In this document: in pieces, positions 1 through 64,000 of the stretch
Numbering within the stretch: the first letter of the stretch is position 1
How the letters are laid out: every line of letters begins with the position of its first letter
DNA from: Phormidesmis sp.
Lineage (GTDB): Bacteria; Cyanobacteriota; Cyanobacteriia; Leptolyngbyales; Leptolyngbyaceae
Length of the DNA stretch: 64,000 bases
NCBI GenBank assembly: GCA_965248535.1
Contig: CBDFJR010000005.1
Span: forward strand, 1 to 64,000
Direction: 5' to 3'
Notes under the pieces: model-generated
The model's database searches: none
Told to the model about the DNA's origin: nothing
What the model saw: only the letters and a program-made list of their open reading frames with translations
Translations under genes and position numbers: made by a program

Positions 1-1
1 A

Positions 2-965
2 CACACAACGCCGCTCTTTATGGCAGGTGTGAGGCTAGTACCTGCCGGTGGCATGGTGTTGGGTGTGGGGATGCTCATGGGCAGACCCCAACCGAAGGGC
101 TGGGCAGCATGGCTGTGGATACTGCTCTTTGCGCTTGTGGATGGTACGCTCTTTCAAGGCTTTTTAGCAGAGGGTTTGGTCAGAACGGGGGCGGGTTTAG
201 GCTCGGTGATGATTGACTCGCAGCCGCTAGCAGTGGCGTTAATGGCGCTATGGCTGTTTGGTGAGCACATTGGGCTGTGGGGCTGGCTAGGGCTAGGGTT
301 GGGTGTCATTGGCATCAGTTTGTTGGGCTTGCCAGAGGAGTGGCTTTGGGGCATCTGGAACCAGCGATCGCTGCCTAATGGTCTACAGCTTGGTGCAAAT
401 TTGCTGCACGATCTGTTTCAGAATGGGGCAGTGGCTGATGTTGCTGGCAGCTTTGTCAATGGCTGTTGGCACGGTGCTGATGCGCTATGTCAGTCGTCAT
501 GCCGACCCTATCACTGCAACCGGGTGGCACATGCTTTTAGGTGGACTCCCGCTCTTTGCTCTGTCGTCGCAGTTTGAAGTTGATCAATGGGTGCATTTAG
601 ACGGCTCAAGCTGGGTGGCGCTGGGTTACTCCACTGTGTTTGGTAGCGCGATCGCCTACGGCTTGTTCTTCTACTTTGCGTCTAGCGGTAGCCTCACGAG
701 CCTCAGTTCGCTGACCTTTTTAACGCCGATCTTTGCCTTACTGTTTGGCAATCTGTTCCTGTCCGAACTGCTGAGTCCGCTTCAATGGTTTGGGGTAAGT
801 CTGACCCTGGTTAGCATTTACCTCATCAATCAGCGCGATCGTCTGGCTACCAGATTCAGTCGTCCTAACGTAGCTCAAGCCGTTGCTGATGCCCTGGCGG
901 AGTCAGAAAGTGGTGCGCTGGAAGAATTAGCAACTATCATCATGCCAGTGACGGAACCGGAATGA
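2..965 (+). CDS. DMT/EamA family transporter; 5'-truncated by window edge, +1 frameshift near 425-428
   Basis: Hydrophobic EamA-type motifs (QGFLAEGL..GLGSVMIDSQPL; YSTVFGSAIAYGLFF) split over ORFs 20-577 and 303-965; removing one G from AATGGGGCAG joins them. Confidence 0.85.
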
Positions 966-2053
966 AAGCGCCCTTAAACCGACCGTTACGGCTTTTACTG
1001 TTATCGACCTCAGTGGGATCGCTGGGTTCGGGCTTGGGTGGTGGTGTTGAACTGACGCTGCACAATATTGCTAAGACGCTGAGTGCGAGGCAACACACCG
1101 TCAAAATTGTGGCACCCGCTGGCTCGATGTGCGCTGCTGCCCCTGTGGTAGAAATTGAGGGGGTGTTGCAAACAACGGCACAGAGCGAAGGACGGGAGGC
1201 AGCGATCGCGATGCCTGCCAACGCCGTGTTAGCGAACATGTGGGTGTATGCGCGTCAGGTTCAAGACCAATACGATGTGCTGGTGAACTTTGCCTACGAT
1301 TGGCTACCGTTTTACTTAACGCCTTTTTTCGAGCGCCCGATCGCTCATTTAGTCAGCATGGGTTCGCTCACGAAGGCGATGGATGACGTAATCGGGCAGA
1401 CGATCGCGCAGTTTCCACACAGCATTGGGGTGCACAGTCGCGCCCAAGCAGACACCTTTGCGTTCGGTGCACAGTGCCGTGTGCTGGGCAACGGGTTTGA
1501 CCTGTCGCTCTATCACTTTTGTCCTCAACCAGAGCCTTGCCTGGCCTGGATTGGTCGCCTTGCACCTGAAAAAGGCTTGGAGGATGCCGTTGCAGCGGCT
1601 CAGATGACGCAAAGACCGCTCAAAATCTGGGGTGTGATGCAAGATCACGCCTACTGGCAGCAGATTCAGCAACGCTATCCCGACGCACCAATGACTTATG
1701 AGGGGTTTTTACCGACCAATCAACTCCAGGAGGCACTGGGCAAGTGTCAAGCCTTGGTGATGACGCCGCGCTGGGTCGAAGCCTTTGGGAATGTGGCGAT
1801 CGAAGCCCTTGCGTGTGGTGTCCCTGTCATTGCTTACCGTCGTGGTGGACCCGCCGAAATTGTACAGCATGGCAAGACGGGTTGGCTCGTGGAACCCGAC
1901 AATATTGCCGGACTGGTAGACGCGATCGCCCATTTGGACGAAATCGATCGTTATACCTGCCGACAGCAGGCAGAAGCAACTTATTCGTTAGCGGCAATGG
2001 GCGATCGTCTAGAACACTGGTTTGCCGCCATGCTGGCTCACACAGGGCATTGA
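962..2053 (+). CDS. Glycosyltransferase family 4 (GT-B)
   Basis: GGGVE N-terminal motif; GRLAPEKG and EAFGNVAIEALACGVPV motifs. Confidence 0.92.
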   Translation: MKAPLNRPLRLLLLSTSVGSLGSGLGGGVELTLHNIAKTLSARQHTVKIVAPAGSMCAAAPVVEIEGVLQTTAQSEGREAAIAMPANAVLANMWVYARQVQDQYDVLVNFAYDWLPFYLTPFFERPIAHLVSMGSLTKAMDDVIGQTIAQFPHSIGVHSRAQADTFAFGAQCRVLGNGFDLSLYHFCPQPEPCLAWIGRLAPEKGLEDAVAAAQMTQRPLKIWGVMQDHAYWQQIQQRYPDAPMTYEGFLPTNQLQEALGKCQALVMTPRWVEAFGNVAIEALACGVPVIAYRRGGPAEIVQHGKTGWLVEPDNIAGLVDAIAHLDEIDRYTCRQQAEATYSLAAMGDRLEHWFAAMLAHTGH

Positions 2054-2179
2054 TTCCGCCAAGCCTCCACAGAGCAACCATTGAGGTATTCAAAAGCACC
2101 CATCGTAATGCCGCTAGCAGTCTCGCAGCAGGTTACAGAGCCTCATTATGTGATTAAGATCACCAGCAAGGATGATCTT

Positions 2180-2296
2180 GATCGCATCAGTCAAACAGCG
2201 TGAAAGACATACTTTAGGGGACTCAACTTTAGCCGAGTCATCAACAGGGAACACACGACTGACCGACAGCTTTCTTTCGAGGACTGTCGGTTTTTT
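2180..2296 (+). ncRNA. Small RNA copy 1, PsrR1/SyR1-like
   Basis: 117 nt identical to 2343-2459; ends in hairpin ACCGACAG..CTGTCGGT plus U-run; GGGAACA...GACTGACCGAC resembles the PsrR1 3' core as I recall it; 5' end uncertain. Confidence 0.6.
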
Positions 2297-2342
2297 ATTC
2301 GTCAAAGCACATGTGATAAAGATCACACCACATGCTGATCTA

Positions 2343-2459
2343 GATCGCATCAGTCAAACAGCGTGAAAGACATACTTTAGGGGACTCAACTTTAGCCGAG
2401 TCATCAACAGGGAACACACGACTGACCGACAGCTTTCTTTCGAGGACTGTCGGTTTTTT
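2343..2459 (+). ncRNA. Small RNA copy 2, PsrR1/SyR1-like
   Basis: Exact tandem duplicate (period 163 nt) with its own intrinsic terminator. Confidence 0.6.
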
Positions 2460-2616
2460 GTTGGCAACTTGCTCGTTGACAGCAGAAACTTGCTGACAGC
2501 ACAGATGACGGTTAGCGCAGCTACCCGTAGTGAGTAGTTTACAGTGTGTGAGCATGAGGGCAAGGGGTATGTGACCCCCGATCTCTTATCTCTATCTGTC
2601 TGTATCGATATTGCAT

Positions 2617-3219
2617 TTAACGCATTGCACTCATCGTCTCTTTCCAGGATAACTCTTTACAAAGAATATTCAAAGCCCTTTGTTCATCTCCTTCAAAAAG
2701 GCGACTATCAATCAGTTCCGTCAAGACTTGTTGTGTGAGCTGCGCAGCGAACGTGCCGCCACAGCGCAGCAAATGGCTGTAATAGCAAAACTGAGGCTGT
2801 CCCTGCTGATTGCGGTGGAAGCGATGAATTTCTTCCTGTGTCATGGTTTCAACGGGGGTGTTGATTGGCACCACTACGCGAGGAATGCCATGCAAGCCAT
2901 AGGCAATTTCGTTCTGCCCTTCTAGTGTGCCAATTAAAACTGTCCACAGCAAGGTGCGAGTTTCACTAATGAGATCAGGCGCAAAGACCGGATCGGGTTC
3001 GCTCGACAAGCGCGGTCCCATATTGAGAAACATGGGGTTGAATAATTGCGTATTGTAGACAAGCCCGACTGCCCAATGGCGATCGCCCCCATCCAACCGC
3101 ACAAAGCAGCCAAAGCCATAATCATCCGGCTGCGGTGAATTGTTGCGGCTGCGTTCATCATCAAGTTCCACAATATAGTCGCAGTGCGAATTCGATTTGA
3201 CGACTTTGCCTAAACGCAT
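2617..3219 (-). CDS. Conserved cyanobacterial hypothetical protein, HAS-barrel-like
   Basis: 200-aa ORF starting MRLGKVVKSNSHCDY, resembling HAS-barrel proteins. Confidence 0.65.
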   Translation of the reverse strand: MRLGKVVKSNSHCDYIVELDDERSRNNSPQPDDYGFGCFVRLDGGDRHWAVGLVYNTQLFNPMFLNMGPRLSSEPDPVFAPDLISETRTLLWTVLIGTLEGQNEIAYGLHGIPRVVVPINTPVETMTQEEIHRFHRNQQGQPQFCYYSHLLRCGGTFAAQLTQQVLTELIDSRLFEGDEQRALNILCKELSWKETMSAMR

Positions 3220-3531
3220 AATGAATCCTTCTTGAGCGAGTGATCACAGCCTTCTTACTAAGCATAGGCATGAACCGCAAAAGTGAAACATTTGTACCGC
3301 AAGTGGCGAGGTTCCAGGAACGTTACTACAGAGAAGCCTCATAGAATGCAGCTCTACTGCCATGTCTTTGTCGCCTCGCGCTGTCGCCTGGTCACAGACC
3401 TGTACAATGAACCCGTACTTCAGCAAATATAGACATTACAGTTGCGGCAAGCGGTGTGTATTGCAGTTGGAGCGATCGCGTTTAGAGCAATCTCAATTGG
3501 AGCGATCGTAGAGGCAACCCGACTCAGGTTC

Positions 3532-3549
3532 GTTACATTTACTTACACT
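3532..3549 (+). promoter_or_regulatory. HLR1-like (RpaB) direct repeat upstream of cpcB
   Basis: GTTACATT-TA-CTTACACT; 10-nt period, second half imperfect. Confidence 0.45.
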
Positions 3550-4022
3550 TTAGCTCAGAATGCTGTTCACCAGTGCTTCCTCATTGTGCTAGTGGCAGCT
3601 TGTTAAAGAGTCGTTTCAAGTACATCGTCTGTAAAATTGACATTTAGTGTGTTACTGGCAACTCTGGCTACAAAATCAATAGGGTGCCGATGAAGGACGG
3701 CTTTCAGACCCAAAAGCCGCCTTTATAATTTGTAATAAATAACGATTCAACGACATAGTATAAACAAAGAAGTTGGAAAACTTGCAAGAGCCTGTAGGTG
3801 CAAATTGATTGATCAGCTACAGGCTCCAAGTGATGCAACTGTTAGGAAATGTAAAGTTTCCTGAGTTTCTCATCTGCAAGCGCAAGAAACCTTTTATCGG
3901 TCATTGATCCCTTGGCTAACTTTGCCTGCTCAAGCTGCGCGGGCAGATGGGCTGCCAAGCTTAACCGGATCGGTGATGACCAAAACCATGCTTGAACTAA
4001 ACACATTAGGAGATTGAAGTTT

Positions 4023-4541
4023 ATGTTGGACGCATTTGCAAAAGTCGTCTCCCAAGCCGATACTCGCGGTGATTACATCAGCGACGCTCAAATTGATGCC
4101 TTGAAAGCGATGGTTGCCGACGGCACCAAGCGGATGGATGCGGTCAACCGAATCACCAGCAACTCCTCGACGATCGTCGCCAATGCGGCACGCGCGCTGT
4201 TTGCCGAACAGCCTCAGCTCATTGCGCCCGGTGGCAACGCGTACACCAACCGTCGCATGGCAGCGTGCTTGCGCGACATGGAAATCATCTTGCGCTACGT
4301 CACCTACGCGGCGTTTGCGGGTGATGCGAGCGTGTTGGATGACCGTTGCTTGAACGGCTTGCGCGAAACCTACCTGGCGCTAGGCGTGCCCGGTGGTTCG
4401 GTGGCTGCGGGTGTGAACAAGATGAAAGAAGCGGCTTTAGCGCTAGCGAACGACCCCAACGGTGTCACCAAAGGCGACTGTAGCGCTTTGATGTCGGAAT
4501 TGAGCAGCTACTTTGACCGTGCGGCAGCGGCGGTCGGCTAA
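4023..4541 (+). CDS. cpcB: C-phycocyanin beta subunit
   Basis: [30 protein letters not shown] and GDCSALMSE chromophore motifs. Confidence 0.98.
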
Positions 4542-4626
4542 GACGTGAGCATCTGACAGCGCGGTGCTGTTGCCGTTCTTATCACCCTTGTTCATTTTTT
4601 TGCACACCTAACTCAGGACGATTGAC

Positions 4627-5115
4627 ATGAAAACACCTTTAACCGAAGCCGTCGCGACCGCCGATTCGCAAGGACGCTTTCTCAGCTCGACCGAAATGCA
4701 AGTGGCGTTTGGTCGCTTTCGGCAAGCGACTGCGAGTCTGGATGCTGCGAAAGGTTTGAGTTCGAAAGCACAAAGCTTAGCCGATGGTGCCGCGAATGCG
4801 GTGTATCAGAAGTTTCCCTACACGACGCAAATGCAGGGACACAACTACGCGTCGTCTGCGACTGGTAAAGCGAAGTGCGTGCGTGACATCGGCTACTACA
4901 TTCGCATGATCACCTATTGTTTGGTCGCTGGCAGCACCGGACCGATGGATGACTATTTGATTGGTGGGTTGGCTGAAATCAACCGCACTTTTGACTTGTC
5001 GCCCAGTTGGTATGTCGAAGCGCTCAAGCACATCAAAGCGAATCATGGTTTGAGTGGCGACCCAGCAGTGGAAGCCAATTCCTACATTGACTATGCCATC
5101 AACGCCTTGAGCTAG
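4627..5115 (+). CDS. cpcA: C-phycocyanin alpha subunit
   Basis: [32 protein letters not shown]. Confidence 0.98.
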
Positions 5116-5127
5116 TCACTTCACCGT

Positions 5128-5185
5128 TGCCCGGAGGAGTGAACGATGACCAACTAACGTTGAGTCTTGTTGATTCCTCCGGGCA
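5128..5185 (+). terminator. Stem-loop after cpcA (terminator or mRNA stabiliser)
   Basis: TGCCCGGAGGA ... TCCTCCGGGCA inverted repeat followed by a T-rich tract. Confidence 0.6.
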
Positions 5186-5390
5186 TTGTTTTGGCATCTT
5201 TGCAGCGGCATCAGGCAAAACCGATCGCCCGCTTGAATAGTCTTGAATAATAAAGTTACGTTTCTTATCGCGATCGCCTCCTTAAGTAGAGTGATGCAAC
5301 GCGTCGAGTGAGAATGTAGGTGGATTGACTCATCGCTTGCACCATGAGCACTCATGACCAACCCCTTCAATTCCCCTTCATCTTTGGTCT

Positions 5391-6092
5391 ATGACTGACC
5401 TTTCTATCCTCATTCGCGCTGTAGAAGAAGCAGACTCTGCCAGTTTGCTGACCAAAGCGGTGGAAAATCTGGCAGCAACGGGTTTAGCAGAGGCTGTACC
5501 GACGTTGACGACTGCTTTGGGCTATAACAATCCAGGAGCTGCCGTAGCAGCGGTGGATGGTTTAGTGAAAATTGGACAAGCCGCTGTGCCCGCTCTGCTT
5601 GAGCAACTCGATCAACACAACTATACGGCTCGATCGTGGACGATTCGTGCGTTAGCTGGCATTGGCGATCCAAGGGGCTTGGTGACGTTGTTAGGAGGGG
5701 CAACTGCCGACTTTTCTCCTAGCGTCCGTCGTGCTGCTGCGCATGGCTTAGGGGTGATGAAGTGGCAATGGTTTCCGGCTGACCTCTTGGAAATTGCTCA
5801 GGCAGAAGCGTTAGAGGCGTTGCTGTTTGTGACGCAGCAGGATGACGAATGGGTTGTGCGGTATGCAGCGGTTGTTGGCTTACAGGCGCTAACAGCGGCA
5901 CTCACTGAAACATACCCAGAGTGGCGATCGCAGATTCAAGCCCAGTTTGAGCAGATGGCGATCGGTGATCAGAGTTGGGCAGTACGTGCCCGCGTCTCTC
6001 TGGCGCAACAGCAGATCCAGGCAATGACTAGGTGCATGGCCTCAACCAAGGTTTGCTCAATTTCTGCACCAGAAAAATCGGGCGTTTCGTAG
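5391..6092 (+). CDS. cpcF: Phycocyanobilin lyase subunit CpcF (HEAT repeats); C-terminus runs into antisense ycf46
   Basis: LIRAVEEADS, LGYNNPGAAVAAVDGL, DFSPSVRRAAA, EWVVRYAAVVGL motifs. Confidence 0.85.
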   Translation: MTDLSILIRAVEEADSASLLTKAVENLAATGLAEAVPTLTTALGYNNPGAAVAAVDGLVKIGQAAVPALLEQLDQHNYTARSWTIRALAGIGDPRGLVTLLGGATADFSPSVRRAAAHGLGVMKWQWFPADLLEIAQAEALEALLFVTQQDDEWVVRYAAVVGLQALTAALTETYPEWRSQIQAQFEQMAIGDQSWAVRARVSLAQQQIQAMTRCMASTKVCSISAPEKSGVS

Positions 6093-7357
6093 GCAAGGCG
6101 TTCTAGATCATATTGCTTGATGTTGTGAGGACGCAGACGCGACAAGTGCACCGCAAAAATGGCGCGTCGCTCCTCTTGGGTGGGCAGACCCACAAAAAAG
6201 ATTTCGTCAAATCGCCCCTTACGCAGCATCTCAGCAGGCAATGACTGAATATTATTGGCCGTGGCCACGACAAACACCGGAGACTTCTTTTCGGCTAGCC
6301 AGGTGATGAATGTGCCAAAGACGCGGCTGGTCGTTCCGGCATCGCCTCGACTGTCTAAGCCAGCAAAGGCTTTGTCAATCTCATCAATCCACAAAATGCA
6401 GGGGGCCAGCGCCTCTGATAGCTGGATCATCTGCCGCGTCCGAGATTCTGACTCGCCGACTAAGCCTGCAAACAAACGACCGACATCCAGCCTGAGTAAA
6501 GGAAGATGCCAATGGTGGGCGATCGCTTTAGCCGTTAGAGATTTGCCTGTGCCCTGAATGCCGACTAAGAGCAGTCCTCTGGGATGGGGCAGCCCATATT
6601 GCCGCGCTCGTTCTGAAAAAGAGCCGCCGCGCCGAAACAGCCAGTCCTTGAGATTGTCCAGCCCGCCGATGTCAGAAATATTCTCAGTCGCCGGATAAAA
6701 ATCTAGAATTTGGGTCTGGCGAATCGTTTGCCGCTTTTCTTCAAGAATTAAATCAACATCGTCGGGCTGTAGCTCACCGTGCAGCGCAATCGCTCGGGCC
6801 AAAACTCGTCGTATCCGCTCAGTGGATAAGCCTTGGCACGATCGCACTAATTCATCTAAGGTTTTGCCCTCCAATCGTTGCCCGGTTGCACTCAACAGCC
6901 GTTCAATCTCAGTCTTGATCTCAGCCGCGTTAGGCAGCGGAAACTCCAGCACGGTCAGCACTTCGGTCAAGTCGTCGGGGATCGAAATCTGAGGAGACAG
7001 CAAAACCAGATTTTTGGGCTGGGATTTGAGCAGCCGCGCTAAATTGCGGAGTTTACGGGACACTGAGATGTCATCTAGAAATCGATGAAAATCTCGCAGC
7101 ACAAAGATCGCAGCCGCGCTAGCAGGCAATTTTTCGACCAGATCTAACGCTTGGAGCGGGTTGCGCTTTCCAAAACCGACATCGTTGGGATTGCCTTGAT
7201 AGCCATCGACAAAATCCCAAATATAGACGGCGCGATCGCCCTGACTTTTAGCACACTGCACGATCGTAGCTTCAACCCGCTCTTCTTCGCGAGTCGGAAT
7301 GTAGATAATGGGGTAGCGCGCTCTTAGCAGTAGATTAAATTCGTCGCTGAAGCTCAT
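5969..7357 (-). CDS. Ycf46-family AAA ATPase, C-terminally truncated
   Basis: Walker A GIQGTGKS, Walker B ILWIDE, RKGRFDE; family-like sequence stops after EAMHL. Confidence 0.9.
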   Translation of the reverse strand: MSFSDEFNLLLRARYPIIYIPTREEERVEATIVQCAKSQGDRAVYIWDFVDGYQGNPNDVGFGKRNPLQALDLVEKLPASAAAIFVLRDFHRFLDDISVSRKLRNLARLLKSQPKNLVLLSPQISIPDDLTEVLTVLEFPLPNAAEIKTEIERLLSATGQRLEGKTLDELVRSCQGLSTERIRRVLARAIALHGELQPDDVDLILEEKRQTIRQTQILDFYPATENISDIGGLDNLKDWLFRRGGSFSERARQYGLPHPRGLLLVGIQGTGKSLTAKAIAHHWHLPLLRLDVGRLFAGLVGESESRTRQMIQLSEALAPCILWIDEIDKAFAGLDSRGDAGTTSRVFGTFITWLAEKKSPVFVVATANNIQSLPAEMLRKGRFDEIFFVGLPTQEERRAIFAVHLSRLRPHNIKQYDLERLAYETPDFSGAEIEQTLVEAMHLVIAWICCCARETRARTAQL

Positions 7358-7443
7358 GGCGAAGGAGGGGCAAAGGAGCAGACATCAAGCGATAAGCGTC
7401 TCTTTCTAACCCTACACTATGCGCTGTTGTCTACAAGCCCTCT

Positions 7444-7947
7444 CTATGACGGAAGCTGACCTTTGAGCGCTTCTAACGAAGCCCAGCGGCGATCGCTGCC
7501 AGGATTCAACACTGCGTCTGAAACCTTTATGCCCGTACAGTGCTGATCGCACAACTGCTTCTGAGGAATTGCCAAACAGACCTGCTCATAGAGCCAAGCC
7601 GTTGGTTCAAAGTTGCCATCGGGCGGCAAGCTCTCTACTAAGTCATCAACCGAGAGATCTTGGTCAAACGGCAGGTTTCCTGAATCATCTTCATGATTAG
7701 CCAGCCAGATCAACTCAGAGGCGGTAACCGACAGACGATGATTGAACTGTTGCAGACAGCGATGACAACTCAGGGTCACGATCGCATCTGCCTGAGCCGA
7801 AACCTCAAGATAACTCCCCTGGTGAGTCACCTTGAGACGGCCCTGCACAGGAGTCAGAGTCTGAATGCCTTGAAGATTTTCTTTAAACTCGATCGTTTGA
7901 GTGCGCTCGTGCGCCTGAGCCAGTTGTGGAATGTAAAGTGCTTTCAT
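7444..7947 (-). CDS. YceD/DUF177 family protein
   Basis: CHRCLQ and CDQHCTG Cys pairs, DRRWASLEAL C-terminus; synteny with yidC/jag. Confidence 0.88.
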   Translation of the reverse strand: MKALYIPQLAQAHERTQTIEFKENLQGIQTLTPVQGRLKVTHQGSYLEVSAQADAIVTLSCHRCLQQFNHRLSVTASELIWLANHEDDSGNLPFDQDLSVDDLVESLPPDGNFEPTAWLYEQVCLAIPQKQLCDQHCTGIKVSDAVLNPGSDRRWASLEALKGQLPS

Positions 7948-8026
7948 AGCTGGGAGCAACCCTCCTAAAACCTGAGAAGCCCGTACAGTTTCCAGTACAG
8001 GCACTCTTGATGTTTACTTTAGCAAT

Positions 8027-8536
8027 TTAGGCAGACGGTTCATCTGGCTTTGCGGGCTGAACGACCAAGCGGCGATCGGGTTCTTGCCCTCGACTATAGG
8101 TGCTCAGATCGCCACTGTCTTTGAGAATGGTGTGAATCTGTCGCCGCTCGGCTGAAGAGAGTGACTTGATTTCATACTCTTTGCCCGATTGCCGAACTTG
8201 CTCGGCCGCCTGTTCTGCGATTTCTAGAAGCTCTTGCTGGCGGCGTTGACGATAGCCCGCTAGCTCGATCGTGTAAGCGCCCTGCTGGTCGTCTTGTTTG
8301 CCCAGATTGAGCGTAGAGTTGGCTAGATATTGAATCGAGTCTAGGGCGGCTCCTTGAGTGCCGATCAGTGCTTCTATCTGATCTGGCGTTAAAGCAGAGT
8401 CCGCGATCGTCAGCCAGCAACTCGTCTCAGAAAAGGTGTCCCTCATTTCAGCCGTGACAGGTGCAGACAAATTTGCCAGCTTTAAAAATTCCTCTAGCCA
8501 CTGCTGACCTCGTTGCTCAAAGGGACGATCGCTCAT
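8027..8536 (-). CDS. Jag/EloR-like KH-R3H RNA-binding protein
   Basis: LIGTQGAALDSIQYL (KH), SSAERRQIH (R3H), SRGQEPDRRLVV. Confidence 0.9.
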   Translation of the reverse strand: MSDRPFEQRGQQWLEEFLKLANLSAPVTAEMRDTFSETSCWLTIADSALTPDQIEALIGTQGAALDSIQYLANSTLNLGKQDDQQGAYTIELAGYRQRRQQELLEIAEQAAEQVRQSGKEYEIKSLSSAERRQIHTILKDSGDLSTYSRGQEPDRRLVVQPAKPDEPSA

Positions 8537-8545
8537 GGTGTCTTT

Positions 8546-9688
8546 CTAAGCCTTCTTTTTGCGACCGGGTTCAAAGGGTAGGGTAGTATCTTCAGCTTTT
8601 GCGTCTCCAGTTTTGGCCGCTTCAGCATCGACGATCTTTTGCAGATTTTCGGGCAGCGGCTCTCTCGACAAAAAGAAGGTCTGAGCCGTTTGGAAAATGT
8701 TGCCAATGACCATATACATCAACACGCCAGCAGGCAGAGGAAAGAACAAGAACATCCCAGAGAAAATCACTGGCGTAATCTTATTCACCGTATCTTGCTG
8801 GGGGTTGCCGCTAGAACCACTTTGCCCAGAGAGCAGTTGGTTAATATAGAGACTGATGCCAAAGAAGATCACCATGCCGATGATGTCCCAGTGCAGGGCC
8901 CCATCGGGATCGATCGCCCCCACTCGCCCCAAGGCATCAATAAACAGAAACCCTTTGTTGGCGGCCAACCCAGGAACAATTGCCTGAAGGGTAACATCTC
9001 CGGGCTGAAGGGCTTCGATCGTGCCGTCGTCTTTAATCTGAATCCGTTCGGCCCCGCTCACGACTTTGAATTTAGGAGTCAAGTCGCTGTCAGGGTATTC
9101 CGTCGCCAGAGCGTCAAAGGGCTTTCCCTCAACGGTTTGAAACTCAATTTTGGTTTTCTCACCTACCGCGAGACGAGTGCCACTCGGTGCAACGGCTGCG
9201 ATTTTGGTGTGAACGCTGTCAGACAAATAAATGTTTTGAGGCGGCGTTACAAAAGCTTGGGGCTGAACTTGCTCAATCTGCTCTTTGGGCAAAATCTGCA
9301 AGTTCACCGAGTAAGGCACATCTGAAAAGGGTGACCCGCGCAGTGTCGCAAACAGCGCAAACAGCACTGGCATTTGCATCACCACGGGCAAGCACCCTGC
9401 TAGTGGATTGCCAAACTCCTTATAAACCGCGCTCATCTCTTGCTGCTGCTTGGCGGGGTCGTCTTTGTAGCGCTCTTGAATTTCTTTGACCCGTTTCTGC
9501 ATTGCGGGTTGAGATACCTTCATGCGGCGCATACTGCGAATAGAGCCAGCGCTGAGTGGGTAAAGCGCAAAGCGAATTACCAAGGTCAGTGCCACGATCG
9601 CCAAACCGTAGCTAGGCACGATTCCATAGAAGAAATCGATGATCGGCAGCATTACGTTGTTGGAAAGAAAGCTTATACCGAAGTCCAT
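8546..9688 (-). CDS. yidC: Membrane protein insertase YidC
   Basis: [33 protein letters not shown]. Confidence 0.97.
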
Positions 9689-9851
9689 TCGCCTTACGTC
9701 TCTACCTAGAAGTCTGAGTTTGCTGAATTAGTTTGTTTGTCAAGCGCACCGCTTTGAGTGGGCAGCCTGACAGAACAAGTCCCAGTGTAGCCTGTAGTTT
9801 GATCGTTAAACGATCGAGAACTTTGCTAGAAGGGTGGGATAACCGAATGGC

Positions 9852-10250
9852 TCAACCCTGTGTTCCTAGCGCACCGCTGGCTTTTTTGGCTCGCTCAGAG
9901 AGCCGCTCATTGATGAAGTCATAGAGTTCTCTAAATTTGGGAACTGAACGCATCTCAATGCGGCTGCCGTCGCGCAGGGTGAGCACCATGTCTCCCCACA
10001 TGCCAAGCCCACGGGGAACCGTGACCACTTTTGTGATGTCGGAGTAGATGATTTCGACGCGATCGCGCCCCATCCAACCGCCCGTCACCCCGATCCGCCG
10101 ATCAGTAATACGATAGCGAAGCCAGAGCGCCCGGACAAAGGCTCCGATCGTCAACGGCAAACAGATCACCGTCGGTGCCAGAAGTACGCCAATAATTAGA
10201 TCCCCAATGTGGGGCCCGCCTTCATAATAGACTTCTTCTTTAATGGCCAT
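9852..10250 (-). CDS. Bacterial PH-domain membrane protein
   Basis: LRYRITDRRI motif; conserved position between rnpA and yidC in cyanobacteria. Confidence 0.85.
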   Translation of the reverse strand: MAIKEEVYYEGGPHIGDLIIGVLLAPTVICLPLTIGAFVRALWLRYRITDRRIGVTGGWMGRDRVEIIYSDITKVVTVPRGLGMWGDMVLTLRDGSRIEMRSVPKFRELYDFINERLSERAKKASGALGTQG

Positions 10251-10656
10251 TTAATACCTCAGCGTCTAGCAATAACTGCTCTAATTCTTGCAGAAATTGA
10301 AAATAATCGCACTCTACAGCTTGAGGTCGCACGATAATCACGAGTTTCCAACCAGCGGTGAGGCGAGGTAAGAGGTGTCGCAATGCCGCCCGAATTTGTC
10401 GCTTAATGCGATTGCGAACGACTGCACGCTTACTCACTTTCAAACTGATCGAAATGCCGATCTGAGAAGGAGCCTGGGAGTTTAGCTCTAAGAGTCCCTC
10501 CGGCGCGCGAGACTTTTTGGCAAAAATCTTTGAACTGTGCAAGGCTCTCAGCGTCAAATTGGCTGAGTTGCGACGCAGCCCCTGCTGGTAGACCCGGCTA
10601 AAATCTTTTCGATGCTTTAGTCGATTGGGTTTTGACAGTGCCAAAGCAAACCTCAC
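10240..10656 (-). CDS. rnpA: Ribonuclease P protein component
   Basis: NRLK..DF and KVSKRAVVRNRIKR (RNR motif); exact start uncertain. Confidence 0.95.
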   Translation of the reverse strand: MRFALALSKPNRLKHRKDFSRVYQQGLRRNSANLTLRALHSSKIFAKKSRAPEGLLELNSQAPSQIGISISLKVSKRAVVRNRIKRQIRAALRHLLPRLTAGWKLVIIVRPQAVECDYFQFLQELEQLLLDAEVLNGH

Positions 10657-10689
10657 CTGGCACGATCGCCGCTAGACCGCTCAAGCTTT

Positions 10690-10833
10690 TTAGCCTGAAA
10701 CGGTTAACCGAGCGCGTCCTTTCTTACGACGAGCAGTGATCACTCTGCGCCCGGTTGCCGTCCGCATCCGAGCGCGAAAGCCAGACTTTCTTCGTCTTTT
10801 ACGGCTGGTTCCTTCTAAAGTTCGCTTGGTCAT
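10690..10833 (-). CDS. rpmH: 50S ribosomal protein L34
   Basis: [32 protein letters not shown], 47 aa. Confidence 0.97.
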
Positions 10834-10997
10834 GGTGGTGTTGTTCTCGCTAGTGAGAGGTGAAAAAGACCGTGGAAAAGCCACAGTCTACAAATATAGC
10901 ACTATGTTTAGGCGCTAGAGTTGGCCAACATTGAGGTGCGGAAAGAATCAGGACGAAGGACATTCGCCCTGACTAAAAATGTCTACTCCTCAACGGT

Positions 10998-11510
10998 CTA
11001 GCTGATCGTCAAAATCCAGGTGCCGATGTCGCGCAACAGAGGCACATCGCCCGGAGACAGCACCCGGCAGTTGAAGTAGAACATGCCGCCATTGCTGGGG
11101 TTTTTGACATTTGAGAAGATTAACTCGACGTTTGACCCGGCGGGCACCGGGTCTTTTGGGAAAACTTCAATTACGTAGTTTTCTTTCTCCCACTTGACTT
11201 CTTGAATGGGCACTGATTCGTCATTGACCATCAGTTCGACGCTCTTGGGGTCAAAGGTGCCTTTGTAGTAGTCGGGATAGTCGATCGAGAACTGCGCGAC
11301 GGCGACCTTCATGCGTTTGCGCTCGATTCTTAACCGATAGCGATCCCAGGCGTTGGTGCGGCCGTCAAAGTCAAGGTGATAGTCGAGTTGATCCTCGCGT
11401 TTGACTCCACTGAAGAGCGTCAGTCCCGGTAGCCCTTCCGAGAGGGCCAGGATCGGAAGCCCTGCGACCAGGCAACCCGCGATCGTCAAGGTTGACACAA
11501 CACGTCGCAT
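10998..11510 (-). CDS. DUF2808 family protein
   Basis: Signal peptide, VKNP..GGMFYFN motif; usual neighbour of rpmH in cyanobacteria. Confidence 0.8.
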   Translation of the reverse strand: MRRVVSTLTIAGCLVAGLPILALSEGLPGLTLFSGVKREDQLDYHLDFDGRTNAWDRYRLRIERKRMKVAVAQFSIDYPDYYKGTFDPKSVELMVNDESVPIQEVKWEKENYVIEVFPKDPVPAGSNVELIFSNVKNPSNGGMFYFNCRVLSPGDVPLLRDIGTWILTIS

Positions 11511-12011
11511 CGAAAATCCTCTAAGCAGCATAGGCGTTTGACCTGAAAACAAGGGTGAGTAGTTAAGAAAGTAACCGCCGTCAACGAGGGGTGTCCCTAC
11601 TGACATTATCAGCTATCTCAGTGAAATAACTCAGTGAGCAGCGATCGCAATGCGTGACGAGATCAGTCTTAAGAAGGTGCCCCGGTCTAGCGGCGATCGG
11701 TCGGGAATGTTTGAGCGATTAACCTGAACGCTAATGCAAAAGACTTCATCAAACTGCATGAACTTAAGTTGAAAAGTTTTACGCTCTGCGGACATTTTGT
11801 GATTCATGCGCTTAGAAATGACGCTTGTCTAAAGATAGGTTACGGATTCAATTCTAGTTTGTTAAAAATTGAGTCCTAACATAAGTCAACTGAAAAATCC
11901 TATTAAGGTAATCAAATTAGGATGCCATGCCCTCTCTATAGCGTTTAACCTTCAAGTTTTAGTTGAGCGGGCAAAGATTTAACCGTTGACTCTATAAAAT
12001 GGGGGTGTTTT

Positions 12012-13622
12012 GTGACGATCGCCATCAATAAACAGTCGGAAACTAGCCATCTGCCTGAATCTGAAGACCCTATACAAAAAAAGATTGGCATTCCCAAAGA
12101 GATTTTAGTGGGCGAATGTCGGGTAGCTGCTACCCCAGACACGGCTAAACTACTGCAAAAATATGGCTTTGAAGTCTTAATTGAAACGGGTGCTGGCAGT
12201 GCTGCAAATTTCTGTGATGATGCCTATCAACAGGCAAATTGTCGAATCATTGCTGACCCTGAAACCCTTTGGGCAGAGGCCGATTTAATCTTGAAAGTAC
12301 GCGCTCCTGATCATCATTCTGATCTCGACAAACACGAAACAGACCTGCTGCGAGAAGGTGGAACTTTGATCAGCTTCATTTGGGCAGCGCAAAACCCAGA
12401 ATTAATCAAAAAATTGGCAGCGAGAAAAGCAACCGTCTTGGCAATGGATGCCGTGCCTCGCATCAGTCGGGCCCAAAAACTAGATGCCCTTAGCTCAATG
12501 GCAAACATTGCCGGATATCGAGCCGTGGTCGAGGCTGCCAATCAGTTTGGGCGCTTCTTTACTGGGCAGATCACGGCGGCTGGAAAAGTCGCTCCGGCTA
12601 AGGTGATGGTGATTGGCGCGGGCGTTGCAGGATTAGCGGCGATCGGAACTGCCCGAAGCTTAGGCGCGATCGTGCGGGCATTTGACACCCGTCCTGTCGT
12701 CAAAGAGCAGGTCGAAAGTTTAGGGGCTGAGTTCCTAGAGTTAGCGTTTGAGGAAGACGGCACCGGAACGGGTGGCTACGCCAAGGTGATGAGTCCTGAA
12801 TTCATCAAAGCGGAGATGGAGTTATTTGCGGCTCAAGCCAAAGAAGTCGATATCATCATCACCACCGCCTTGATTCCCGGTAAGCCTGCGCCCAAGCTGA
12901 TTACCAGAGAGATGGTTGAAAGCATGAAAGAAGGCTCTGTGATTGTCGATATGGCAGCCGAGCAAGGGGGCAACTGCGAGGTTACAAAACCTGGAGAGAT
13001 CTATCGCCACAACGGCGTGACCATTATTGGGTTAACCGATCTGCCTAGCCGCATGGCCAATCAAGCTAGCCAGCTTTATGGCAAAAATCTGTGTCACCTT
13101 TTAGATGACATGGGCAGACACGACAATCATCAAGTTGATCTAGATGATGAGGTCGTTCGAGGGGCGTTAGTCGTTCACAACGGCGAAATTATGGCACCGC
13201 CGCCTCGACCTGTGGCTGCTCCTCAAGTTGCTCACCCGATCGCAAGCCCAGATGTGCAATTGATTCAAGTCTTGCCAAAGAAAAACTTGAGCGGACTATG
13301 GGCTGGGTTGATTGGAGTCGCGTTGGTGGCGATCGGAGCCACTGCCCCAGCCTCATTTCTTTCCCATTTCACGGTGTTTGTGCTGTCGTGTTTTGTCGGC
13401 TGGCAAGTGATCTGGAACGTCAAACCAGCTTTACACACCCCGTTGATGAGTGTCACCAATGCCATTAGCGGCATCATCATTGTCGGCGGAATGCTGCAAA
13501 TCTCTGGCGCGCCAACTTCGCCCACCACAATTTTAGGCGCGATCGCGATCCTGGTCGGCACCATCAATATTTCCGGTGGTTTCCTAGTCACGCAACGAAT
13601 GCTCAAGATGTTTCAACGATAA
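12012..13622 (+). CDS. pntA: NAD(P) transhydrogenase alpha subunit
   Basis: RISRAQKLDALSSMANIAGY, GAGVAGL, LHTPLMSVTNAISG. Confidence 0.97.
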   Translation: MTIAINKQSETSHLPESEDPIQKKIGIPKEILVGECRVAATPDTAKLLQKYGFEVLIETGAGSAANFCDDAYQQANCRIIADPETLWAEADLILKVRAPDHHSDLDKHETDLLREGGTLISFIWAAQNPELIKKLAARKATVLAMDAVPRISRAQKLDALSSMANIAGYRAVVEAANQFGRFFTGQITAAGKVAPAKVMVIGAGVAGLAAIGTARSLGAIVRAFDTRPVVKEQVESLGAEFLELAFEEDGTGTGGYAKVMSPEFIKAEMELFAAQAKEVDIIITTALIPGKPAPKLITREMVESMKEGSVIVDMAAEQGGNCEVTKPGEIYRHNGVTIIGLTDLPSRMANQASQLYGKNLCHLLDDMGRHDNHQVDLDDEVVRGALVVHNGEIMAPPPRPVAAPQVAHPIASPDVQLIQVLPKKNLSGLWAGLIGVALVAIGATAPASFLSHFTVFVLSCFVGWQVIWNVKPALHTPLMSVTNAISGIIIVGGMLQISGAPTSPTTILGAIAILVGTINISGGFLVTQRMLKMFQR

Positions 13623-13628
13623 ACAGTG

Positions 13629-15029
13629 ATGTCAAATAACTTGATGACCGTCGCTTATATTGCGGCGAGTGGTTTGTTTATTCTCAGCTTGGCGGGGTTG
13701 TCTAACCAAGAAACCTCCCGCAAGGGGAATTTCTACGGCATCGCCGGGATGCTGATCGCCTTTGTCGCTACCGCTTTTGGCAGTGGCACGACGAACTATG
13801 GGGTTTTGGTAGGAGCGCTGTTGCCAGGCGTGTTGATCGGAGCAAGTTTGGCTTCTCGTGTGGCGATGACTGAGATGCCGGAGTTAGTCGCTGTCTTGCA
13901 CAGTTTTGTGGGCATGGCGGCAGTGTTGGTCGGCATTGCCAACGATTTGCAGCCCCCAACCTTGGCAGGCACTGAAGCCACCATTCACGAAGTTGAAGTT
14001 TTTGTGGGCGTATTTATCGGAGCGATCACATTTACAGGCTCGATCGTGGCCTTTGGCAAGCTGCGCGGCGTTCTCAGCAGCAAACCGCTGATGTTGCCCG
14101 GTCGTCACGGTTTGAATCTGGCCCTGTTAGGCACCTGTGTTTGGTTGGGTGCCCAGTTTATGGGTGGGGGCCTTCTTACGGGATTGCAATCGCTGCTGCT
14201 GATGACCGGAGTCGCATGTCTGTTAGGCATTCATCTGGTGATGGCGATCGGGGGTGCCGATATGCCCGTCGTGATCTCAATGCTCAACAGCTATTCAGGG
14301 TGGGCCGCTGCCGCCGCCGGATTTATGCTCTCTAATGATTTGCTGATCATCACGGGTGCCTTAGTAGGCAGCAGTGGCGCAATTCTCAGCTACATCATGT
14401 GCAAGGCGATGAATCGATCGTTTATCAGCGTCATCTTAGGCGGATTTGGAGCCAACGCTGGGACGACTTCTCAGAGCAATCAGCCAACGGGCGAAGCAAA
14501 ATCGATCTCGATCGACGACACCACGGAGCTTTTGGAAAACGCCAAGAGCGTGATCATCGTTCCGGGCTATGGGATGGCGGTGGCCCAGGCCCAGCATCCG
14601 ATCTCTGAGATTACCAAGACGTTGCGCGATCGGGGCATCAAAGTCCGGTTTGGCATTCACCCCGTGGCAGGTCGGCTACCCGGACACATGAACGTGCTGT
14701 TGGCAGAAGCGAATGTGCCCTACGACATTGTTCTAGAAATGGACGAAATCAACGAGGATTTTCCTGAAACCGATGTAGTGCTGGTGATTGGAGCCAACGA
14801 TACCGTGAATCCAAGTGCGATGGAACCGGGAAGCCCGATCGCCGGAATGCCCGTTCTTGAGGTGTGGAAAGCCAAAACCGTAATCGTCATGAAGCGGAGC
14901 ATGGCTAGCGGCTATGCAGGGGTCGAAAACCCTTTGTTCTATAAAGAAAATGCTCACATGCTGTTTGGCGATGCCCGAAAAAATGCCGATGCGGTTGTGG
15001 GCAAGTTAAGTGCTCTTGTCGCTTGTTAA
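13629..15029 (+). CDS. pntB: NAD(P) transhydrogenase beta subunit
   Basis: [36 protein letters not shown]. Confidence 0.97.
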
Positions 15030-15085
15030 CCTTCGCCGGGTGACCCATCGGCTGGACTAGAGGAAAGGTGCCAGAGAGCCAGCTA

Positions 15086-15865
15086 TCACTTCACCTGAAC
15101 AGAGAACGAGTATTTATATCCTTTGTAATTGGAGTCGAGTTCTAACGTGTAGTCGCCTGTCATGGCGAGTTCTCCTGTCCAGGATGTTTGACGATCGTCG
15201 CCCCCTCCCAGTGCTTTGCTATTGGGAGCCACAATTGTCGGCAGAGTGCCCCGATCGCTGGTCACCTTTAGCGTCTGACCTTTAGCCAAATTAAAGCGAT
15301 ATCGGTGAGAGCCAGTCCCTATAAAGCGTTCGGCAATCGTCACCGAGTCGCCCCCAGTCCCAAAACTCACCCGCTCCGTTTTGTCGTTGCAACCGCTATC
15401 GGTTTGGCTGCGGGCAATCCATCCTTTGACCGGAGTGGTGATGGCAAACCAGCCATCTAGCTCACTGGCAACGGTCACAAACGTGTCGTTTTTAAGCGTT
15501 CCGACCACATTGCCTGGGTCGATCGTGGGCTGCGATCGCACATTCAACGGTGGGTTAGCATCCGCTACCTTCGCCATCGTGACTTTACAGGTTTCCACTT
15601 TTCTAGAAGCTGCTTCTGGTTCCTGAAGCTTTGCAGGCAGAGGCTCAGAACTGGGCTTGACTGGCTCCGAAGCCTGAGGGGTTGTTCCGTCAGCGATCGG
15701 CGTAGTCGGCTCTGCATTCGGTTTAGAAACCGGAGAGACGATCGTAGTCGGGGCCACCGCCGGAAGAGGTTGAGGATTTTGAGATTGCATCATGGCGGAG
15801 GTCACGCCCGTCACGGCCGCCACGCCCGTTAACCCTGCCGCAATCAAAATAGCTTTCGTGTCCAT
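15086..15865 (-). CDS. SH3b-domain secreted or membrane-anchored protein
   Basis: N-terminal hydrophobic helix, Pro-rich linker, DANPPLNVRSQP...GW...KGWI. Confidence 0.75.
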   Translation of the reverse strand: MDTKAILIAAGLTGVAAVTGVTSAMMQSQNPQPLPAVAPTTIVSPVSKPNAEPTTPIADGTTPQASEPVKPSSEPLPAKLQEPEAASRKVETCKVTMAKVADANPPLNVRSQPTIDPGNVVGTLKNDTFVTVASELDGWFAITTPVKGWIARSQTDSGCNDKTERVSFGTGGDSVTIAERFIGTGSHRYRFNLAKGQTLKVTSDRGTLPTIVAPNSKALGGGDDRQTSWTGELAMTGDYTLELDSNYKGYKYSFSVQVK

Positions 15866-15932
15866 AAATTGAGAATAGTAGCGATCGCTCTTAGCTTCAT
15901 CAAGAACTCAGCAAAAATCGGAATTCTAACTC

Positions 15933-16069
15933 ATACCAATTTCGGATGCAATTGCGACTGATCGTTCAATCCGACGGGGCACGGCATGCCATGCCCCTAC
16001 GCTTTTTGTACGGGCATGGCATGCCGTGCCCTCGTGCGGATTTGTCGGATTCACAAATCAAATTGGTAT
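15933..16069. repeat. REPIN-like element: inverted pair of GTAG-type REP palindromes inside 10-bp terminal inverted repeats
   Basis: 15977-16000 GGGCACGGCATGCCATGCCCCTAC and 16008-16031 GTACGGGCATGGCATGCCGTGCCC; ends ATACCAATTT / AAATTGGTAT. Confidence 0.75.
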
Positions 16070-16071
16070 CA

Positions 16072-16812
16072 CTACTTGGGTTGATGGTTAGACACCCCAG
16101 CACCCTGCTGATGATGAGAAATCGCTTGCTTCACCAAGGGGGTAAACTTCTCTCTCCAATATCGAATATCTGGAATTTCCTCCACCAGCTTCAGCACATC
16201 TGCTGCTCTGTTTTCCTTAAGAGCAGTTTGCGCTTTTTGATACAACTCCTCGGCCCGTTTCCATTGATTGGGCATCGTTCTGAGAGCAGCCTGCGCTTGG
16301 GCATAAACAGAACTGTCTTCAGGAATTGTTTTGACCAGTTTGATAGCCAAATTTAAATCGCCGGACTGATAATCCTCGATCGCGTCAGCCAACACTTGAT
16401 GCCCGACATCTGTCTTCAGGGCAACCGATCTGGCAAGCTCGGCTTGTTCAGCTTGATCACAAATTGTTCTGGTTAACGATTTATCAACCCAGCCCGGCAC
16501 GGGCGCACTGACTTGCAGCCATCCTCGCTGTTGACCAATCACCGTTATAGGGTCTCCATCTTGAACTCCCCCCACAATATTGTTAAAGCGATCGGTCGGA
16601 GCCGCCCGCACATTCAACGGCGGTTGTGGATCGTTGACGATCGTCAAACATCCCTTAAAGTTCGATAGCGAATCAGATGCTAACTGAGCCGTTTGAGGTA
16701 GCGGTTGAGGTTTCAAAACTACATACCCAGTCCCCATCACGGTGATCATCGCCGTCACCCACGCCCCCACACCCAGCGGAGACTTCAAAATCTGATTCAC
16801 CCTGAAAGCCAT
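16072..16812 (-). CDS. SH3b-domain protein with helical C-terminus
   Basis: TM helix, then NDPQPPLNVRAAP...GWLQV...GWV. Confidence 0.75.
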   Translation of the reverse strand: MAFRVNQILKSPLGVGAWVTAMITVMGTGYVVLKPQPLPQTAQLASDSLSNFKGCLTIVNDPQPPLNVRAAPTDRFNNIVGGVQDGDPITVIGQQRGWLQVSAPVPGWVDKSLTRTICDQAEQAELARSVALKTDVGHQVLADAIEDYQSGDLNLAIKLVKTIPEDSSVYAQAQAALRTMPNQWKRAEELYQKAQTALKENRAADVLKLVEEIPDIRYWREKFTPLVKQAISHHQQGAGVSNHQPK

Positions 16813-16969
16813 GTCAATGCCTCAAGCTTTGCGATTAGACAACTGCGCTCCCAGTTATCAATCTTGACTCTGGGGCGATGCTGCCTGTAGGTTGCCCAAA
16901 GCCACCCATAAAAGCTCTCATAGCCCCTGATAGACCCATCCAGTTTTTAGAGGCATTACTACTACTGGG

Positions 16970-17506
16970 CTACTTAACCGGGACTCGATAACGACTGGCA
17001 ATCTCATTAAACAATCGGTAATACTGACCAAACTTTTGATTAGGAGCACTGCCCCGCCAATAATAGCGAGTTTTTCCTTCCACTAAAGTCAGCATTAACG
17101 AGCTTGATTGGGCCCCGATCGTAGCCTCCAAGTTTCCCGGCACACCCTGTAGAGTTGTGAAATTGAGCAAAAAGCGAGAGGGCTTAGAACGATCTCCTCC
17201 CACCCCTCTCTTAAGATTGGCGCTCTGGGCTGGCGGCTCATAGCTCGCCCACCCCCGAATCTCTACCTCTGGATTTTGCGGATCGCCAAAGGCAACCCCA
17301 TCGCGATTCTCTGGCGGAATCGACTCAACCCAGCGATCGGGATAGGGAAACTCAAACCCAAACCGCTCATTGCTGTAGGTTCTCCAAGTCGTGCCAAACG
17401 TCGCATCATGAGACCCACAACCGCTCATAAAACCTGCTAAAACAATTCCCAGCAAGACTTTCACAATACAAGATTTGCCAATTAACGTCGAAATCTTAGT
17501 ACTCAT
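16970..17506 (-). CDS. Putative lipoprotein
   Basis: Lipobox-like MSGC; WRTYSNERFGFEFPYP motif. Confidence 0.65.
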   Translation of the reverse strand: MSTKISTLIGKSCIVKVLLGIVLAGFMSGCGSHDATFGTTWRTYSNERFGFEFPYPDRWVESIPPENRDGVAFGDPQNPEVEIRGWASYEPPAQSANLKRGVGGDRSKPSRFLLNFTTLQGVPGNLEATIGAQSSSLMLTLVEGKTRYYWRGSAPNQKFGQYYRLFNEIASRYRVPVK

Positions 17507-17523
17507 TTGTAAACGAATGTAAC
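17506..17523 (-). promoter_or_regulatory. HLR1 (RpaB-binding) motif
   Basis: Minus strand GTTACATT-CG-TTTACAAA, an exact match to (G/T)TTACA(T/A)(T/A)-N2-(G/T)TTACA(T/A)(T/A). Confidence 0.7.
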
Positions 17524-17615
17524 AATAATGCTGTCATGCAGGGTTAGCATCTTGACAGCTTTTAACCTAGCCGATATGGTTACTCATATACCCGGGTAAA
17601 ACGACCGAGAGTCCT

Positions 17616-17966
17616 ATGCAAGACAAGCAAAAAGTCACGTTGTATCTTCCGCCAGAACTGCACCGTCAACTCAAAATTAGAGCGGCTGTCGCTGCCGAGG
17701 CCATGTCGGCCCTAGCGGAGAAAGCACTTATCTTTTACTTGACTCACCCTGAAATGGTTGAGCAACTAGAAGGGGTTCACGGTCAAACTCACCGGATCTA
17801 CAACTGTCCTGAGTGTACGTCTCCCGTTGCCCTCAAAGACGGCGAAATGGTTGCTTTAGGCAAGCAATCCGGTGTAACTGCCGATGAAGGGATTCCTGTT
17901 GGCAAAGCTCAAAAAGTCGGTTCTGCTGCGGGCAACCAGGGAGAAGGCGAACTCGTTCCCTGCTAA
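17616..17966 (+). CDS. Ribbon-helix-helix protein, slr0373-like
   Basis: KVTLYLPPELHRQLKIRAA (RHH) plus CPEC; first gene of the ycf46-ycf35 operon. Confidence 0.75.
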   Translation: MQDKQKVTLYLPPELHRQLKIRAAVAAEAMSALAEKALIFYLTHPEMVEQLEGVHGQTHRIYNCPECTSPVALKDGEMVALGKQSGVTADEGIPVGKAQKVGSAAGNQGEGELVPC

Positions 17967-18098
17967 TGTTTTTACTCTGTTTTAGTTTAAAGATTTTCAA
18001 TGCTCTCGTTGTATAGCCACTGCTCTGTGGTGCTTATAGCCGAGAGTTGAGAAACCACTATTCGATAGTCTGAGCCGTTTCTTATGGGTTCGGTGGTT

Positions 18099-19607
18099 AT
18101 GCAAGAAGAGCTAAATATTCTCATACAGGCTCAATATCCTCTAATCTACCTGGTGACCTCAGAAGAGGAACGGGCTGAACAGACAATCGCGACGATCGCC
18201 CAAGCCAAGCCTCTGCGCCGAGTCTTTCTCTGGACGGTCACTCACGGAATTGTTGAGTATGGGCAACCCCGCAACGTCACCCAACACAACACGGTCTCTC
18301 CAGAAGCCGCGATCGAGTGGGTGATGCGACAAAAGGAGCCGGGCATCTTCGTCTTCAAAGACCTGCACCCATTTATTGATTCGCCTGCCGTCAATCGGTG
18401 GTTGCGAGATGCAGTGGCTAGTTTCAAGGGCACTCAGAAAACGATTCTGCTGATGTCTCCCGTGCAGACGGTGCCGATCGAGTTGGAGAAAGAAGTTGCC
18501 GTCATTGATTTCGCAATGCCCACTATGGGAGAGCTAAATCAGGTGCTAACTCAACAGCTAGACCAAAACAAGACTCGTCGCATCACCACCGAGACTCGTG
18601 AAAAACTTTTAAAAGCTGCCTTAGGGCTGACGCGAGACGAAGCTGAAAAAGTCTATCGTAAAGCACAGTTCACTGCGGGTCGTCTGACCGAAGAAGAAGT
18701 TGATATTGTTCTTTCTGAGAAGAAGCAACTCATTCGTCGAAACGGTATATTAGAGTACATTGAAGAAGACGAAACGATCGACTCGGTAGGCGGACTGGAA
18801 GAGCTAAAGCGCTGGTTAAAGCAACGCTCTGATGCTTTTACAGAACGAGCCAGAGAATACGGTCTTCCCCAACCGAAGGGAATGCTGATTCTAGGGGTTC
18901 CGGGCTGTGGTAAGTCGCTGATCGCTAAAACCACGTCTAGACTGTGGGGGTTGCCCCTGCTGCGTCTGGACATGGGTCGAGTCTACGACGGCTCAATGGT
19001 GGGGCGATCGGAGGCAAATCTTCGCAATGCGCTCAAAACCGCCGAGTCGATTTCTCCAGCCATCCTGTTTATTGATGAGATGGACAAAGCCTTTGCAGGT
19101 AGCACTGGGTCGGCTGACTCAGACGGCGGCACCTCAAGCCGGATCTTTGGCTCGTTCCTCACTTGGATGCAGGAAAAAACCTCTCCTGTGTTTGTGATGG
19201 CGACCGCCAACCGCGTTGAGCGTCTCCCTGGCGAGTTTCTGAGAAAAGGACGGTTCGACGAACTCTTCTTCGTCGATCTGCCCAACGCCGAAGAGCGGAA
19301 AGACATCTTTAGAATTCACCTATCCAAGCGCCGTCGAGAAATAGAGAGATTCGACCTCGACCAGCTAGCCAACGTCTGCGACGGCTTCTCTGGCGCTGAG
19401 ATAGAACAAGCATTGGTCGCCGCGATGTATGAAGCCTTCGCGCAAGACCGAGAGTTTACCCAATTGGATATCATTGCGGCCAGCCGAGCCACGATGCCGC
19501 TATCCAAGACTATGACCGAGCAGGTAACAGCCCTACGGGATTGGGCTAGGCAGCGAGCGCGACCTGCTGCGTCCTCAGTCGCCGAATATCAGCGACTTGA
19601 GTTCTAA
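18099..19607 (+). CDS. ycf46: Ycf46 AAA ATPase (slr0374-like)
   Basis: GVPGCGKS, ILFIDE, RKGRFDE, intact C-terminus WARQRARPA..EYQRLEF. Confidence 0.9.
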   Translation: MQEELNILIQAQYPLIYLVTSEEERAEQTIATIAQAKPLRRVFLWTVTHGIVEYGQPRNVTQHNTVSPEAAIEWVMRQKEPGIFVFKDLHPFIDSPAVNRWLRDAVASFKGTQKTILLMSPVQTVPIELEKEVAVIDFAMPTMGELNQVLTQQLDQNKTRRITTETREKLLKAALGLTRDEAEKVYRKAQFTAGRLTEEEVDIVLSEKKQLIRRNGILEYIEEDETIDSVGGLEELKRWLKQRSDAFTERAREYGLPQPKGMLILGVPGCGKSLIAKTTSRLWGLPLLRLDMGRVYDGSMVGRSEANLRNALKTAESISPAILFIDEMDKAFAGSTGSADSDGGTSSRIFGSFLTWMQEKTSPVFVMATANRVERLPGEFLRKGRFDELFFVDLPNAEERKDIFRIHLSKRRREIERFDLDQLANVCDGFSGAEIEQALVAAMYEAFAQDREFTQLDIIAASRATMPLSKTMTEQVTALRDWARQRARPAASSVAEYQRLEF

Positions 19608-19764
19608 AAGCTTTCTCCTGCTCCCACAGGAGGAAAGACTAGCATTCAGTCGTGTCTGCTAGTGGTTTCAGAAGAGCAATTAGCCATCAGTCATCTCTGA
19701 GCGCTAAGAGCGAATAGCTAACTAAACGTTGTTGTTGTTTTCAAATTTCCACGGAGGAAACCCA

Positions 19765-20118
19765 ATGTCTCACTTTAGCACTCTGCGCACCAAGATTACC
19801 GACGCTGAAATCCTCAAGTCCTCTCTGCGTGACCTGGGCATCAACGTCAAGACCGAAGCTGACGTTCGTGGTTACAACGGTCAGCGCGTTCGCTCTGACA
19901 TCGTTGCCATCCTCGAAGGCGAATATGATTTGGGCTGGTCTCGCAATGCTGATGGTTCTTTTGACTTGATCGCTGACCTCTGGGGTGTGGCTAAGAAGCA
20001 CAACCAGACCGAGCTGATCAACTCCATCAACCAGAAGTATGCCGTTAACAAGACGCTTTCTCAAGTCAGCCGTCCTGGGTTGCAAAATGCGAACGTTCAA
20101 GTAGTTCTGCAAAAGTAG
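19765..20118 (+). CDS. ycf35: Ycf35/DUF1257 protein
   Basis: MSHFSTLRTKITD..; GGAGG RBS upstream. Confidence 0.88.
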   Translation: MSHFSTLRTKITDAEILKSSLRDLGINVKTEADVRGYNGQRVRSDIVAILEGEYDLGWSRNADGSFDLIADLWGVAKKHNQTELINSINQKYAVNKTLSQVSRPGLQNANVQVVLQK

Positions 20119-20141
20119 TTTCTCTGCGCGTTCCCAAGCTG

Positions 20142-20173
20142 GCGGGTTAACCATGAGGTTAGCCCGTTTTTTT
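20142..20173 (+). terminator. Intrinsic terminator
   Basis: GCGGGTTAACC-loop-GGTTAGCCCGT followed by a T-run. Confidence 0.75.
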
Positions 20174-20209
20174 GTGCCAAAATAACACTGCTGCCCTCAT
20201 TCATCTGCC

Positions 20210-21082
20210 ATGAAGCCCTTGGACAAAGACCTAGAGATTAAGATTCGATCGCTGCTGCGATCGTGTGGACAGCAAGCAAAACACATGGCAACCGAGGGAC
20301 TACAAGTCTTTCAAAAAGGCCCCGGTGATTTTGTCACCAATGTCGATCAGATGCTCGATCTCCAACTCACGACCGAGTTTTCTGCACTCTTTCCGCACGA
20401 CGGCGTGATCACTGAAGAAAATGCAGCCTCTAGAAAGCGGTTTCAGGAGAACTACTCGCGTTTGTGGTGTATCGATCCCTTAGATGGCACTGACGACTTT
20501 ATTCACAGGCAAAAAGACTACGCTGTGATGGTGGGGCTGCTGGAAAATGAGCAGCCAACGGCGGGTTGGATCTACGCCCCCGAAGCAGATATGAGCTACT
20601 TTGGTGGCAAAGATCTTGGCTTGTGGCAAGTGATCGCAGATAAGACTCCAGACCCAATCACGATCGGGGAGCCAAAATCTTCTGGCGAACAAACGGTGAT
20701 TATTGGCATTAAGGATCGACAAAATTTTGGAGCGGCGATCGCGGCTCAAGTCCCAGAAATCACGTTTGGCTTCTCTCAAGGCAGCTTTGGGCTAAAGGTG
20801 ATGAATGTGATTCTCGGTCACGCTGGAATGTACATCTATTTAAATGGACGAGTCAAAATTTGGGACACCGTGGGCCCGCTCGCCCTGGCCAAAACCGCCG
20901 GGTTAATCTGCTGTGACCTGGATGGCAACCCGATCAGCTATGCCCCAAACGCGATGGATTTAGAAACTTTAGCCCATCAGCAATCTATTGTCATTGGTTG
21001 GGCATCTTATATAAAGTTGCTGTTGCCGAGAATGAGAACCGCGATCGCCCCCATCCTTCAATCTGAGCAATCCCGATCGTAG
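20210..21082 (+). CDS. Inositol monophosphatase/CysQ family phosphatase
   Basis: DFVT..D, WCIDPLDGT, WD motifs. Confidence 0.9.
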   Translation: MKPLDKDLEIKIRSLLRSCGQQAKHMATEGLQVFQKGPGDFVTNVDQMLDLQLTTEFSALFPHDGVITEENAASRKRFQENYSRLWCIDPLDGTDDFIHRQKDYAVMVGLLENEQPTAGWIYAPEADMSYFGGKDLGLWQVIADKTPDPITIGEPKSSGEQTVIIGIKDRQNFGAAIAAQVPEITFGFSQGSFGLKVMNVILGHAGMYIYLNGRVKIWDTVGPLALAKTAGLICCDLDGNPISYAPNAMDLETLAHQQSIVIGWASYIKLLLPRMRTAIAPILQSEQSRS

Positions 21083-21258
21083 AGATGCATCAGGCGGTTT
21101 CAATCTCTCAACCCCAATCTGCCTCCATTTAAGAATTTGTAGATTTGCTCTAAAGCAAGTTTATTAATTTCTGTCAAGATAGAGAAAATGTGTCTCATCT
21201 GACCGTTTTCAACCTCTATTAACCCTTTACCCCAAACTTCTATCCTGAAGATCTTTTC

Positions 21259-21948
21259 ATGCAGACTGAAGTTTTTAGTGAGCTTTTTCCCCTCCTTGCG
21301 GCAGCCAATCCAGAAACATTAGACTGGCTTTTGTCTGTTGCAACGGAGCATGAATACCCCAGTGGCCGCGCCGTTTTAATGGAAGATGCCTGGGGCAATG
21401 CCGTTTATTTTGTCGTCTCTGGCTGGGTCAAAGTGCGTCGTCACTCAGGCACGGGCGAAGATGTTTCGACGCTGGCAATTTTGGGTCGGGGTGACTTTTT
21501 TGGCGAGATGGCAATTTTAGATGAGTCGCCGCGATCGACCGATGTGATCGCCCTCTCAAATGTGCGGCTGATGAGCATCTCGGCTCAACGATTCATTCAA
21601 ACCCTATTTAAAGATCCGCAGTTGCACCACCGAATGCTGCAACTGATGGTCAGACGACTGCGCCAAACGAATATTCGGTTTCAGCTTCGCAATCAGCCAC
21701 CCGCGATTAAACTCGTCAACACCCTAGTGTCTCTGGCTGAAAACTACGGTCAAGAGTCGAGCCACGGCACGGATATTTTTAACATTCCGGCTAAAGACTT
21801 TTCGGATGTGGCCGATATTAGCGTCGATGAAACCACCAAGATTTTAGAAAAGCTAGATCACAAAGGATGGATTAAGATCGACTCCAGTCAGCAGGTCATT
21901 CACCTAAAAAACTTAAAACAGTTAATGAGTTTGATTGGTCGCAAATGA
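21259..21948 (+). CDS. Crp/Fnr family transcriptional regulator
   Basis: cNMP-binding GDFFGEMAILDESPRS plus C-terminal HTH. Confidence 0.92.
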   Translation: MQTEVFSELFPLLAAANPETLDWLLSVATEHEYPSGRAVLMEDAWGNAVYFVVSGWVKVRRHSGTGEDVSTLAILGRGDFFGEMAILDESPRSTDVIALSNVRLMSISAQRFIQTLFKDPQLHHRMLQLMVRRLRQTNIRFQLRNQPPAIKLVNTLVSLAENYGQESSHGTDIFNIPAKDFSDVADISVDETTKILEKLDHKGWIKIDSSQQVIHLKNLKQLMSLIGRK

Positions 21949-22003
21949 AGCGCAAAAGATCAGGCATGATAGGACATAACCTATCTGTCTAGGGAAGCGA
22001 TCG

Positions 22004-23824
22004 TTGATGAATCAAGAAGATGTGGACTTAGCCTCTCTCGTTGATCTGTCCGTAGAGACTCCGATCGCTGCACCTAAACGCTTTAGTCTGTCTTATCAAG
22101 TGTCGATGTCTCAGCCAGCGTCGCACCTATTTGAGGTAACGCTTTGGGTGCGCGGCTGGAAGCAGCCCCAACTAGAGTTGAGGATGCCCGTCTGGACTCC
22201 TGGCTCCTATTTAGTGCGGGAATATTCTAGACATTTGCAAGATTTTGCGGCTTGCGGCGCAGAAGCGGCCCTTTCGTGGCGCAAAGTGCAAAAGAATCAC
22301 TGGCAGATCGACACGCCCAAAACGAGTGAAATTGTGGTGAGCTATCGCATTTTTGCCAATGAGCTAACCGTGCGAACCAATCATCTAGACGAAACCCACG
22401 GCTATTTTAATGGGGCAGCACTCTTTCTCTATGTACCAGGGTTTGAGAACCAAGGGATGCAGGTCGAGATTGTTTTGCCGCGATCGGACTGGCGCATCGC
22501 CACCCCTCTAAAATCTGTGCCCGGACGACCCAACACCTTTGACGCGAAAGATCTCGACACGCTAATAGACAGTCCATTTGAGATTGGGCATCACGAGATT
22601 TATCCCTTTGAGGCGATGGGAAAGCCCCATCAACTAGCGATTTGGGGGCAGGGAAATGTTGACCCCGATCGCGTCATTCACGATACTCAAAAGATTATTC
22701 AAGTCGAAGCTGAGTTATTTGGTGGGTTACCCTACGATCGCTATCTCTTTTTACTTCACCTCACGTCTAGCGGGTTTGGTGGGCTAGAGCACAAAGATAG
22801 CTGCTCTCTGATTTATTCGCGCCTGGGCTTTCGGGATAAGGATCGCTACGATCGCTTCATGCAACTCGTCGCCCACGAATTTTTTCACCTGTGGAACGTG
22901 AAGCGAATTCGTCCTAAAGGGTTAGAAACCTTTGACTATGAGCAAGAAAACTACACGCCCTCGCTGTGGTTTAGCGAAGGAACGACGAGCTTCTATGATC
23001 TGATTCTTCCCTATCGAGCGGGCATTTATGATGCTAAGACTTATCTCAAAGCGTTGAGCCAAGAGATCACCCGATATCTAATGACTCCAGGACGGCTCGT
23101 GCAACCCCTGAGCGAATCTAGCTTTGACGCATGGATTAAGCTTTATCGACCCGATGCCAATAGTGCCAATTCTCAGATCTCTTATTACTTAAAAGGAGAA
23201 ATGGCAACGCTGTTGCTGGATTTAGCGATTCGGATTAGGCACAGCAATGAGCGATCGTTTGATGACGTGATGCGCCAGATGTGGCAACAGTTTGGCCGGG
23301 CGGAAATTGGCTTTATGCCTGAGCAGCTTAAAACCACGATCGAGGCTGTTGCGGGGTTCGATCTGACGGATTTCTTTGATCGCTATATCGACGGGGGCAC
23401 CGAAGAACTGCCCTTTGATGAATATCTGGCTGGGTTTGGGTTGCGCTTGCAGTCTAATCGTGAAACGGGCGATCGTCCGCCTCATCTCGGTGTAACGGTC
23501 AAAACAGAACACGGGCGAGAGATGATCAAATTTGTAGAATTCGGTTCTCCGGCGCAGCAGGCAGGCATCAATGCCGGGGATGAATGGTTGGCGATCAACG
23601 GCTGGCGCACCAGCGCCGAGCAGATCCCTGATCGCCTAAAGGACTATCAGCCGGGCGACACGATCGAGGTCGCTGTTTTTCATCAAGACGAGCTACGGGT
23701 GCGATCGGTGACTCTAGCGGCTCCTCAGCCAAATCAATATCAAATTTTAGCGATCGGGCAACCGTCTGCCGTTCAACAGCGCAATTTTCAAGGTTGGTTA
23801 GGGGTGCCCTTGTCTATGATCTGA
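22004..23824 (+). CDS. M61 family aminopeptidase with PDZ domain
   Basis: MPVWTPGSY, GGLEH, HEFFHLWNVKR, C-terminal PDZ. Confidence 0.93.
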   Translation: MMNQEDVDLASLVDLSVETPIAAPKRFSLSYQVSMSQPASHLFEVTLWVRGWKQPQLELRMPVWTPGSYLVREYSRHLQDFAACGAEAALSWRKVQKNHWQIDTPKTSEIVVSYRIFANELTVRTNHLDETHGYFNGAALFLYVPGFENQGMQVEIVLPRSDWRIATPLKSVPGRPNTFDAKDLDTLIDSPFEIGHHEIYPFEAMGKPHQLAIWGQGNVDPDRVIHDTQKIIQVEAELFGGLPYDRYLFLLHLTSSGFGGLEHKDSCSLIYSRLGFRDKDRYDRFMQLVAHEFFHLWNVKRIRPKGLETFDYEQENYTPSLWFSEGTTSFYDLILPYRAGIYDAKTYLKALSQEITRYLMTPGRLVQPLSESSFDAWIKLYRPDANSANSQISYYLKGEMATLLLDLAIRIRHSNERSFDDVMRQMWQQFGRAEIGFMPEQLKTTIEAVAGFDLTDFFDRYIDGGTEELPFDEYLAGFGLRLQSNRETGDRPPHLGVTVKTEHGREMIKFVEFGSPAQQAGINAGDEWLAINGWRTSAEQIPDRLKDYQPGDTIEVAVFHQDELRVRSVTLAAPQPNQYQILAIGQPSAVQQRNFQGWLGVPLSMI

Positions 23825-26800
23825 TCCGTTGGAGTGAGGCAGGGGCAAATCAGCCACCTCGATCGGCAACTGCATCACAAATGTGGTCTTTCCCCCAAAG
23901 CTTTCAACGTGAATCACGCCTTCTAATCGCTCGACGAGCTTTTTGACCAATGCCAAGCCCAGCCCGGTGCCGCCATGTCTCCACGGGTCACTGTTGGGAA
24001 TGCGATAAAACTTGTCAAAAATTCGCTCATATTCATCGATCGGAATTTCCACCCCCGAATTGCAAACGCGCACCACAAACCGCTTTGATTGTGTCGAAAC
24101 CCGATCGAGGCTCTTGGTTGCCGTCTGGCGATGGCTCAAACAAAGGGTCGCCTCATCAGACGCAGCTTCCCAGTCGCTGTGACCATCCACCGAGGCAGAG
24201 ACTGAGATCTGCCCGCCCGCAGGCGTATATTTGCAAGCATTGTTGAGCAACTCTGCCAGGGCGCGCTCTAAATAAGACAGGTCAGTTTTCACCATTGGCA
24301 GACTGGCAGGAATATCTAGCTCTAACCCTTGCTGCTGATTTTGGGCACGCGCTAAAAACGGCTCAACAATCTGAGGAAGCCAAGCGTGGAGAGACGTTTC
24401 GCTCAGATTTAGAGAAGTCGTCTGCGAATCTAATCGGGCGAGATCGAGCAAATCATCGATCAAGTTAATTTCGCGCTGACACTCATCTTTGAGCACTCGG
24501 AAATAGCGATCGAGCGGATTTGCCTGAGTTTTAAACATCCCCAAATCGCGCAGAATAATATCTAACATCTGGATCGCCATTTTGATGTTTGCCATCGGAG
24601 TCCGCAATTCATGCGACACGGTGCTGAGAAAGTCGTCTTTGAGGCGATTTAGCTGCTCTAGTTCTTTCACCTGCGCCTGGGCTGCCTGAAAGAGACGCGC
24701 CTGACGAATCGCGATCGCGCATTGATTAGCAACCTGCTGCACTAGACGAATGTCCTGATCGTTAAACTCATAAAAAGACTGATTAACCAGCCACAGATCG
24801 CCTAAAACCCCTTTGTCATCTGAGATCGGGCAAGCAAACATCGACACATTGCCCCGCTCTGGGTGGGCCAGCAACGAGCAAAATTGAAAGTGATGACCCT
24901 GCAAAAGTTGCTCATAAATCTCTGGGAAATCAGCCAGTTGAGAAACCTTACCTCTCGACGGTGGAATCGCGGCAGCATATTCATAGCGAATCGTGGATGT
25001 GCCGTGTTCAATATCAAAGATTGCCGCATTGCAGCAGCCGACCCCAAGCCGCTCGGCTAAAGCCTTGACTGCGCTTTCAAGAATTTGGTCTTCTTCTAAA
25101 GAGTCTCTGACTTTATCGGTAATTTGTTTGAGCGTAGACTCAAAATCGTAGGCGAGTTGCAGTTGAGTCGTGCGGGTTTGCACCTGTCGTTCTAAATTGA
25201 TGTTGAGTTGCTGAACTTGGTGGTGCAGTTCGGCTTGCTGAATGGCGATCGCTAACTGATCGACCACGTTGCCCACCAGTTGAACGTCTGACTCTTGCCA
25301 CGGTAGAGACGCATCTCGCAGCAAATCTAAGCTGCCCCACAGAGCGCGATCGACCTGAAGCGGCACAATCAGCCACGACCCGGCCGTTTTGTCAGTCAAC
25401 TCTCGTCTGAGCAAGCCTGTGTCGGGGGTGTGATGGCCGATGCGAATAGTCTCTAATTGCTTTAGGCGGTCTGCGATCGCATTGCCACGATCGGGAACCG
25501 TCGTCCCTAGCAAGCTGGGTGCATTGACATCAACATGATAATCAGACACATTTTGCCAAATCTGCTGGTCGGGCAAATATTGCATAATGCCCACGCAATC
25601 AGCTTGCAGCAACTGAACAAACTCGGCGGTTGCGGTGGCAAACACGGTCTCTAAATCGAGCGAGTTGCGAATGGTCTGAATCACGCGATTGAGAGCCTTG
25701 CTGCGCTGGATCTGCAACTGATGCTGTAGAACTTCATTGGCCAGTTCTTGATTGGCGCGGAGAAGTTCAGCCGTGCGTTCTTGCACCTGTTGTTCTAGCC
25801 GTGTGTTGAGAGTGTGCAGAGCGGCCTCTGTATATTTACGATCGGTGATGTCCATATCGACTGAAGTCACTATCCAGCAATCGGTTGACTCCTCTCGTCT
25901 TGACGTGAGGTTTGCAGAGATCCAGCGCAGGCTACCATCTTTATGTCGAAAGCGATATTCGAGCATCACCGTCCGCGAGGCTAAAATATCTTGTTGGGCC
26001 GGCAAAATAACGGTTTCTAAGTCTTCGGGCAGCACTCGACTGACCCAGAGCCTTGAGTCGGCCATCAATTCTTGGGAGGTGTAGCCAAAGATGCGTTCGC
26101 AGCCTGCCGATCGATAGTCATAAACCCAGGTGCAGTTTCTAAAAAACCGAATGCTCGCGATCGACGCAATCACACTATTAAGGGTATCGTCTAAAGCTGA
26201 CTGGGAGGTTTGCCAACGGTGCTCACTGATCGACAGGGATTGCTCTAACTGCTGACGCTGCATCCTTTCATGCCCTAGCTCCAGGGTTTTCTGATCAACG
26301 ACCCTCTGCAACGATTCAAGGCTCTCTGATAGGGCGATCGGGTCTAAGGCTTTTAAAACACTGGTGGGAGTCACCAGACCGACCCATTCGCCTGCGGAAC
26401 CAACGACCACGAGCGGCCGCTGCGGGTAACGCTGCATGGTTTGATAGGCGATTTCTAAGGTCTGATGGCTCTTGACGGGCAAGCGGGGCAGACTGACTAA
26501 GCTGCCTGCTGACGTTTGGGCAAACCCTCTCCCCGACATCTGAAACTGCACGATGTCATGCTCGGTCAACACCCCGATCGGCCAAGCTAATTGAGAAAGG
26601 CCCTCAGACGGCAGTGAGAAGTCGCTCTGGCTCTCTGGCTCTAGTTGCCCCGGTTTTTGCCCCTGAGCAGTTTCGACGATCGCGACGCAACTCACCCGGC
26701 GAGCCACCATTAGGGTCGCGACTTCTTGAAGTGAGGCTTGAGAAGGGGCGCAGACTAGCTGGGTTTCCATCACGTCGCTGACTCGACGCAGGTGCAGCCA

Positions 26801-27208
26801 GTCGGCAGATTTTAGGGTTGCGCTCACTGATTGAGGAGTGGCGATCGCGACGACTTGCCCTTGGGAATTGATGATCGGCAGATGGTGCACCTGGTCACGT
26901 CGAAACCGCTGCGAAACAAGAGCCGAGTCTGCGGCTTCAAATTCATCCAACGTCAGCACTTGGCGAGTCATCAACGTCGAGATTTTAGTCGTGGCGAGGT
27001 CGAGATTGGCCGCGATCGCCCGGACAATATCTCTCTCAGTAAAAATTCCGACTAAACGCTGATCTTCAGTGACCAAAACGCAACTCGTCTGGCTCTGACG
27101 CATTTTGTAGATCACCTCACTCACCAGAGCAATTGGGGCAACGTTTAGCAGGTGATGAGACACCCTGGGCTGAATGACTATTTGGCTGGAGTTATAAGAC
27201 TGATGCAC
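23798..27208 (-). CDS. CBS-PAS-GAF-GAF sensor histidine kinase
   Basis: GIFTERD (CBS), EYRFRHKDGSLRWI (PAC), two GAFs, SHELRTP, GGTGLGL. Confidence 0.92.
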   Translation of the reverse strand: MHQSYNSSQIVIQPRVSHHLLNVAPIALVSEVIYKMRQSQTSCVLVTEDQRLVGIFTERDIVRAIAANLDLATTKISTLMTRQVLTLDEFEAADSALVSQRFRRDQVHHLPIINSQGQVVAIATPQSVSATLKSADWLHLRRVSDVMETQLVCAPSQASLQEVATLMVARRVSCVAIVETAQGQKPGQLEPESQSDFSLPSEGLSQLAWPIGVLTEHDIVQFQMSGRGFAQTSAGSLVSLPRLPVKSHQTLEIAYQTMQRYPQRPLVVVGSAGEWVGLVTPTSVLKALDPIALSESLESLQRVVDQKTLELGHERMQRQQLEQSLSISEHRWQTSQSALDDTLNSVIASIASIRFFRNCTWVYDYRSAGCERIFGYTSQELMADSRLWVSRVLPEDLETVILPAQQDILASRTVMLEYRFRHKDGSLRWISANLTSRREESTDCWIVTSVDMDITDRKYTEAALHTLNTRLEQQVQERTAELLRANQELANEVLQHQLQIQRSKALNRVIQTIRNSLDLETVFATATAEFVQLLQADCVGIMQYLPDQQIWQNVSDYHVDVNAPSLLGTTVPDRGNAIADRLKQLETIRIGHHTPDTGLLRRELTDKTAGSWLIVPLQVDRALWGSLDLLRDASLPWQESDVQLVGNVVDQLAIAIQQAELHHQVQQLNINLERQVQTRTTQLQLAYDFESTLKQITDKVRDSLEEDQILESAVKALAERLGVGCCNAAIFDIEHGTSTIRYEYAAAIPPSRGKVSQLADFPEIYEQLLQGHHFQFCSLLAHPERGNVSMFACPISDDKGVLGDLWLVNQSFYEFNDQDIRLVQQVANQCAIAIRQARLFQAAQAQVKELEQLNRLKDDFLSTVSHELRTPMANIKMAIQMLDIILRDLGMFKTQANPLDRYFRVLKDECQREINLIDDLLDLARLDSQTTSLNLSETSLHAWLPQIVEPFLARAQNQQQGLELDIPASLPMVKTDLSYLERALAELLNNACKYTPAGGQISVSASVDGHSDWEAASDEATLCLSHRQTATKSLDRVSTQSKRFVVRVCNSGVEIPIDEYERIFDKFYRIPNSDPWRHGGTGLGLALVKKLVERLEGVIHVESFGGKTTFVMQLPIEVADLPLPHSNGSDHRQGHP

Positions 27209-27704
27209 GACTGTTCCCCTAGCGTCGATATCTATAAACCGAGCAATTCTACTTAGAATAAACGCAGAGATCTCTGAGTATCTACAAAAGCTTTATATCA
27301 GGATTTAACTAGAAATACTGCAATGTTAAAAAAATTCAAGTAGTAAACAATACATTTATTTTTTAAGTTCAAATCGCCTCAGAGTTTGTACGGATAATTT
27401 CTCAAGACTCCGCACTGGTCTGCCAACAAACTCAAAAAAAGGGCTATAAATTCAGTGCTTTTACTGAGAAGATAAAACCTGTCTCGATCGTGTGCGGAGA
27501 TGCTAGTTTAAGCCTCAGCTAATTAGCTGCCTTTGGGTCGCCATAGAGCCTAAACGTTAGCCGATCAGTCTTTTTCAAAGCGTCAATCTATCAGCAGAAA
27601 CTAATCTGAGAGCCGTCAAATTATTCCATTAGTCAGACGAATTTCTAAACTTTGCTCCCTAAACTACAGGGTTTTATAAGAAAGAATTGGATAAGGGTTC
27701 ACCG

Positions 27705-28409
27705 ATGACTCAAACTTGGCTCATGATTGGCTGTGTTGGCATGACGTTAGGAGCGATCGCCTTTGGTTTTGGCGCAAACAATGCCAAAAATGAGGCCTGG
27801 CGAATTGTCTATACGATTAACTTTTTTATTGCCGCGATCGCCGCTGGGCTTTATCTGGCGATGGTCTTGGGTCAAGGCTTTAATGTTATCTATGGCCGTT
27901 CAACTTACTGGGTGCGTTACGTCACATGGTCGCTATCTACACCATTAACGCTCGTGTTGCTCAGTTTTCTGGGAGGCACTAGTTTATCGATTGCTGCTAG
28001 CATGGTGGGGGCAGACATTTATATGATCGCTACGGGGTTCATTGCCACGATCTCGCCCAAGCCCACCAGCTACATTTGGTATGTTGTTAGCTGCGGTGCC
28101 TATCTAGGGTTGGCTTATCTACTGCTCCATCACTATCGCCTTGAGTCTTTTCGGCAGCACCCCAGAAACAGAAAAGTGTTTGACAAACTGCTCACCGTGC
28201 ATCTGCTTTTGTGGACGGCATACCCGATCGTGTGGATGCTGGCAAAAACGGGTTATGGCATCCTTGATAGCAGCGCAGAAACGATGTCTTACACTCTACT
28301 AGATTTGGCAGCCAAGGTGGGGTTTGGGTTTTTCTCCTTAGGGTCTCTGCGTCAGCTAGAGCAGACGAGCGAAGCGCCGCAGCGGGTTGAGGGCAGAGTT
28401 TTGAGATAG
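27705..28409 (+). CDS. Microbial rhodopsin, cyanobacterial halorhodopsin-like
   Basis: 7 hydrophobic helices; helix C YWVRYVTWSLSTPL; helix F VHLLLWTAYPIVW; helix G DLAAKVGFG retinal Lys. Confidence 0.93.
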   Translation: MTQTWLMIGCVGMTLGAIAFGFGANNAKNEAWRIVYTINFFIAAIAAGLYLAMVLGQGFNVIYGRSTYWVRYVTWSLSTPLTLVLLSFLGGTSLSIAASMVGADIYMIATGFIATISPKPTSYIWYVVSCGAYLGLAYLLLHHYRLESFRQHPRNRKVFDKLLTVHLLLWTAYPIVWMLAKTGYGILDSSAETMSYTLLDLAAKVGFGFFSLGSLRQLEQTSEAPQRVEGRVLR

Positions 28410-28471
28410 TCATTGACTGCGATAAACCGCCGTGCGGCGGGTTCCCTTGGGTTCCTAGAATCTTGGCGACT

Positions 28472-31303
28472 TTAACCGCTGATCGGCAGGGTCACCACAA
28501 ACCGAGCGCCTGCATTGGGCTGAGAAAAGCATTCAAGCTGACCCTGATGGCGCTTGGTCACGATTTGATAGCTGACCGACAGCCCTAGCCCGGTGCCTTT
28601 GCCGATCGGTTTCGTCGTGAAAAACGGATCAAAAAGCTGCGATCGCACCGACTCGTTCATCCCCATGCCGTTATCGCGAATCGTAATTGCCACGCGATCG
28701 CCAGTCACCACTGCCGTCTGAATCTCGATCAAAGGTGACTCTTGACCCTGAATCTGGATTTCCAATGCGTCGATCGCGTTGATCAAAATGTTCAAAAATA
28801 CCTGATTCAAATCTCCGGCATAACACTGGACTGAGGGGAGTTGGCCATAGCGCTTGATGACTTGAATCGCCGGACGGGTCGAGATTGCTTTGAGGCGACT
28901 TTCTAAAATCATCAAAGTGCTGTCGATGCCTTCATGAAGGTTGACGGTTTTAAAGTCTGATTCATCTAATCGAGAAAACATTCGCAAAGATTGCACAATT
29001 TGCTGGATTCGCTCTGCCCCAACCTGCATCGATTGAAACAGCTTTGAGAGATCGTCTGTCAAAAACGCTAGGTCGATCGCCTCGATTTCGGCCTCAATTT
29101 CACGAGACGGCTGGGGACAATGCTGCTGATAGAGACTCACAAGCCGCAGCAGGCTTTGAGCATAGTCTTCGGCATAGCCCAGATTTCCATAGATAAAGCT
29201 AACCGGATTGTTGATCTCGTGAGCAATGCCAGCCACCATCTGCCCCAAACTAGACATCTTCTCGGTTTGAATGAGTTGGGCCTGAGTCTGCTGCAACTCT
29301 TTCATCGCTGTCGCCAGTCTCATCGCTTGAGTTTGGGCAACTTGGGCATTGTTGCGGGCTTCGGCATAGAGTTCTGCTTGACTCATGGCGATCGCTAGCT
29401 GATCGACCACGCCTCTGAGTAGCTCTATTTCTTCTGGCTTCCAGGGGCGGCTGCCCCGCGTATGGGTGCAAACGACCACGCCCACTACGTCAAAATCTTT
29501 TTGCATGGGCAGCCCTAAAAATGAGGTGCAGTCCAGCGATCGCAGCAACCGTCGCAATAATGGCGCAGATAATTGAGCCACATCATCGAATTGAATGGTT
29601 TGAAACTTAAGAAATTCTTCCCCCAACCAGCCTGCAAACTTCTTAGAATAGCAGCCTAAGGCACTTTTAATGGTGGGCAGCTTAGACTCTGTGACCGCTT
29701 CCCAGGTGGCGGGCTGAGTGTGAGGGTTATACCAAACAAAGGTGCAGCGATCGATTTGCATCAAAGCTCGAATCTCAATCACAGCCGTTTGCAAGATCGT
29801 ATCCAAATCTAAAGACTTGCGAATTTGACTGGTGATATTGCCTTTCAATCTCAATTCTGCGGTGCGTTCTTCGACTCGCGCTTCTAAATGCTCGTTGGCG
29901 GTGGCTAAGGTGTGAAACGACGCTTGAAGCTGCGTGGTCATCTGATTAAATGAGGTTGCCAGCCGATCTAGCTCTCTGATGCGAATGGGAATGCCGATAT
30001 CAACGCTGACCCCTTGATTGAGTTCTTCGGTCACCGGGTTGCCAGAAGCCAAGAGCGAGGCTAGCGCTTTTGAGGCTTGACTAAACCGCAAAATGGGTGC
30101 TGTTAGCCACCGAGCGATCAGGGTGGCGATCGTCATGGCGACCATCACCGCAATTCCACACAAAAAAACTCTGATCTGATCTTGAGCCTCAACTTGCCCT
30201 GTGAATTCTGACTCTGGTGCGACTGAGATCAGCAGCCAATCTAGTCCTTTTTCGTCTTGCCAAGGGGTCACCTGCACATAGTGACGGGTTGCTTTGCCCT
30301 CTGAGGAATTTTGGGGTGCCACCAGCACTTCTAAACTCTGCTTGCGGCGAATCTGCCCCAGGCTGCCAAACTGTTGCACCAACTGCTCGATCGTAGAACG
30401 AATCTGCCCATCGCCACTGTGAAAGGCCGAGAGTCGCACCGCTTTTTTATTGACCAACGTCGTCACTGGCTCAGGCGAAGAACTCGCCACCAACAGCCCC
30501 GATCGCTCGACAATAAACACAGCGCCCGATCGACTCACAGGCAGTTGTCGCAGCGATTTAGAAATATCTGACAAAACGATATCAACGCCCAACACTCCAA
30601 TCAGCTTTTTCTTAGCATCGTAGAGCGGATAGCCAGAGCTAATCGAAGTTACTTCAGGTGAGCCATCCCACTGATAGATTTGGCTCCAGATCGGATGCCC
30701 AGCCTTCACCGCCTCAACATACCAACTCTCAGCTTGGGGATCGTAGGGAGTGATCTTGTGCACTTTTGTGCGCCTAGCCCTCTGATCGACTTCATAATCG
30801 TAGGATGTTTTGAGGGCGGCTCGATTGATCTCACTGGTGGTGATGATGTCGCTTGAGACATAGCCTGCCCCTGCATATTCCCCTAACGGGCTAACAAAGT
30901 TGATATAGCTCACCTGAAATGTTTGCACTTCTTTGACAAACAGGCGCTGCATTCCTTCTAGGTTAGAAGGCGTGATCAGCCCGATTTGTAGGGCATCGCG
31001 GTTGGTTTGATCGACCCAATGCACTCGACCTAAATATTCATTTAAGTGCTGAGTGACCTGCAAATTAGTTTCACTGTGCAGCCGCATCGCTAACCCAGCG
31101 ATCGCTTTGTGATCGTTGCGAATCGACAGCCACCCGACCAGACTGGCGATCGCAGAAATTTGCACGATAAATGAGGTCACGAGCATCCCATTTAGAGAGA
31201 CCGTGAACGATCGTGGCAACGTTAGCTGAGAAATGAGACGTGATAGTTTCACGAGGGGGCGACTGAAACTGATGAGAACCTCTTGAATCAATGAAGTATC
31301 CAA
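28472..31303 (-). CDS. Cache-HAMP-GAF sensor histidine kinase
   Basis: 2 TM, dCache (WYVEAVKAGHPIWS), HAMP, GAF, AHEINNP, GKGTGLGL. Confidence 0.92.
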   Translation of the reverse strand: MDTSLIQEVLISFSRPLVKLSRLISQLTLPRSFTVSLNGMLVTSFIVQISAIASLVGWLSIRNDHKAIAGLAMRLHSETNLQVTQHLNEYLGRVHWVDQTNRDALQIGLITPSNLEGMQRLFVKEVQTFQVSYINFVSPLGEYAGAGYVSSDIITTSEINRAALKTSYDYEVDQRARRTKVHKITPYDPQAESWYVEAVKAGHPIWSQIYQWDGSPEVTSISSGYPLYDAKKKLIGVLGVDIVLSDISKSLRQLPVSRSGAVFIVERSGLLVASSSPEPVTTLVNKKAVRLSAFHSGDGQIRSTIEQLVQQFGSLGQIRRKQSLEVLVAPQNSSEGKATRHYVQVTPWQDEKGLDWLLISVAPESEFTGQVEAQDQIRVFLCGIAVMVAMTIATLIARWLTAPILRFSQASKALASLLASGNPVTEELNQGVSVDIGIPIRIRELDRLATSFNQMTTQLQASFHTLATANEHLEARVEERTAELRLKGNITSQIRKSLDLDTILQTAVIEIRALMQIDRCTFVWYNPHTQPATWEAVTESKLPTIKSALGCYSKKFAGWLGEEFLKFQTIQFDDVAQLSAPLLRRLLRSLDCTSFLGLPMQKDFDVVGVVVCTHTRGSRPWKPEEIELLRGVVDQLAIAMSQAELYAEARNNAQVAQTQAMRLATAMKELQQTQAQLIQTEKMSSLGQMVAGIAHEINNPVSFIYGNLGYAEDYAQSLLRLVSLYQQHCPQPSREIEAEIEAIDLAFLTDDLSKLFQSMQVGAERIQQIVQSLRMFSRLDESDFKTVNLHEGIDSTLMILESRLKAISTRPAIQVIKRYGQLPSVQCYAGDLNQVFLNILINAIDALEIQIQGQESPLIEIQTAVVTGDRVAITIRDNGMGMNESVRSQLFDPFFTTKPIGKGTGLGLSVSYQIVTKRHQGQLECFSQPNAGARFVVTLPISG

Positions 31304-31384
31304 GGGATCATGCCTCAGAGTGCCCCGTTCTGCCCAATGAAACCCTAGGGGTCGGATTTTGAGAGAAATAGCCTTTTCTAGGTC

Positions 31385-32164
31385 TTATTCTGCTAACCAG
31401 GTTTTAGCACTGGGCTTTAAAACCCCATCTTCTAAATAAGCAACGCTGTCTGCAACATCAATGATGCGGGGATCGTGGGTGACGATCAAAACGGTGCGTC
31501 CTTTCTCTTTCGCTAAGTTTCGCAGCAGATCGATCACCGCGTGACCATTGTGAGAGTCAAGGGCGGCCGTTGGCTCGTCTGCCATGATCAGCCGCGGGTC
31601 TCCGGCTAGGGCACGGGCGATCGCGACTCGCTGCTTTTGGCCGCCAGAGAGATCTTGAGGGTGGCGCTTGGCTTGCTGAGACAGCCCGACCTGATCTAAC
31701 AAATCTAGGGCTTGTCGATGGGCCGCCGCTCTGTGAGTGCCTTTCAGGTTTAGGGCTACCTCGACATTTTCTAAAGCAGTCAACGCTGGAAATAAATTAA
31801 ACCCTTGAAAGACAAAGCCAATGTTTTCAAGCCGAAATTGCGCCAATTTTGAGCCAGATAGCTTAGAGATTTCTTCTCCCAGCAGGCGTACACTTCCACC
31901 TGTAGGAGTTAGAATCCCAGCCAAAATAGACAGTAGGGTGGTTTTGCCCGACCCTGATGGGCCCATCAAAAGCTGGATGTCTCCATACTTGACATCTAGG
32001 TCGATGTTTTTGAGGGCTTGAAACCGCTCGCTCCCCGATTTATAGACCATCTCTACGCCACGAGCGGCGATCGCGTTAATTTCTGTCCTCTCAAGACGAT
32101 GAGAGAGATCAGTGTGAGCAGCACTCCCGGCACTGGGCAATAAATCGATCTGGGTAGCAGTCAT
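31385..32164 (-). CDS. ABC transporter ATP-binding protein (DevA/LolD type)
   Basis: GPSGSGKT, LSGGQKQR, ADEPT. Confidence 0.95.
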   Translation of the reverse strand: MTATQIDLLPSAGSAAHTDLSHRLERTEINAIAARGVEMVYKSGSERFQALKNIDLDVKYGDIQLLMGPSGSGKTTLLSILAGILTPTGGSVRLLGEEISKLSGSKLAQFRLENIGFVFQGFNLFPALTALENVEVALNLKGTHRAAAHRQALDLLDQVGLSQQAKRHPQDLSGGQKQRVAIARALAGDPRLIMADEPTAALDSHNGHAVIDLLRNLAKEKGRTVLIVTHDPRIIDVADSVAYLEDGVLKPSAKTWLAE

Positions 32165-32397
32165 TCGTTACTCTATAGAAATGAAGGGATGTTAAACAGC
32201 GTGTGGGAGCAAATCACAAGCTTTAATTCTGAACGGTAGCTACAGCCCCTAAAAGGCTAGATCCAGGTTTGGTTAGAAGCTTTAATCATATGATCTAGTC
32301 TAGCTAGCCTCTCTGAGTTTTTGTCACAGAAGGAATTGAACTTTAGCGATCGCTGGTTACATATTTCACATATATTGCGGAATCTTAACAGTTTGTT

Positions 32398-33648
32398 TTA
32401 AGCTTTGAAAACGATAGCCGGGTCAACACGGGTAACTTTTTGCACTGCAAATAGAGCAGATCCTACGCACATGACCACGGTCAAAATCAAAACGCCTCCG
32501 GCGGTCGCGGGAGTGATCAAGATCATGATGCCCTTAGCGGTCTGAGTCCAGGCTCCGAGGGCCAGACAAAACGCCATGCTGGGAATGTATCCTAAAACCG
32601 CCATCCACAGCGCTTGCTCTAAAATAACGCTGTATATAACCCAGTTTGACGCACCCATCGCTTTCAGAGTTCCAAACTCGCGCAGGTGGTCGGCAACCGA
32701 AGAGTAGAGAATTTGACCGACGATCACCATACCCACGACAAACCCCACGGTGGCTCCGAGGCTGAGAATAAACCCGACTCCAGTCCGCTCTGACCAATAG
32801 ACGCGAGTTTGCTCGGCGATTTCGGCGCGAGTGTAGGCGCGAGTGTCAGGCAGGGCCGCCTCTAAGCGCTGTTTCAATTGCTGCAAGTCTTGCCCTGGTT
32901 TCGCCCGAACTAATACGTAGGAAATGGGGTCAGAGATGCTGAGGCTGCGAGGAGGGGTGAGAGCCGCAGGCTTGCCATTTAAGGGAGCGTTGTCAAAGTT
33001 GCTGATGCAGTTGAGATCGCCCTGAGTCTGCCGGGTGCAGTTGACTGAAGTGTTTAACCCAGCAGTTGCATAGGCGTTGGCGTTTTCTAACGACGTGAAG
33101 ATAAACAGGCTAGACACGATCGACTGGGTATCTTGAGACAGCGCCACAATTTGAGCCGGAAGCGTGCCGATTTTGCCCTGCTCTCCGAGTTGGGCTGGGC
33201 CTAGATTTTTTAAGCTGGCGCGATCGACGACGACTTTGAAGGGTTGTTTAGCATCTTCAAGATTGCCTTGACTAACATCCCAGCCTGCAAAGAGGCGACT
33301 GCTGGGATCAAAGCCAAAAATTCTGATGGGAGTAATGAGACCGGAGTTGCTGCGCCAAATGCTGGAGCGAATCATCAGCGCCTCGGCGCGCTCAACCCCT
33401 GAGACCCGTTGAGCTTGGACAACTTTTTCGGCCGCGATCGGGCTAGTCAACTCTAAATGCACCATGTCTTTAGAGGCCACCCACAGATCGGCCGTGGAGC
33501 GATCAATTAACAGTGCGGTCGATCGATTAAACCCTCTCAAAATGCCAACTTGAATCGTCACTAGACTGACAGCAAACATGATGCCAGCCTGAGCCACCAG
33601 AAATCGAGGGATGTCTTCAAAGAGATTTTTGCGGGCGATCGAGGCCAT
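32398..33648 (-). CDS. ABC permease (DevC/FtsX/MacB type)
   Basis: MASIARKNL, large periplasmic loop, HLREFGTLKAMGA, VTRVDPAIVF. Confidence 0.92.
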   Translation of the reverse strand: MASIARKNLFEDIPRFLVAQAGIMFAVSLVTIQVGILRGFNRSTALLIDRSTADLWVASKDMVHLELTSPIAAEKVVQAQRVSGVERAEALMIRSSIWRSNSGLITPIRIFGFDPSSRLFAGWDVSQGNLEDAKQPFKVVVDRASLKNLGPAQLGEQGKIGTLPAQIVALSQDTQSIVSSLFIFTSLENANAYATAGLNTSVNCTRQTQGDLNCISNFDNAPLNGKPAALTPPRSLSISDPISYVLVRAKPGQDLQQLKQRLEAALPDTRAYTRAEIAEQTRVYWSERTGVGFILSLGATVGFVVGMVIVGQILYSSVADHLREFGTLKAMGASNWVIYSVILEQALWMAVLGYIPSMAFCLALGAWTQTAKGIMILITPATAGGVLILTVVMCVGSALFAVQKVTRVDPAIVFKA

Positions 33649-33809
33649 GGGCAGGAAGGGGGAACGCGGAAGAGTAGTTCTAGTCACATTGACACGTTAC
33701 ATTGCTCTAGTCTATGCAAAATGACTGCTCCCATGTTCCACCCGTTCCTAACCGAGGACACTATTTGAAGTGTCTGTGCTGGCGATCGGTCGTCTACCGA
33801 GACCGAACT

Positions 33810-35213
33810 TTAACCTCGCACTCCAACTAAGGCTGCGGCAGATAGGTGTTCTGGCAGCGATTGACTTAAGCGATGTCCATAGAGCGCCAGCGCGTTGCCG
33901 TTGAGCAGCAGGCTGAGGTGATCGCGATCGTAGTCTGCTACGTCGGCGGCGGACTTAACACAATCCTTAAGCACCCCATCCCAGTGACCATAGTCACCCG
34001 AAAAGCAAGTCAGGTGCTTGCCCATTTCACCCATGGCCATCGGCAGATAAGCCGGAGCGGGATCATCTGACTCAAAGGAGGTGAAGATCTGGCCGCGGCC
34101 AAAATAGTCCATCGGGTCGCGGTGGCGCAGATCGTAGTGCTCGTAGAGGCTAGCATCGTCGATTTGCGTCGGGTCATGCTGCTTAGTCCACAGCAGGTCA
34201 AACAGGTTTTTGGCCTGGCTAATGATGTTGCTGTTGTTGTGAATGCCGCGCTCTTGAATCATCAGCTTCGTGAATTCCATCAGCGACGGGCGATAGGGAT
34301 GTTTGGGGTCAAAGTCACGAATGCGCTTTTCCCAGTGTTCATGAAAGGCGTGAGCCAAGTCAGGCAGCCAGCCACAGCCCCCTTCAAGAAAGCCAACCCG
34401 CAGCGTTGGAAAGCGCTCGAACACGCCATCAAAGACCATCCGCGCTAGGGCCATCTGCTGTTGGTTGCGCTGCACAAAAATATGACTGAGCACAAACGTC
34501 TCCATGTGGTCAGCAATGCCGCTAACCATATAGGAACCCGGCCCACCGTGAATGCCGATCGAGACATTGAGATCAACTGCCGCTTGCAAAATTGGCTCAA
34601 AATCGGGGTGACTGAGGGTTTTGCAAGTGCGAATCTCAGGAAACGCATCGGGCGCTTTGGGGTGCGGAACGGCGATGTTGGGCGCAATCGACACGCCGAT
34701 CATGCCAAGCTCGTTGACGCAGCGATACATTTCTTTGACGGCTTCGTTGACATCTTGCATGGGCAAAACGCCGATCGGTTTGAGGCGATTGTCATAGCCT
34801 CGGCAGTCGTCAGCCATGTAGTTGTTATAGGCCCGACAGAGAGCAACGCCCAGATCTTTGTCTAAATAAGAAGAGTAGCTCAAAGTCCAAGTGCCGTAGA
34901 TCACCTGCACGTCAATGCCTTCGCGATCCATGTGTTCGATTCGCACTTGGTTAAACATCGCCCCTAGAGTCGTTTCGGGGTGAAGGTTGCGAAAGCCGCC
35001 TTTGCCTAAACCTTGGGGTTGAGGGTAGAGCCGTTCTAAGTCGTTTTTGCCAGTTGCGGGGTTGAAATCGACGATTCGCATTCTCTGATCGCCCAAGTTA
35101 TCGACGACCAAGCCGACGCGATCGCGATATTGTGGCTCAATATAGTCACGAATCACGAGGGGATTCTCAATTTTGTGAGCGTCTGCGTCGATGACTAGCA
35201 AATCTTGATACAT
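33810..35213 (-). CDS. Amidohydrolase_2 family metalloenzyme
   Basis: IDADAH, MDREGID, RAYNN, FERFPTLRVGFLEGGCGW, SGDYGHWD. Confidence 0.88.
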   Translation of the reverse strand: MYQDLLVIDADAHKIENPLVIRDYIEPQYRDRVGLVVDNLGDQRMRIVDFNPATGKNDLERLYPQPQGLGKGGFRNLHPETTLGAMFNQVRIEHMDREGIDVQVIYGTWTLSYSSYLDKDLGVALCRAYNNYMADDCRGYDNRLKPIGVLPMQDVNEAVKEMYRCVNELGMIGVSIAPNIAVPHPKAPDAFPEIRTCKTLSHPDFEPILQAAVDLNVSIGIHGGPGSYMVSGIADHMETFVLSHIFVQRNQQQMALARMVFDGVFERFPTLRVGFLEGGCGWLPDLAHAFHEHWEKRIRDFDPKHPYRPSLMEFTKLMIQERGIHNNSNIISQAKNLFDLLWTKQHDPTQIDDASLYEHYDLRHRDPMDYFGRGQIFTSFESDDPAPAYLPMAMGEMGKHLTCFSGDYGHWDGVLKDCVKSAADVADYDRDHLSLLLNGNALALYGHRLSQSLPEHLSAAALVGVRG

Positions 35214-35246
35214 GAAGTTCCCTGTAGTGTAGGTTTGTGGAGCGAG

Positions 35247-35564
35247 TTAGGCGTTTGCCTTGGGCTTAAGATGCTGCCAGACTTGGCGTAGACCAAACCA
35301 ATGCTCAAAAGACCAAGCGAGAGAAGCCAAAATCGTGATGCCGGGATATTTGACAAAAGCGGGTTCGTTTTTCTCAAAAAAGGCGTGTCCACCTAGGGCA
35401 AACACTTGGGTTAGCAATAGACAAACGAGGGTCATCCGCCAGTCATAAAACAAGTAGATGACGGCGGCGATCGCTAACAAATTGGTCAGATGGTGCAGCG
35501 CTTGATTGATCGGGTTTTGGTGAGAGGCGACAAAATGCGCCTTTGCCGCTCGGAAGTAGCTCAT
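35247..35564 (-). CDS. Mpo1/DUF962-like membrane protein
   Basis: HQNPINQALH and GHAFFEKNEPA motifs. Confidence 0.85.
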   Translation of the reverse strand: MSYFRAAKAHFVASHQNPINQALHHLTNLLAIAAVIYLFYDWRMTLVCLLLTQVFALGGHAFFEKNEPAFVKYPGITILASLAWSFEHWFGLRQVWQHLKPKANA

Positions 35565-35699
35565 AGTGCTTCTCCCCGTTCTTTTTAATGGGATTTTGGA
35601 ACGATAGCACGGAGAAATTTAGGAGGCGAAGGAGCGATCGAAAGTTTTTGGAATTGGCGCTGAATTTTCTGAAAACTGCCGCAAAACTGAGTTTCTAGC

Positions 35700-36197
35700 T
35701 TAAAACCAGCGCAGTTGCCAGTAGTTTTTTTGAGGTTGACTTAACTCTTGCTCGGTCAGCCAATCGACCTGCTTATAGGTGCCAAAGACGTGATCCCACC
35801 AGTCTACGGCGAGGCCAAAGTTATGATTCCACATGCCATATTTGTGATGAACATAGTGGACAGGCATCTGCATCCAAAAGCACTTAGTCGGGTTTTCGTG
35901 CTGTAGCTGGTGGGCATAAGACGAAAACGCTGCATAGACAAAGCCGCCCAAAAACCAGCCGATGCCTGCTGTCATTGAGTGAAAGAACATCAAACACAGG
36001 ATGATGAACGTCCCTCTTATGTAGTCACGAAACTCCCACAGCACGCCTTGGGCCTCGTTGCGACGATGGTGATCGCGGTGGCGTTCGCCAATTTTGGGTG
36101 ACACATGCATCAACCGATGCAGCCAATATTCAACTAAGCTGGCCAACACAAACGCGATCGTAAAACAGATCACTCCCACTCCTAGTTTTACTAGCAC
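35700..36197 (-). CDS. Fatty acid hydroxylase/sterol desaturase family protein
   Basis: His boxes EYWLHRLMH, HRDHH, HQLQH, HYVHH; NFGL..WWDHVFGT. Confidence 0.9.
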   Translation of the reverse strand: MLVKLGVGVICFTIAFVLASLVEYWLHRLMHVSPKIGERHRDHHRRNEAQGVLWEFRDYIRGTFIILCLMFFHSMTAGIGWFLGGFVYAAFSSYAHQLQHENPTKCFWMQMPVHYVHHKYGMWNHNFGLAVDWWDHVFGTYKQVDWLTEQELSQPQKNYWQLRWF

Positions 36198-36462
36198 CGC
36201 AGTCGCTCCTTGAAGATCTTTTTAGTATTGTGCCAATAAACTGCCTTGCCCTGGATGAATGGGGCCGCAAAAGGTGCCCGATCGCGTTATTCATCCAGAC
36301 GGTCTCAGGAATGCGATCTTTAAGGACAGCAGTCAGGATGATAGGGCAGTGGACTCCCTGCAAAACCGCCTCGCCGCCGCCAAAAATCATCCCGCAATGT
36401 TGACTCGACTGCGTTAAATTGACTAGAGTCAAAGGCTTAACCCTCTTCAGGTTTCTCAGCTT

Positions 36463-36693
36463 ATGCGCTATGTTGATCATCGGTGGATGAACCCGCCCGC
36501 CCCACCAGAGGCTGAGATTTTTGGGGTTTACGAGTCCACCCATCGGTTTTATCAAGAAGCGCACTATCGAGAAGACTGCGATCGCGCCAGTGAGTGGTAT
36601 CACACGATCGCATCTCAAAATCGCCGCGAACTTGAAAAAATGCGCGGCGATATCAATATATTTGGCTGGTTTTGTCGCCAGCGAGAGCGCTGA
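36463..36693 (+). CDS. Small hypothetical protein
   Basis: 76-aa ATG ORF filling the gap to ftrV; ends ELEKMRGDINIFGWF. Confidence 0.65.
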   Translation: MRYVDHRWMNPPAPPEAEIFGVYESTHRFYQEAHYREDCDRASEWYHTIASQNRRELEKMRGDINIFGWFCRQRER

Positions 36694-36698
36694 AACCC

Positions 36699-36920
36699 CT
36701 AAATGACCTCAATCTCAAACTCTTGGAGATGCACTTTGAGCTTAGGGCCAAGCTTAACCAAAATCGGAAAATTGGCGCTAACAGGTCTGCCATGCCACTC
36801 AGTCACGATCGCCAACACGTCGCCTTCTTGCCCCTTGATGTCGAGCGGTTGGCTCCGATGTTCTGGATGATGATAAATAATGACAGATTCAATCACGCGA
36901 ATGCGAGCACCAACTTCCAT
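36699..36920 (-). CDS. ftrV: Ferredoxin-thioredoxin reductase variable chain
   Basis: MEVGARIRVIESVIIYHHPEH..WHGRPVSANFP. Confidence 0.93.
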   Translation of the reverse strand: MEVGARIRVIESVIIYHHPEHRSQPLDIKGQEGDVLAIVTEWHGRPVSANFPILVKLGPKLKVHLQEFEIEVI

Positions 36921-37074
36921 AATCCTTAGCGTTTCATTGTCAAGAGCATTCACCACGATCAGTCGCACCTAACTGGGCTTATCGATAGCTTTTTTATCTT
37001 TGCACAAGAGCGTCCCCTTCTTACGGTTTGCCGAAACTCTTGAGGAGAATCACTGGCATTGATCACCTGTGTCG

Positions 37075-38910
37075 TCAGCGCCCGATCGCCGATCGCAGCC
37101 ATTTTTCTGTCGAGTCGCGCCACTGTTGAAACCCAGTCGCGTCTAGTGAGTGCCAGATGCCGATTCCCACCGGGCCGCTTAACATCAGCATCAACAGAAT
37201 TCTCACCGTCAGCCCTAATGGGCCTGCTTTTCTGCGTTTAGGGGAAATCACCGCTTCGGTGACGGGCATCGCGATCGCGGGCAGGCTTAGGGTCGAGTCT
37301 GTCGGCAGGGCGCTAGCCTTAGGGTCACTGGGCAGCCGCATCTCTGGCAACGGCGAAGAAACGTGGCAATAGGTGAGCACGATCGAGGTGTTGTCATGGC
37401 CGTTTTTCTGATTTGCCAGGTCAATCCACGCCCGAACCGCAGACTCTAAAGAGACTTTTTCTTTGAGAATCCGATCGGCATAGTCGTGCCAAGACTGCTC
37501 AACCAAGCCCCCATCGCTCAACCCGTCAGAGCACAGCAGCAGCAGTCCGTCTTCTTCTAAAATAAATCGCTGCACGCTGGGGGTTAAAAACTGACTGTCT
37601 CGCGTGCCGAGAGCCTGAGTCAACGACCCCGCATCTGGGCGTTTGAGCACCTCTCGATAGAGCGATCGCCCGTGTTTGATTTCTCGCGTCACCACATCGT
37701 CATCCACTGTCAGTTGGTGGCAATAGTGAGACGTGATCCAATAAGCGCGGCTGTCTCCGACGTTGACGAGATAGAGTTCGTGAGCGTTGTTGGCGACGGC
37801 CCCACCGGGCAGCCTGACGCGCTGCGGAATCTGAAGGGCCATCACCAGCGTGGTGCCCATGCGTCGTCGGGCTTCTCGCGCTTGGTCATCGTTTTGGGCA
37901 GAAATCATATTGTTGACGACCCGCACGATCGCCGCTAGCTGCTCGGCTAACAAATCGGGCGGCATCGGCTCAGACTGTTGGGAAACCTCCGTCAACAAGG
38001 CTTTGATCTGAAGCTGAAGCGACTGCACCGCGAGTTGACTGGCAACTTCGCCACCTTCATGGCCGCCAATGCCATCACAGACGATCGCCAATCGCGGACT
38101 CAGGTCATCATGGGGCTGGGTGCGCGTGTCAGCCGTTAAGGGATAGCAGGTGTCTTCATTGTGCGATCGCACTGCGCCAACATCAGTGGCTCCCACAACC
38201 TGCAATCTGAGGGGCAAGCGCGCCGACTGCTCAATCAACAGTTGGTTTAACTGGGTCGAGACGGCGTGGAGGCTGGCTCCTTGCTGCATGGTTGCACAGA
38301 GATCGGTGAGTGAGTCTACGATCGTCGATTTTGACTCTGACACCCACACCAGCCAGCACTGCGCTAAATTTGCCAGGTCAGGGTTGAGAAAGGAGGCTCT
38401 AGCGTGGATGGGGTCTTCTGAATCTCTGATCAATTCTTTGAGCCTGACGCGCCACCCTTCGACTCGCAGATTATCGGGTGACAGCAGACTTGAGGCCACA
38501 TTTAAGGTCAAAAGTGGAGTCCAAAGCTGCAAGATCTGCCACAGCCAGTAGACTTGGCGCACCGCAGAGGCGTGAGTCCACGCTTCAAAAATGGCGGGTT
38601 GCAGGTCGCCTGTGGGCTTTAACGGGGCGTTTTCTAATAGCAAAATCTCCCGATCGTTCGCATCGTCACGGCAAAACCCATAGACTTGAGGCACATGCAG
38701 GCGATGGGCATAGAGGTGCAAATAGGGCAGCGCTTCGTCAGGCAGCAGGGCAGGCACCTGAGGCTCAAGGTGGGTCTGCGTGTCTAGCCAGATGTGAGGA
38801 GCGACCACCTGATAGCGATCGGACTCTACGATCGTGCCCGGTAGCTTTTGGGCAGCGACCTCTCCCACGGCCCAGAGATACTGATGCTCCTGCGATTGCA
38901 AACTGCTCAT
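37075..38910 (-). CDS. PP2C-family protein phosphatase with N-terminal extension and C-terminal TM
   Basis: TDVG..RSHNED, CDGIGGH, GDSRAY, CSDGL, GHDN. Confidence 0.92.
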   Translation of the reverse strand: MSSLQSQEHQYLWAVGEVAAQKLPGTIVESDRYQVVAPHIWLDTQTHLEPQVPALLPDEALPYLHLYAHRLHVPQVYGFCRDDANDREILLLENAPLKPTGDLQPAIFEAWTHASAVRQVYWLWQILQLWTPLLTLNVASSLLSPDNLRVEGWRVRLKELIRDSEDPIHARASFLNPDLANLAQCWLVWVSESKSTIVDSLTDLCATMQQGASLHAVSTQLNQLLIEQSARLPLRLQVVGATDVGAVRSHNEDTCYPLTADTRTQPHDDLSPRLAIVCDGIGGHEGGEVASQLAVQSLQLQIKALLTEVSQQSEPMPPDLLAEQLAAIVRVVNNMISAQNDDQAREARRRMGTTLVMALQIPQRVRLPGGAVANNAHELYLVNVGDSRAYWITSHYCHQLTVDDDVVTREIKHGRSLYREVLKRPDAGSLTQALGTRDSQFLTPSVQRFILEEDGLLLLCSDGLSDGGLVEQSWHDYADRILKEKVSLESAVRAWIDLANQKNGHDNTSIVLTYCHVSSPLPEMRLPSDPKASALPTDSTLSLPAIAMPVTEAVISPKRRKAGPLGLTVRILLMLMLSGPVGIGIWHSLDATGFQQWRDSTEKWLRSAIGR

Positions 38911-39110
38911 GCACTTAAAACCGTATATTGTAGGGCGTTTGTGACCGACTCAATCCTGCGAAAAATGAAGCATTGCGGAATTGACCGGGCACTCTTTGAA
39001 GAATGAATTAAATCGCTTAACTCGGTTGATCAGGATAGCCGATTTTGAGCATGTCGGCTGTCAAACTCTGACGAATCAGTCAGCGATCGTGAATCTGCTC
39101 TTTTAAAACT

Positions 39111-39545
39111 ATGCCTCTGACTCCGACCATGATTTGGCTTTTAGCAGGTGTGATGCTCTGCATCATTGAGTTTGTGGTGCCTACGGCATTTGTCGCCTTT
39201 GTGATGGGGCTGAGTGCGTTGGTGGTGGCCGCCTTTGCAGGGGTGCTCTCTCCAAGTTTGCAGATCCTGCTCTGGGTGGGGCTGTCTCTGCTGATGGTGT
39301 TGGGGTCTCGGCAGTTTATCAGCCGCAGAGTCGCCTTAAAACTGGATGCCACCGAAGCCGAAACGATCACCGAAATTCTGCCAGGGAAGCTGGGGCGGGT
39401 GCTCTATGAAGGAAACTCGTGGAGCGCTCGCTGCGAAACGGGAGATGAGGCGATCGCCCCTCATCAAAAAGTCTATGTCGTCGGCCGCAAAGGAACGACG
39501 CTAATCATCGTGCCAGAAGCGTTGGCACACGAGCCATCATCATGA
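39111..39545 (+). CDS. NfeD family membrane protein
   Basis: TM helices plus GRVLYEGNSWSAR OB-fold; next to SPFH gene. Confidence 0.9.
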   Translation: MPLTPTMIWLLAGVMLCIIEFVVPTAFVAFVMGLSALVVAAFAGVLSPSLQILLWVGLSLLMVLGSRQFISRRVALKLDATEAETITEILPGKLGRVLYEGNSWSARCETGDEAIAPHQKVYVVGRKGTTLIIVPEALAHEPSS

Positions 39546-39588
39546 CAACCATTCAAAAACACCATTCAAAAACTAGGAGCCTAAATCT

Positions 39589-40536
39589 ATGTGGGGTTGG
39601 TTAATTGCAGTGTGCATAGGAGCCGGGGCCATTTCTAGCGTCAAGATTATTCAGCAGGGCAATGAGGCTCTAGTAGAGCGGTTGGGGAGCTACGATCGTA
39701 AGCTCGGCCACGGACTCAGCTTTGTGATCCCCGGTCTCGATCGCCTGGCCTTTCAAGAAACCGTGCGCGAAAAAGTGCTAGAAATTCCGCCGCAGCCCTG
39801 CATCACCCGCGATAACGTCTCGATCACCGTCGATGCGGTCGTCTACTGGAAGATCGTAGACATGGAGCGGGCCTATTACAAAGTTCAAAATCTCAATGCT
39901 GCCGTGGTCAATCTAGTTCTGACTCAAATTCGGGCTGAGATGGGTCAGATTGAGTTGGATGAGACGTTTACGGCACGAGCGCAGATCAATGAAATCTTGC
40001 TGCGAGATCTCGATGTGGCCACCGACCCCTGGGGCGTGAAAGTCACTCGTGTCGAGCTACGCGACATCATTCCGTCAACGGCTGTGCAAGAATCGATGGA
40101 ATTGCAGATGTCAGCCGAGCGTCGCAAACGCGCCTCGGTGTTGACCTCTGAGGGAGAACGAGAATCAGCCGTCAACTCTGCGAGGGGCAAAGCTGAAGCT
40201 CAAGTGCTAGATGCAGAAGCCCGTCAAAAATCTGTCGTTCTTGCCGCTGAAGCCGAGCAAAAGAGCATTGTGCTCAAGGCCCAAGCCGAGCGACAGCAGC
40301 AGGTGCTTCGCGCCCAGGCGACGGCTGAAGCGATTCAAATCGTCACTCAAGCGTTGAAGGGCGACCCCCGCGCCGCCGAAGCTGGCAAAGTTTTGCTGGC
40401 CCTCAGCTATTTAGAGATGGGCACGATCGTGGGCAAGAGCGACAGCAGCAAAGTCATGTTTATGGACCCGCGCAGCATTCCGGCGACGCTGCAAGGCATG
40501 TTGTCGATCGTCGATGACCCTAACGGCAAAGCTTAG
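39589..40536 (+). CDS. SPFH/stomatin-like protein
   Basis: [39 protein letters not shown]. Confidence 0.95.
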
Positions 40537-40622
40537 AATCGCTAATTCTCTCCCTCTCCAAACTCGCCCATTCTGAAGAAACTACAGTTTTCTCTCAGAG
40601 TGGGAATTTTTTTGCGGGAGTG

Positions 40623-41009
40623 TCAATCGTTCTCAGCTTGACATTGGGTGCACAAGCCAAAAAACTCCAGCATGTGATAGTAGATTTTAAACTGATAAGA
40701 CTTATGTAGCTGTTCTTCTAGATTGTGAACCGGGCACTCGTCGATCGGAATCGAGCTACCGCACTGCACACAGGTCAAATGGTGCCTGTCTTCTTGAACC
40801 AGGCTATAGAGCGCCTCCCCATTGGGCAACGTTCTTACCTGCACCATTCCCTCTAGCTTCAGGGCTTCTAGACCCCGATAGACCGTCGCCAGCCCCATGC
40901 TTTGCTCGCGGCTGCGAAGTTCGACATAAAGATCTTGGGCTGAGATGGCTCGGTTGAGAATTTTTAAGGTTGTCAGGAGGCGTTCTTGGCTGCGGGTGCG
41001 GGTTCTCAT
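40623..41009 (-). CDS. Fur-family regulator, Zur-like
   Basis: GLATVYR, HHLTCVQC, EFFGLC..C; divergent from purS. Confidence 0.9.
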   Translation of the reverse strand: MRTRTRSQERLLTTLKILNRAISAQDLYVELRSREQSMGLATVYRGLEALKLEGMVQVRTLPNGEALYSLVQEDRHHLTCVQCGSSIPIDECPVHNLEEQLHKSYQFKIYYHMLEFFGLCTQCQAEND

Positions 41010-41151
41010 GAGAATAGGTACGATCGTCCAAAGAGAGTCTAAAAAGTTGTCTACCCTAATTGTAGAAGTTCGGCTGTTTTCATCTAGCTGCGGTCTTAGA
41101 ATAAAAAGGCTGTCACTTTAAGACAGTCTTTTTAGCAATCAGGACACGGCC

Positions 41152-41433
41152 GTGACTCACACCTATCAGGCTCAGATCTATGTTACCCTCCGTCCTTCGG
41201 TCTTAGACCCTGCGGGAACGGCAGTCAAGTCTGGGCTGTCGCACATGGGGCATCACAACGTTGAGCAAATTCGCATTGGCAAATATGTCGAGTTGACGAT
41301 CGCCGCAGACAGCGAAGACTCAGCCCGTCAGCAGTTAGACCAGATCTGTGATCAGCTTCTCGCAAACCCCGTGATCGAAAACTATCGATTTGACTTGCAG
41401 ACGTTGCCGACCCCTGTGGGCGCAGATGTCTAG
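41152..41433 (+). CDS. purS: FGAM synthase subunit PurS
   Basis: VTLRPSVLDPAG, RIGKY, LLANPVIENY. Confidence 0.96.
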   Translation: MTHTYQAQIYVTLRPSVLDPAGTAVKSGLSHMGHHNVEQIRIGKYVELTIAADSEDSARQQLDQICDQLLANPVIENYRFDLQTLPTPVGADV

Positions 41434-42335
41434 GGAGTGTTTTAAAACTACAACCAAAGTTGGATAGAAGCTAAAGTCAGCATGGCAAGGTAGTTTTCCG
41501 CTTTTTTCTCATATCGAGTTGCAATGCGGCGAAACTGCTTCAAGCGATTGAAACAACGCTCTACAACATTTCTGGTTCGGTAGATCGCCTGGTCAAACCG
41601 ACCGCGATGTTTCTCATTGCTCTTACGTGGGATGGTGAAGCGAATGCCGCGACGACGCAGGTAACGTCGGATTGCACCACTGCTATAGCCTTTGTCCCCA
41701 ACCACCCGATGAGGACGCAAGCGTGGACGACCTCGGTGGGGTCGCTTGACGGCTCCTTGTTCCATCAGTTGCTCAAACACGACGGTTTCATGCCGTTCTC
41801 CAACGGTGAGCAAAAACGTGATAGGCAGTCCATTACCATCGCAGCGCAGATGGATTTTGGTGCTGAAGCCCCCTTTCGAGCGTCCTAATGCTTCGCGTTG
41901 CTGCACTTGCTCAATCTCACTGAGCGAACTCTCTGGGTCGAGTGCCCCCTTTTTGCACCCGCCGAGTGTTGATGAGCGCGAATCACACTGCCGTCGACAT
42001 GATGAACCTCCCAGTTCAATTTGCCTTCGGCATCCGCTTGCTGCTGCAAGGTCTGAAGAATCTGATTCCAGATGCCACTGCGTCGCCAACGGTAGAACCG
42101 TCCCGATACCGTCTCCCATGCACCGTAGCGCTCTGGCAAATCGCGCCACGGTGCACCCGTTCTGAATCCACGAAAACGTTGTTTGGGCGACCCACAGTGG
42201 GCTTCTCAGGCGGATTTAAGGGGTTGAGACGTTGCCATTGAGCATTCGTTAAGTTTGCAGTTGGTTGTGGAAGGATCATCCCTGAGTTGTCTCTAGGCGC
42301 AGATAAAACACCTAGATGTTGTTAGAAAAACTCCC
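41433..42335 (-). mobile_element. Degenerate IS5-family element (two-ORF transposase, orfA broken)
   Basis: orfB GRSKGGFSTKIH, GDKGY, YRTRNVVERCFNRLKQFRRIATRYEK; orfA fragments LTNAQWQRL and PERYGAWETV in different frames; imperfect TIR GGGAGTGTTTTAAA / TTAGAAAAACTCCC. Confidence 0.88.
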
Positions 42336-42625
42336 GATCGTTCCCTCAAGAGGCAAGGGCAACCGTAACCAATGACACGATCTATCGGGGGTCTCTAAAG
42401 CTATAACTTGCTTGCAGATGGGGATGAAGTCTCATCTTTTTAACCTTATGACGATCGACCGACAATGAATTATCGCAGTGTTAAAGAGATATTGCAGAAT
42501 AACCAGGCGTGGGACTTACATCCTAGTTGCCCTATGCCGTAGTTTGTTGTTCGTCTTCTTGGCTGCTACTCCATTTGTTCAATTAGGGAGCCGCCCCAAA
42601 TCTAGCAACGACTCCCTAACACTGA

Positions 42626-42997
42626 TCACAGTTGAATGGTGGTTTTGTTGTGCAACTCCTCTACTTGAATTAATGAACCCTCACCCAGAACAATGTTGAA
42701 TTTCACTAAAGAACGTTCAACCTGATAACCAGGCAACACTCGAACAATCTGATACTCTGTGGTCAAATCACTCGTGCCATCCCACTTCAGAAACGCGAGT
42801 TGATTAGACGCAATCTCACTCAGTTCTGAGACGAACTCTTCAATGCTGTCGCTAACATTCACGAGAATGCCAGACGGCACAAAGAGATAACGCTCTTGTA
42901 AATCCAAAACCACACTCACCCGATAACGTTTTTCGATTGAGCATCGCAACTCAACCGTAAACGAAATCGAGCTAGGAACGATCGTCCTAACTGCCAT
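42626..42997 (-). CDS. Hypothetical protein (orphan)
   Basis: 123-aa ATG ORF with AAGAGG RBS; no family recognised. Confidence 0.6.
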   Translation of the reverse strand: MAVRTIVPSSISFTVELRCSIEKRYRVSVVLDLQERYLFVPSGILVNVSDSIEEFVSELSEIASNQLAFLKWDGTSDLTTEYQIVRVLPGYQVERSLVKFNIVLGEGSLIQVEELHNKTTIQL

Positions 42998-43014
42998 AGT
43001 TTTTGTCCTCTTAG

Positions 43015-43134
43015 TTAAGTTAAAGAGGACAAAAACACGGATCTCTCAGACATTGGGTTGGGGGGAAATCTGTATGCAGGATCTTGATTCCAGCCTTTCA
43101 AGATCCCATAGCAAAGCCGACGGTGTACAATCAT
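43015..43134 (-). CDS. Putative 39-aa leader peptide MIVHRRLCYGILKGWNQDPAYRFPPNPMSERSVFLSSLT
   Basis: AGGAGG 5 nt before ATG; TAA falls in the loop of the hairpin covering the next RBS. Confidence 0.45.
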   Translation of the reverse strand: MIVHRRLCYGILKGWNQDPAYRFPPNPMSERSVFLSSLT

Positions 43135-43641
43135 GAACGCCTCCTAAGTTACTAGTTCTAACTAGGGATGGAAGACCTCGGAGTCTGATTTCGTAGATCA
43201 GGCTTCGGGGCACAACTCCATCACTGCGGTGTATTCTACAGGAGTTTTTTGATTTTTGGAATAGTGAGGTTTTTGGGGAAGGGAAGCGATCGTTTTTGGG
43301 GAAGGGGAAGGGGGGCGATCGTAAATTCTTCCTGATTTATGTTCCAGTCGAGCAACGGCAGGGACTCGATCGACTCAGCGCCATGACTGATTCATCGGAA
43401 CGAGACAATTTACTCGCGGCTCCCTTAGAATCGAAAAACCTGAGCGCCATTCCGTATAATTACCCGAAAGTGGAGAGTTGTCCTGTGAGAATTCAGGATG
43501 ATTTCTAAAAAAATGGGAGTTATCCGGTTTCCATACAGCATAATTTCTCTGAGAGAGGCATTTATCCTGTTTGATAGGAGTTCAAACGGCAGAAATAGTA
43601 GTTAGGTAGCCAGTAAACACTCAAGTAGCGAGGTCATAAGT

Positions 43642-44202
43642 ATGAAGCGTCGTCATTTTATACAGCTTGGCGGTCTGTCAACTATTGGGGCAGCAGTTCC
43701 TCTCGTGTTTGAAAGTTTCGGAAGCAGAACATTGCAAGCTGTTGCTGCTGTGCCAAAACACCGAGATATTGTTGCTCTAGAGTGCATGGGAAATATTCAA
43801 GGTTCCAGATGGCTAGATGGAAGAACTGGAAATGGTACAGTTGGGCTTGCTCCTCGGAGAGACGGAGCTTTTACAGGTACACGTTGGCAAGTTTTTGAGG
43901 TGGATTCTGGCATTTACGCATTGAAGTATTTGGGAAATGTTAATGGTTCCCGGTGGCTAGATGGTCGTACCGGAAACGGTACGGTTGGACTTGCACCTAG
44001 AACGGATAAACAATTCTCAGGGACAAGGTGGCAGATTTTTGAGATTAGCTCAGGTATCCTCGCATTCAAGTGCCTGGGGGATGTGGAAGGTTCTCGATGG
44101 TTGGACGGTCGTACCGGCAATGCCACAGTTGGACTTGCGCCAAATACTCCAACACCTGATGGTGGTTTTAGCGGCGCAACTTGGCGGCTCTACAGTGCTT
44201 GA
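43642..44202 (+). CDS. Tat-secreted protein with three ~48-aa repeats (beta-trefoil-like)
   Basis: MKRRHF twin-Arg signal; GSRWLDGRTGN(G/A)TVGLAP x3. Confidence 0.8.
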   Translation: MKRRHFIQLGGLSTIGAAVPLVFESFGSRTLQAVAAVPKHRDIVALECMGNIQGSRWLDGRTGNGTVGLAPRRDGAFTGTRWQVFEVDSGIYALKYLGNVNGSRWLDGRTGNGTVGLAPRTDKQFSGTRWQIFEISSGILAFKCLGDVEGSRWLDGRTGNATVGLAPNTPTPDGGFSGATWRLYSA

Positions 44203-44300
44203 AACCCTACGAAGCTGGAGTGAGAAGCAATCCAGGGCAGGCTGGTAGCGGCTTCTCACACCTTATAATATTGTTGTAAGCCTTTGTAGGGTTTCGGATT

Positions 44301-44516
44301 ATGCTGGCACATCGTATCGAAACGATCATTAATCAGGACAAAACGTTAACATTAGAAAATTTACCATTTCATTCTGGCGAACAAGTTGAGGTAATCATTT
44401 TGTCTCGCCCACGGAGAGAATTTGGACAAAACCGCTATCCTCTTCGTGGAACCACGATTCAATATGTTGATCCTACTGAACCTGTGGCGCAAGATGACTG
44501 GGAAGTTACACGATGA
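44301..44516 (+). CDS. Putative antitoxin
   Basis: 71 aa, LPF..GEQVEVII, EPVAQDDW; ATGA overlap with the PIN gene. Confidence 0.75.
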   Translation: MLAHRIETIINQDKTLTLENLPFHSGEQVEVIILSRPRREFGQNRYPLRGTTIQYVDPTEPVAQDDWEVTR

Positions 44517-44905
44517 TTGTACTCGATACTCGCATATGGATTTGGTGGGTGCATGGAGATGGAAAGCTTACCCGTGAATACTATGAGTACATTCAAGAAC
44601 AAGAATCACAGGGATTGGGAATCAGTGCAATTTCTTGCTGGGAAGTTGCCAAATTAGTTGAATATGGTCGGCTGACCTTGCCCAGATCTGTAGATAAATG
44701 GTTGGATGAAGCTTTGGCTTATCCAGGTATAAATTTTCTGGAGCTAACGCCACGCATTTGCGTAGAATCAACTCAATTACCGGGGGCTTTTCATCGAGAT
44801 CCTGCTGATCAAATCATCGTCGCAACAGCCAGAGTTCACAATTGCCCAATTGTTACAGTGGACAGGAAAATTCGAGAGTATTCATATGTTGAAACTCAGC
44901 CATAA
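44513..44905 (+). CDS. vapC: VapC/PIN-domain toxin
   Basis: MIVLDT, SAISCWE, HRDPADQIIVATA, VTVD. Confidence 0.92.
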   Translation: MIVLDTRIWIWWVHGDGKLTREYYEYIQEQESQGLGISAISCWEVAKLVEYGRLTLPRSVDKWLDEALAYPGINFLELTPRICVESTQLPGAFHRDPADQIIVATARVHNCPIVTVDRKIREYSYVETQP

Positions 44906-44908
44906 GCT

Positions 44909-45692
44909 ACCTAATCGGGTAACCAGGGGATTTTCTCCCCCAGTCCCCACGGCACCCCGCGTGCGGCTCCGCACGGGGCGCGTCCCCAGAAAAGTTTTAG
45001 ACAAGCCAGTTCAATAGAACTGAATATCCAGGGCTGGTTGTGCAGTTAAGCGCCGACAAAATAGCTCCCCCGTTCGGGTTCATCGCCCAGTCGAGCTTTG
45101 CAACTCCTCCCTGCTTTCTAAGGTTCAGCCCTTCACCCTGTCTCACCCATTACGGTGAGTGTTTGGCTACTATGACCTCTGCTGACTTCTGCTCAATCAT
45201 GAGTCCTGTTGCCATGACTCACGCTGCCTGAATGTCCTTAGGGTTCCGTGGCTCCCTAGCCGTTTCCCGCTAGACCTCAATCAGACTCCCGTAGACCCTC
45301 AGACCGCCCTTTGAGCAGATCTCCCCAGATAAGAACGTGAACTGTCTCTGCACAACTGCGTCATTTACTGTGTTCCCTGAACCAAAAGGCTTCATGATGT
45401 TGTGCTCACTTGCCACAGGAATCTCAGCCTTCTATGACGTTTCTGTCCGTCAGCTCGCAGATTTGCCGCTGGCTTCCTTCAGACCCTTCCTCGCGGAAAC
45501 GCCCTTACCTTAAGCTAGTCGTTGTCGTCACTCGGATCTTTTGGGATCATTTGGACGTTGGTTCTCCGACAGGGGACTTTCACCCCATTAGTTCACACCC
45601 ATGCTGGGCGTACACAACACAGTGGAGCGGACGGTATAAATCTCTTGCTTCGTTTCGGTGATATCTGCCACCGCTGAACAGGGTCGTTATGC
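44909..45692 (+). other. Integron attC site (84 bp once the intron is removed)
   Basis: Rejoined ACCTA|AC fits RYYYAAC 3 nt after the vapC stop; inner AGCGG..CCGCT arms; ends GTTATGC at 45686-45692. Confidence 0.72.
44914..45613 (-). mobile_element. ORF-less group IIC (attC-targeting type) intron, 700 nt
   Basis: Minus strand: 5' GTACGCCCAGCATGGGT..GGGGTGAAAGTCCCC; D3-like GAAGTCAGCAGAGGTCATAGTAG..GAAGGGCTGAAC; short D5 ACGCGCCCCGTGCGGAGCCGCACGCGGGGTGCCGT; D6 ending ACCCGAT; flanks TTGT/T. Confidence 0.88.
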
Positions 45693-45881
45693 CGCTGAAC
45701 TATGCTTCTTAAAGAGCCAATGGAAAGAAGAAACATAGATGATTTAGATAAAGAGCTTAAACAGCTTATCTCATTCACTACAGACGGTCACTTTGTTCTG
45801 ACTACTTAAAATTGTGAATTTTAATACATCAATCCATTCGTCATTGCTGTAGACCAAGCATAGCGTTTATTTTGAGCCTCT

Positions 45882-47240
45882 ATGTCTACCTTGTTGGTCA
45901 AGAATATTCATACTCTAGTCACGATGGATGCAGCCCGACGGGAAATCCACAATGCGGCTCTGTTAATCCGAGACAACGGGATTGAGCAGGTTGGAACAAC
46001 ACCAGAGTTGCCTCAAACCGCAGATGAAGTTCTAGATCTACAAGGTCGGTATGTTGTGCTTCCCGGTCTTGTGAATACTCATCACCATTTTTACCAAACT
46101 CTGACTCGTGTCATTCCTGCGGCTCAAAACTGCGATTTATTTAATTGGTTGCAAACGCTCTACCCAATTTGGGCAAATCTCACGCCAGAATCCGTTTATA
46201 TCAGTGCTCAAATGGCGGCGGCCGAGTTGATGTTGTCGGGCTGCACGACGGCAAGCGATCATCTCTACATCTATCCCAACGGCAGCACTCTGGATGATGA
46301 AATTCGAGCTATTCAGGCAATTGGGCTACGGTTTCATGCCAGTCGAGGCAGCATGAGTGTGGGGCAGAGTCAGGGAGGTCTCCCTCCCGATGCTGTGGTT
46401 GAAAAGGAAGCCGATATTTTGAAGGATAGTCAACGGTTGATTGAGCAATATCATGACAATAGTCGTCATGCGATGCTGCGAATCACGCTGGCACCCTGTT
46501 CACCGTTTTCAGTGTCTCAAGATCTGATGCGAGAATCGGCGGCCCTTGCGCGATCGTATCCCGGCATCAGACTGCATACTCATCTCGCAGAAAATAAGTC
46601 AGATATTGACTATAGTTTGGCGACCTTTGGCATGACACCCGGCGACTATGCAGAATCGGTGGGCTGGCTAGGGGAAGATGTCTGGCACGCCCATTGTGTT
46701 CAACTCGACGATCGCGCCATTCAGAAGTTTGGCAAAACTGGCACCGGGGTGGCGCATTGTCCCTGTAGCAATATGCGGCTTGCCAGCGGCATGGCCCCCA
46801 TTCGCAAAATGCTCGATCATCAAGTTCCCGTGGGCTTAGGAGTCGATGGATCGGCATCAAATGATGGCTCAAATTTGTTAAATGAAGCCCGGACTGCTTT
46901 TCTGATGGCACGGGTTCGCGAACTGAATGCCGCCGCGATGACCGCACGCGAGGTTCTGGAGTTGGCAACCCTCGGCGGAGCAAGAGTGTTAGGACGAGAT
47001 GATATTGGGTCTCTAGCGCCGGGTATGTCAGCAGATTTGATCGCGATCGACCTCGATCGTCCTGAGTTTGCAGGTGCTCAACATGACCCGATCGCAGCCA
47101 TAATTTTCTGTCAGGTCAATGCGGTAGATTACAGCTTTATCAATGGTCAAAAAGTGGTTGATCAGGGTCGATTAACCACGATCGAACTGCCAACATTGGT
47201 TGAAAAACACAATCGTTTGGCGCATCAACTCATTGGTTAG
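45882..47240 (+). CDS. 8-oxoguanine deaminase-like amidohydrolase
   Basis: PGLVNTHHH, APCSPFS, HTHLAE, HCPCSNMRLASG, GVDGSASND. Confidence 0.9.
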   Translation: MSTLLVKNIHTLVTMDAARREIHNAALLIRDNGIEQVGTTPELPQTADEVLDLQGRYVVLPGLVNTHHHFYQTLTRVIPAAQNCDLFNWLQTLYPIWANLTPESVYISAQMAAAELMLSGCTTASDHLYIYPNGSTLDDEIRAIQAIGLRFHASRGSMSVGQSQGGLPPDAVVEKEADILKDSQRLIEQYHDNSRHAMLRITLAPCSPFSVSQDLMRESAALARSYPGIRLHTHLAENKSDIDYSLATFGMTPGDYAESVGWLGEDVWHAHCVQLDDRAIQKFGKTGTGVAHCPCSNMRLASGMAPIRKMLDHQVPVGLGVDGSASNDGSNLLNEARTAFLMARVRELNAAAMTAREVLELATLGGARVLGRDDIGSLAPGMSADLIAIDLDRPEFAGAQHDPIAAIIFCQVNAVDYSFINGQKVVDQGRLTTIELPTLVEKHNRLAHQLIG

Positions 47241-47367
47241 TCAACAACCTCACCCCTAAGCGGATGGAGATTCATCCCTTTCAGTCTGTGGCTCTGATGA
47301 TTTGTTGGCAGCCGGGCACTTCATTTTTGTACGATGTCCTTAGCTTTTTGTTGTGGATATTTGTTCA

Positions 47368-49201
47368 ATGCAAAGTCTTGAGACTGATGTGCTGGTGGTG
47401 GGTGGCGGCACGGGCGGCACGGCGGCCGCGATTCAAGCGGCGCGGCGCGGAGCCAATACAATTCTAGTCAGCGAGTTTTGTTGGCTCGGCGGAATGTTGA
47501 CTAGTGCCGGAGTAGCTGCCCCCGATGGCAACGAGCTAGCCGCCTTTCAAACCGGGATTTGGGGTGCCTTTCTCAAAGAGTTGCAGCAGCGTCAGCCCGA
47601 AGGGTTAGACCATGCTTGGGTGAGTTTTTTCACCTACGATCCACGGGTTGGGTCAGCGATTTTTGCCGATTGGGTGGCTGACCTGCCTAATCTGACTTGG
47701 ATTCAAAACCAAGCGCCCTTGGAGGTTTTAAAGCAGGACGATCGCGTCATCTGGCGTTCGCTTTGCAGATTACACGATCGCTGCTCAGATCACGATCGAC
47801 GGCACGGAGTTAGGAGATTTGCTCGCCTTGGGCGATATTCCCCATCGCTGGGGCTGGGAGTTGCAGTCTGAGTGGGGGGAACCGAGTGCGCCGATCGTGC
47901 CCAATCTGCTCACCCAAACCTACCCGGTGCAAGCGCCAACGTGGGTGGTCGTGCTGCGAGATTGGGGCGAAACTGGACTGGCTCCAGAGATTGCGGCACC
48001 GCCTGACTACAACCCATCAAAATTCGTTCAAGCTTGGGCCGATTACGGAACTGAGAAGTTTTTGAACTATGGACGCTTGCCTGGAGACCGCTTCATGATC
48101 AATTGGCCGATCGCAGGCAACGATTATGGAGAAGGCGTTGAGCGACTGATCGGCTCGGCGGAGGAGCGATCGCAGTTCTTGCAAGCAGCGCTCTGGCATA
48201 CTCAAGGCTTTGCCCACTATATTCAAACCCAGTTGGGGCGGCGGTTTGGTCTAGCAGAGGAGGTTTTTCCGATTCCAACGCCAAACACTTTGGGGGGCGG
48301 TGCCTATGCGCTTCACCCTTATTATCGCGAGAGCCGAAGACTAAAAGGGCTAGTCACGGTGAGAGAGCAAGATCTGCTGCCGCAGGGACAGGTTGCCCCG
48401 CTGCCGATCAAAACCACGGCTCAAGGCTGTGAGATTGCTGAGACTATCTGCCAGTCGATCGCGATCGGCAACTACGCCAACGATCATCATTACCCCAGTG
48501 GCGACATTTTGCTAAAGCCAAAATCAATGCGCTGGGGCGGACGTTGGACAGGCACTCCCTTCACGATTCCCTACGGCGCTCTGGTGCCAGAAGTCACTGA
48601 CGGATTTTTGGTCTGTGAGAAAAATATCTCAGTGACTCACCTGGCGAATGGGGCGACTCGCCTTCAACCTGTGGTTTTAGGAATTGGGCAAGCCGCAGGA
48701 CTGGCAGCCGCTCTGTGCATCGAACAACAGTGTCAACCAAGAGACTTGTCGGTGCGATCGCTGCAAAACGCCCTTTTAGAAGACACGATCGCGCCTGCTG
48801 CCGTGATTCCGCTGTTAAACCAGACGCTTGATGATCCTGACTGGCTCCATTGGCAGCATTATTATTTAGATTTTCTAGAGGCTTATCCCGCTGGTGGATG
48901 TGCTCCGGTGCCTGCTTCGCGGTCTTGTGCGCCTCAGAGTCAATCGAATGTTTCTGGCATTTTTGAGCGCCACGGTGAACAAGACTATGCGATCGTCCTT
49001 GACCCGCTGCCCGACTCCAAGCCGATCCCAAAAACTTGGGCGCTGGTGACGCTGGCTCCAGAAGTCGATGTCCAGCTAAAGCAGTATAAATCAGGAGACA
49101 GGATCTCTATTGTTGGTAAAATAAATCACAGTGGAAGCTGGATCTTAGTAGAGTCAATCGCCTTCTACGAGATATTACGTAAGGACTGCCGCGCTTCCTA
49201 A
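47368..49201 (+). CDS. FAD-dependent oxidoreductase; +1 frameshift near 47751
   Basis: VLVVGGGTGG; the second frame carries IDGTELGD, YYRESRRL, ATRLQP. Confidence 0.88.
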
Positions 49202-49311
49202 AAAGCTCCATACGTAGAATTACTAGATCTGAAAAAACTACGTTACTTCGTCCTGATCAAGTGATAGAGAGTCTGTATCAGTGAGCAGATACATCGAAAC
49301 AGACTCAATTT

Positions 49312-49539
49312 ATGCGTGCTCAAACCTCTGTCACTCTGATCAGCTTGCTCATCGGTTCTCTAACGATCGGTCTTCACTCAACTGAGTCTTTGCCTGGGTT
49401 GAAGCAGGTTATCCAATCGTCTCTGTTGACTCCCTCAGACTCGCCAAGTTCCTACTTAGCTCATCGGGGCAGTGGACGAATTGAAGGCCCATTCGTTTCT
49501 ATGTCCATTTCTACGTCTATGGTGCAAGACTTAGCTTGA
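49312..49539 (+). CDS. patX: PatX, RGSGR-containing HetR-inhibitor precursor
   Basis: Hydrophobic N-terminal signal, YLAHRGSGR; directly upstream of hetR. Confidence 0.88.
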   Translation: MRAQTSVTLISLLIGSLTIGLHSTESLPGLKQVIQSSLLTPSDSPSSYLAHRGSGRIEGPFVSMSISTSMVQDLA

Positions 49540-49847
49540 TTAAGCGTTCACTGATTTCCTCAAGGTTTCCTGATCCTTCTCGACATAGTTTAGTCAGCAC
49601 AAAATGGAGGCTCTTTCGATTAAAGATTGCTTCCATTTTTGTGTTTAGATTTTTTGCCGATCTTTGTATACTGAGTGGGAACAGTTAAGAGAGAATACTT
49701 AATAACATCAATTATGAATAAAATTAAAAATGCACTGCTTAAATGATTTAGTATTTCTGTCTCTAACTCCTCTCTGATGAATCACCTGACTTTAGAAATC
49801 AATCTCTCTACGATCGCTAGCGTTCCCGTAGATTCACAGAAGTTTGA

Positions 49848-50774
<927 letters not shown>

Positions 50775-50780
50775 GCGACT

Positions 50781-52265
50781 CTAGGGCAGGTCAGTGTGGC
50801 CCATGAGATAGCGATCGCACTCACGAGCCGCCCCGCGACCCTCGTTAAACGCCCAGACAACAAGGCTTTGACCGCGCCGACAGTCTCCGGCTGCAAACAC
50901 GCTAGGAATGCTGGTGATGTATTTTTCGTGATCGGCTTTGACGTTGCTGCGGGCATCGCGATCGACTCCTAGCGCGTCTAAAAGGGGTTGCTCAGGCCCC
51001 AAAAAGCCCATGGCTAACAGGACAAGCTGCGCGGGCAAAACTTTCTCGGTGCCGGGAATGTGCTGCGGGATGAACTGTCCCTTCTCATTTTTCCCCCACT
51101 TCACCTCGACGGTGTGGACGGCTTTAACTTGTCCATTTTCGTCACCCTCGAAGTGGGTTGCAGTCGTGAGATAGCCACGGGGATCATCGCCAAACTTGGC
51201 GGCCGCCTCTTCTTGCCCATAGTCGAGGCGATAGACTTTGGGCCACTCAGGCCAGGGGTTATCGGGTGTTCGCTCTTGGGGTGGTTGGGGCAAAATTTCG
51301 AGTTGTACTAGGCTCTTGCAGCCGTGACGAAGGGAGGTGCCCACGCAGTCGGTTCCGGTGTCGCCACCGCCGATAATCACGACATCTTTGCCTTCAGCAG
51401 AAATAAAGGTGCCGTTGCTGCTTTGGTCTAAAACGGCTTTGGTGTTGGCGGTGAGAAAATCCATTGCGAAGTGGATGCCCTTGAGATCACGACCTGCGAT
51501 CGCTAAGTCACGCGGCTTGGTTGCCCCGACGCAAAGCACGACAGAATCAAAGTCTTTGAGCAGCATTTCGACGGGCAAATCTTTGCCGATCTCGGTGTTG
51601 CAGATAAACGTGATGCCTTCGTCTTCAAGAACTTTGATGCGGCGCAGCACGACTTCTTCTTTCTCAAGCTTCATGTTGGGGATGCCATACATCAGCAGCC
51701 CGCCGGGACGATCGGCGCGTTCATAAACTGTGACCCAGTGACCCGACTTGTTTAGCTGGGCTGCGGCAGAGAGTCCGGCGGGCCCTGAGCCGATGATGGC
51801 GACTTTTTTGCCTGTGCGTTTGGTGGGCGGTTCGGGTTTGATCCAGCCTTCGTGCCAGCCTTTATCGACGATCGAGCATTCGATATTTTTAATCGTGACG
51901 GGCGGGTTGTTGATGCCGAGGACGCACGAGCCTTCGCAAGGAGCGGGACAGACCCGACCTGTGAATTCAGGAAAGTTGTTGGTTTTGTGGAGGCGATCGA
52001 GGGCCTCGTGCCACAGTCCGCGATAGACCAGATCGTTAAATTCAGGAATCAGATTATTCACAGGGCAGCCGCTTGCCATGCCGCTAATCAGCGTGCCGCT
52101 GTGACAAAACGGGATGCCGCAATCCATGCAGCGTGCGCCTTGAGTGCGGAGTTTGTCTTCTGGCATAGGCTGGTGAATGTCGTTCCAGTCTTGGATGCGA
52201 TCGAGGGGCGATCGGTCAGAGGGCAACTCGCGAAGAAATTCGATAAAGCCGGTTGGTTTTCCCAT
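50781..52265 (-). CDS. gltD: NADH-glutamate synthase small subunit
   Basis: [33 protein letters not shown]. Confidence 0.97.
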
Positions 52266-52298
52266 GATGGTGTCTTAAAAGTGGCGGTGATTAAGGGA

Positions 52299-52324
52299 GT
52301 AGGGGCAGGTGATTAGTGCCCTAC
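52299..52324. repeat. Single GTAG-type REP-like palindrome between gltB and gltD
   Basis: GTAGGGGCA..TGCCCTAC. Confidence 0.5.
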
Positions 52325-52343
52325 AAAGTATGGATGCGAAGGA

Positions 52344-55300
52344 CTAGCTGCCGCCGATTCGGGCGACATCGCGGACGTTTTCTTCAAAGGCGGCGGTGAG
52401 CGCGTCATCGCCACTTAAGCCAGCGGCGATCGCTGAGGAAATTGCTTGCAACACCCGCTTATAATCTTTGGGCATCACCTTGACAAACTTAGGCAGCATC
52501 TCCTCCCAGTGGGCGAGAACTTTAGAAGCTTTTTGGCTTTGGGTGTAGTCGGCGTGCTGCTGGATTAGTTGCCGAAGGTCAGCGATTTCTTCAGCATCTT
52601 CTAAGGTTTCGAGTCCGACCATTTGTGGATTACAGCGTGTTGCGAAGTCGCCCTGCTCATCGAGAACGTAGGCAACCCCACCGCTCATGCCTGCTGCAAA
52701 GTTGCGTCCGGTTTTGCCGAGAATCACGACTTTGCCGCCCGTCATATATTCGCAGCCGTGGTCGCCAACACCTTCTACGATCGTGTTCACACCAGAGTTA
52801 CGCACCCCAAAGCGTTCGCCGACCATGCCTCGGATATAAACCTCGCCAGAGGTCGCCCCGTAAAGCGCCACGTTTCCGGCGATGACGTTTTCTTCGGCAG
52901 CGAAGGTGGATTTTGCCGACGGATAGAGGATGATTTTGCCGCCGCTCAAGCCTTTACCGAGATAGTCATTGGCATCGCCTTCGAGCTTGAGGGTGACACC
53001 TTTGGGCACGAATGCGCCAAAGCTCTGACCTGCACTGCCCTGAAAGTGAAGCTGGATGGTGTCTTCAGGCAAGCCGTGCCAGTGGCGTTTGGTGATTTCG
53101 TTGCCCAGAATGGTGCCGACGGCGCGATTCACATTCTTAATCGGTAGGGTGGCTGAGATCGGTGAACCCGTCTCGATCGCGCCTTTGCACAAGTCAAGCA
53201 GCGTCGTGATATCGAGGGATTTGTCGAGTCCGTGGTCTTGCGGAATCTGACAATAGCGCCCCACATCATCCCCAACTTCTGGCTGGTAAAGGATTTTTGA
53301 GAAATCGAGTCCTTTTGCCTTCCAGTGTTCGACGGCTTGCTTGGGTTCGAGAACGTCGGTGCGTCCGACCATTTCGTCGATCGTGCGGAAGCCCAACTTC
53401 GCCATCAGTTCGCGGACTTCTTGGGCGATGAAGGTCATGAAGTTGACGGTGTGCGCGGGATCGCCTGTGAAGTTCTTCCGCAGCAGGGGATCTTGCGTCG
53501 CGACTCCAACCGGACAGGTGTTGAGGTGGCACACGCGCATCATAATGCAGCCCAGCGTCACGAGGGGAGCGGTCGCAAATCCAAATTCCTCAGCGCCGAG
53601 CAGGGCGGCGATCACCACATCGCGTCCGGTTTTCATCTGTCCATCGGTTTCAACGACGATGCGGCTGCGGAGGTTATTGAGAACAAGGGTTTGGTGCGTT
53701 TCCGCGAGTCCGAGTTCCCACGGCAGACCTGCGTGTTTGATCGAGGTTTGGGGCGATGCGCCTGTGCCGCCGTCGAAGCCAGAAATCAGCACCACATCGG
53801 CGTGAGCTTTGGCAACCCCGGCGGCGATCGTGCCCACTCCCACTTCTGACACCAGCTTGACGCTGACGCGTGCGGCTCGGTTGGCGTTTTTTAAATCGTG
53901 AATCAACTCGGCGAGGTCTTCGATCGAGTAAATATCATGGTGCGGCGGTGGCGAAATCAGTCCCACGCCGGGCGTTGAGTGACGCACTTTGGCGATCCAG
54001 GGATAGACTTTTTTGCCCGGAAGCTGTCCGCCTTCGCCCGGTTTCGCGCCCTGGGCCATCTTGATCTGAATTTCTCGCGCTTGAGACAGATAGAGGCTCG
54101 TCACTCCAAACCGACCGGATGCCACTTGCTTGATAGCGCTGTTTTTCGAGTCGCCGCGATCGTTTGTCCAGGTGTAGCGATCGGGGTCTTCGCCGCCTTC
54201 GCCCGTGTTGGATTTGCCGCCGATGCGGTTCATGGCGATCGCCAAGGATTCGTGTGCCTCTTGAGAAATCGAGCCGTAGCTCATCGCGCCCGTTTTGAAG
54301 CGCTTGGTAATGGTTTCAATGGATTCAACTTCCTCGATCGGGATCGATTCGCGTTGCTTAAAGTCCAGCATTCCGCGCAGGGTGTAGTGCTTTTGACCTT
54401 GCTCATTCACCAAGGCGGCGTATTGCTTGTAAGCGTCATAGCTGCCGCTACGAACTGCTTTTTGCAACGTGTGAATCGTTTGGGGACTGAAGAGGTGCGC
54501 CTCGCCTTCTTTGCGCCATTGATATTCGCCGCCCACATCAAGCGTGTGACCGTTGACCTCGCGATCGGGAAACGCATGGCTGTGCCGCAGCGCTGCTTCT
54601 TTGGCGATGACTTCGAGATCGGCACCTTCGATGCGCGAAGCTGTCCAGGTGAAATATTTATCGACGATCGACCGATTTAGCCCGATCGCTTCAAAAATCT
54701 GGGCACCTCGATAGCTCTGAATGGTGGAAATTCCGATCTTAGAGGCGACTTTGGTGACTCCCTTGGTGGCCGCTTTGACGTAATTTTTACAAGCAGTTTT
54801 GTAATCGACGTTGACCAGCAATCCTTGGTGAATCATATCCGCCATCGACTCAAACGCCAGATAGGGATTGATCGCCCCGCAGCCATAGCCAATCAGCATC
54901 GCGTAGTGATGCACTTCACGAGGTTCGCCCGATTCAAGGACGAGTCCGACTCGTGTACGAGTGCCTTCCCGAATTAGATGGTGATGCAGTCCCGCGACAG
55001 CAAGCAGCGCGGGGATCGGGGCATTTGTTGGGTTTACGCCTCGATCGGAGAGAATCAGAATATTCGCGCCCGACCCAATGGCTTGATTGGCCCGATCGCA
55101 AATCTGCTCCATCGCCGCCTCAAGTCCGGTTGCGCCCTTTTGGGGATCGAACACGATCGGCAGCGTCACTGATTTGAAGCCGCCTTCATCAATGTGCTTG
55201 AGTTTGGCTAATTCTTCATTGCTGAGAATCGGTGTTTTGAGTTCGATCAGATGACAGCTTTCGGGTTCTGGCTTGAGAAGATTTCGTTCCGACCCGATCG

Positions 55301-56933
55301 TGGTTTCGGCTGACGTAATAATCTCTTCGCGAATGGAGTCGATCGGCGGATTTGTGACCTGAGCAAATAGCTGCTGAAAGTAGTCGTAGAGAAGCTTAGG
55401 ACGGTCAGACAAGACCGAAAGCGGCGTGTCGGCACCCATTGCCCCAACTGCTTCTACGCCATCTCGCGCCATCGGGGTTAACAACAGCCGCAAGTCTTCA
55501 AAGCTATAGCCAAAAGCAGTCTGACGCTGAATAATCGGGGTAAAGGTTTCATCTGCCTCCATTGGAGCGTCTTTCACCGTCGCGAGTTCGACCATGTGCT
55601 GGTTGATCCACTCACGATAGGGATGCTCGGTGGCGACTTGGTTTTTGATCTCATCGTCGGCAACGATGCGCCCTTCTTCCATGTTGACGAGAAACATCCG
55701 TCCGGGTTCTAACCGACCTTTTGAGGCGACTCGCTCAGGCTCGATCGGCAACACGCCCGCCTCAGATGCCATGATCACCAGATCGTCTTTCGTGACGTAA
55801 TAGCGAGACGGACGCAGACCATTCCGATCGAGCACCGCACCCACCATCGTGCCGTCGGTGAAAGCGATCGACGCAGGGCCATCCCACGGCTCCATTAAGC
55901 AGGAATGATATTCGTAAAACGCTTTTTTCTCGTCGCTCATCGACTCGTGGGCCGTCCACGGTTCGGGGATCATCATCATCATGGCGTGGGGCAACGATCG
56001 ACCCGATAACACCAGCAGTTCGAGCGCGTTGTCAAAAATCGTGGAGTCGCTGCCCTCAACATTAATCACAGGCTGGATCTTCTGCATATCGTCGCCAAAT
56101 AGCTCTGACTCAAACAGCGACTGACGGGCATTCATCCAGTTGATGTTGCCGCGCATCGTGTTGATCTCGCCGTTGTGGGCAATGTAGCGATAAGGGTGCG
56201 ATCGTTCCCAGCTTGGAAACGTGTTGGTGCTAAATCGAGAATGCACCAGCGCCAGCGCGCTTTCAATGTCGGGATCGCTGAGTTCAGGATAATATTGCCC
56301 GACCTGCGCGGTCATCAGCATTCCTTTATAGACGATCGTGCGGCACGACAAACTCGCCGGATACCAGCACAAATCAATCTGAGTCGCCCGAATTGCATTG
56401 TGCGATCGCTTGCGAATCACATACAGCTTCCGCTCAAAATCGGTGTCGTTCGTCATCTCCGCAGCACGCTGAATGAACACCTGCTGCATAAACGGTTCGC
56501 TAGACTTTGCCGTGTTGCCCAGCGAGTCATGATTCGTCGGCACATCGCGCCAGCCCAAAACCTTCTGACCTTCTTCTGCCACGACTTGCTCAAAAATTTG
56601 CCGACTCTGGGCGCGAGTGGCCCGATCGGGCGACGCATAAATCATGCCCACGCCATACTCTCCGGCATCAGGCAGCGTGACGTTTTCTAGGGCTGCCACC
56701 CGCTTGAGAAACTTGTGGGGCACCTGCATCAAAATGCCCGCTCCGTCTCCAGTATTGGTTTCACATCCGCACGCCCCGCGATGCTCAAGATTGACAAGAA
56801 TGGTCAATGCTTGCTCAACGATCGCGTGTGACTTTTCGCCCTTCATGTGCACAATAAACCCGACACCGCAGGCATCGTGCTCGAACTGCGGATCATAGAG
56901 TCCTTGTTTTGGCGGCAGTCCGTTACTATTCAT
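52344..56933 (-). CDS. gltB: Glutamate synthase large subunit
   Basis: [42 protein letters not shown]. Confidence 0.97.
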
Positions 56934-57612
56934 GGCGATAAACCTAAAAAATGACGACGTAAAAGTGGGCATCTAGAGCGCGAGATGCGGCAACTCCAGA
57001 CATGGATTTTCTAACGAGGATTGTCGATCGAGGTCAAGTCTTAAGGAAATCGTCAGATCTACTGACTCACACCTCGGCTCTTTTCTGGCTAGTTTGAGCA
57101 GCGCAGCCGAGCCTGGTTAACCTTGAAATCCTTTTCAGCAGAGAGTTTTAGAGAGCCGTATTTCTCCACATTGTTTCAGTAGACGACACAATTTGAAGGC
57201 CATGGGATTTCTGTAACAAATGCTTACCAAACCGCCATTAAAAAAGCTGCCATCCTTTAACAGAACAGCAGCGATGAGAGCAAAATTAAATGGTGAGATG
57301 GGCTAGACGCGCTAGCGCTTGAAACCCCGCGATCGTGCCAGTTCTAAATCTCGATTCAGAAGGACAACTGGGACGTTTATGTAGCGCTTAGAGAATCTAA
57401 ATACAAATTGGCACAACTTACTGAAAACCGATCTAGTATTTTTACCAAGTTTGCAGAAGCTTTAAGCAATATTAACGGCCCGATCGCTGAGAAAAAGCAG
57501 CGCGATCTCAGTCCTGTCAGGGTTTCTGCGGAGTGAGGTCAAATCGAATATCAATCGACGATGAAGCACACCGTCAATCGGGGATCTAAACTAAAAGAGT
57601 TGCGTTTGGCGA

Positions 57613-59310
57613 GTGGCATTTATCGAGACAGTCTACGGAAATCTTCAAGGCTTGAAGTCCAGTCAGCTTAAGCAGTTGCAGCGGCTTTATCACCAGCGCT
57701 TACCGGGCGATCGCATCACGACCTCAGAGTTTGCTCAACGGCTAGCGGCCATTAGCACCGAGATCGCTCAACCCGTGTGTACCTATATCAATCGGCGAGG
57801 TCAGGTGCTGCGCGTCGGGGTCGGCAACCCGCGCCAGACTCAGATTCCTGCGGCAGAGTTACCCCGCTATGGGGCCGAGCGGCTGTGCGGCATTCGCTGT
57901 GTGGCGACGCAGTTAAAGCAAGATCCGCCGGGAGAGTCAGCCCTGACAGCAATGGCCATGCAAAGACTGGATGCGCTGGTGATGCTGCCTTTGACAGGCG
58001 GCGGATTTGAGCGACGGGGCGGCGGCGCGACGGGCTATATCAAGGGGGGCTATCTAGCGCACTTGGTGCCTCACCCAGAAGCTAATTGGACAGTTTCGCC
58101 CATTCTCAACCTAGATGAAATTGCCGAGCAAGATTTGATTGAGCTTGTTGAGGGGCTAGAAGCTGAGTTTCGGCGTGAATATACGGCCCAACAGGTCGAT
58201 CGCGATCACGATCAGGTTTTAGTCGTCGGGCTGCTGACCGACAACCGATCGCAGCAAGCCTTTAAAGATGGATTGGCGGAGATTGGGCGACTGGTCGAGA
58301 CGGCTGGGGGAGAAGTCCTACAAACATTGAAGCAGAAGCGTCCGCGTCCCCATCCTCAAACGGTGGTGGGTGAAGGCAAAGTGCAAGAAATCGCGCTTAC
58401 GGCCCAGACGATCGGGGCCAGCTTAGTTGTGTTCGATCGCGATCTTTCTCCCACCCAAGTTCGCAATTTAGAGGCGTTGATTGGGGTGCGGGTCGTCGAT
58501 CGCACCGAAGTGATTCTCGACATTTTTGCCCAGCGCGCTCAGTCGGGGGCAGGCAAATTGCAGGTTGAGTTAGCCCAGCTTGAATATCGGTTGCCGCGAT
58601 TGTCGGGTCGAGGGCAGGCGATGTCTCGACTCGGCGGCGGCATCGGCACCCGCGGCCCTGGTGAAACGAAGTTAGAGACCGAGCGGCGATCGATTCAGCG
58701 TCGCATCACGCGGTTGCAGCAACAAGTGACCCAGCTTCAGGCGCACCGATCGCGAATGCGGCAGCGCCGACAGCACGAAGAAGTGCCCTCGATCGCGGTC
58801 GTCGGCTACACCAACGCCGGAAAATCGACCTTGCTGAACGCTCTCACCAATGCCGAGGTCTACACCGCCGACCAGCTATTTGCGACCCTTGACCCGACCA
58901 CGCGGCGATTGAAGGTGATCGATCCTGTCAGTCATGAATCGACTTCGCTGCTGCTGACCGATACGGTGGGGTTTATTCACGAGTTGCCGCCCTCGTTGGT
59001 CGATGCCTTTCGCGCCACGTTAGAGGAAGTCACCGAAGCCGATGCCCTGCTTCACGTCGTAGATTTGTCGCACCCAGCTTGGCAAAATCAGATCCGATCG
59101 GTGATGAAAATTTTGTCAGAAATGCCGATCGCGCCGGGCCCGGTTCTCTTGGTGTTTAACAAAATCGATCAGGTAGACGGCGAAAATCTGAGCTTGGCCC
59201 AAGAAGAGTTTCCGCAGGGGGCGTTTATCTCAGCTAGCGATCGTCTAGGTCTAGAAACTTTACGGCAACGCCTATGTCAATTGGTTAGATATGCCGGAGC
59301 CGTGCGGTAA
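57613..59310 (+). CDS. hflX: GTPase HflX (cyanobacterial long form)
   Basis: RGPGETKLE, GYTNAGKS, LFATLDPT, DTVGF, NKID. Confidence 0.96.
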   Translation: MAFIETVYGNLQGLKSSQLKQLQRLYHQRLPGDRITTSEFAQRLAAISTEIAQPVCTYINRRGQVLRVGVGNPRQTQIPAAELPRYGAERLCGIRCVATQLKQDPPGESALTAMAMQRLDALVMLPLTGGGFERRGGGATGYIKGGYLAHLVPHPEANWTVSPILNLDEIAEQDLIELVEGLEAEFRREYTAQQVDRDHDQVLVVGLLTDNRSQQAFKDGLAEIGRLVETAGGEVLQTLKQKRPRPHPQTVVGEGKVQEIALTAQTIGASLVVFDRDLSPTQVRNLEALIGVRVVDRTEVILDIFAQRAQSGAGKLQVELAQLEYRLPRLSGRGQAMSRLGGGIGTRGPGETKLETERRSIQRRITRLQQQVTQLQAHRSRMRQRRQHEEVPSIAVVGYTNAGKSTLLNALTNAEVYTADQLFATLDPTTRRLKVIDPVSHESTSLLLTDTVGFIHELPPSLVDAFRATLEEVTEADALLHVVDLSHPAWQNQIRSVMKILSEMPIAPGPVLLVFNKIDQVDGENLSLAQEEFPQGAFISASDRLGLETLRQRLCQLVRYAGAVR

Positions 59311-59326
59311 CCCCCAGACAGGACTT

Positions 59327-59366
59327 CTCAGAACTCCGAATTCCCAGAAGAATTCGGAGTTCTGAG
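59327..59366. repeat. Perfect 17-bp inverted repeat after hflX
   Basis: CTCAGAACTCCGAATTC-N6-GAATTCGGAGTTCTGAG. Confidence 0.8.
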
Positions 59367-59530
59367 TATTAAAACTTAACGTGACTCAATTCCCTGATTT
59401 CTCTATTTCCGCTTCTTCTGCCCTGATCATCACGGCTAACAAATTTTGGGAATGGATAAAGCCGTAACAATTCTGTAAATGAAAGCCTCTACAATGAGTT
59501 GGATTTAAACTCAACGGCTTTAACTTCACT

Positions 59531-62500
59531 ATGCCTCGTCGCCAAGACCTCCACAAAATCATGCTCATCGGCTCCGGCCCCATTGTGATTGGGCAAGCCT
59601 GCGAATTCGACTACTCTGGCACTCAAGCCTGCAAAGCGCTGCGAGATGAAGGATATGAAGTGATCCTGGTCAACTCAAACCCAGCGACCATCATGACCGA
59701 TCCTGAAACCGCCGATCGCACCTACATTGAGCCACTGACCCCTGAATTAGTGGCGTTGATTATCGAGCGAGAACGCCCCGACGCGCTCTTGCCCACCATG
59801 GGGGGACAGACAGCCCTCAACTTGGCGGTCACGCTGGCAAAAAACGGAACCCTGGATAAATACAACGTCGAACTGATTGGCGCAAAACTTCCGGCGATCG
59901 AGATGGCTGAAGATCGCAAGCTATTCAAAGAAGCCATGGGACGGATCGGGGTCGCCGTGTGCCCGTCTGGTCTGGCAGAAACCCTAGAAGAATCTCGCGA
60001 AATCGGCCAACAAATCGGCACCTATCCCTTAATTATTCGCCCTGCTTACACAATGGGCGGCACCGGGGGCGGCATTGCCTATAACCAAAAAGAGTTTGAG
60101 GAGATTGCTCAAACCGGGTTAGATGCCAGCCCAGTGTCTCAGATCTTGATCGAAAAATCTCTGCTCGGCTGGAAGGAGTATGAGCTAGAAGTGATGCGTG
60201 ACCTTGCCGATAACGTCGTGATCATCTGCTCGATCGAGAACATTGACCCGATGGGCATCCACACGGGCGACTCGATCACCGTGGCTCCGGCTCAGACCCT
60301 CACTGACAAAGAATATCAACGGCTGCGCGACGCATCGATCAAGATCATTCGCGAAATCGGGGTCGAGACAGGCGGCTCAAACATCCAGTTTGCGATCAAT
60401 CCGGTGACGGGTGAGCTAGTGGTGATCGAGATGAATCCTCGTGTGTCGCGCAGTTCGGCCCTGGCATCCAAGGCGACCGGGTTCCCGATCGCTAAAATGG
60501 CCGCCAAACTCGCCGTTGGCTACACTCTGGATGAGATCCCCAACGACATCACCAAAAAAACGCCCGCCAGCTTTGAACCCACGATCGATTACGTCGTTAC
60601 CAAAATTCCTCGCTTTGCCTTTGAGAAATTTAGCGGCGCGTCGCAGGTTTTGACGACACAGATGAAGTCTGTGGGTGAGGCCATGGCGATCGGGCGCACC
60701 TTTCAAGAGTCGTTTCAAAAAGCGCTGCGCTCGTTAGAAACCGGACGGGCAGGTTGGGGCTGCGATCGCCAAGAAATGCTGCCCAGTCTTGAACAAATTC
60801 GAGCCGGACTTCGCACCCCAAACCCAGAACGCATCTTCACCGTGCGCCACGCGATGCAAATGGGCATGACCGTTGACGAAATTTATGAGCTAACTAACAT
60901 CGATCCCTGGTTTTTAGACAAGATGCACGACTTGCTAGAAACCGAAAAAATGCTCAAACGCACCACGCTGCAAAGTCTCGACAAAGATAAACTGTATGCC
61001 ATTAAGCGGCAAGGGTTTAGCGATCGTCAAATCGCCTTTGCCACCAAGACTCATGAAGATGAGGTGCGGGCTTATCGCAAGTCTCTGGGCGTGATCCCCG
61101 TCTATAAGACGGTAGACACCTGCGCGGCTGAGTTTGAGGCTCTGACTCCTTACTATTACTCCGCCTACGAAGAAGAAACCGAGGTGCTGCCGTCCGATCG
61201 CCGCAAAGTCATGATCCTGGGCGGCGGGCCGAACCGGATCGGGCAGGGCATTGAGTTTGATTATTGCTGCTGTCACGCTTCTTTCTCGCTCGGTGCCGAT
61301 GGGTTTGAGACGATCATGGTCAACTCCAACCCCGAAACCGTTTCGACGGATTATGACACCAGCGATCGGCTCTATTTTGAGCCGTTGACTAAAGAAGACG
61401 TTCTCAACATCATCGAAGCTGAAAATCCCGAAGGGGTGATCATCCAGTTCGGCGGACAAACTCCGCTCAAGCTGGCAGTTCCGCTACAAGCGGCGCTGAA
61501 GTCACACCCCAAGACCAAAATTTGGGGCACCTCACCTGACTCAATCGACATCGCCGAAGACCGAGAGCGATTTGACAAGATTCTCCGCCAACTCAACATT
61601 CAGCAGCCTCCTAACGGACTTGCCCGCAACTATGAGTCGGCGCGAGAAGTCGCCCAAAAAATTCAATATCCCGTGGTGGTTCGTCCTAGCTATGTGTTGG
61701 GCGGTCGAGCGATGGAAATCGTCTACTCAGATGCCGAGCTAGAGCACTATATGAGCTACGCCGTGCAGATCGAACCCGATCACCCGATTTTGATCGACCA
61801 CTTTTTAGAAAACGCGATCGAGGTCGATGTAGACGCGATCGCGGATATGAGCGGCGAAGTTGTAATCGGCGGCATTATGGAGCACATCGAACAGGCCGGC
61901 ATTCACTCTGGAGACTCGGCTTGCTCGATTCCTTCGATCACCTTGTCAGAACCTGTGCTGAATCAGATCCGCACTTGGACGATCGCGCTGGCCAAAGCCC
62001 TCAAAGTCGTCGGCTTAATGAATATTCAGTTTGCCGTCCAAGGTGAGCAGGTGTTTATTTTAGAAGCGAATCCTCGCGCATCGCGCACCGTCCCTTTTGT
62101 GTCGAAAGCGATCGGGCATCCCCTCGCCCAAATTGCTGCCCGCGTCATGTCTGGCAAAACCCTGGCAGAGTTAAACTTCACCGAAGAAATTATTCCTAAA
62201 CACATCTCCGTCAAAGAAGCGGTGTTGCCCTTCGACAAATTCCCCGGTACCGATACCATTCTGGGCCCCTGAAATGCGATCGACCGGAGAAGTTATGGGC
62301 ATCGATACCGATTTTGGCAAAGCCTTCGCCAAAGCAGAACTCGCTGCCAGTCAACGCCTACCGCTCAAAGGCACCGTGTTTGTGTCGATGAACGATCGCG
62401 AAAAGGCGGCCGTCGTCCCCGTGGTCAAAGACCTGATGGATCTAGGCTTTAGCGTCGTCGCCACCGAAGGCACCCGCAAAGTTTTGATCGAAAGCGGTCT

Positions 62501-62762
62501 AGAAGTCGCGCTGGTGCTCAAGCTCCATGAAGGTAGACCTCACGTTTTAGATTCGATCAAAAATGAGAAAATTCAACTCATTATCAACACCCCGACGGGC
62601 AAAGAAGCGCTGACCGACGATCGCCTGATTCGTCGCACTGCGTTGAGCTACAAGATCCCCATCATCACCACGATCGCAGGTGCCAGAGCAACAGCGGCCG
62701 CGATTCGATCGCTGCAATCTCAGCCGCTCACGGTGCGATCGCTGCAAGAATATCTCCAATAG
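59531..62762 (+). CDS. carB: Carbamoyl-phosphate synthase large subunit; +1 frameshift at 62266-62269
   Basis: [33 protein letters not shown] split by an extra C in GGGCCCCTGAA. Confidence 0.96.
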
Positions 62763-62825
62763 CAATCCCCGAAATCCTTTCCTCAGAGCGACCTTCAGCG
62801 TCCACGCCAGAAGGCGCTCTAGAGG

Positions 62826-63019
62826 CTAGTAGTCCGCCAAACTAACTCTGATGAGTCATGTCGAACTACTTAGCCAAGAGTTCGTTTGCAGGGGGTTTGG
62901 GGGAGGCAACCGTCCCCCAATGGGGGTTTGGGGGCGTGCCCCCAAGGGTCGGAAGCCCAAGACTATCGCATCATCGCCAAAGATCTGTACTAATCAAAGT
63001 TGAATTGGTGAACTACTAG
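62826..63019. mobile_element. MITE-like element (194 bp)
   Basis: 27-bp imperfect TIRs CTAGTAGTCCGCCAAACTAACTCTGAT / ATCAAAGTTGAATTGGTGAACTACTAG; internal GGGGGTTTGGGGG..CCCCCAA hairpin repeats. Confidence 0.7.
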
Positions 63020-63785
63020 GAGAATCGCTCCCAAAAACTTAGATGAACGTTTTTGCGGCAGTTGCTCAGACGGATATGCCCCCTAGTCACCAATTCTGGG
63101 GCTAAAGGTCTGAAACCCGACGCAAAAAACCCCCCAGAAATGTTATAACTTCAAGCTTCTTCTTTTTCTTTTCCTATTTGTTTCGTGTTATGGAAGTTAC
63201 ACTGATATTACAGTCTTCTACCACCCGGCAGATGTGACTTTGTGTAGGGTCAGAGTATCTATATATAATGTGCGATGCTTGACGGTGAGCAACGCTTCAA
63301 GGCTAGACGACAGAATGCCGAAACCCGGAATCAATCGTTGAGAACTCACGAGCGATCGCCCTGGCATTCCGCGATTCACGAGGTTCTGTTTCAAAAGATG
63401 CATTCCTAAGATTGGTTTCTCGCTAGGCTACCGATACGGTCAAAATTCCCAGCACTTCCGCCTCTCTCACTCCTCAAAGTTCCTCAAAGTAAAGAAATAG
63501 CTCTCAGGATCTTTACTTTTGTTAACGAACTCAGACATAATCTTAATAAAGCATTACAAGACACTCATGTCACCTGAGAAGCTCTTCACCAGCCTTTGAA
63601 AGGACAACTCCCAAGCGTTGAAACCAGAAAACATCTCGTCTGAGCCTCCCTCTCAAAGCAAGGCATCCGCCGCTCCAACCTCGCTCAACTGCGCTTCTCT
63701 CATGAAGCACCTGCCAGGGCTGCTACCGTTCTCAGATTGTTCTACGAATACTTAATAATCCGTCATTTCTATCCCATCCAGTTTT

Positions 63786-64000
63786 ATGAAGACAGCCCAG
63801 ACTCCCACCGATTCCGTTCGAGCTTATCTACGTGAAATTGGTCGTGTTCCCCTTCTCTCCCACGAGCAGGAAATTCTCTACGGCAAGCAGGTGCAGCGGC
63901 TTTCGTCGATCAACCACGTTAAAGAAGAGATGGCTCTGACCCTAGGGCGCGAACCAAATCTGTCAGAATGGTTGCAGCAAACGGGGCTGTCTGAAGCCGA
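63786..64000 (+). CDS. Group 2 RpoD-family sigma factor, SigD-like; 3'-truncated by window edge
   Basis: MKTAQTPTDSVRAYLREIGRVPLLSHEQEI (region 1.2); absent from the ORF track. Confidence 0.9.
   Translation, partial: MKTAQTPTDSVRAYLREIGRVPLLSHEQEILYGKQVQRLSSINHVKEEMALTLGREPNLSEWLQQTGLSEA

Follow-up and report, generated by a model that had tools for sequence, protein, structure and literature searches.

The locus described here raises the question of how a gene of 123 codons can be translated when its Shine-Dalgarno (SD) sequence lies in the arm of a hairpin, and what part is played by a 39-codon ORF, called here the leader ORF, that ends in the loop of the same hairpin. Both ORFs are on the minus strand of the window, by which we mean the whole stretch of 64,000 nucleotides of Phormidesmis sp. 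that was analysed. The first-pass annotation of this DNA had proposed that ribosomes finishing the leader ORF melt the hairpin and license translation of an orphan gene with a toxic or replication-related product. The features of the locus are collected in Table 1. The AGGAGG motif, the 39-codon ORF (43134-43015), the perfect 14-bp inverted repeat and the leader stop in a 10-nt loop, on which this proposal was built, were all found as they had been described. The 3' arm of the RBS hairpin, P4, contains the main SD, AAGAGGA (43012-43006), the GAGG core of which starts 6 nt past the leader stop; counted from the first base of that stop, the main AUG is 20 nt downstream. Upstream of the leader, a promoter-like element predicts a transcript start at about 43226. 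When 59 distinct leaders were compared in one alignment, the T at position 1 of its -10 hexamer was invariant, the A at position 2 was present in at least 90% and the T at position 6 in 57 of 59, and positions 3-5 were the only variable ones. The element is absent from the output of a consensus promoter scan, falling short of the 9-of-12 rule of that scan.

Table 1. Features of the locus, given in window positions.
Feature	Position	Strand	Details and basis
Promoter-like element	43233..43261	-	TTCCAA (43261-43256), 17-nt A-rich spacer, TAGAAT (43238-43233); read from sequence
P1, 5' hairpin, 56 nt	43167..43222	-	RNA folding
P1 inner 5-bp stem	43201-43197 / 43189-43185	-	Encloses hypervariable 7-nt loop 1 (43196-43190)
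Alternative long-range helix	43128..43227, approximate (converted from alignment columns)	-	RNAalifold consensus
Hairpin P2	43143..43166	-	3' arm extends into leader SD; hypervariable loop 2 at 43158-43152
Leader SD AGGAGG	43140..43145 (43145-43140)	-	5 nt upstream of leader ATG
Leader ORF (uORF), 39 codons	43015..43134	-	ORF listing; stop TAA 43017-43015
Hairpin P3, within leader ORF	43075..43113	-	10-bp stem (43107-43098 / 43087-43078) and 3 outer pairs
RBS hairpin P4	42995..43040	-	14-bp perfect stem 43036-43023 / 43012-42999; loop 43022-43013
123-aa ORF	42626..42997 (ATG at 42997)	-	ORF listing
3' hairpin TTAGGGAG...CTCCCTAA	42583..42619	-	Variable interior, without U-tract; ends the repeated unit; 17-copy alignment
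Optional upstream module A, about 300 bp	43300..43605	-	BLAST of the region against the genome, alignment

The gene had been taken for an orphan, and this description does not hold, as there are 17 copies in the genome and 414 homologous proteins in a large protein collection, and all of those homologues whose source is named are from Phormidesmis. The region is one copy of an undescribed, dispersed, multicopy unit of about 0.7 kb, which consists of a promoter of the sigma-70 type, a leader of about 230 nt, the 123-aa ORF and the 3' hairpin and which runs from about 43290 to 42583 on the minus strand. When a 4-kb query was compared with the genome (5.03 Mb), homology between copies was limited to about 43605-42597. 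Over a 271-nt leader the copies are 88-95% identical and over the ORF 86-98%, and the 123-codon ORF is intact in 15 of the 17, the other two being one that has no stop and one that is frameshifted. The repeated core extends from just 5' of the -35 box to the 3' hairpin. Module A precedes seven of the 17 copies and is present at two further sites in the genome, upstream modules of a different kind precede other copies, and the junctions of modules and core consist of CGATCGC and pyrimidine/A-run repeats. The genes that flank the 12 copies examined are unrelated (invertase, NAD synthase, ALAD, HAD hydrolase, TPR proteins and others), and one copy adjoins genes for TnpB and an IS200-type TnpA, the latter with a Pfam match to Y1_Tnp at 1.3e-35. 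In a loose-pattern scan of the genome that tolerated one mismatch per arm, the 3' hairpin was found downstream of the ORF in 10 copies, in nine of them with both arms exact; two more matches were beside copies but upstream of the ORF, and 24 were elsewhere. The idea that this hairpin is common to another element was dropped because the non-copy matches were mostly inexact, and an attC-like hairpin was rejected by eye, the order of the arms being opposite to that of attC. There is also a weak hint of expression. The ORF and leader are covered at 85-99% identity by contigs that two metatranscriptome studies, of ice and of microbial mats, obtained from RNA libraries; these contigs lie on 42620-43279 and 43500-43631 and leave 43280-43499 and everything below 42620 uncovered. 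Being assembled contigs, possibly derived from DNA or from relatives, they define neither transcript ends nor strand.

Outside a single genus of filamentous cyanobacteria the unit is almost absent. All seven other genomes of the genus have between 4 and 21 matches, whereas of 82 genomes from the 26 remaining genera of the order only one has a match, and that one is on a small contig of an assembly that is 85% complete; in 24 genomes from other families of the class the unit was not found. A search of 1.84 billion representatives gave 14 clusters, two of which lay outside the family and were judged spurious, their proteins (2642 aa and 394 aa) being repetitive. An alignment-based scan of metagenomes yielded 33 loci, every one with a leader 83-90% identical, and a search for more distant loci by way of the protein P0123, which is 48% identical, gave none in genome or metagenome contigs. 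Relatives hold 5'-truncated copies and 3' fragments. The copy beside the NAD synthase gene is found in five genomes (G000, G002, G003, G006 and G001) and has decayed or lost its 5' end in G003, G006 and G001, and in G000 it clusters with 15 other copies of G000 in a clade with support of 99/94. Thus, concerted evolution of the copies within genomes is real. The copy adjacent to ALAD is shared with G002 alone, and for those adjacent to the invertase and AstE genes the genomes searched gave no counterpart, from which it follows that species differ in the sites that are occupied. On the invertase side the junctions of the unit are undefinable because the neighbouring intergenic DNA is not alignable between species. 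The copies are old, as dS is 0.45 within their own genome. With its unrelated flanks, its decayed or truncated copies and an occupancy of sites that varies between species, the unit has the behaviour of a selfish element or of one that was once mobile.

The 123-aa protein is under purifying selection, since dN/dS among copies is 0.12 (dN is 0.054 within the own genome, set against the dS just given). A hand count of 16 acidic and 11 basic residues makes it an acidic protein. By eye it appears neither hydrophobic nor membrane-spanning. AlphaFold2 predicted, in this order, three strands, one long helix and three strands with pLDDT 88.1 and pTM 0.81, from an input alignment that was shallow (20 rows) and with two of the five models poor. 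No significant match, to a Rep family or any other, was obtained from Pfam, NCBIfam, PADLOC, PHROGs or PDB sequence profiles; the Pfam scan listed no family at E up to 0.1, Y1_Tnp included, and an H-x-H motif was not seen by eye. Foldseek with the model gave nothing beyond noise (best E 0.035 in the PDB and 0.021 in the viral BFVD), as did VIA-align against 48,161 chains (best Z 4.4), and the weak clusters in the ESM Atlas, unnamed or of FemAB type, were set aside. There is therefore no indication, in an acidic protein without a family or fold match, of the toxic or replication-related product that had been suggested. The supposition that the module was undescribed agrees with these results: no match below E = 0.1 was found in Rfam, Pfam, NCBIfam, PADLOC or PHROGs, the literature searches agree as far as the accessible portions of the sources go, and a term search of a survey from 2026, which covers RNA structures across 202 genomes of cyanobacteria, met the species in the genome list only (PMC12873609).

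An ATG followed by 39 codons and a stop at the identical position in the loop is found in 54 of the 59 distinct leaders, so the leader stop is conserved across homologous loci. The five that deviate are two with 40 codons, two with ACG in place of ATG and one frameshifted to 37 codons. The leader SD is AGGAGG in 57 of 59 and AGGAGA in the two copies with an ACG start, both of which also carry C instead of T at position 6 of the -10 hexamer. Behind four of the five deviant leaders the main ORF is aberrant, as compared to four of 48 behind normal leaders, a figure that leaves out six copies cut by contig ends: two of the ORFs behind deviant leaders stop at codon 25 and two have protein matches that span 520 nt rather than 369 nt, and in one copy, that with the frameshifted leader of 37 codons, the main ORF is intact. 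This joint decay may be an indirect hint that expression of the main ORF depends on the leader. In the 5' half of the leader ORF the p-distance is only 0.01-0.03 and pN/pS is 1.21 (codons 1-21), and as both rates are very low there the constraint is at the level of nucleotides. In the variable half (codons 22-39) p is 0.25, pS is 0.30 and pN/pS is 0.59, yet the frame is open; the variable stretch at roughly codons 21-34, V3, differs in 34 of 37 copies scored. Set against the dN/dS of the main ORF, these ratios show no selection on the leader peptide at the protein level; it is the frame, together with the point at which it ends, that has been kept. Nothing in these sequences points to the leader peptide as a protein partner.

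The near-invariance of codons 1-21 at every codon position, with pN/pS above 1, may be read in another way, in which the leader is untranslated and is a structured RNA, either a switch that senses a ligand, a protein or temperature or an element for stability, and its frame is a by-product of constraint on nucleotides. For the 5' half of the frame taken alone such a by-product is possible, its nucleotides being nearly invariant. The loop of P3, 10 nt long, is almost invariant, unlike the other loops, which suggests a binding site, and for named relatives cold habitats are given in the abstracts of their descriptions. On the other hand, the variable half is open and has the same end codon in the 54 leaders, a strong AGGAGG lies 5 nt upstream of the ATG in all but two, Rfam gave no match at E up to 1 for 42400-43700 (for 41000-45000 its single match was a group II intron at 44914-44983), and P4, at -22.6 kcal/mol, is far more stable than is usual for RNA thermometers. 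We therefore consider an untranslated leader to be distinctly unlikely.

Is the main SD indeed inaccessible? In the predicted ensembles of 38 copies the mean probability that it is unpaired is 0.02 (range 0.0002-0.40), and the corresponding means for the SD and the AUG of the leader are 0.19 and 0.49, so the predictions bear out the burial of the AAGAGG motif that had been reported. P4 is much more stable than its shuffles (z = -5.9; 0 of 200 fold as well), P3 at -14.7 kcal/mol is less so (z -2.6; 4 of 200 as good) and P1 at -19.3 kcal/mol in its 71-nt context is marginal (z -1.9; 7 of 200 as good), and for the entire 301-nt stretch the folding z is -3.0. In the whole structure pairs are formed in 99.2% of 3539 cells, as compared to 31-46% when the partners are slid. 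The 10-bp core of P4 is paired in 99.3% of cells and only these inner 10 bp are universal; the outer pairs are absent in about half of the copies, and the form with 14+4 bp present here is the longest. Its top pair is U.G in 45 sequences, U-A in 10 and C-G in three. P2 has eight pairs, paired in 100% of cells. P3 is paired in 99.8% of cells, with four pairs that show one-sided changes compatible with wobble, several of them from A-U to G.U; the 9-bp stem reported within the leader ORF is present, but it was found to be one of 10 bp with three outer pairs (43113-43075).

The 5' hairpin at 43222-43167 had been described as a long one. It forms in this copy, but it is marginal in energy, one of its outer pairs is an A.C mismatch in 36 of the 59 sequences, and its inner stem is paired in 96.9% of cells. 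P1 is not the best-kept fold, and there is an alternative to it, the long-range helix of 14 pairs that is paired in 99.2% of cells in the 59 sequences. In this helix the predicted transcript uses its first 20 or so nucleotides (about 43227-43208) to pair with about 43141-43128, a segment that starts in the last part of the leader SD and takes in the AUG and codons 2-3 of the leader ORF, and the inner stem of P1 and P2 are enclosed within the span of the helix. The very change that breaks this outer pair of P1 in those 36 sequences turns a G.U pair of the long-range helix into A-U.

Covariation of the stems, which had been proposed as a check, was not found. RNAalifold and explicit counts in the 59 sequences gave compensatory double changes in none of 60 pairs, and a separate count of pairs gave two single cells with such a change. 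Shuffling of the 3' letters matched the values observed, so that this control was not exceeded. As there are no compensatory changes and the shuffles equal what was observed, the structures rest on energetics, invariance and one-sided changes; the copies being related and partly homogenised within genomes, the counts overstate the independent evidence. Variation sits mainly in the loops, and where stems change (a G-C pair, for instance, has become G.U in two copies) the result is mostly a wobble pair, which argues for pairing in RNA rather than in DNA.

This last observation bears on the question whether the hairpins act at all in RNA. They could be sites for recognition or recombination of single-stranded DNA, comparable to the ends of IS200/IS605 elements, with burial of the RBS being incidental; the unit is after all a dispersed multicopy one of about 0.7 kb with hairpins near both ends, in relatives it also occurs as 5'-truncated copies and as 3' fragments, and one of its copies has IS200-type TnpA and TnpB encoded beside it. 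We regard this as very improbable. The pairs that have changed, mostly to G.U, would be mismatched in DNA, the hairpins at the opposite ends are unrelated in sequence, the 123-aa protein has neither the Pfam match to Y1_Tnp nor the H-x-H motif, and P4 lies exactly over the SD, while in nearly every copy the leader ORF stops within the P4 loop.

With the anatomy of the leader established, the explanation that we favour is that this is a multicopy unit in which translation of the 123-aa ORF is coupled to a leader and locked twice, and we consider it somewhat more probable than all else that could account for the locus. The first lock would be at the start of the leader ORF, where the 5' end of the transcript and P2 partly cover its SD and AUG. 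The second would be P4, the very stable hairpin in which the main SD is buried. In translating the leader ORF, a ribosome would melt the 5' arm of P4 and terminate in the P4 loop, and with this arm melted the main SD would be exposed, allowing either that ribosome or another to start on the main ORF. Such coupling by unfolding would be of the same type as that of tap-repA of plasmid R1, and probably the leader ORF has to open the RBS hairpin in each copy. Candidates for relief of the first lock are folding of P1 first during transcription, an antisense RNA, and a factor that binds at the invariant loop of P3. That ribosomes finishing the leader unlock the main ORF was the central claim of the first-pass annotation, and it fits the comparative data on the fixed end of the leader, on the P4 core and on the rarely free SD, though not by way of covariation, as no pair has changed on both sides. 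Leader coupling, as far as it can be read from sequences, thus gains solid comparative support.

The two hypervariable loops suggest another controlling element. The p-distance is 0.52 in loop 1 and 0.61 in loop 2, which exceeds the values for four-fold sites of the ORF (0.29 in the own genome and 0.36 in all copies), and the loops are saturated already in pairs of copies with a four-fold distance of 0.1-0.2. There are 36 distinct loop combinations among 37 copies, and the stems next to these loops are invariant. It may be, then, that the main control is a cis-encoded antisense RNA across the leader SD, P2 and P1, in the manner of CopA/tap/repA of R1 and art200/tnpA of IS200, and that leader coupling merely relays its signal; the hypervariable loops would be the determinants of kissing, and each copy would answer mostly to its own antisense RNA and escape those of its siblings. 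In IS200, antisense repression depends critically on pairing of the terminal loops (PMC4513863). When complementarity to loops 1 and 2 was sought in the flank upstream, elsewhere in the leader, in the ORF, in the 3' region, in V3, in loop 4 and between the two loops, there was no excess over mismatched pairs of copies beyond borderline counts and no consistent position, and the lack of a match in or near the own copy is what pairing with the complementary strand would predict. Opposite codons 2-3 of the leader, in a fully invariant stretch, there is a -10-like TACAAT on the other strand. This was the only sign of an antisense promoter for the leader; neither a -35 box nor a terminator was seen by eye in the antisense direction, and the promoter and terminator scan was blank there. 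Moreover, the variability of the loops can also be explained by neutral saturation together with homogenisation, since copies at one orthologous site cluster by genome, and loop sequences recur between genomes, with only 23 distinct sequences of loop 1 among the 37 copies. Two readings of the loops remain, one being diversifying selection on the specificity loops of a cis-antisense system and the other neutral saturation in copies that are old but have been homogenised elsewhere by selection and gene conversion. On balance we think it rather unlikely, though less so than the other alternatives considered above, that an antisense RNA is the main control.

How does leader coupling of the kind that we favour compare with known systems? 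Coupling of a leader peptide to a locked RBS is well studied in the control of plasmid replication and in type I toxin systems. In hok/mok/sok, translation of an upstream frame is needed for the main gene, there are metastable and alternative pairings of the 5' region, an antisense RNA targets the leader, several copies are present per genome, and the product is a small hydrophobic membrane toxin of about 50 aa. The unit described here likewise has an upstream frame, alternative 5' pairings and several copies per genome. It differs in that its product, an acidic protein of 123 aa predicted to consist of strands and one helix, is no small hydrophobic toxin, its 39-aa leader peptide shows no conservation at the protein level, and its leader ORF ends upstream of the main start without overlapping the gene.

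In tap-repA of the IncFII plasmid R1, and in repY-repZ and repR-repA of IncI and IncI2 plasmids, a short leader ORF carries an SD of its own, a stem-loop locks the RBS further downstream, the leader stops at or near the downstream start, and translation of the leader licenses the main ORF without its peptide sequence being important, as summarised in PMC8053102, which cites Blomberg et al. 1992. The unit has such a leader ORF with its own SD, and its main RBS is sequestered in a stable hairpin that leader translation would have to traverse. Unlike tap-repA, it is chromosomal, in up to 21 copies, and not at the rep gene of a replicon, its product is not a Rep protein, and its leader stop is 20 nt upstream of the main start and in a hairpin loop, whereas in the R1 type it overlaps the start. 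We know of no case in which such coupling is fixed in a chromosomal multicopy family of cyanobacteria.

IS200 is 707 bp long, has one gene with its SD in a stem-loop of the 5'UTR, and is subject to the cis-antisense RNA art200, which acts via terminal loops (PMC4513863). The unit resembles it in length, in being multicopy, in its 5' hairpin, and in having a single small gene whose SD is sequestered in a stem-loop of the 5'UTR. Unlike IS200, however, it encodes no Y1 (HUH) transposase, its protein having the predicted order of strands and helix given above; it has a leader ORF, probably translated, where IS200 has none; its copies are old, as judged by their synonymous divergence; and its 5' and 3' hairpins do not share the sequence likeness that the ends of IS200/IS605 elements have.

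The 59 natural variants make one switch available in many forms, and as these include losses of the leader start, of the promoter T and of the SD G, the mechanism is testable with a few reporter constructs. A bolder reading, which we hold to be doubtful, is that the unit is a new kind of selfish element, a self-promoted 0.7-kb cassette with an unseen protein fold and no recognisable transposase, which spreads and becomes homogenised within the genomes of a single cyanobacterial genus and throttles itself by a double-locked leader whose two barcode loops are under diversifying selection; if so, each copy would escape multicopy inhibition by the antisense RNAs of its 16 siblings. More important than the switch is the multicopy unit itself, undescribed like the protein it encodes; the unit has reached 4 to 21 matches per genome and homogeneity within genomes without a recognisable recombinase.

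The window's unit copy has a ~300-bp non-coding module on its 5' side, and this module lies 5' of seven unit copies in all and at two other sites, at one of which ~1.26 kb of DNA intervenes between the module and another copy's core. There are two more types of upstream module, each common to two unit copies, and the junction of every upstream module type with the core consists of CGATCGC (HIP1-like) and pyrimidine/A-run repeats. Directly 3' of the unit is an IS4/IS5-type transposase split into two ORFs, which may be frameshifted or may use programmed frameshifting.

Farther upstream, the Rfam match to a group II intron scored 43.5 bits (E 1.9e-06; gathering score of the model, 40), and the final ~90 nt (45000-44911) recur at seven further genomic sites with 88-100% identity, and therefore the intron family is multicopy in this genome. 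On the plus strand, the 130-aa ORF matches the Pfam PIN domain (7.6e-16) and its overlap with the 71-aa ORF has the same layout as a VapBC-type toxin-antitoxin pair. The gene of the neighboring 186-aa protein, for which no Pfam family was above threshold, is internally repeated, as DNA at 43787-43997 and 43931-44141 matches at 72%.

Features around the unit and its fragments in relatives (G000, the window's own genome; G001 and G003, other genomes of the genus; C, contig)
Feature	Position	Strand	Source or other sites
~300-bp non-coding module	43300-43605	-	G000 C2:1675286-1675657; C2:2140237-2140394
DDE transposase, IS4/IS5-type, two overlapping ORFs	41448-42279	-	
N-terminal part, DUF4096-like	42016-42279	-	
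DDE_Tnp_1 part	41448-42149	-	
Group II intron, domain V/VI region	44914-44983	-	Rfam
71-aa ORF and overlapping 130-aa PIN-domain ORF	44301-44905	+	Pfam
186-aa protein, signal-like N-terminal segment, internal ~48-aa repeats	43642-44202	+	
3'-fragments of 123-aa ORF (examples)	G003:C18:1255-1386; G001:C12:66456-66590		

In G001 and G003, short fragments at many sites match the 123-aa ORF solely over its final ~28-45 codons, and the unit fragments in these genomes have their 3' end in common and variable 5' ends. The unit copies at the NAD synthase site are also 5'-truncated in both. Five species have a copy adjoining NAD synthase (L011, the G000 copy at C5:1069506, and L089-L092, its counterparts), yet in the tree these copies group by genome, which points to gene conversion among the dispersed unit copies.

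Follow-up and report, generated by a model that had tools for sequence, protein, structure and literature searches.

How does a ribozyme element that encodes no protein come to interrupt the recombination site of a gene cassette, and by what route can it multiply? The question is raised by a locus in the window (the whole stretch of 64,000 nucleotides that was analysed), where an attC site directly behind a vapBC gene pair is split by a 700-nt insert, in the following arrangement:

44301..44516, plus strand: putative vapB-like antitoxin gene (71 aa), from the ORF list, overlapping vapC by 4 nt
44513..44905, plus strand: vapC-like PIN-domain toxin gene (130 aa; Pfam PF01850 PIN, 59.2 bits)
44909..44913, no strand assigned: first 5 bases of the attC R'' box (ACCTA of ACCTAAC), from a reading of the sequence and the match of the rejoined site
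44914-45613, minus strand: complete 700-nt ORF-less group IIC-attC intron, running from GTACG to CCCGAT
45614..45692, no strand assigned: larger part of attC, comprising the end of R'' (AC), L'', the central part, L' and R', found with nhmmer
45882-47240: downstream amidohydrolase gene

All the elements that the preliminary description of this DNA had listed lie where it had placed them, exact to the base. The check by Rfam covariance models that it had proposed recovered three parts of a group II intron, namely the D1 part (RF02001; 45334-45500, minus strand, 127.8 bits, E 5.9e-26), D3 (RF01998; 45128-45223, minus strand, 63.7 bits) and D5/D6 (RF00029; 44914-44983, minus strand, 43.5 bits, the gathering score being 40), the last of these emerging in a search of a short stretch with laxer filters and being absent from the gathering run over the whole window. 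The ends at 44914 and 45613 are fixed by five other end-to-end copies of 100% identity with differing flanks, and the flanks here read GTTGT before the intron and TAGGT after it. These matches and the junction bear out the proposal of an ORF-less group IIC-attC intron inserted at TTGT/T in the bottom strand of attC and oriented against the cassette genes. The element displays the six domains, the conserved D5 and the bulged adenosine of D6 that define group II introns, and the ORF list holds no reverse-transcriptase (RT) ORF within it. It joins two kinds already known: the IIC-attC introns and, by its ORF-less IIC character, the HYERs (hydrolytic endonucleolytic ribozymes), which the available portions of PMC12990946 and bioRxiv 10.1101/2024.08.31.610620 describe as ORF-less IIC introns that cleave DNA. 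An RNAalifold consensus of 11 family members spans D1-D6 and allows the domains to be delimited as follows:

45324..45608, minus strand: Domain 1 (intron nt 6-290), consensus helix 1 with its inner helices, and RF02001
45398..45405, minus strand: candidate EBS1 loop GCACAACA, unpaired both in the RF02001 alignment and in the consensus fold
45184..45323, minus strand: Domain 2 (intron nt 291-430), consensus helices 15-20
45127..45177, minus strand: Domain 3 (intron nt 437-487), RF01998 match and consensus helices 21-23
44984..45123, minus strand: Domain 4 remnant (intron nt 491-630, 140 nt), no reverse-transcriptase ORF
44952..44981, minus strand: Domain 5, 30 nt, of the short IIC type, from the RF00029 alignment
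44916..44949, minus strand: Domain 6, consensus helix 35, with the bulged A at 44920 (intron nt 694)

Group IIC introns lack the EBS2/IBS2 pairing and instead recognize a DNA hairpin that precedes a short IBS1, with the first base of the 3' exon as IBS3. The letters of the candidate EBS1 loop are unchanged in all 11 members, and its ACAAC may pair with GTTGT at the end of the 5' exon (IBS1), the two being complementary. Compensatory changes are seen in 5 and 7 pairs of D2 helices 19 and 20, respectively, throughout D4 helices 24-33, and in 5 pairs of D6 helix 35, whose bulged A is unchanged in 11/11. D5 is 4 nt shorter than the 34-nt Rfam consensus, starts with GCGC and has CGC at the position of the catalytic triad; a shortened D5 with CGC in place of AGC marks group IIC, and the CGC triad of IIC introns is recorded in the accessible part of PMC7923331.

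The site that the intron splits is attC-like. An attC is an imperfect palindrome of the form R''-L''...L'-R', with RYYYAAC and GTTRRRY cores and extrahelical bases, which is recognized by the integron integrase. In an nhmmer search with a profile derived from 11 of the genome's uninterrupted attC-like sites, used in place of IntegronFinder's model, the part at 45614..45692 scored 35.8 bits (E 1.8e-8), with R' being GTTATGC at 45686-45692 on the plus strand. Upon removal of the intron, ACCTAAC (44909-44913 joined to 45614-45615) and GTTATGC come to bound a site that begins 3 nt past the vapC stop codon (44903-44905) and aligns with 41.6 bits over positions 1-86 of the 87 of the genome's own attC profile, in agreement with the earlier reading that removal of the intron rebuilds ACCTAAC...GTTATGC directly behind vapC. 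Of its two cores, GTTATGC has a T in one R position of GTTRRRY. When folded as single-stranded DNA, this attC gives a weak structure (-6.8 kcal/mol; z +0.85 relative to shuffled sequences); four of the free attC-like sites of the genome fold at -14.6 to -22.0 kcal/mol, and a set of 20 free sites ranges from -4.9 to -22.0 kcal/mol. The junction GTTGT/TAGGT splits the R'' box as ACCTA/AC behind vapBC, with the intron running in the opposite direction, and the insertion reduces the 7 base pairs of the R box to 2. By parting R'' from the rest of attC the insertion should render the site unusable for the integron integrase. Neither a second attC nor an integrase was found in the 64-kb window; hence the vapBC cassette has no partner site, and a block on its excision matters little here. 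The cassette itself has the typical VapBC layout, a PIN toxin following a small overlapping antitoxin gene. The 71-aa ORF gave no Pfam or NCBIfam match and is read as the putative antitoxin from its position. In two other genera the pair of genes recurs with 87-90% identity.

A search of the genome for further copies established that the intron is multi-copy, not the single relic that the preliminary description had allowed for: six copies are 100% identical, one is 99% and one 85% identical, and one is a fragment, each in a different attC-like site. T is the first 3'-exon base and an attC-like palindrome is present at all nine intron-bearing sites, and TTGT precedes the intron in six of the eight ORF-less copies. 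The combination of an upstream attC-like palindrome with a downstream T is likewise found at 6/6 sites of a second genome (G033), as at 9/9 in the source genome (G000), while relatives in G071 and G032 lie behind other hairpins, one of which is followed by a T run. These sites conform to the IIC-attC target, that is, the R'' box on the bottom strand at TTGT/T, opposite to the cassettes. Of the attC-like sites of the source genome with E<0.01, 8/29 are occupied by the intron. The genome encodes two intact integron integrases (467.9 and 466 bits, above the TIGR02249 cut-off), and intron-bearing attCs adjoin both of their genes, where the intron again runs against the cassettes. Sister attC-like sites form arrays next to the two integrases. 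The cassettes at occupied sites are unrelated to one another. Truncated copies lacking the 5' part also exist, as expected from abortive reverse transcription, and in the copy at C2:609290 the 5' splice site is damaged. That the copies are identical might alternatively stem from gene conversion or from homogenisation of repeats in assembly polishing. A general replacement of the 5' exon at occupied sites was considered and found no support, as fold energy per nucleotide did not differ between 8 rejoined occupied and 20 free attCs (Mann-Whitney p = 0.57).

Comparison across genomes indicates that the protein gene was lost once. The 11 full-length members, from nine genomes, have a mean column identity of 84%; 97.7% of the cells of their alignment are paired, as against 92.1% in shuffles, and compensatory change occurs in 59 pairs, as against 28.8 +/- 3.2 in shuffles (0/500 reach 59) and 8-19 in slid controls. 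All 11 aligned members have this D4 remnant with the same deletion junction. At 140 nt, the remnant agrees with the earlier description of a short D4 of about 150 nt without an RT, and it consists in order of a Shine-Dalgarno sequence (GGAGGAG), the opening codons of the protein gene that was lost (ATG AAC CCG AAC GGG GGA) and a structured RNA. Thus, what is retained of the protein gene is its start (Shine-Dalgarno plus ATG AAC CCG ..., encoding MNPxGG) and not its end: the peptide GYSVLLNWLV*, which had been proposed as a maturase tail, is not conserved, its frame being broken early in 3/11 members and its tail divergent in the others, and the region is instead an RNA hairpin whose helices 30-33 covary. 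Family members show almost no variation in the D4 stretch GCGATGAACCCG.A.GGGGGAGC, which is exact in 9/11 rows; the exceptions are G081b (T for one C, and one G missing) and G056 (a final C for T). Around the D4 ATG, 21-24 nt are common to the RT-bearing relatives at 90-92%, while the surrounding D4 differs. This pattern of conservation suggests that the retained start, with its Shine-Dalgarno sequence, ATG and first codons, is likely to be a binding site for a helper protein. The shared ancestral deletion and the strong covariation mean that the lineage is old and has been kept functional.

The hosts of the family are Leptolyngbya-like cyanobacteria. A scan for the junction pattern in 185,579 species genomes gave 29 matches, of which 20 belong to the family by BLAST and nine, in unrelated taxa, are due to chance. 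In G033 six copies differing by 0-2 nt occupy six different attC-like sites. An empty site is also on record, as a contig of run X1 joins the vapBC end to attC without the intron. In this empty allele, the only one encountered, the 11-12 bases of the 5' exon at the insertion point form a proper attC stem and are unlike their counterparts in the occupied allele, which has an arm typical of other attCs. The differing 5' exon would fit copying from an unspliced donor transcript or another recombination-based transfer that dragged the donor exon along.

An RT-bearing relative that shares the 5' end and the type of target is present in the genome at C2:1673018-1675015. It is not the direct parent, as it has only 79% identity over nt 1-447, a different D3 tip and different D4-D6, and its RT gene is frameshifted by a net insertion of 71 nt, corresponding to a 79-nt imperfect repeat. 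The genome has just two RVT_1 matches, this frameshifted intron RT and a retron-like RT, and a single GIIM maturase domain, inside the broken gene; no intact helper is present in the assembly (99.76% complete, five contigs). Among 90 genomes of the order, most of them draft and interrelated, an intact cognate RT was found in 0/11 genomes with a full-length or nearly full-length ORF-less copy. Intact cognate RTs occur in five other genomes of the 90, of which only G035 also has an ORF-less copy, which is 5'-truncated. In G000, G033, G023, G032 and G056 an RT gene of the right family exists in broken form. All RT-bearing introns found differ from the ORF-less family in the D3 tip and in D4-D6. 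The RT of the cyanobacterial RT-bearing relatives (444 aa; TIGR04416, 396.8 bits) has the Pfam RVT_1 and GIIM domains and no other, which is the RT plus maturase (X) architecture, free of an endonuclease domain, of class C proteins, and along 98% of its length it shares 52% identity with the Kl.pn.I3-type protein encoded by the class 1 integron intron of plasmid NZ_CP031121.

Regarding expression, a consensus scan of 44800-45950 found no sigma-70-like promoter sites on either strand and no terminator-like sites. In metatranscriptome runs X7 and X10 contigs of the intron have a higher summed depth than vapC, and in run X3 the contigs cover only parts of the locus; as the element is multi-copy and DNA carry-over into the libraries is possible, transcription, strand and splicing are not inferable from X7 and X10.

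Taken together, these observations probably describe a non-autonomous IIC-attC intron, with a complete D1-D6 ribozyme whose RT/maturase gene was deleted once long ago and which is moved in trans; such mobilisation of the ORF-less intron is in itself likely. The steps would be as follows, drawn wholly from established knowledge of IIC-attC introns. A copy would be transcribed and the RNA would excise itself. The free intron RNA would then recognize an attC by its bottom strand, folded as single-stranded DNA, with the hairpin in place of IBS2, the exon end GTTGT pairing with the ACAAC loop (EBS1) and the next T serving as IBS3, and would reverse-splice into the R'' box. An RT supplied in trans by a related RT-bearing intron would copy the RNA into DNA at a replication fork. 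The family has spread into at least eight different attC-like sites of this genome. Unless a helper is provided, its copies here are probably stranded now that the sole related RT gene is broken.

Another reading turns on whether a helper is needed at all. It is possible, if unlikely, that the family moves or acts without a cognate protein in the manner of HYERs, either by protein-free reverse splicing into the single-stranded attC hairpin and subsequent copying by a host polymerase or the retron-like RT, or mainly as an RNA endonuclease on attC-like DNA. The 0/11 genomes with an intact cognate RT are consistent with this, as are the two nearly closed genomes, G000 (five contigs) and G033 (three), each with six copies differing by 0-2 nt beside a broken RT gene, and the strong structural selection on the ribozyme long after loss of the ORF. 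Precedents would be the DNA-cleaving ORF-less IIC introns described as HYERs (in the available portions of PMC12990946 and bioRxiv 10.1101/2024.08.31.610620) and the complete protein-free reverse splicing into ssDNA of a IIB1 intron in vitro. However, that intron is of another class and its reaction was in vitro, cDNA synthesis requires some RT, of which no suitable one is known here, and the conserved Shine-Dalgarno/ATG stem of D4 resembles a retained protein-binding site. Moreover, multi-copy RT introns are often missing from draft assemblies, and the broken RTs of the right family in the five genomes named above fit a helper that decayed recently. The stronger statement, that an old ORF-less IIC-attC lineage is still multiplying without a working group II RT, by a route not needing its own protein, is held to be quite improbable; the differing 5' exon of the empty allele is one hint towards it.

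The broken helper gene may also be read in the opposite sense, with the copies as inactive leftovers of a past burst, the present one silent, and their identity a product of gene conversion or assembly polishing. The absence of a promoter-like site near the copy in the window, its degenerate attC hairpin (-6.8 kcal/mol), the lack of a partner attC or integrase in the window and the damaged 5' splice site at C2:609290 would all suit such stranding, which we nevertheless regard as rather unlikely: compensatory changes over 77-90% divergence argue that the lineage, if not each copy, continues to function, a close relative has an empty site, and near-identical sets of copies occur independently in two genera. 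Finally, with 2 of 7 R-box pairs left and about 8/29 attC-like sites occupied, the intron might be thought a domesticated lock that destroys attC and freezes useful cassettes or, given the outward promoters documented in IIC-attC introns (available part of PMC3001079), a promoter for the next gene, as in S.ma.I2. Such a role appears highly improbable, as no promoter-like site is present on either strand in 44800-45950, the occupied sites carry unrelated cassettes, fold energy does not differ between occupied and free attCs (p = 0.57), and the intron's own target rule fully accounts for the position of insertion.

The class C introns that target attC include a protein-less branch of long standing, which has spread through the integron sites of filamentous cyanobacteria. 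Its ORF-less copies escape gene callers and RT-based intron surveys, and as they split attC sites, integron finders will miss these sites or truncate cassettes. They probably freeze the cassettes that they hit, in this case a toxin-antitoxin pair. The repeated co-occurrence of fresh amplified copies with broken helpers makes the family a test case for whether ORF-less IIC ribozymes of the HYER type need an RT of their own family to move. HYERs, in work by Liu et al. in Science in 2024, are reportedly multi-copy in genomes without the protein.

The ORF-less derivatives of cyanobacterial group II introns that are mobilised or spliced in trans belong to the CL2/IIB class, home to specific sequences and occur beside intact helpers. 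According to the portion available of Zimmerly & Semper 2015 (PMC4424553), CL2 introns are almost exclusively cyanobacterial, and an intron protein from a cyanobacterium has been demonstrated to act in trans splicing. As described there, those derivatives resemble the present family in having kept the ribozyme, in the presence of related RT introns in the genome and in a protein that may act in trans; the present family is unlike them in its class (IIC), its DNA-hairpin target and the broken helper gene of this genome.

The closest likeness is to the IIC-attC introns proper, which insert into R'' at TTGT/T of the bottom strand of attC and run against the cassettes (available portions of PMC3001079 and PMC7923331; the former, Leon et al. 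2010, cites in the part available the IIC-attC work of Quiroga 2008 and Leon & Roy 2009). Plasmid NZ_CP031121 carries a class 1 integron whose catB3 attC holds such an intron; this matches the same three Rfam models at nearly the same scores (132.7, 62.2 and 48.6 bits), and shares the ends, the short 30-nt D5 with its layout, the TTGT/TAG junction and the orientation opposite to the cassettes. The 5' end GTACGCCCAGCATGGG of introns of the S.ma.I2 and Kl.pn.I3 type is common to the cyanobacterial intron, and the 3' ends are alike (CTACCCGAT / TTACCCGAT). Unlike them, the cyanobacterial intron has no protein, its D4 measuring 140 nt versus about 1.4 kb; its host is a cyanobacterial chromosome with scattered attCs rather than a class 1 integron on a plasmid; and a consensus scan found no outward promoter for this copy. 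No description of ORF-less IIC-attC introns was found in the literature searched. With the HYERs, as these are described in the citing papers available in part, the intron has in common that it is an ORF-less IIC ribozyme of ~640-700 nt (here with a 140-nt D4 and no RT ORF), occurs in several copies in a genome that has no intact intron protein, and has a short target-recognition loop of 5-6 nt. It differs from the HYERs of those descriptions in that the cyanobacterial family, known here from its sequence, belongs to the attC-targeting sublineage.

Within the window, the minus-strand element at 44914-45613 is almost certainly a complete IIC-attC ribozyme without an ORF. The ORF list of the window contains no reverse-transcriptase (RT) ORF inside 44914-45613, as the preliminary description had maintained, and the ends it proposed are exact, since perfect copies of all 700 nt, with the same first and last base, occur elsewhere in the genome. 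Rfam covariance models recovered three matches in the element, which are listed here with a further loop:

45334-45500, minus strand: RF02001, part of group II D1, 127.8 bits, E 5.9e-26
45128-45223, minus strand: RF01998, D3, 63.7 bits
44914-44983, minus strand: RF00029, D5/D6, 43.5 bits against a gathering score of 40, seen only in a search of a 1.2-kb stretch and absent from a whole-window run with the Rfam fast filters
45398-45405: loop GCACAACA

The last of the Rfam matches supplies covariance evidence for the D5 and D6 assigned earlier. The loop GCACAACA is complementary to the exon end GTTGT, is invariant in 11/11 relatives and represents the predicted EBS1. A further RF00029 match in the genome (C5:1439336-1439412, plus strand; L057:2837-2913; 45.9 bits) spans the full 77-nt model length and hence is not of the short IIC type. 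No D1-D4 model matches there and no RT lies close by, and the match may represent a fragment or an ORF-less intron from a different class.

Read along the intron strand, the nine sites that carry an intron in this genome all show the upstream pattern GCATAACG ... AGCGGC ... GTCCGCT ... GTTGT, followed downstream of the intron by T-A-(T/G)-G-C or a variant, in the layout of an imperfect palindrome with RYYYAAC and GTTRRRY cores. Removal of the intron from the window yields ACCTAAC (44909-44913 plus 45614-45615) ... GTTATGC (45686-45692), 3 nt past the vapC stop codon, and this previously proposed reconstruction fits the genome's own attC profile (positions 1-86 of 87, 41.6 bits) as its only match in the window. 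The profile was seeded with 11 uninterrupted sites, which match by construction, and detects 29 sites at E<0.01 including these seeds, eight of the 29 being intron-bearing. The genome also encodes two integron integrases (467.9 and 466 bits, above the TIGR02249 cut-off) in open frames without stops, and arrays of attC sites adjoin both genes, with the introns there opposite in strand to the cassette direction. The palindromic targets are most likely integron attCs. In the intron-sense strand it is the 3' arm that carries their extra unpaired bases, which identifies this strand as the attC bottom strand. The relevant passages of PMC7923331 and PMC3001079 place IIC-attC introns in R'' of this strand at TTGT/T, against cassette transcription, and in integrase-less clusters too. 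The rejoined window attC is itself a poor hairpin (-6.8 kcal/mol, z +0.85 versus shuffles); four free sites folded alongside it give -14.6 to -22.0, and a wider set of 20 gives -4.9 to -22.0.

The cassette in front of the intron is a vapBC toxin-antitoxin module in which vapC encodes a PIN-domain protein (59.2 bits) and an overlapping 71-aa ORF has no family match. Two other genera have the module at 87-90% identity, and a search of the seven same-genus genomes did not recover it, a distribution that fits a mobile cassette. Beside it, 43642-44202 (plus strand) encodes a 186-aa protein that begins with a signal-like stretch and contains three ~48-aa repeats (…GSRWLDGRTGNGTVGLAP…) but has no convincing Pfam match; the 3' two-thirds of this ORF are kept beside vapBC in another genome, G027 (87% over 43778-44914). 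At 41448-42279 (minus strand), 2 kb from the cassette, an IS5-like transposase in two overlapping frames (233-aa and 84/87-aa ORFs) probably represents an insertion sequence with a frameshift.

The search for other copies recovered five more that are 100% identical over the 700 nt, as well as matches at 99% and 85%, a fragment of 130 nt and a partial match (79% over nt 1-447), and the flanks differ at every copy. Similarly, G033, a genome in three contigs from the same order, has six 698-nt copies, 0-2 nt apart, in six different attC-like sites. In a contig of X1, a public sequencing run from a close relative, 44914 is joined straight to 45626 without the intron, and the vapBC part in that run differs from the window at 8/615 positions; the joined contig is an empty site, the comparison being based on this single contig with 30 nt on its short side. 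Twelve other letters replace window 45615-45625 next to the insertion point, so that the 5'-exon bases by the intron differ between the occupied and empty alleles, and the empty attC forms a regular hairpin, with a single bulged base, at -13.1 kcal/mol versus the -6.8 of the rejoined site. It is possible that donor 5'-exon sequence moved together with the intron; among the occupied attC sites of the genome no general 5'-exon/fold trend was found (p = 0.57).

Beyond this genome, 37 of 90 genomes of the same order match the element. Eight have full-length matches (nt 1-700 or 8-700) at 77-90% identity (G081, G084, G071, G033, G032, G023, G056 and G047), while shorter ones cover nt 58-700 in G025 and nt 1-662 in G064 and a second G084 copy. 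An alignment of 11 members from nine genomes shows 84% mean column identity, and all 11 have the D4 remnant and the junction GGGGGAGC/TA....GTCGGCGCTT in common, which a single deletion in their ancestor explains. The exact junction pattern, searched across 185,579 species with a single genome for each, gave 29 matches, 20 of them true members by BLAST; by record title these are Leptolyngbya-like filamentous cyanobacteria, bar two contigs from a metagenome bin that carries the label Rhizobium sp. (L080 and L083, at 91% and 80%). L080 holds the closest relative found outside the genome, and mis-binning or transfer is likely as all other members are cyanobacterial. One member (L056:151-873, G081:C710) has an extra 22-nt hairpin within D1 (columns 140-161 of the family alignment A1). 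In L017:1380-1560 (G084:C1) and L020 (G064), where the match ends at nt 662, the locus is a twintron: directly past D5 (...GGGGTGCTG / GTGCGATTCG...) a second group II intron begins, nested between D5 and D6. Its 5' end is the canonical GUGCG, and it carries an RT ORF of its own that shares 29-30% identity with the IIC-attC protein.

RNAalifold predicted a six-domain structure of 210 pairs for the 11 members, 59 with compensatory change. Paired cells amount to 97.7% versus 92.1 +/- 0.3% in shuffles, and the 59 pairs changed on both sides compare with 28.8 +/- 3.2 in shuffles, of which 0/500 reach 59. As the members are related, the shuffle figures overstate covariation; slid structures, which are free of this effect, give 8-19 such pairs. 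Thus, the RNA structure is under selection in the ORF-less lineage. The D4 remnant is structured as well (helices 24-33). It keeps a Shine-Dalgarno sequence and ATG AAC CCG (A/G)A(C/T) GGG GGA, corresponding to residues 8-13 (MNPDGG) of the relatives' RT; the 21-24 nt around the start are exact in 9/11 rows and 90-92% identical to RT-bearing introns, whereas D4 is otherwise different. The proteins of other group II introns bind a stem in D4 that includes their own start codon, and the retained stretch is probably a helper-binding site. The preliminary reading of GYSVLLNWLV* as a maturase tail is abandoned: the frame stops or shifts early in 3/11 members, the tail differs in the others, and the stretch folds into a hairpin in which compensatory changes occur.

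The genome, 99.76% complete in five contigs, contains two RVT_1 matches and one maturase domain. One RVT_1 match (78 bits; C2 ~2381100-2382221; L015:1315-2436) is a 373-aa stand-alone retron-like RT with YADD present and the maturase domain absent, and a TPR-like 279-aa ORF lies upstream. The other, with the sole maturase domain, belongs to a 1998-nt intron at C2:1673018-1675015 (L009/L013), in an attC at GTTGT/TATGC, whose 3' exon and cassette resemble those at copy C2:1133221. Its RT gene is broken by +3 and +68 nt relative to an intact relative (net +71 nt); the lesion is a 79-nt imperfect tandem repeat in the RT 1-2 region (~C2:1673852-1673940), and the family model is split over two frames. 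Its ribozyme is 79% identical to the ORF-less element, with a short D3 tip and different D4-D6. Hence, this RT-bearing IIC-attC intron is a frameshifted cousin of the element rather than the RT-encoding parent that had been looked for. Cognate RTs that are intact (identity of at least 70%, full length and free of stops) were found across the order in G035, G076, G077, G030 and G024, and in 0/11 genomes whose ORF-less copy is complete or nearly so, counts which are descriptive only as most genomes are drafts and related to each other. G035 also has one 5'-truncated ORF-less copy. The cognate RT of G033 is split by ~8 kb and contains a TGA; at G033:C1:2197000-2214000 (L054) two identical ORF-less copies flank an RT split into residues 3-109 and 104-444.

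The family probably spread by trans-mobilisation, as had been proposed earlier. A copy would be transcribed and its intron RNA excised; the RNA would recognise the folded attC strand via EBS1/IBS1 and the hairpin and reverse-splice into the attC, and a helper RT, docked on the D4 stem that has been kept, would make the cDNA. Integrase recognition of the attC would be lost, because only 2/7 R-box pairs are left after insertion. Helper-independent spread, or action like that of the hydrolytic endonucleolytic ribozymes (HYER), would sit easily with the distribution of intact RTs and less so with the conserved start region in D4; we regard it as unlikely. That the element is an inert relic whose copies were homogenised would suit their identity, and is likewise unlikely in view of the RNA structure maintained in the lineage.

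Neither kind of element is new: IIC-attC introns go back to 2002-2010, ORF-less IIC ribozymes (HYER) to 2024. The literature searched, with the HYER paper and its supplements outside its scope, yielded no account of IIC-attC introns that lack an ORF or of the cyanobacterial family they form here.

The closest parallel comes from class 1 integrons. In sister genomes, the RT-bearing relatives encode a protein that shares 52% identity, over 98% of its length, with the ltrA of an intron known from plasmids of enterobacteria and Pseudomonas. In plasmid NZ_CP031121 this intron has catB3 on one side and qacEdelta1 on the other, within a class 1 integron that carries blaIMP-4; it runs against the cassettes and yields the identical Rfam trio (132.7, 62.2 and 48.6 bits). 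It has the start GTACGCCCAGCATGGG in common with the window copy, ends in CTACCCGAT where the latter ends in TTACCCGAT, and shows the junction TTGT / ... / TAGAC, as at the window element. Both have a 30-nt D5, whereas the Rfam consensus is four bases longer; a CGC catalytic triad is given for IIC introns in the pertinent part of PMC7923331. The D3 tip of the ORF-less family likewise resembles that of the enterobacterial intron.
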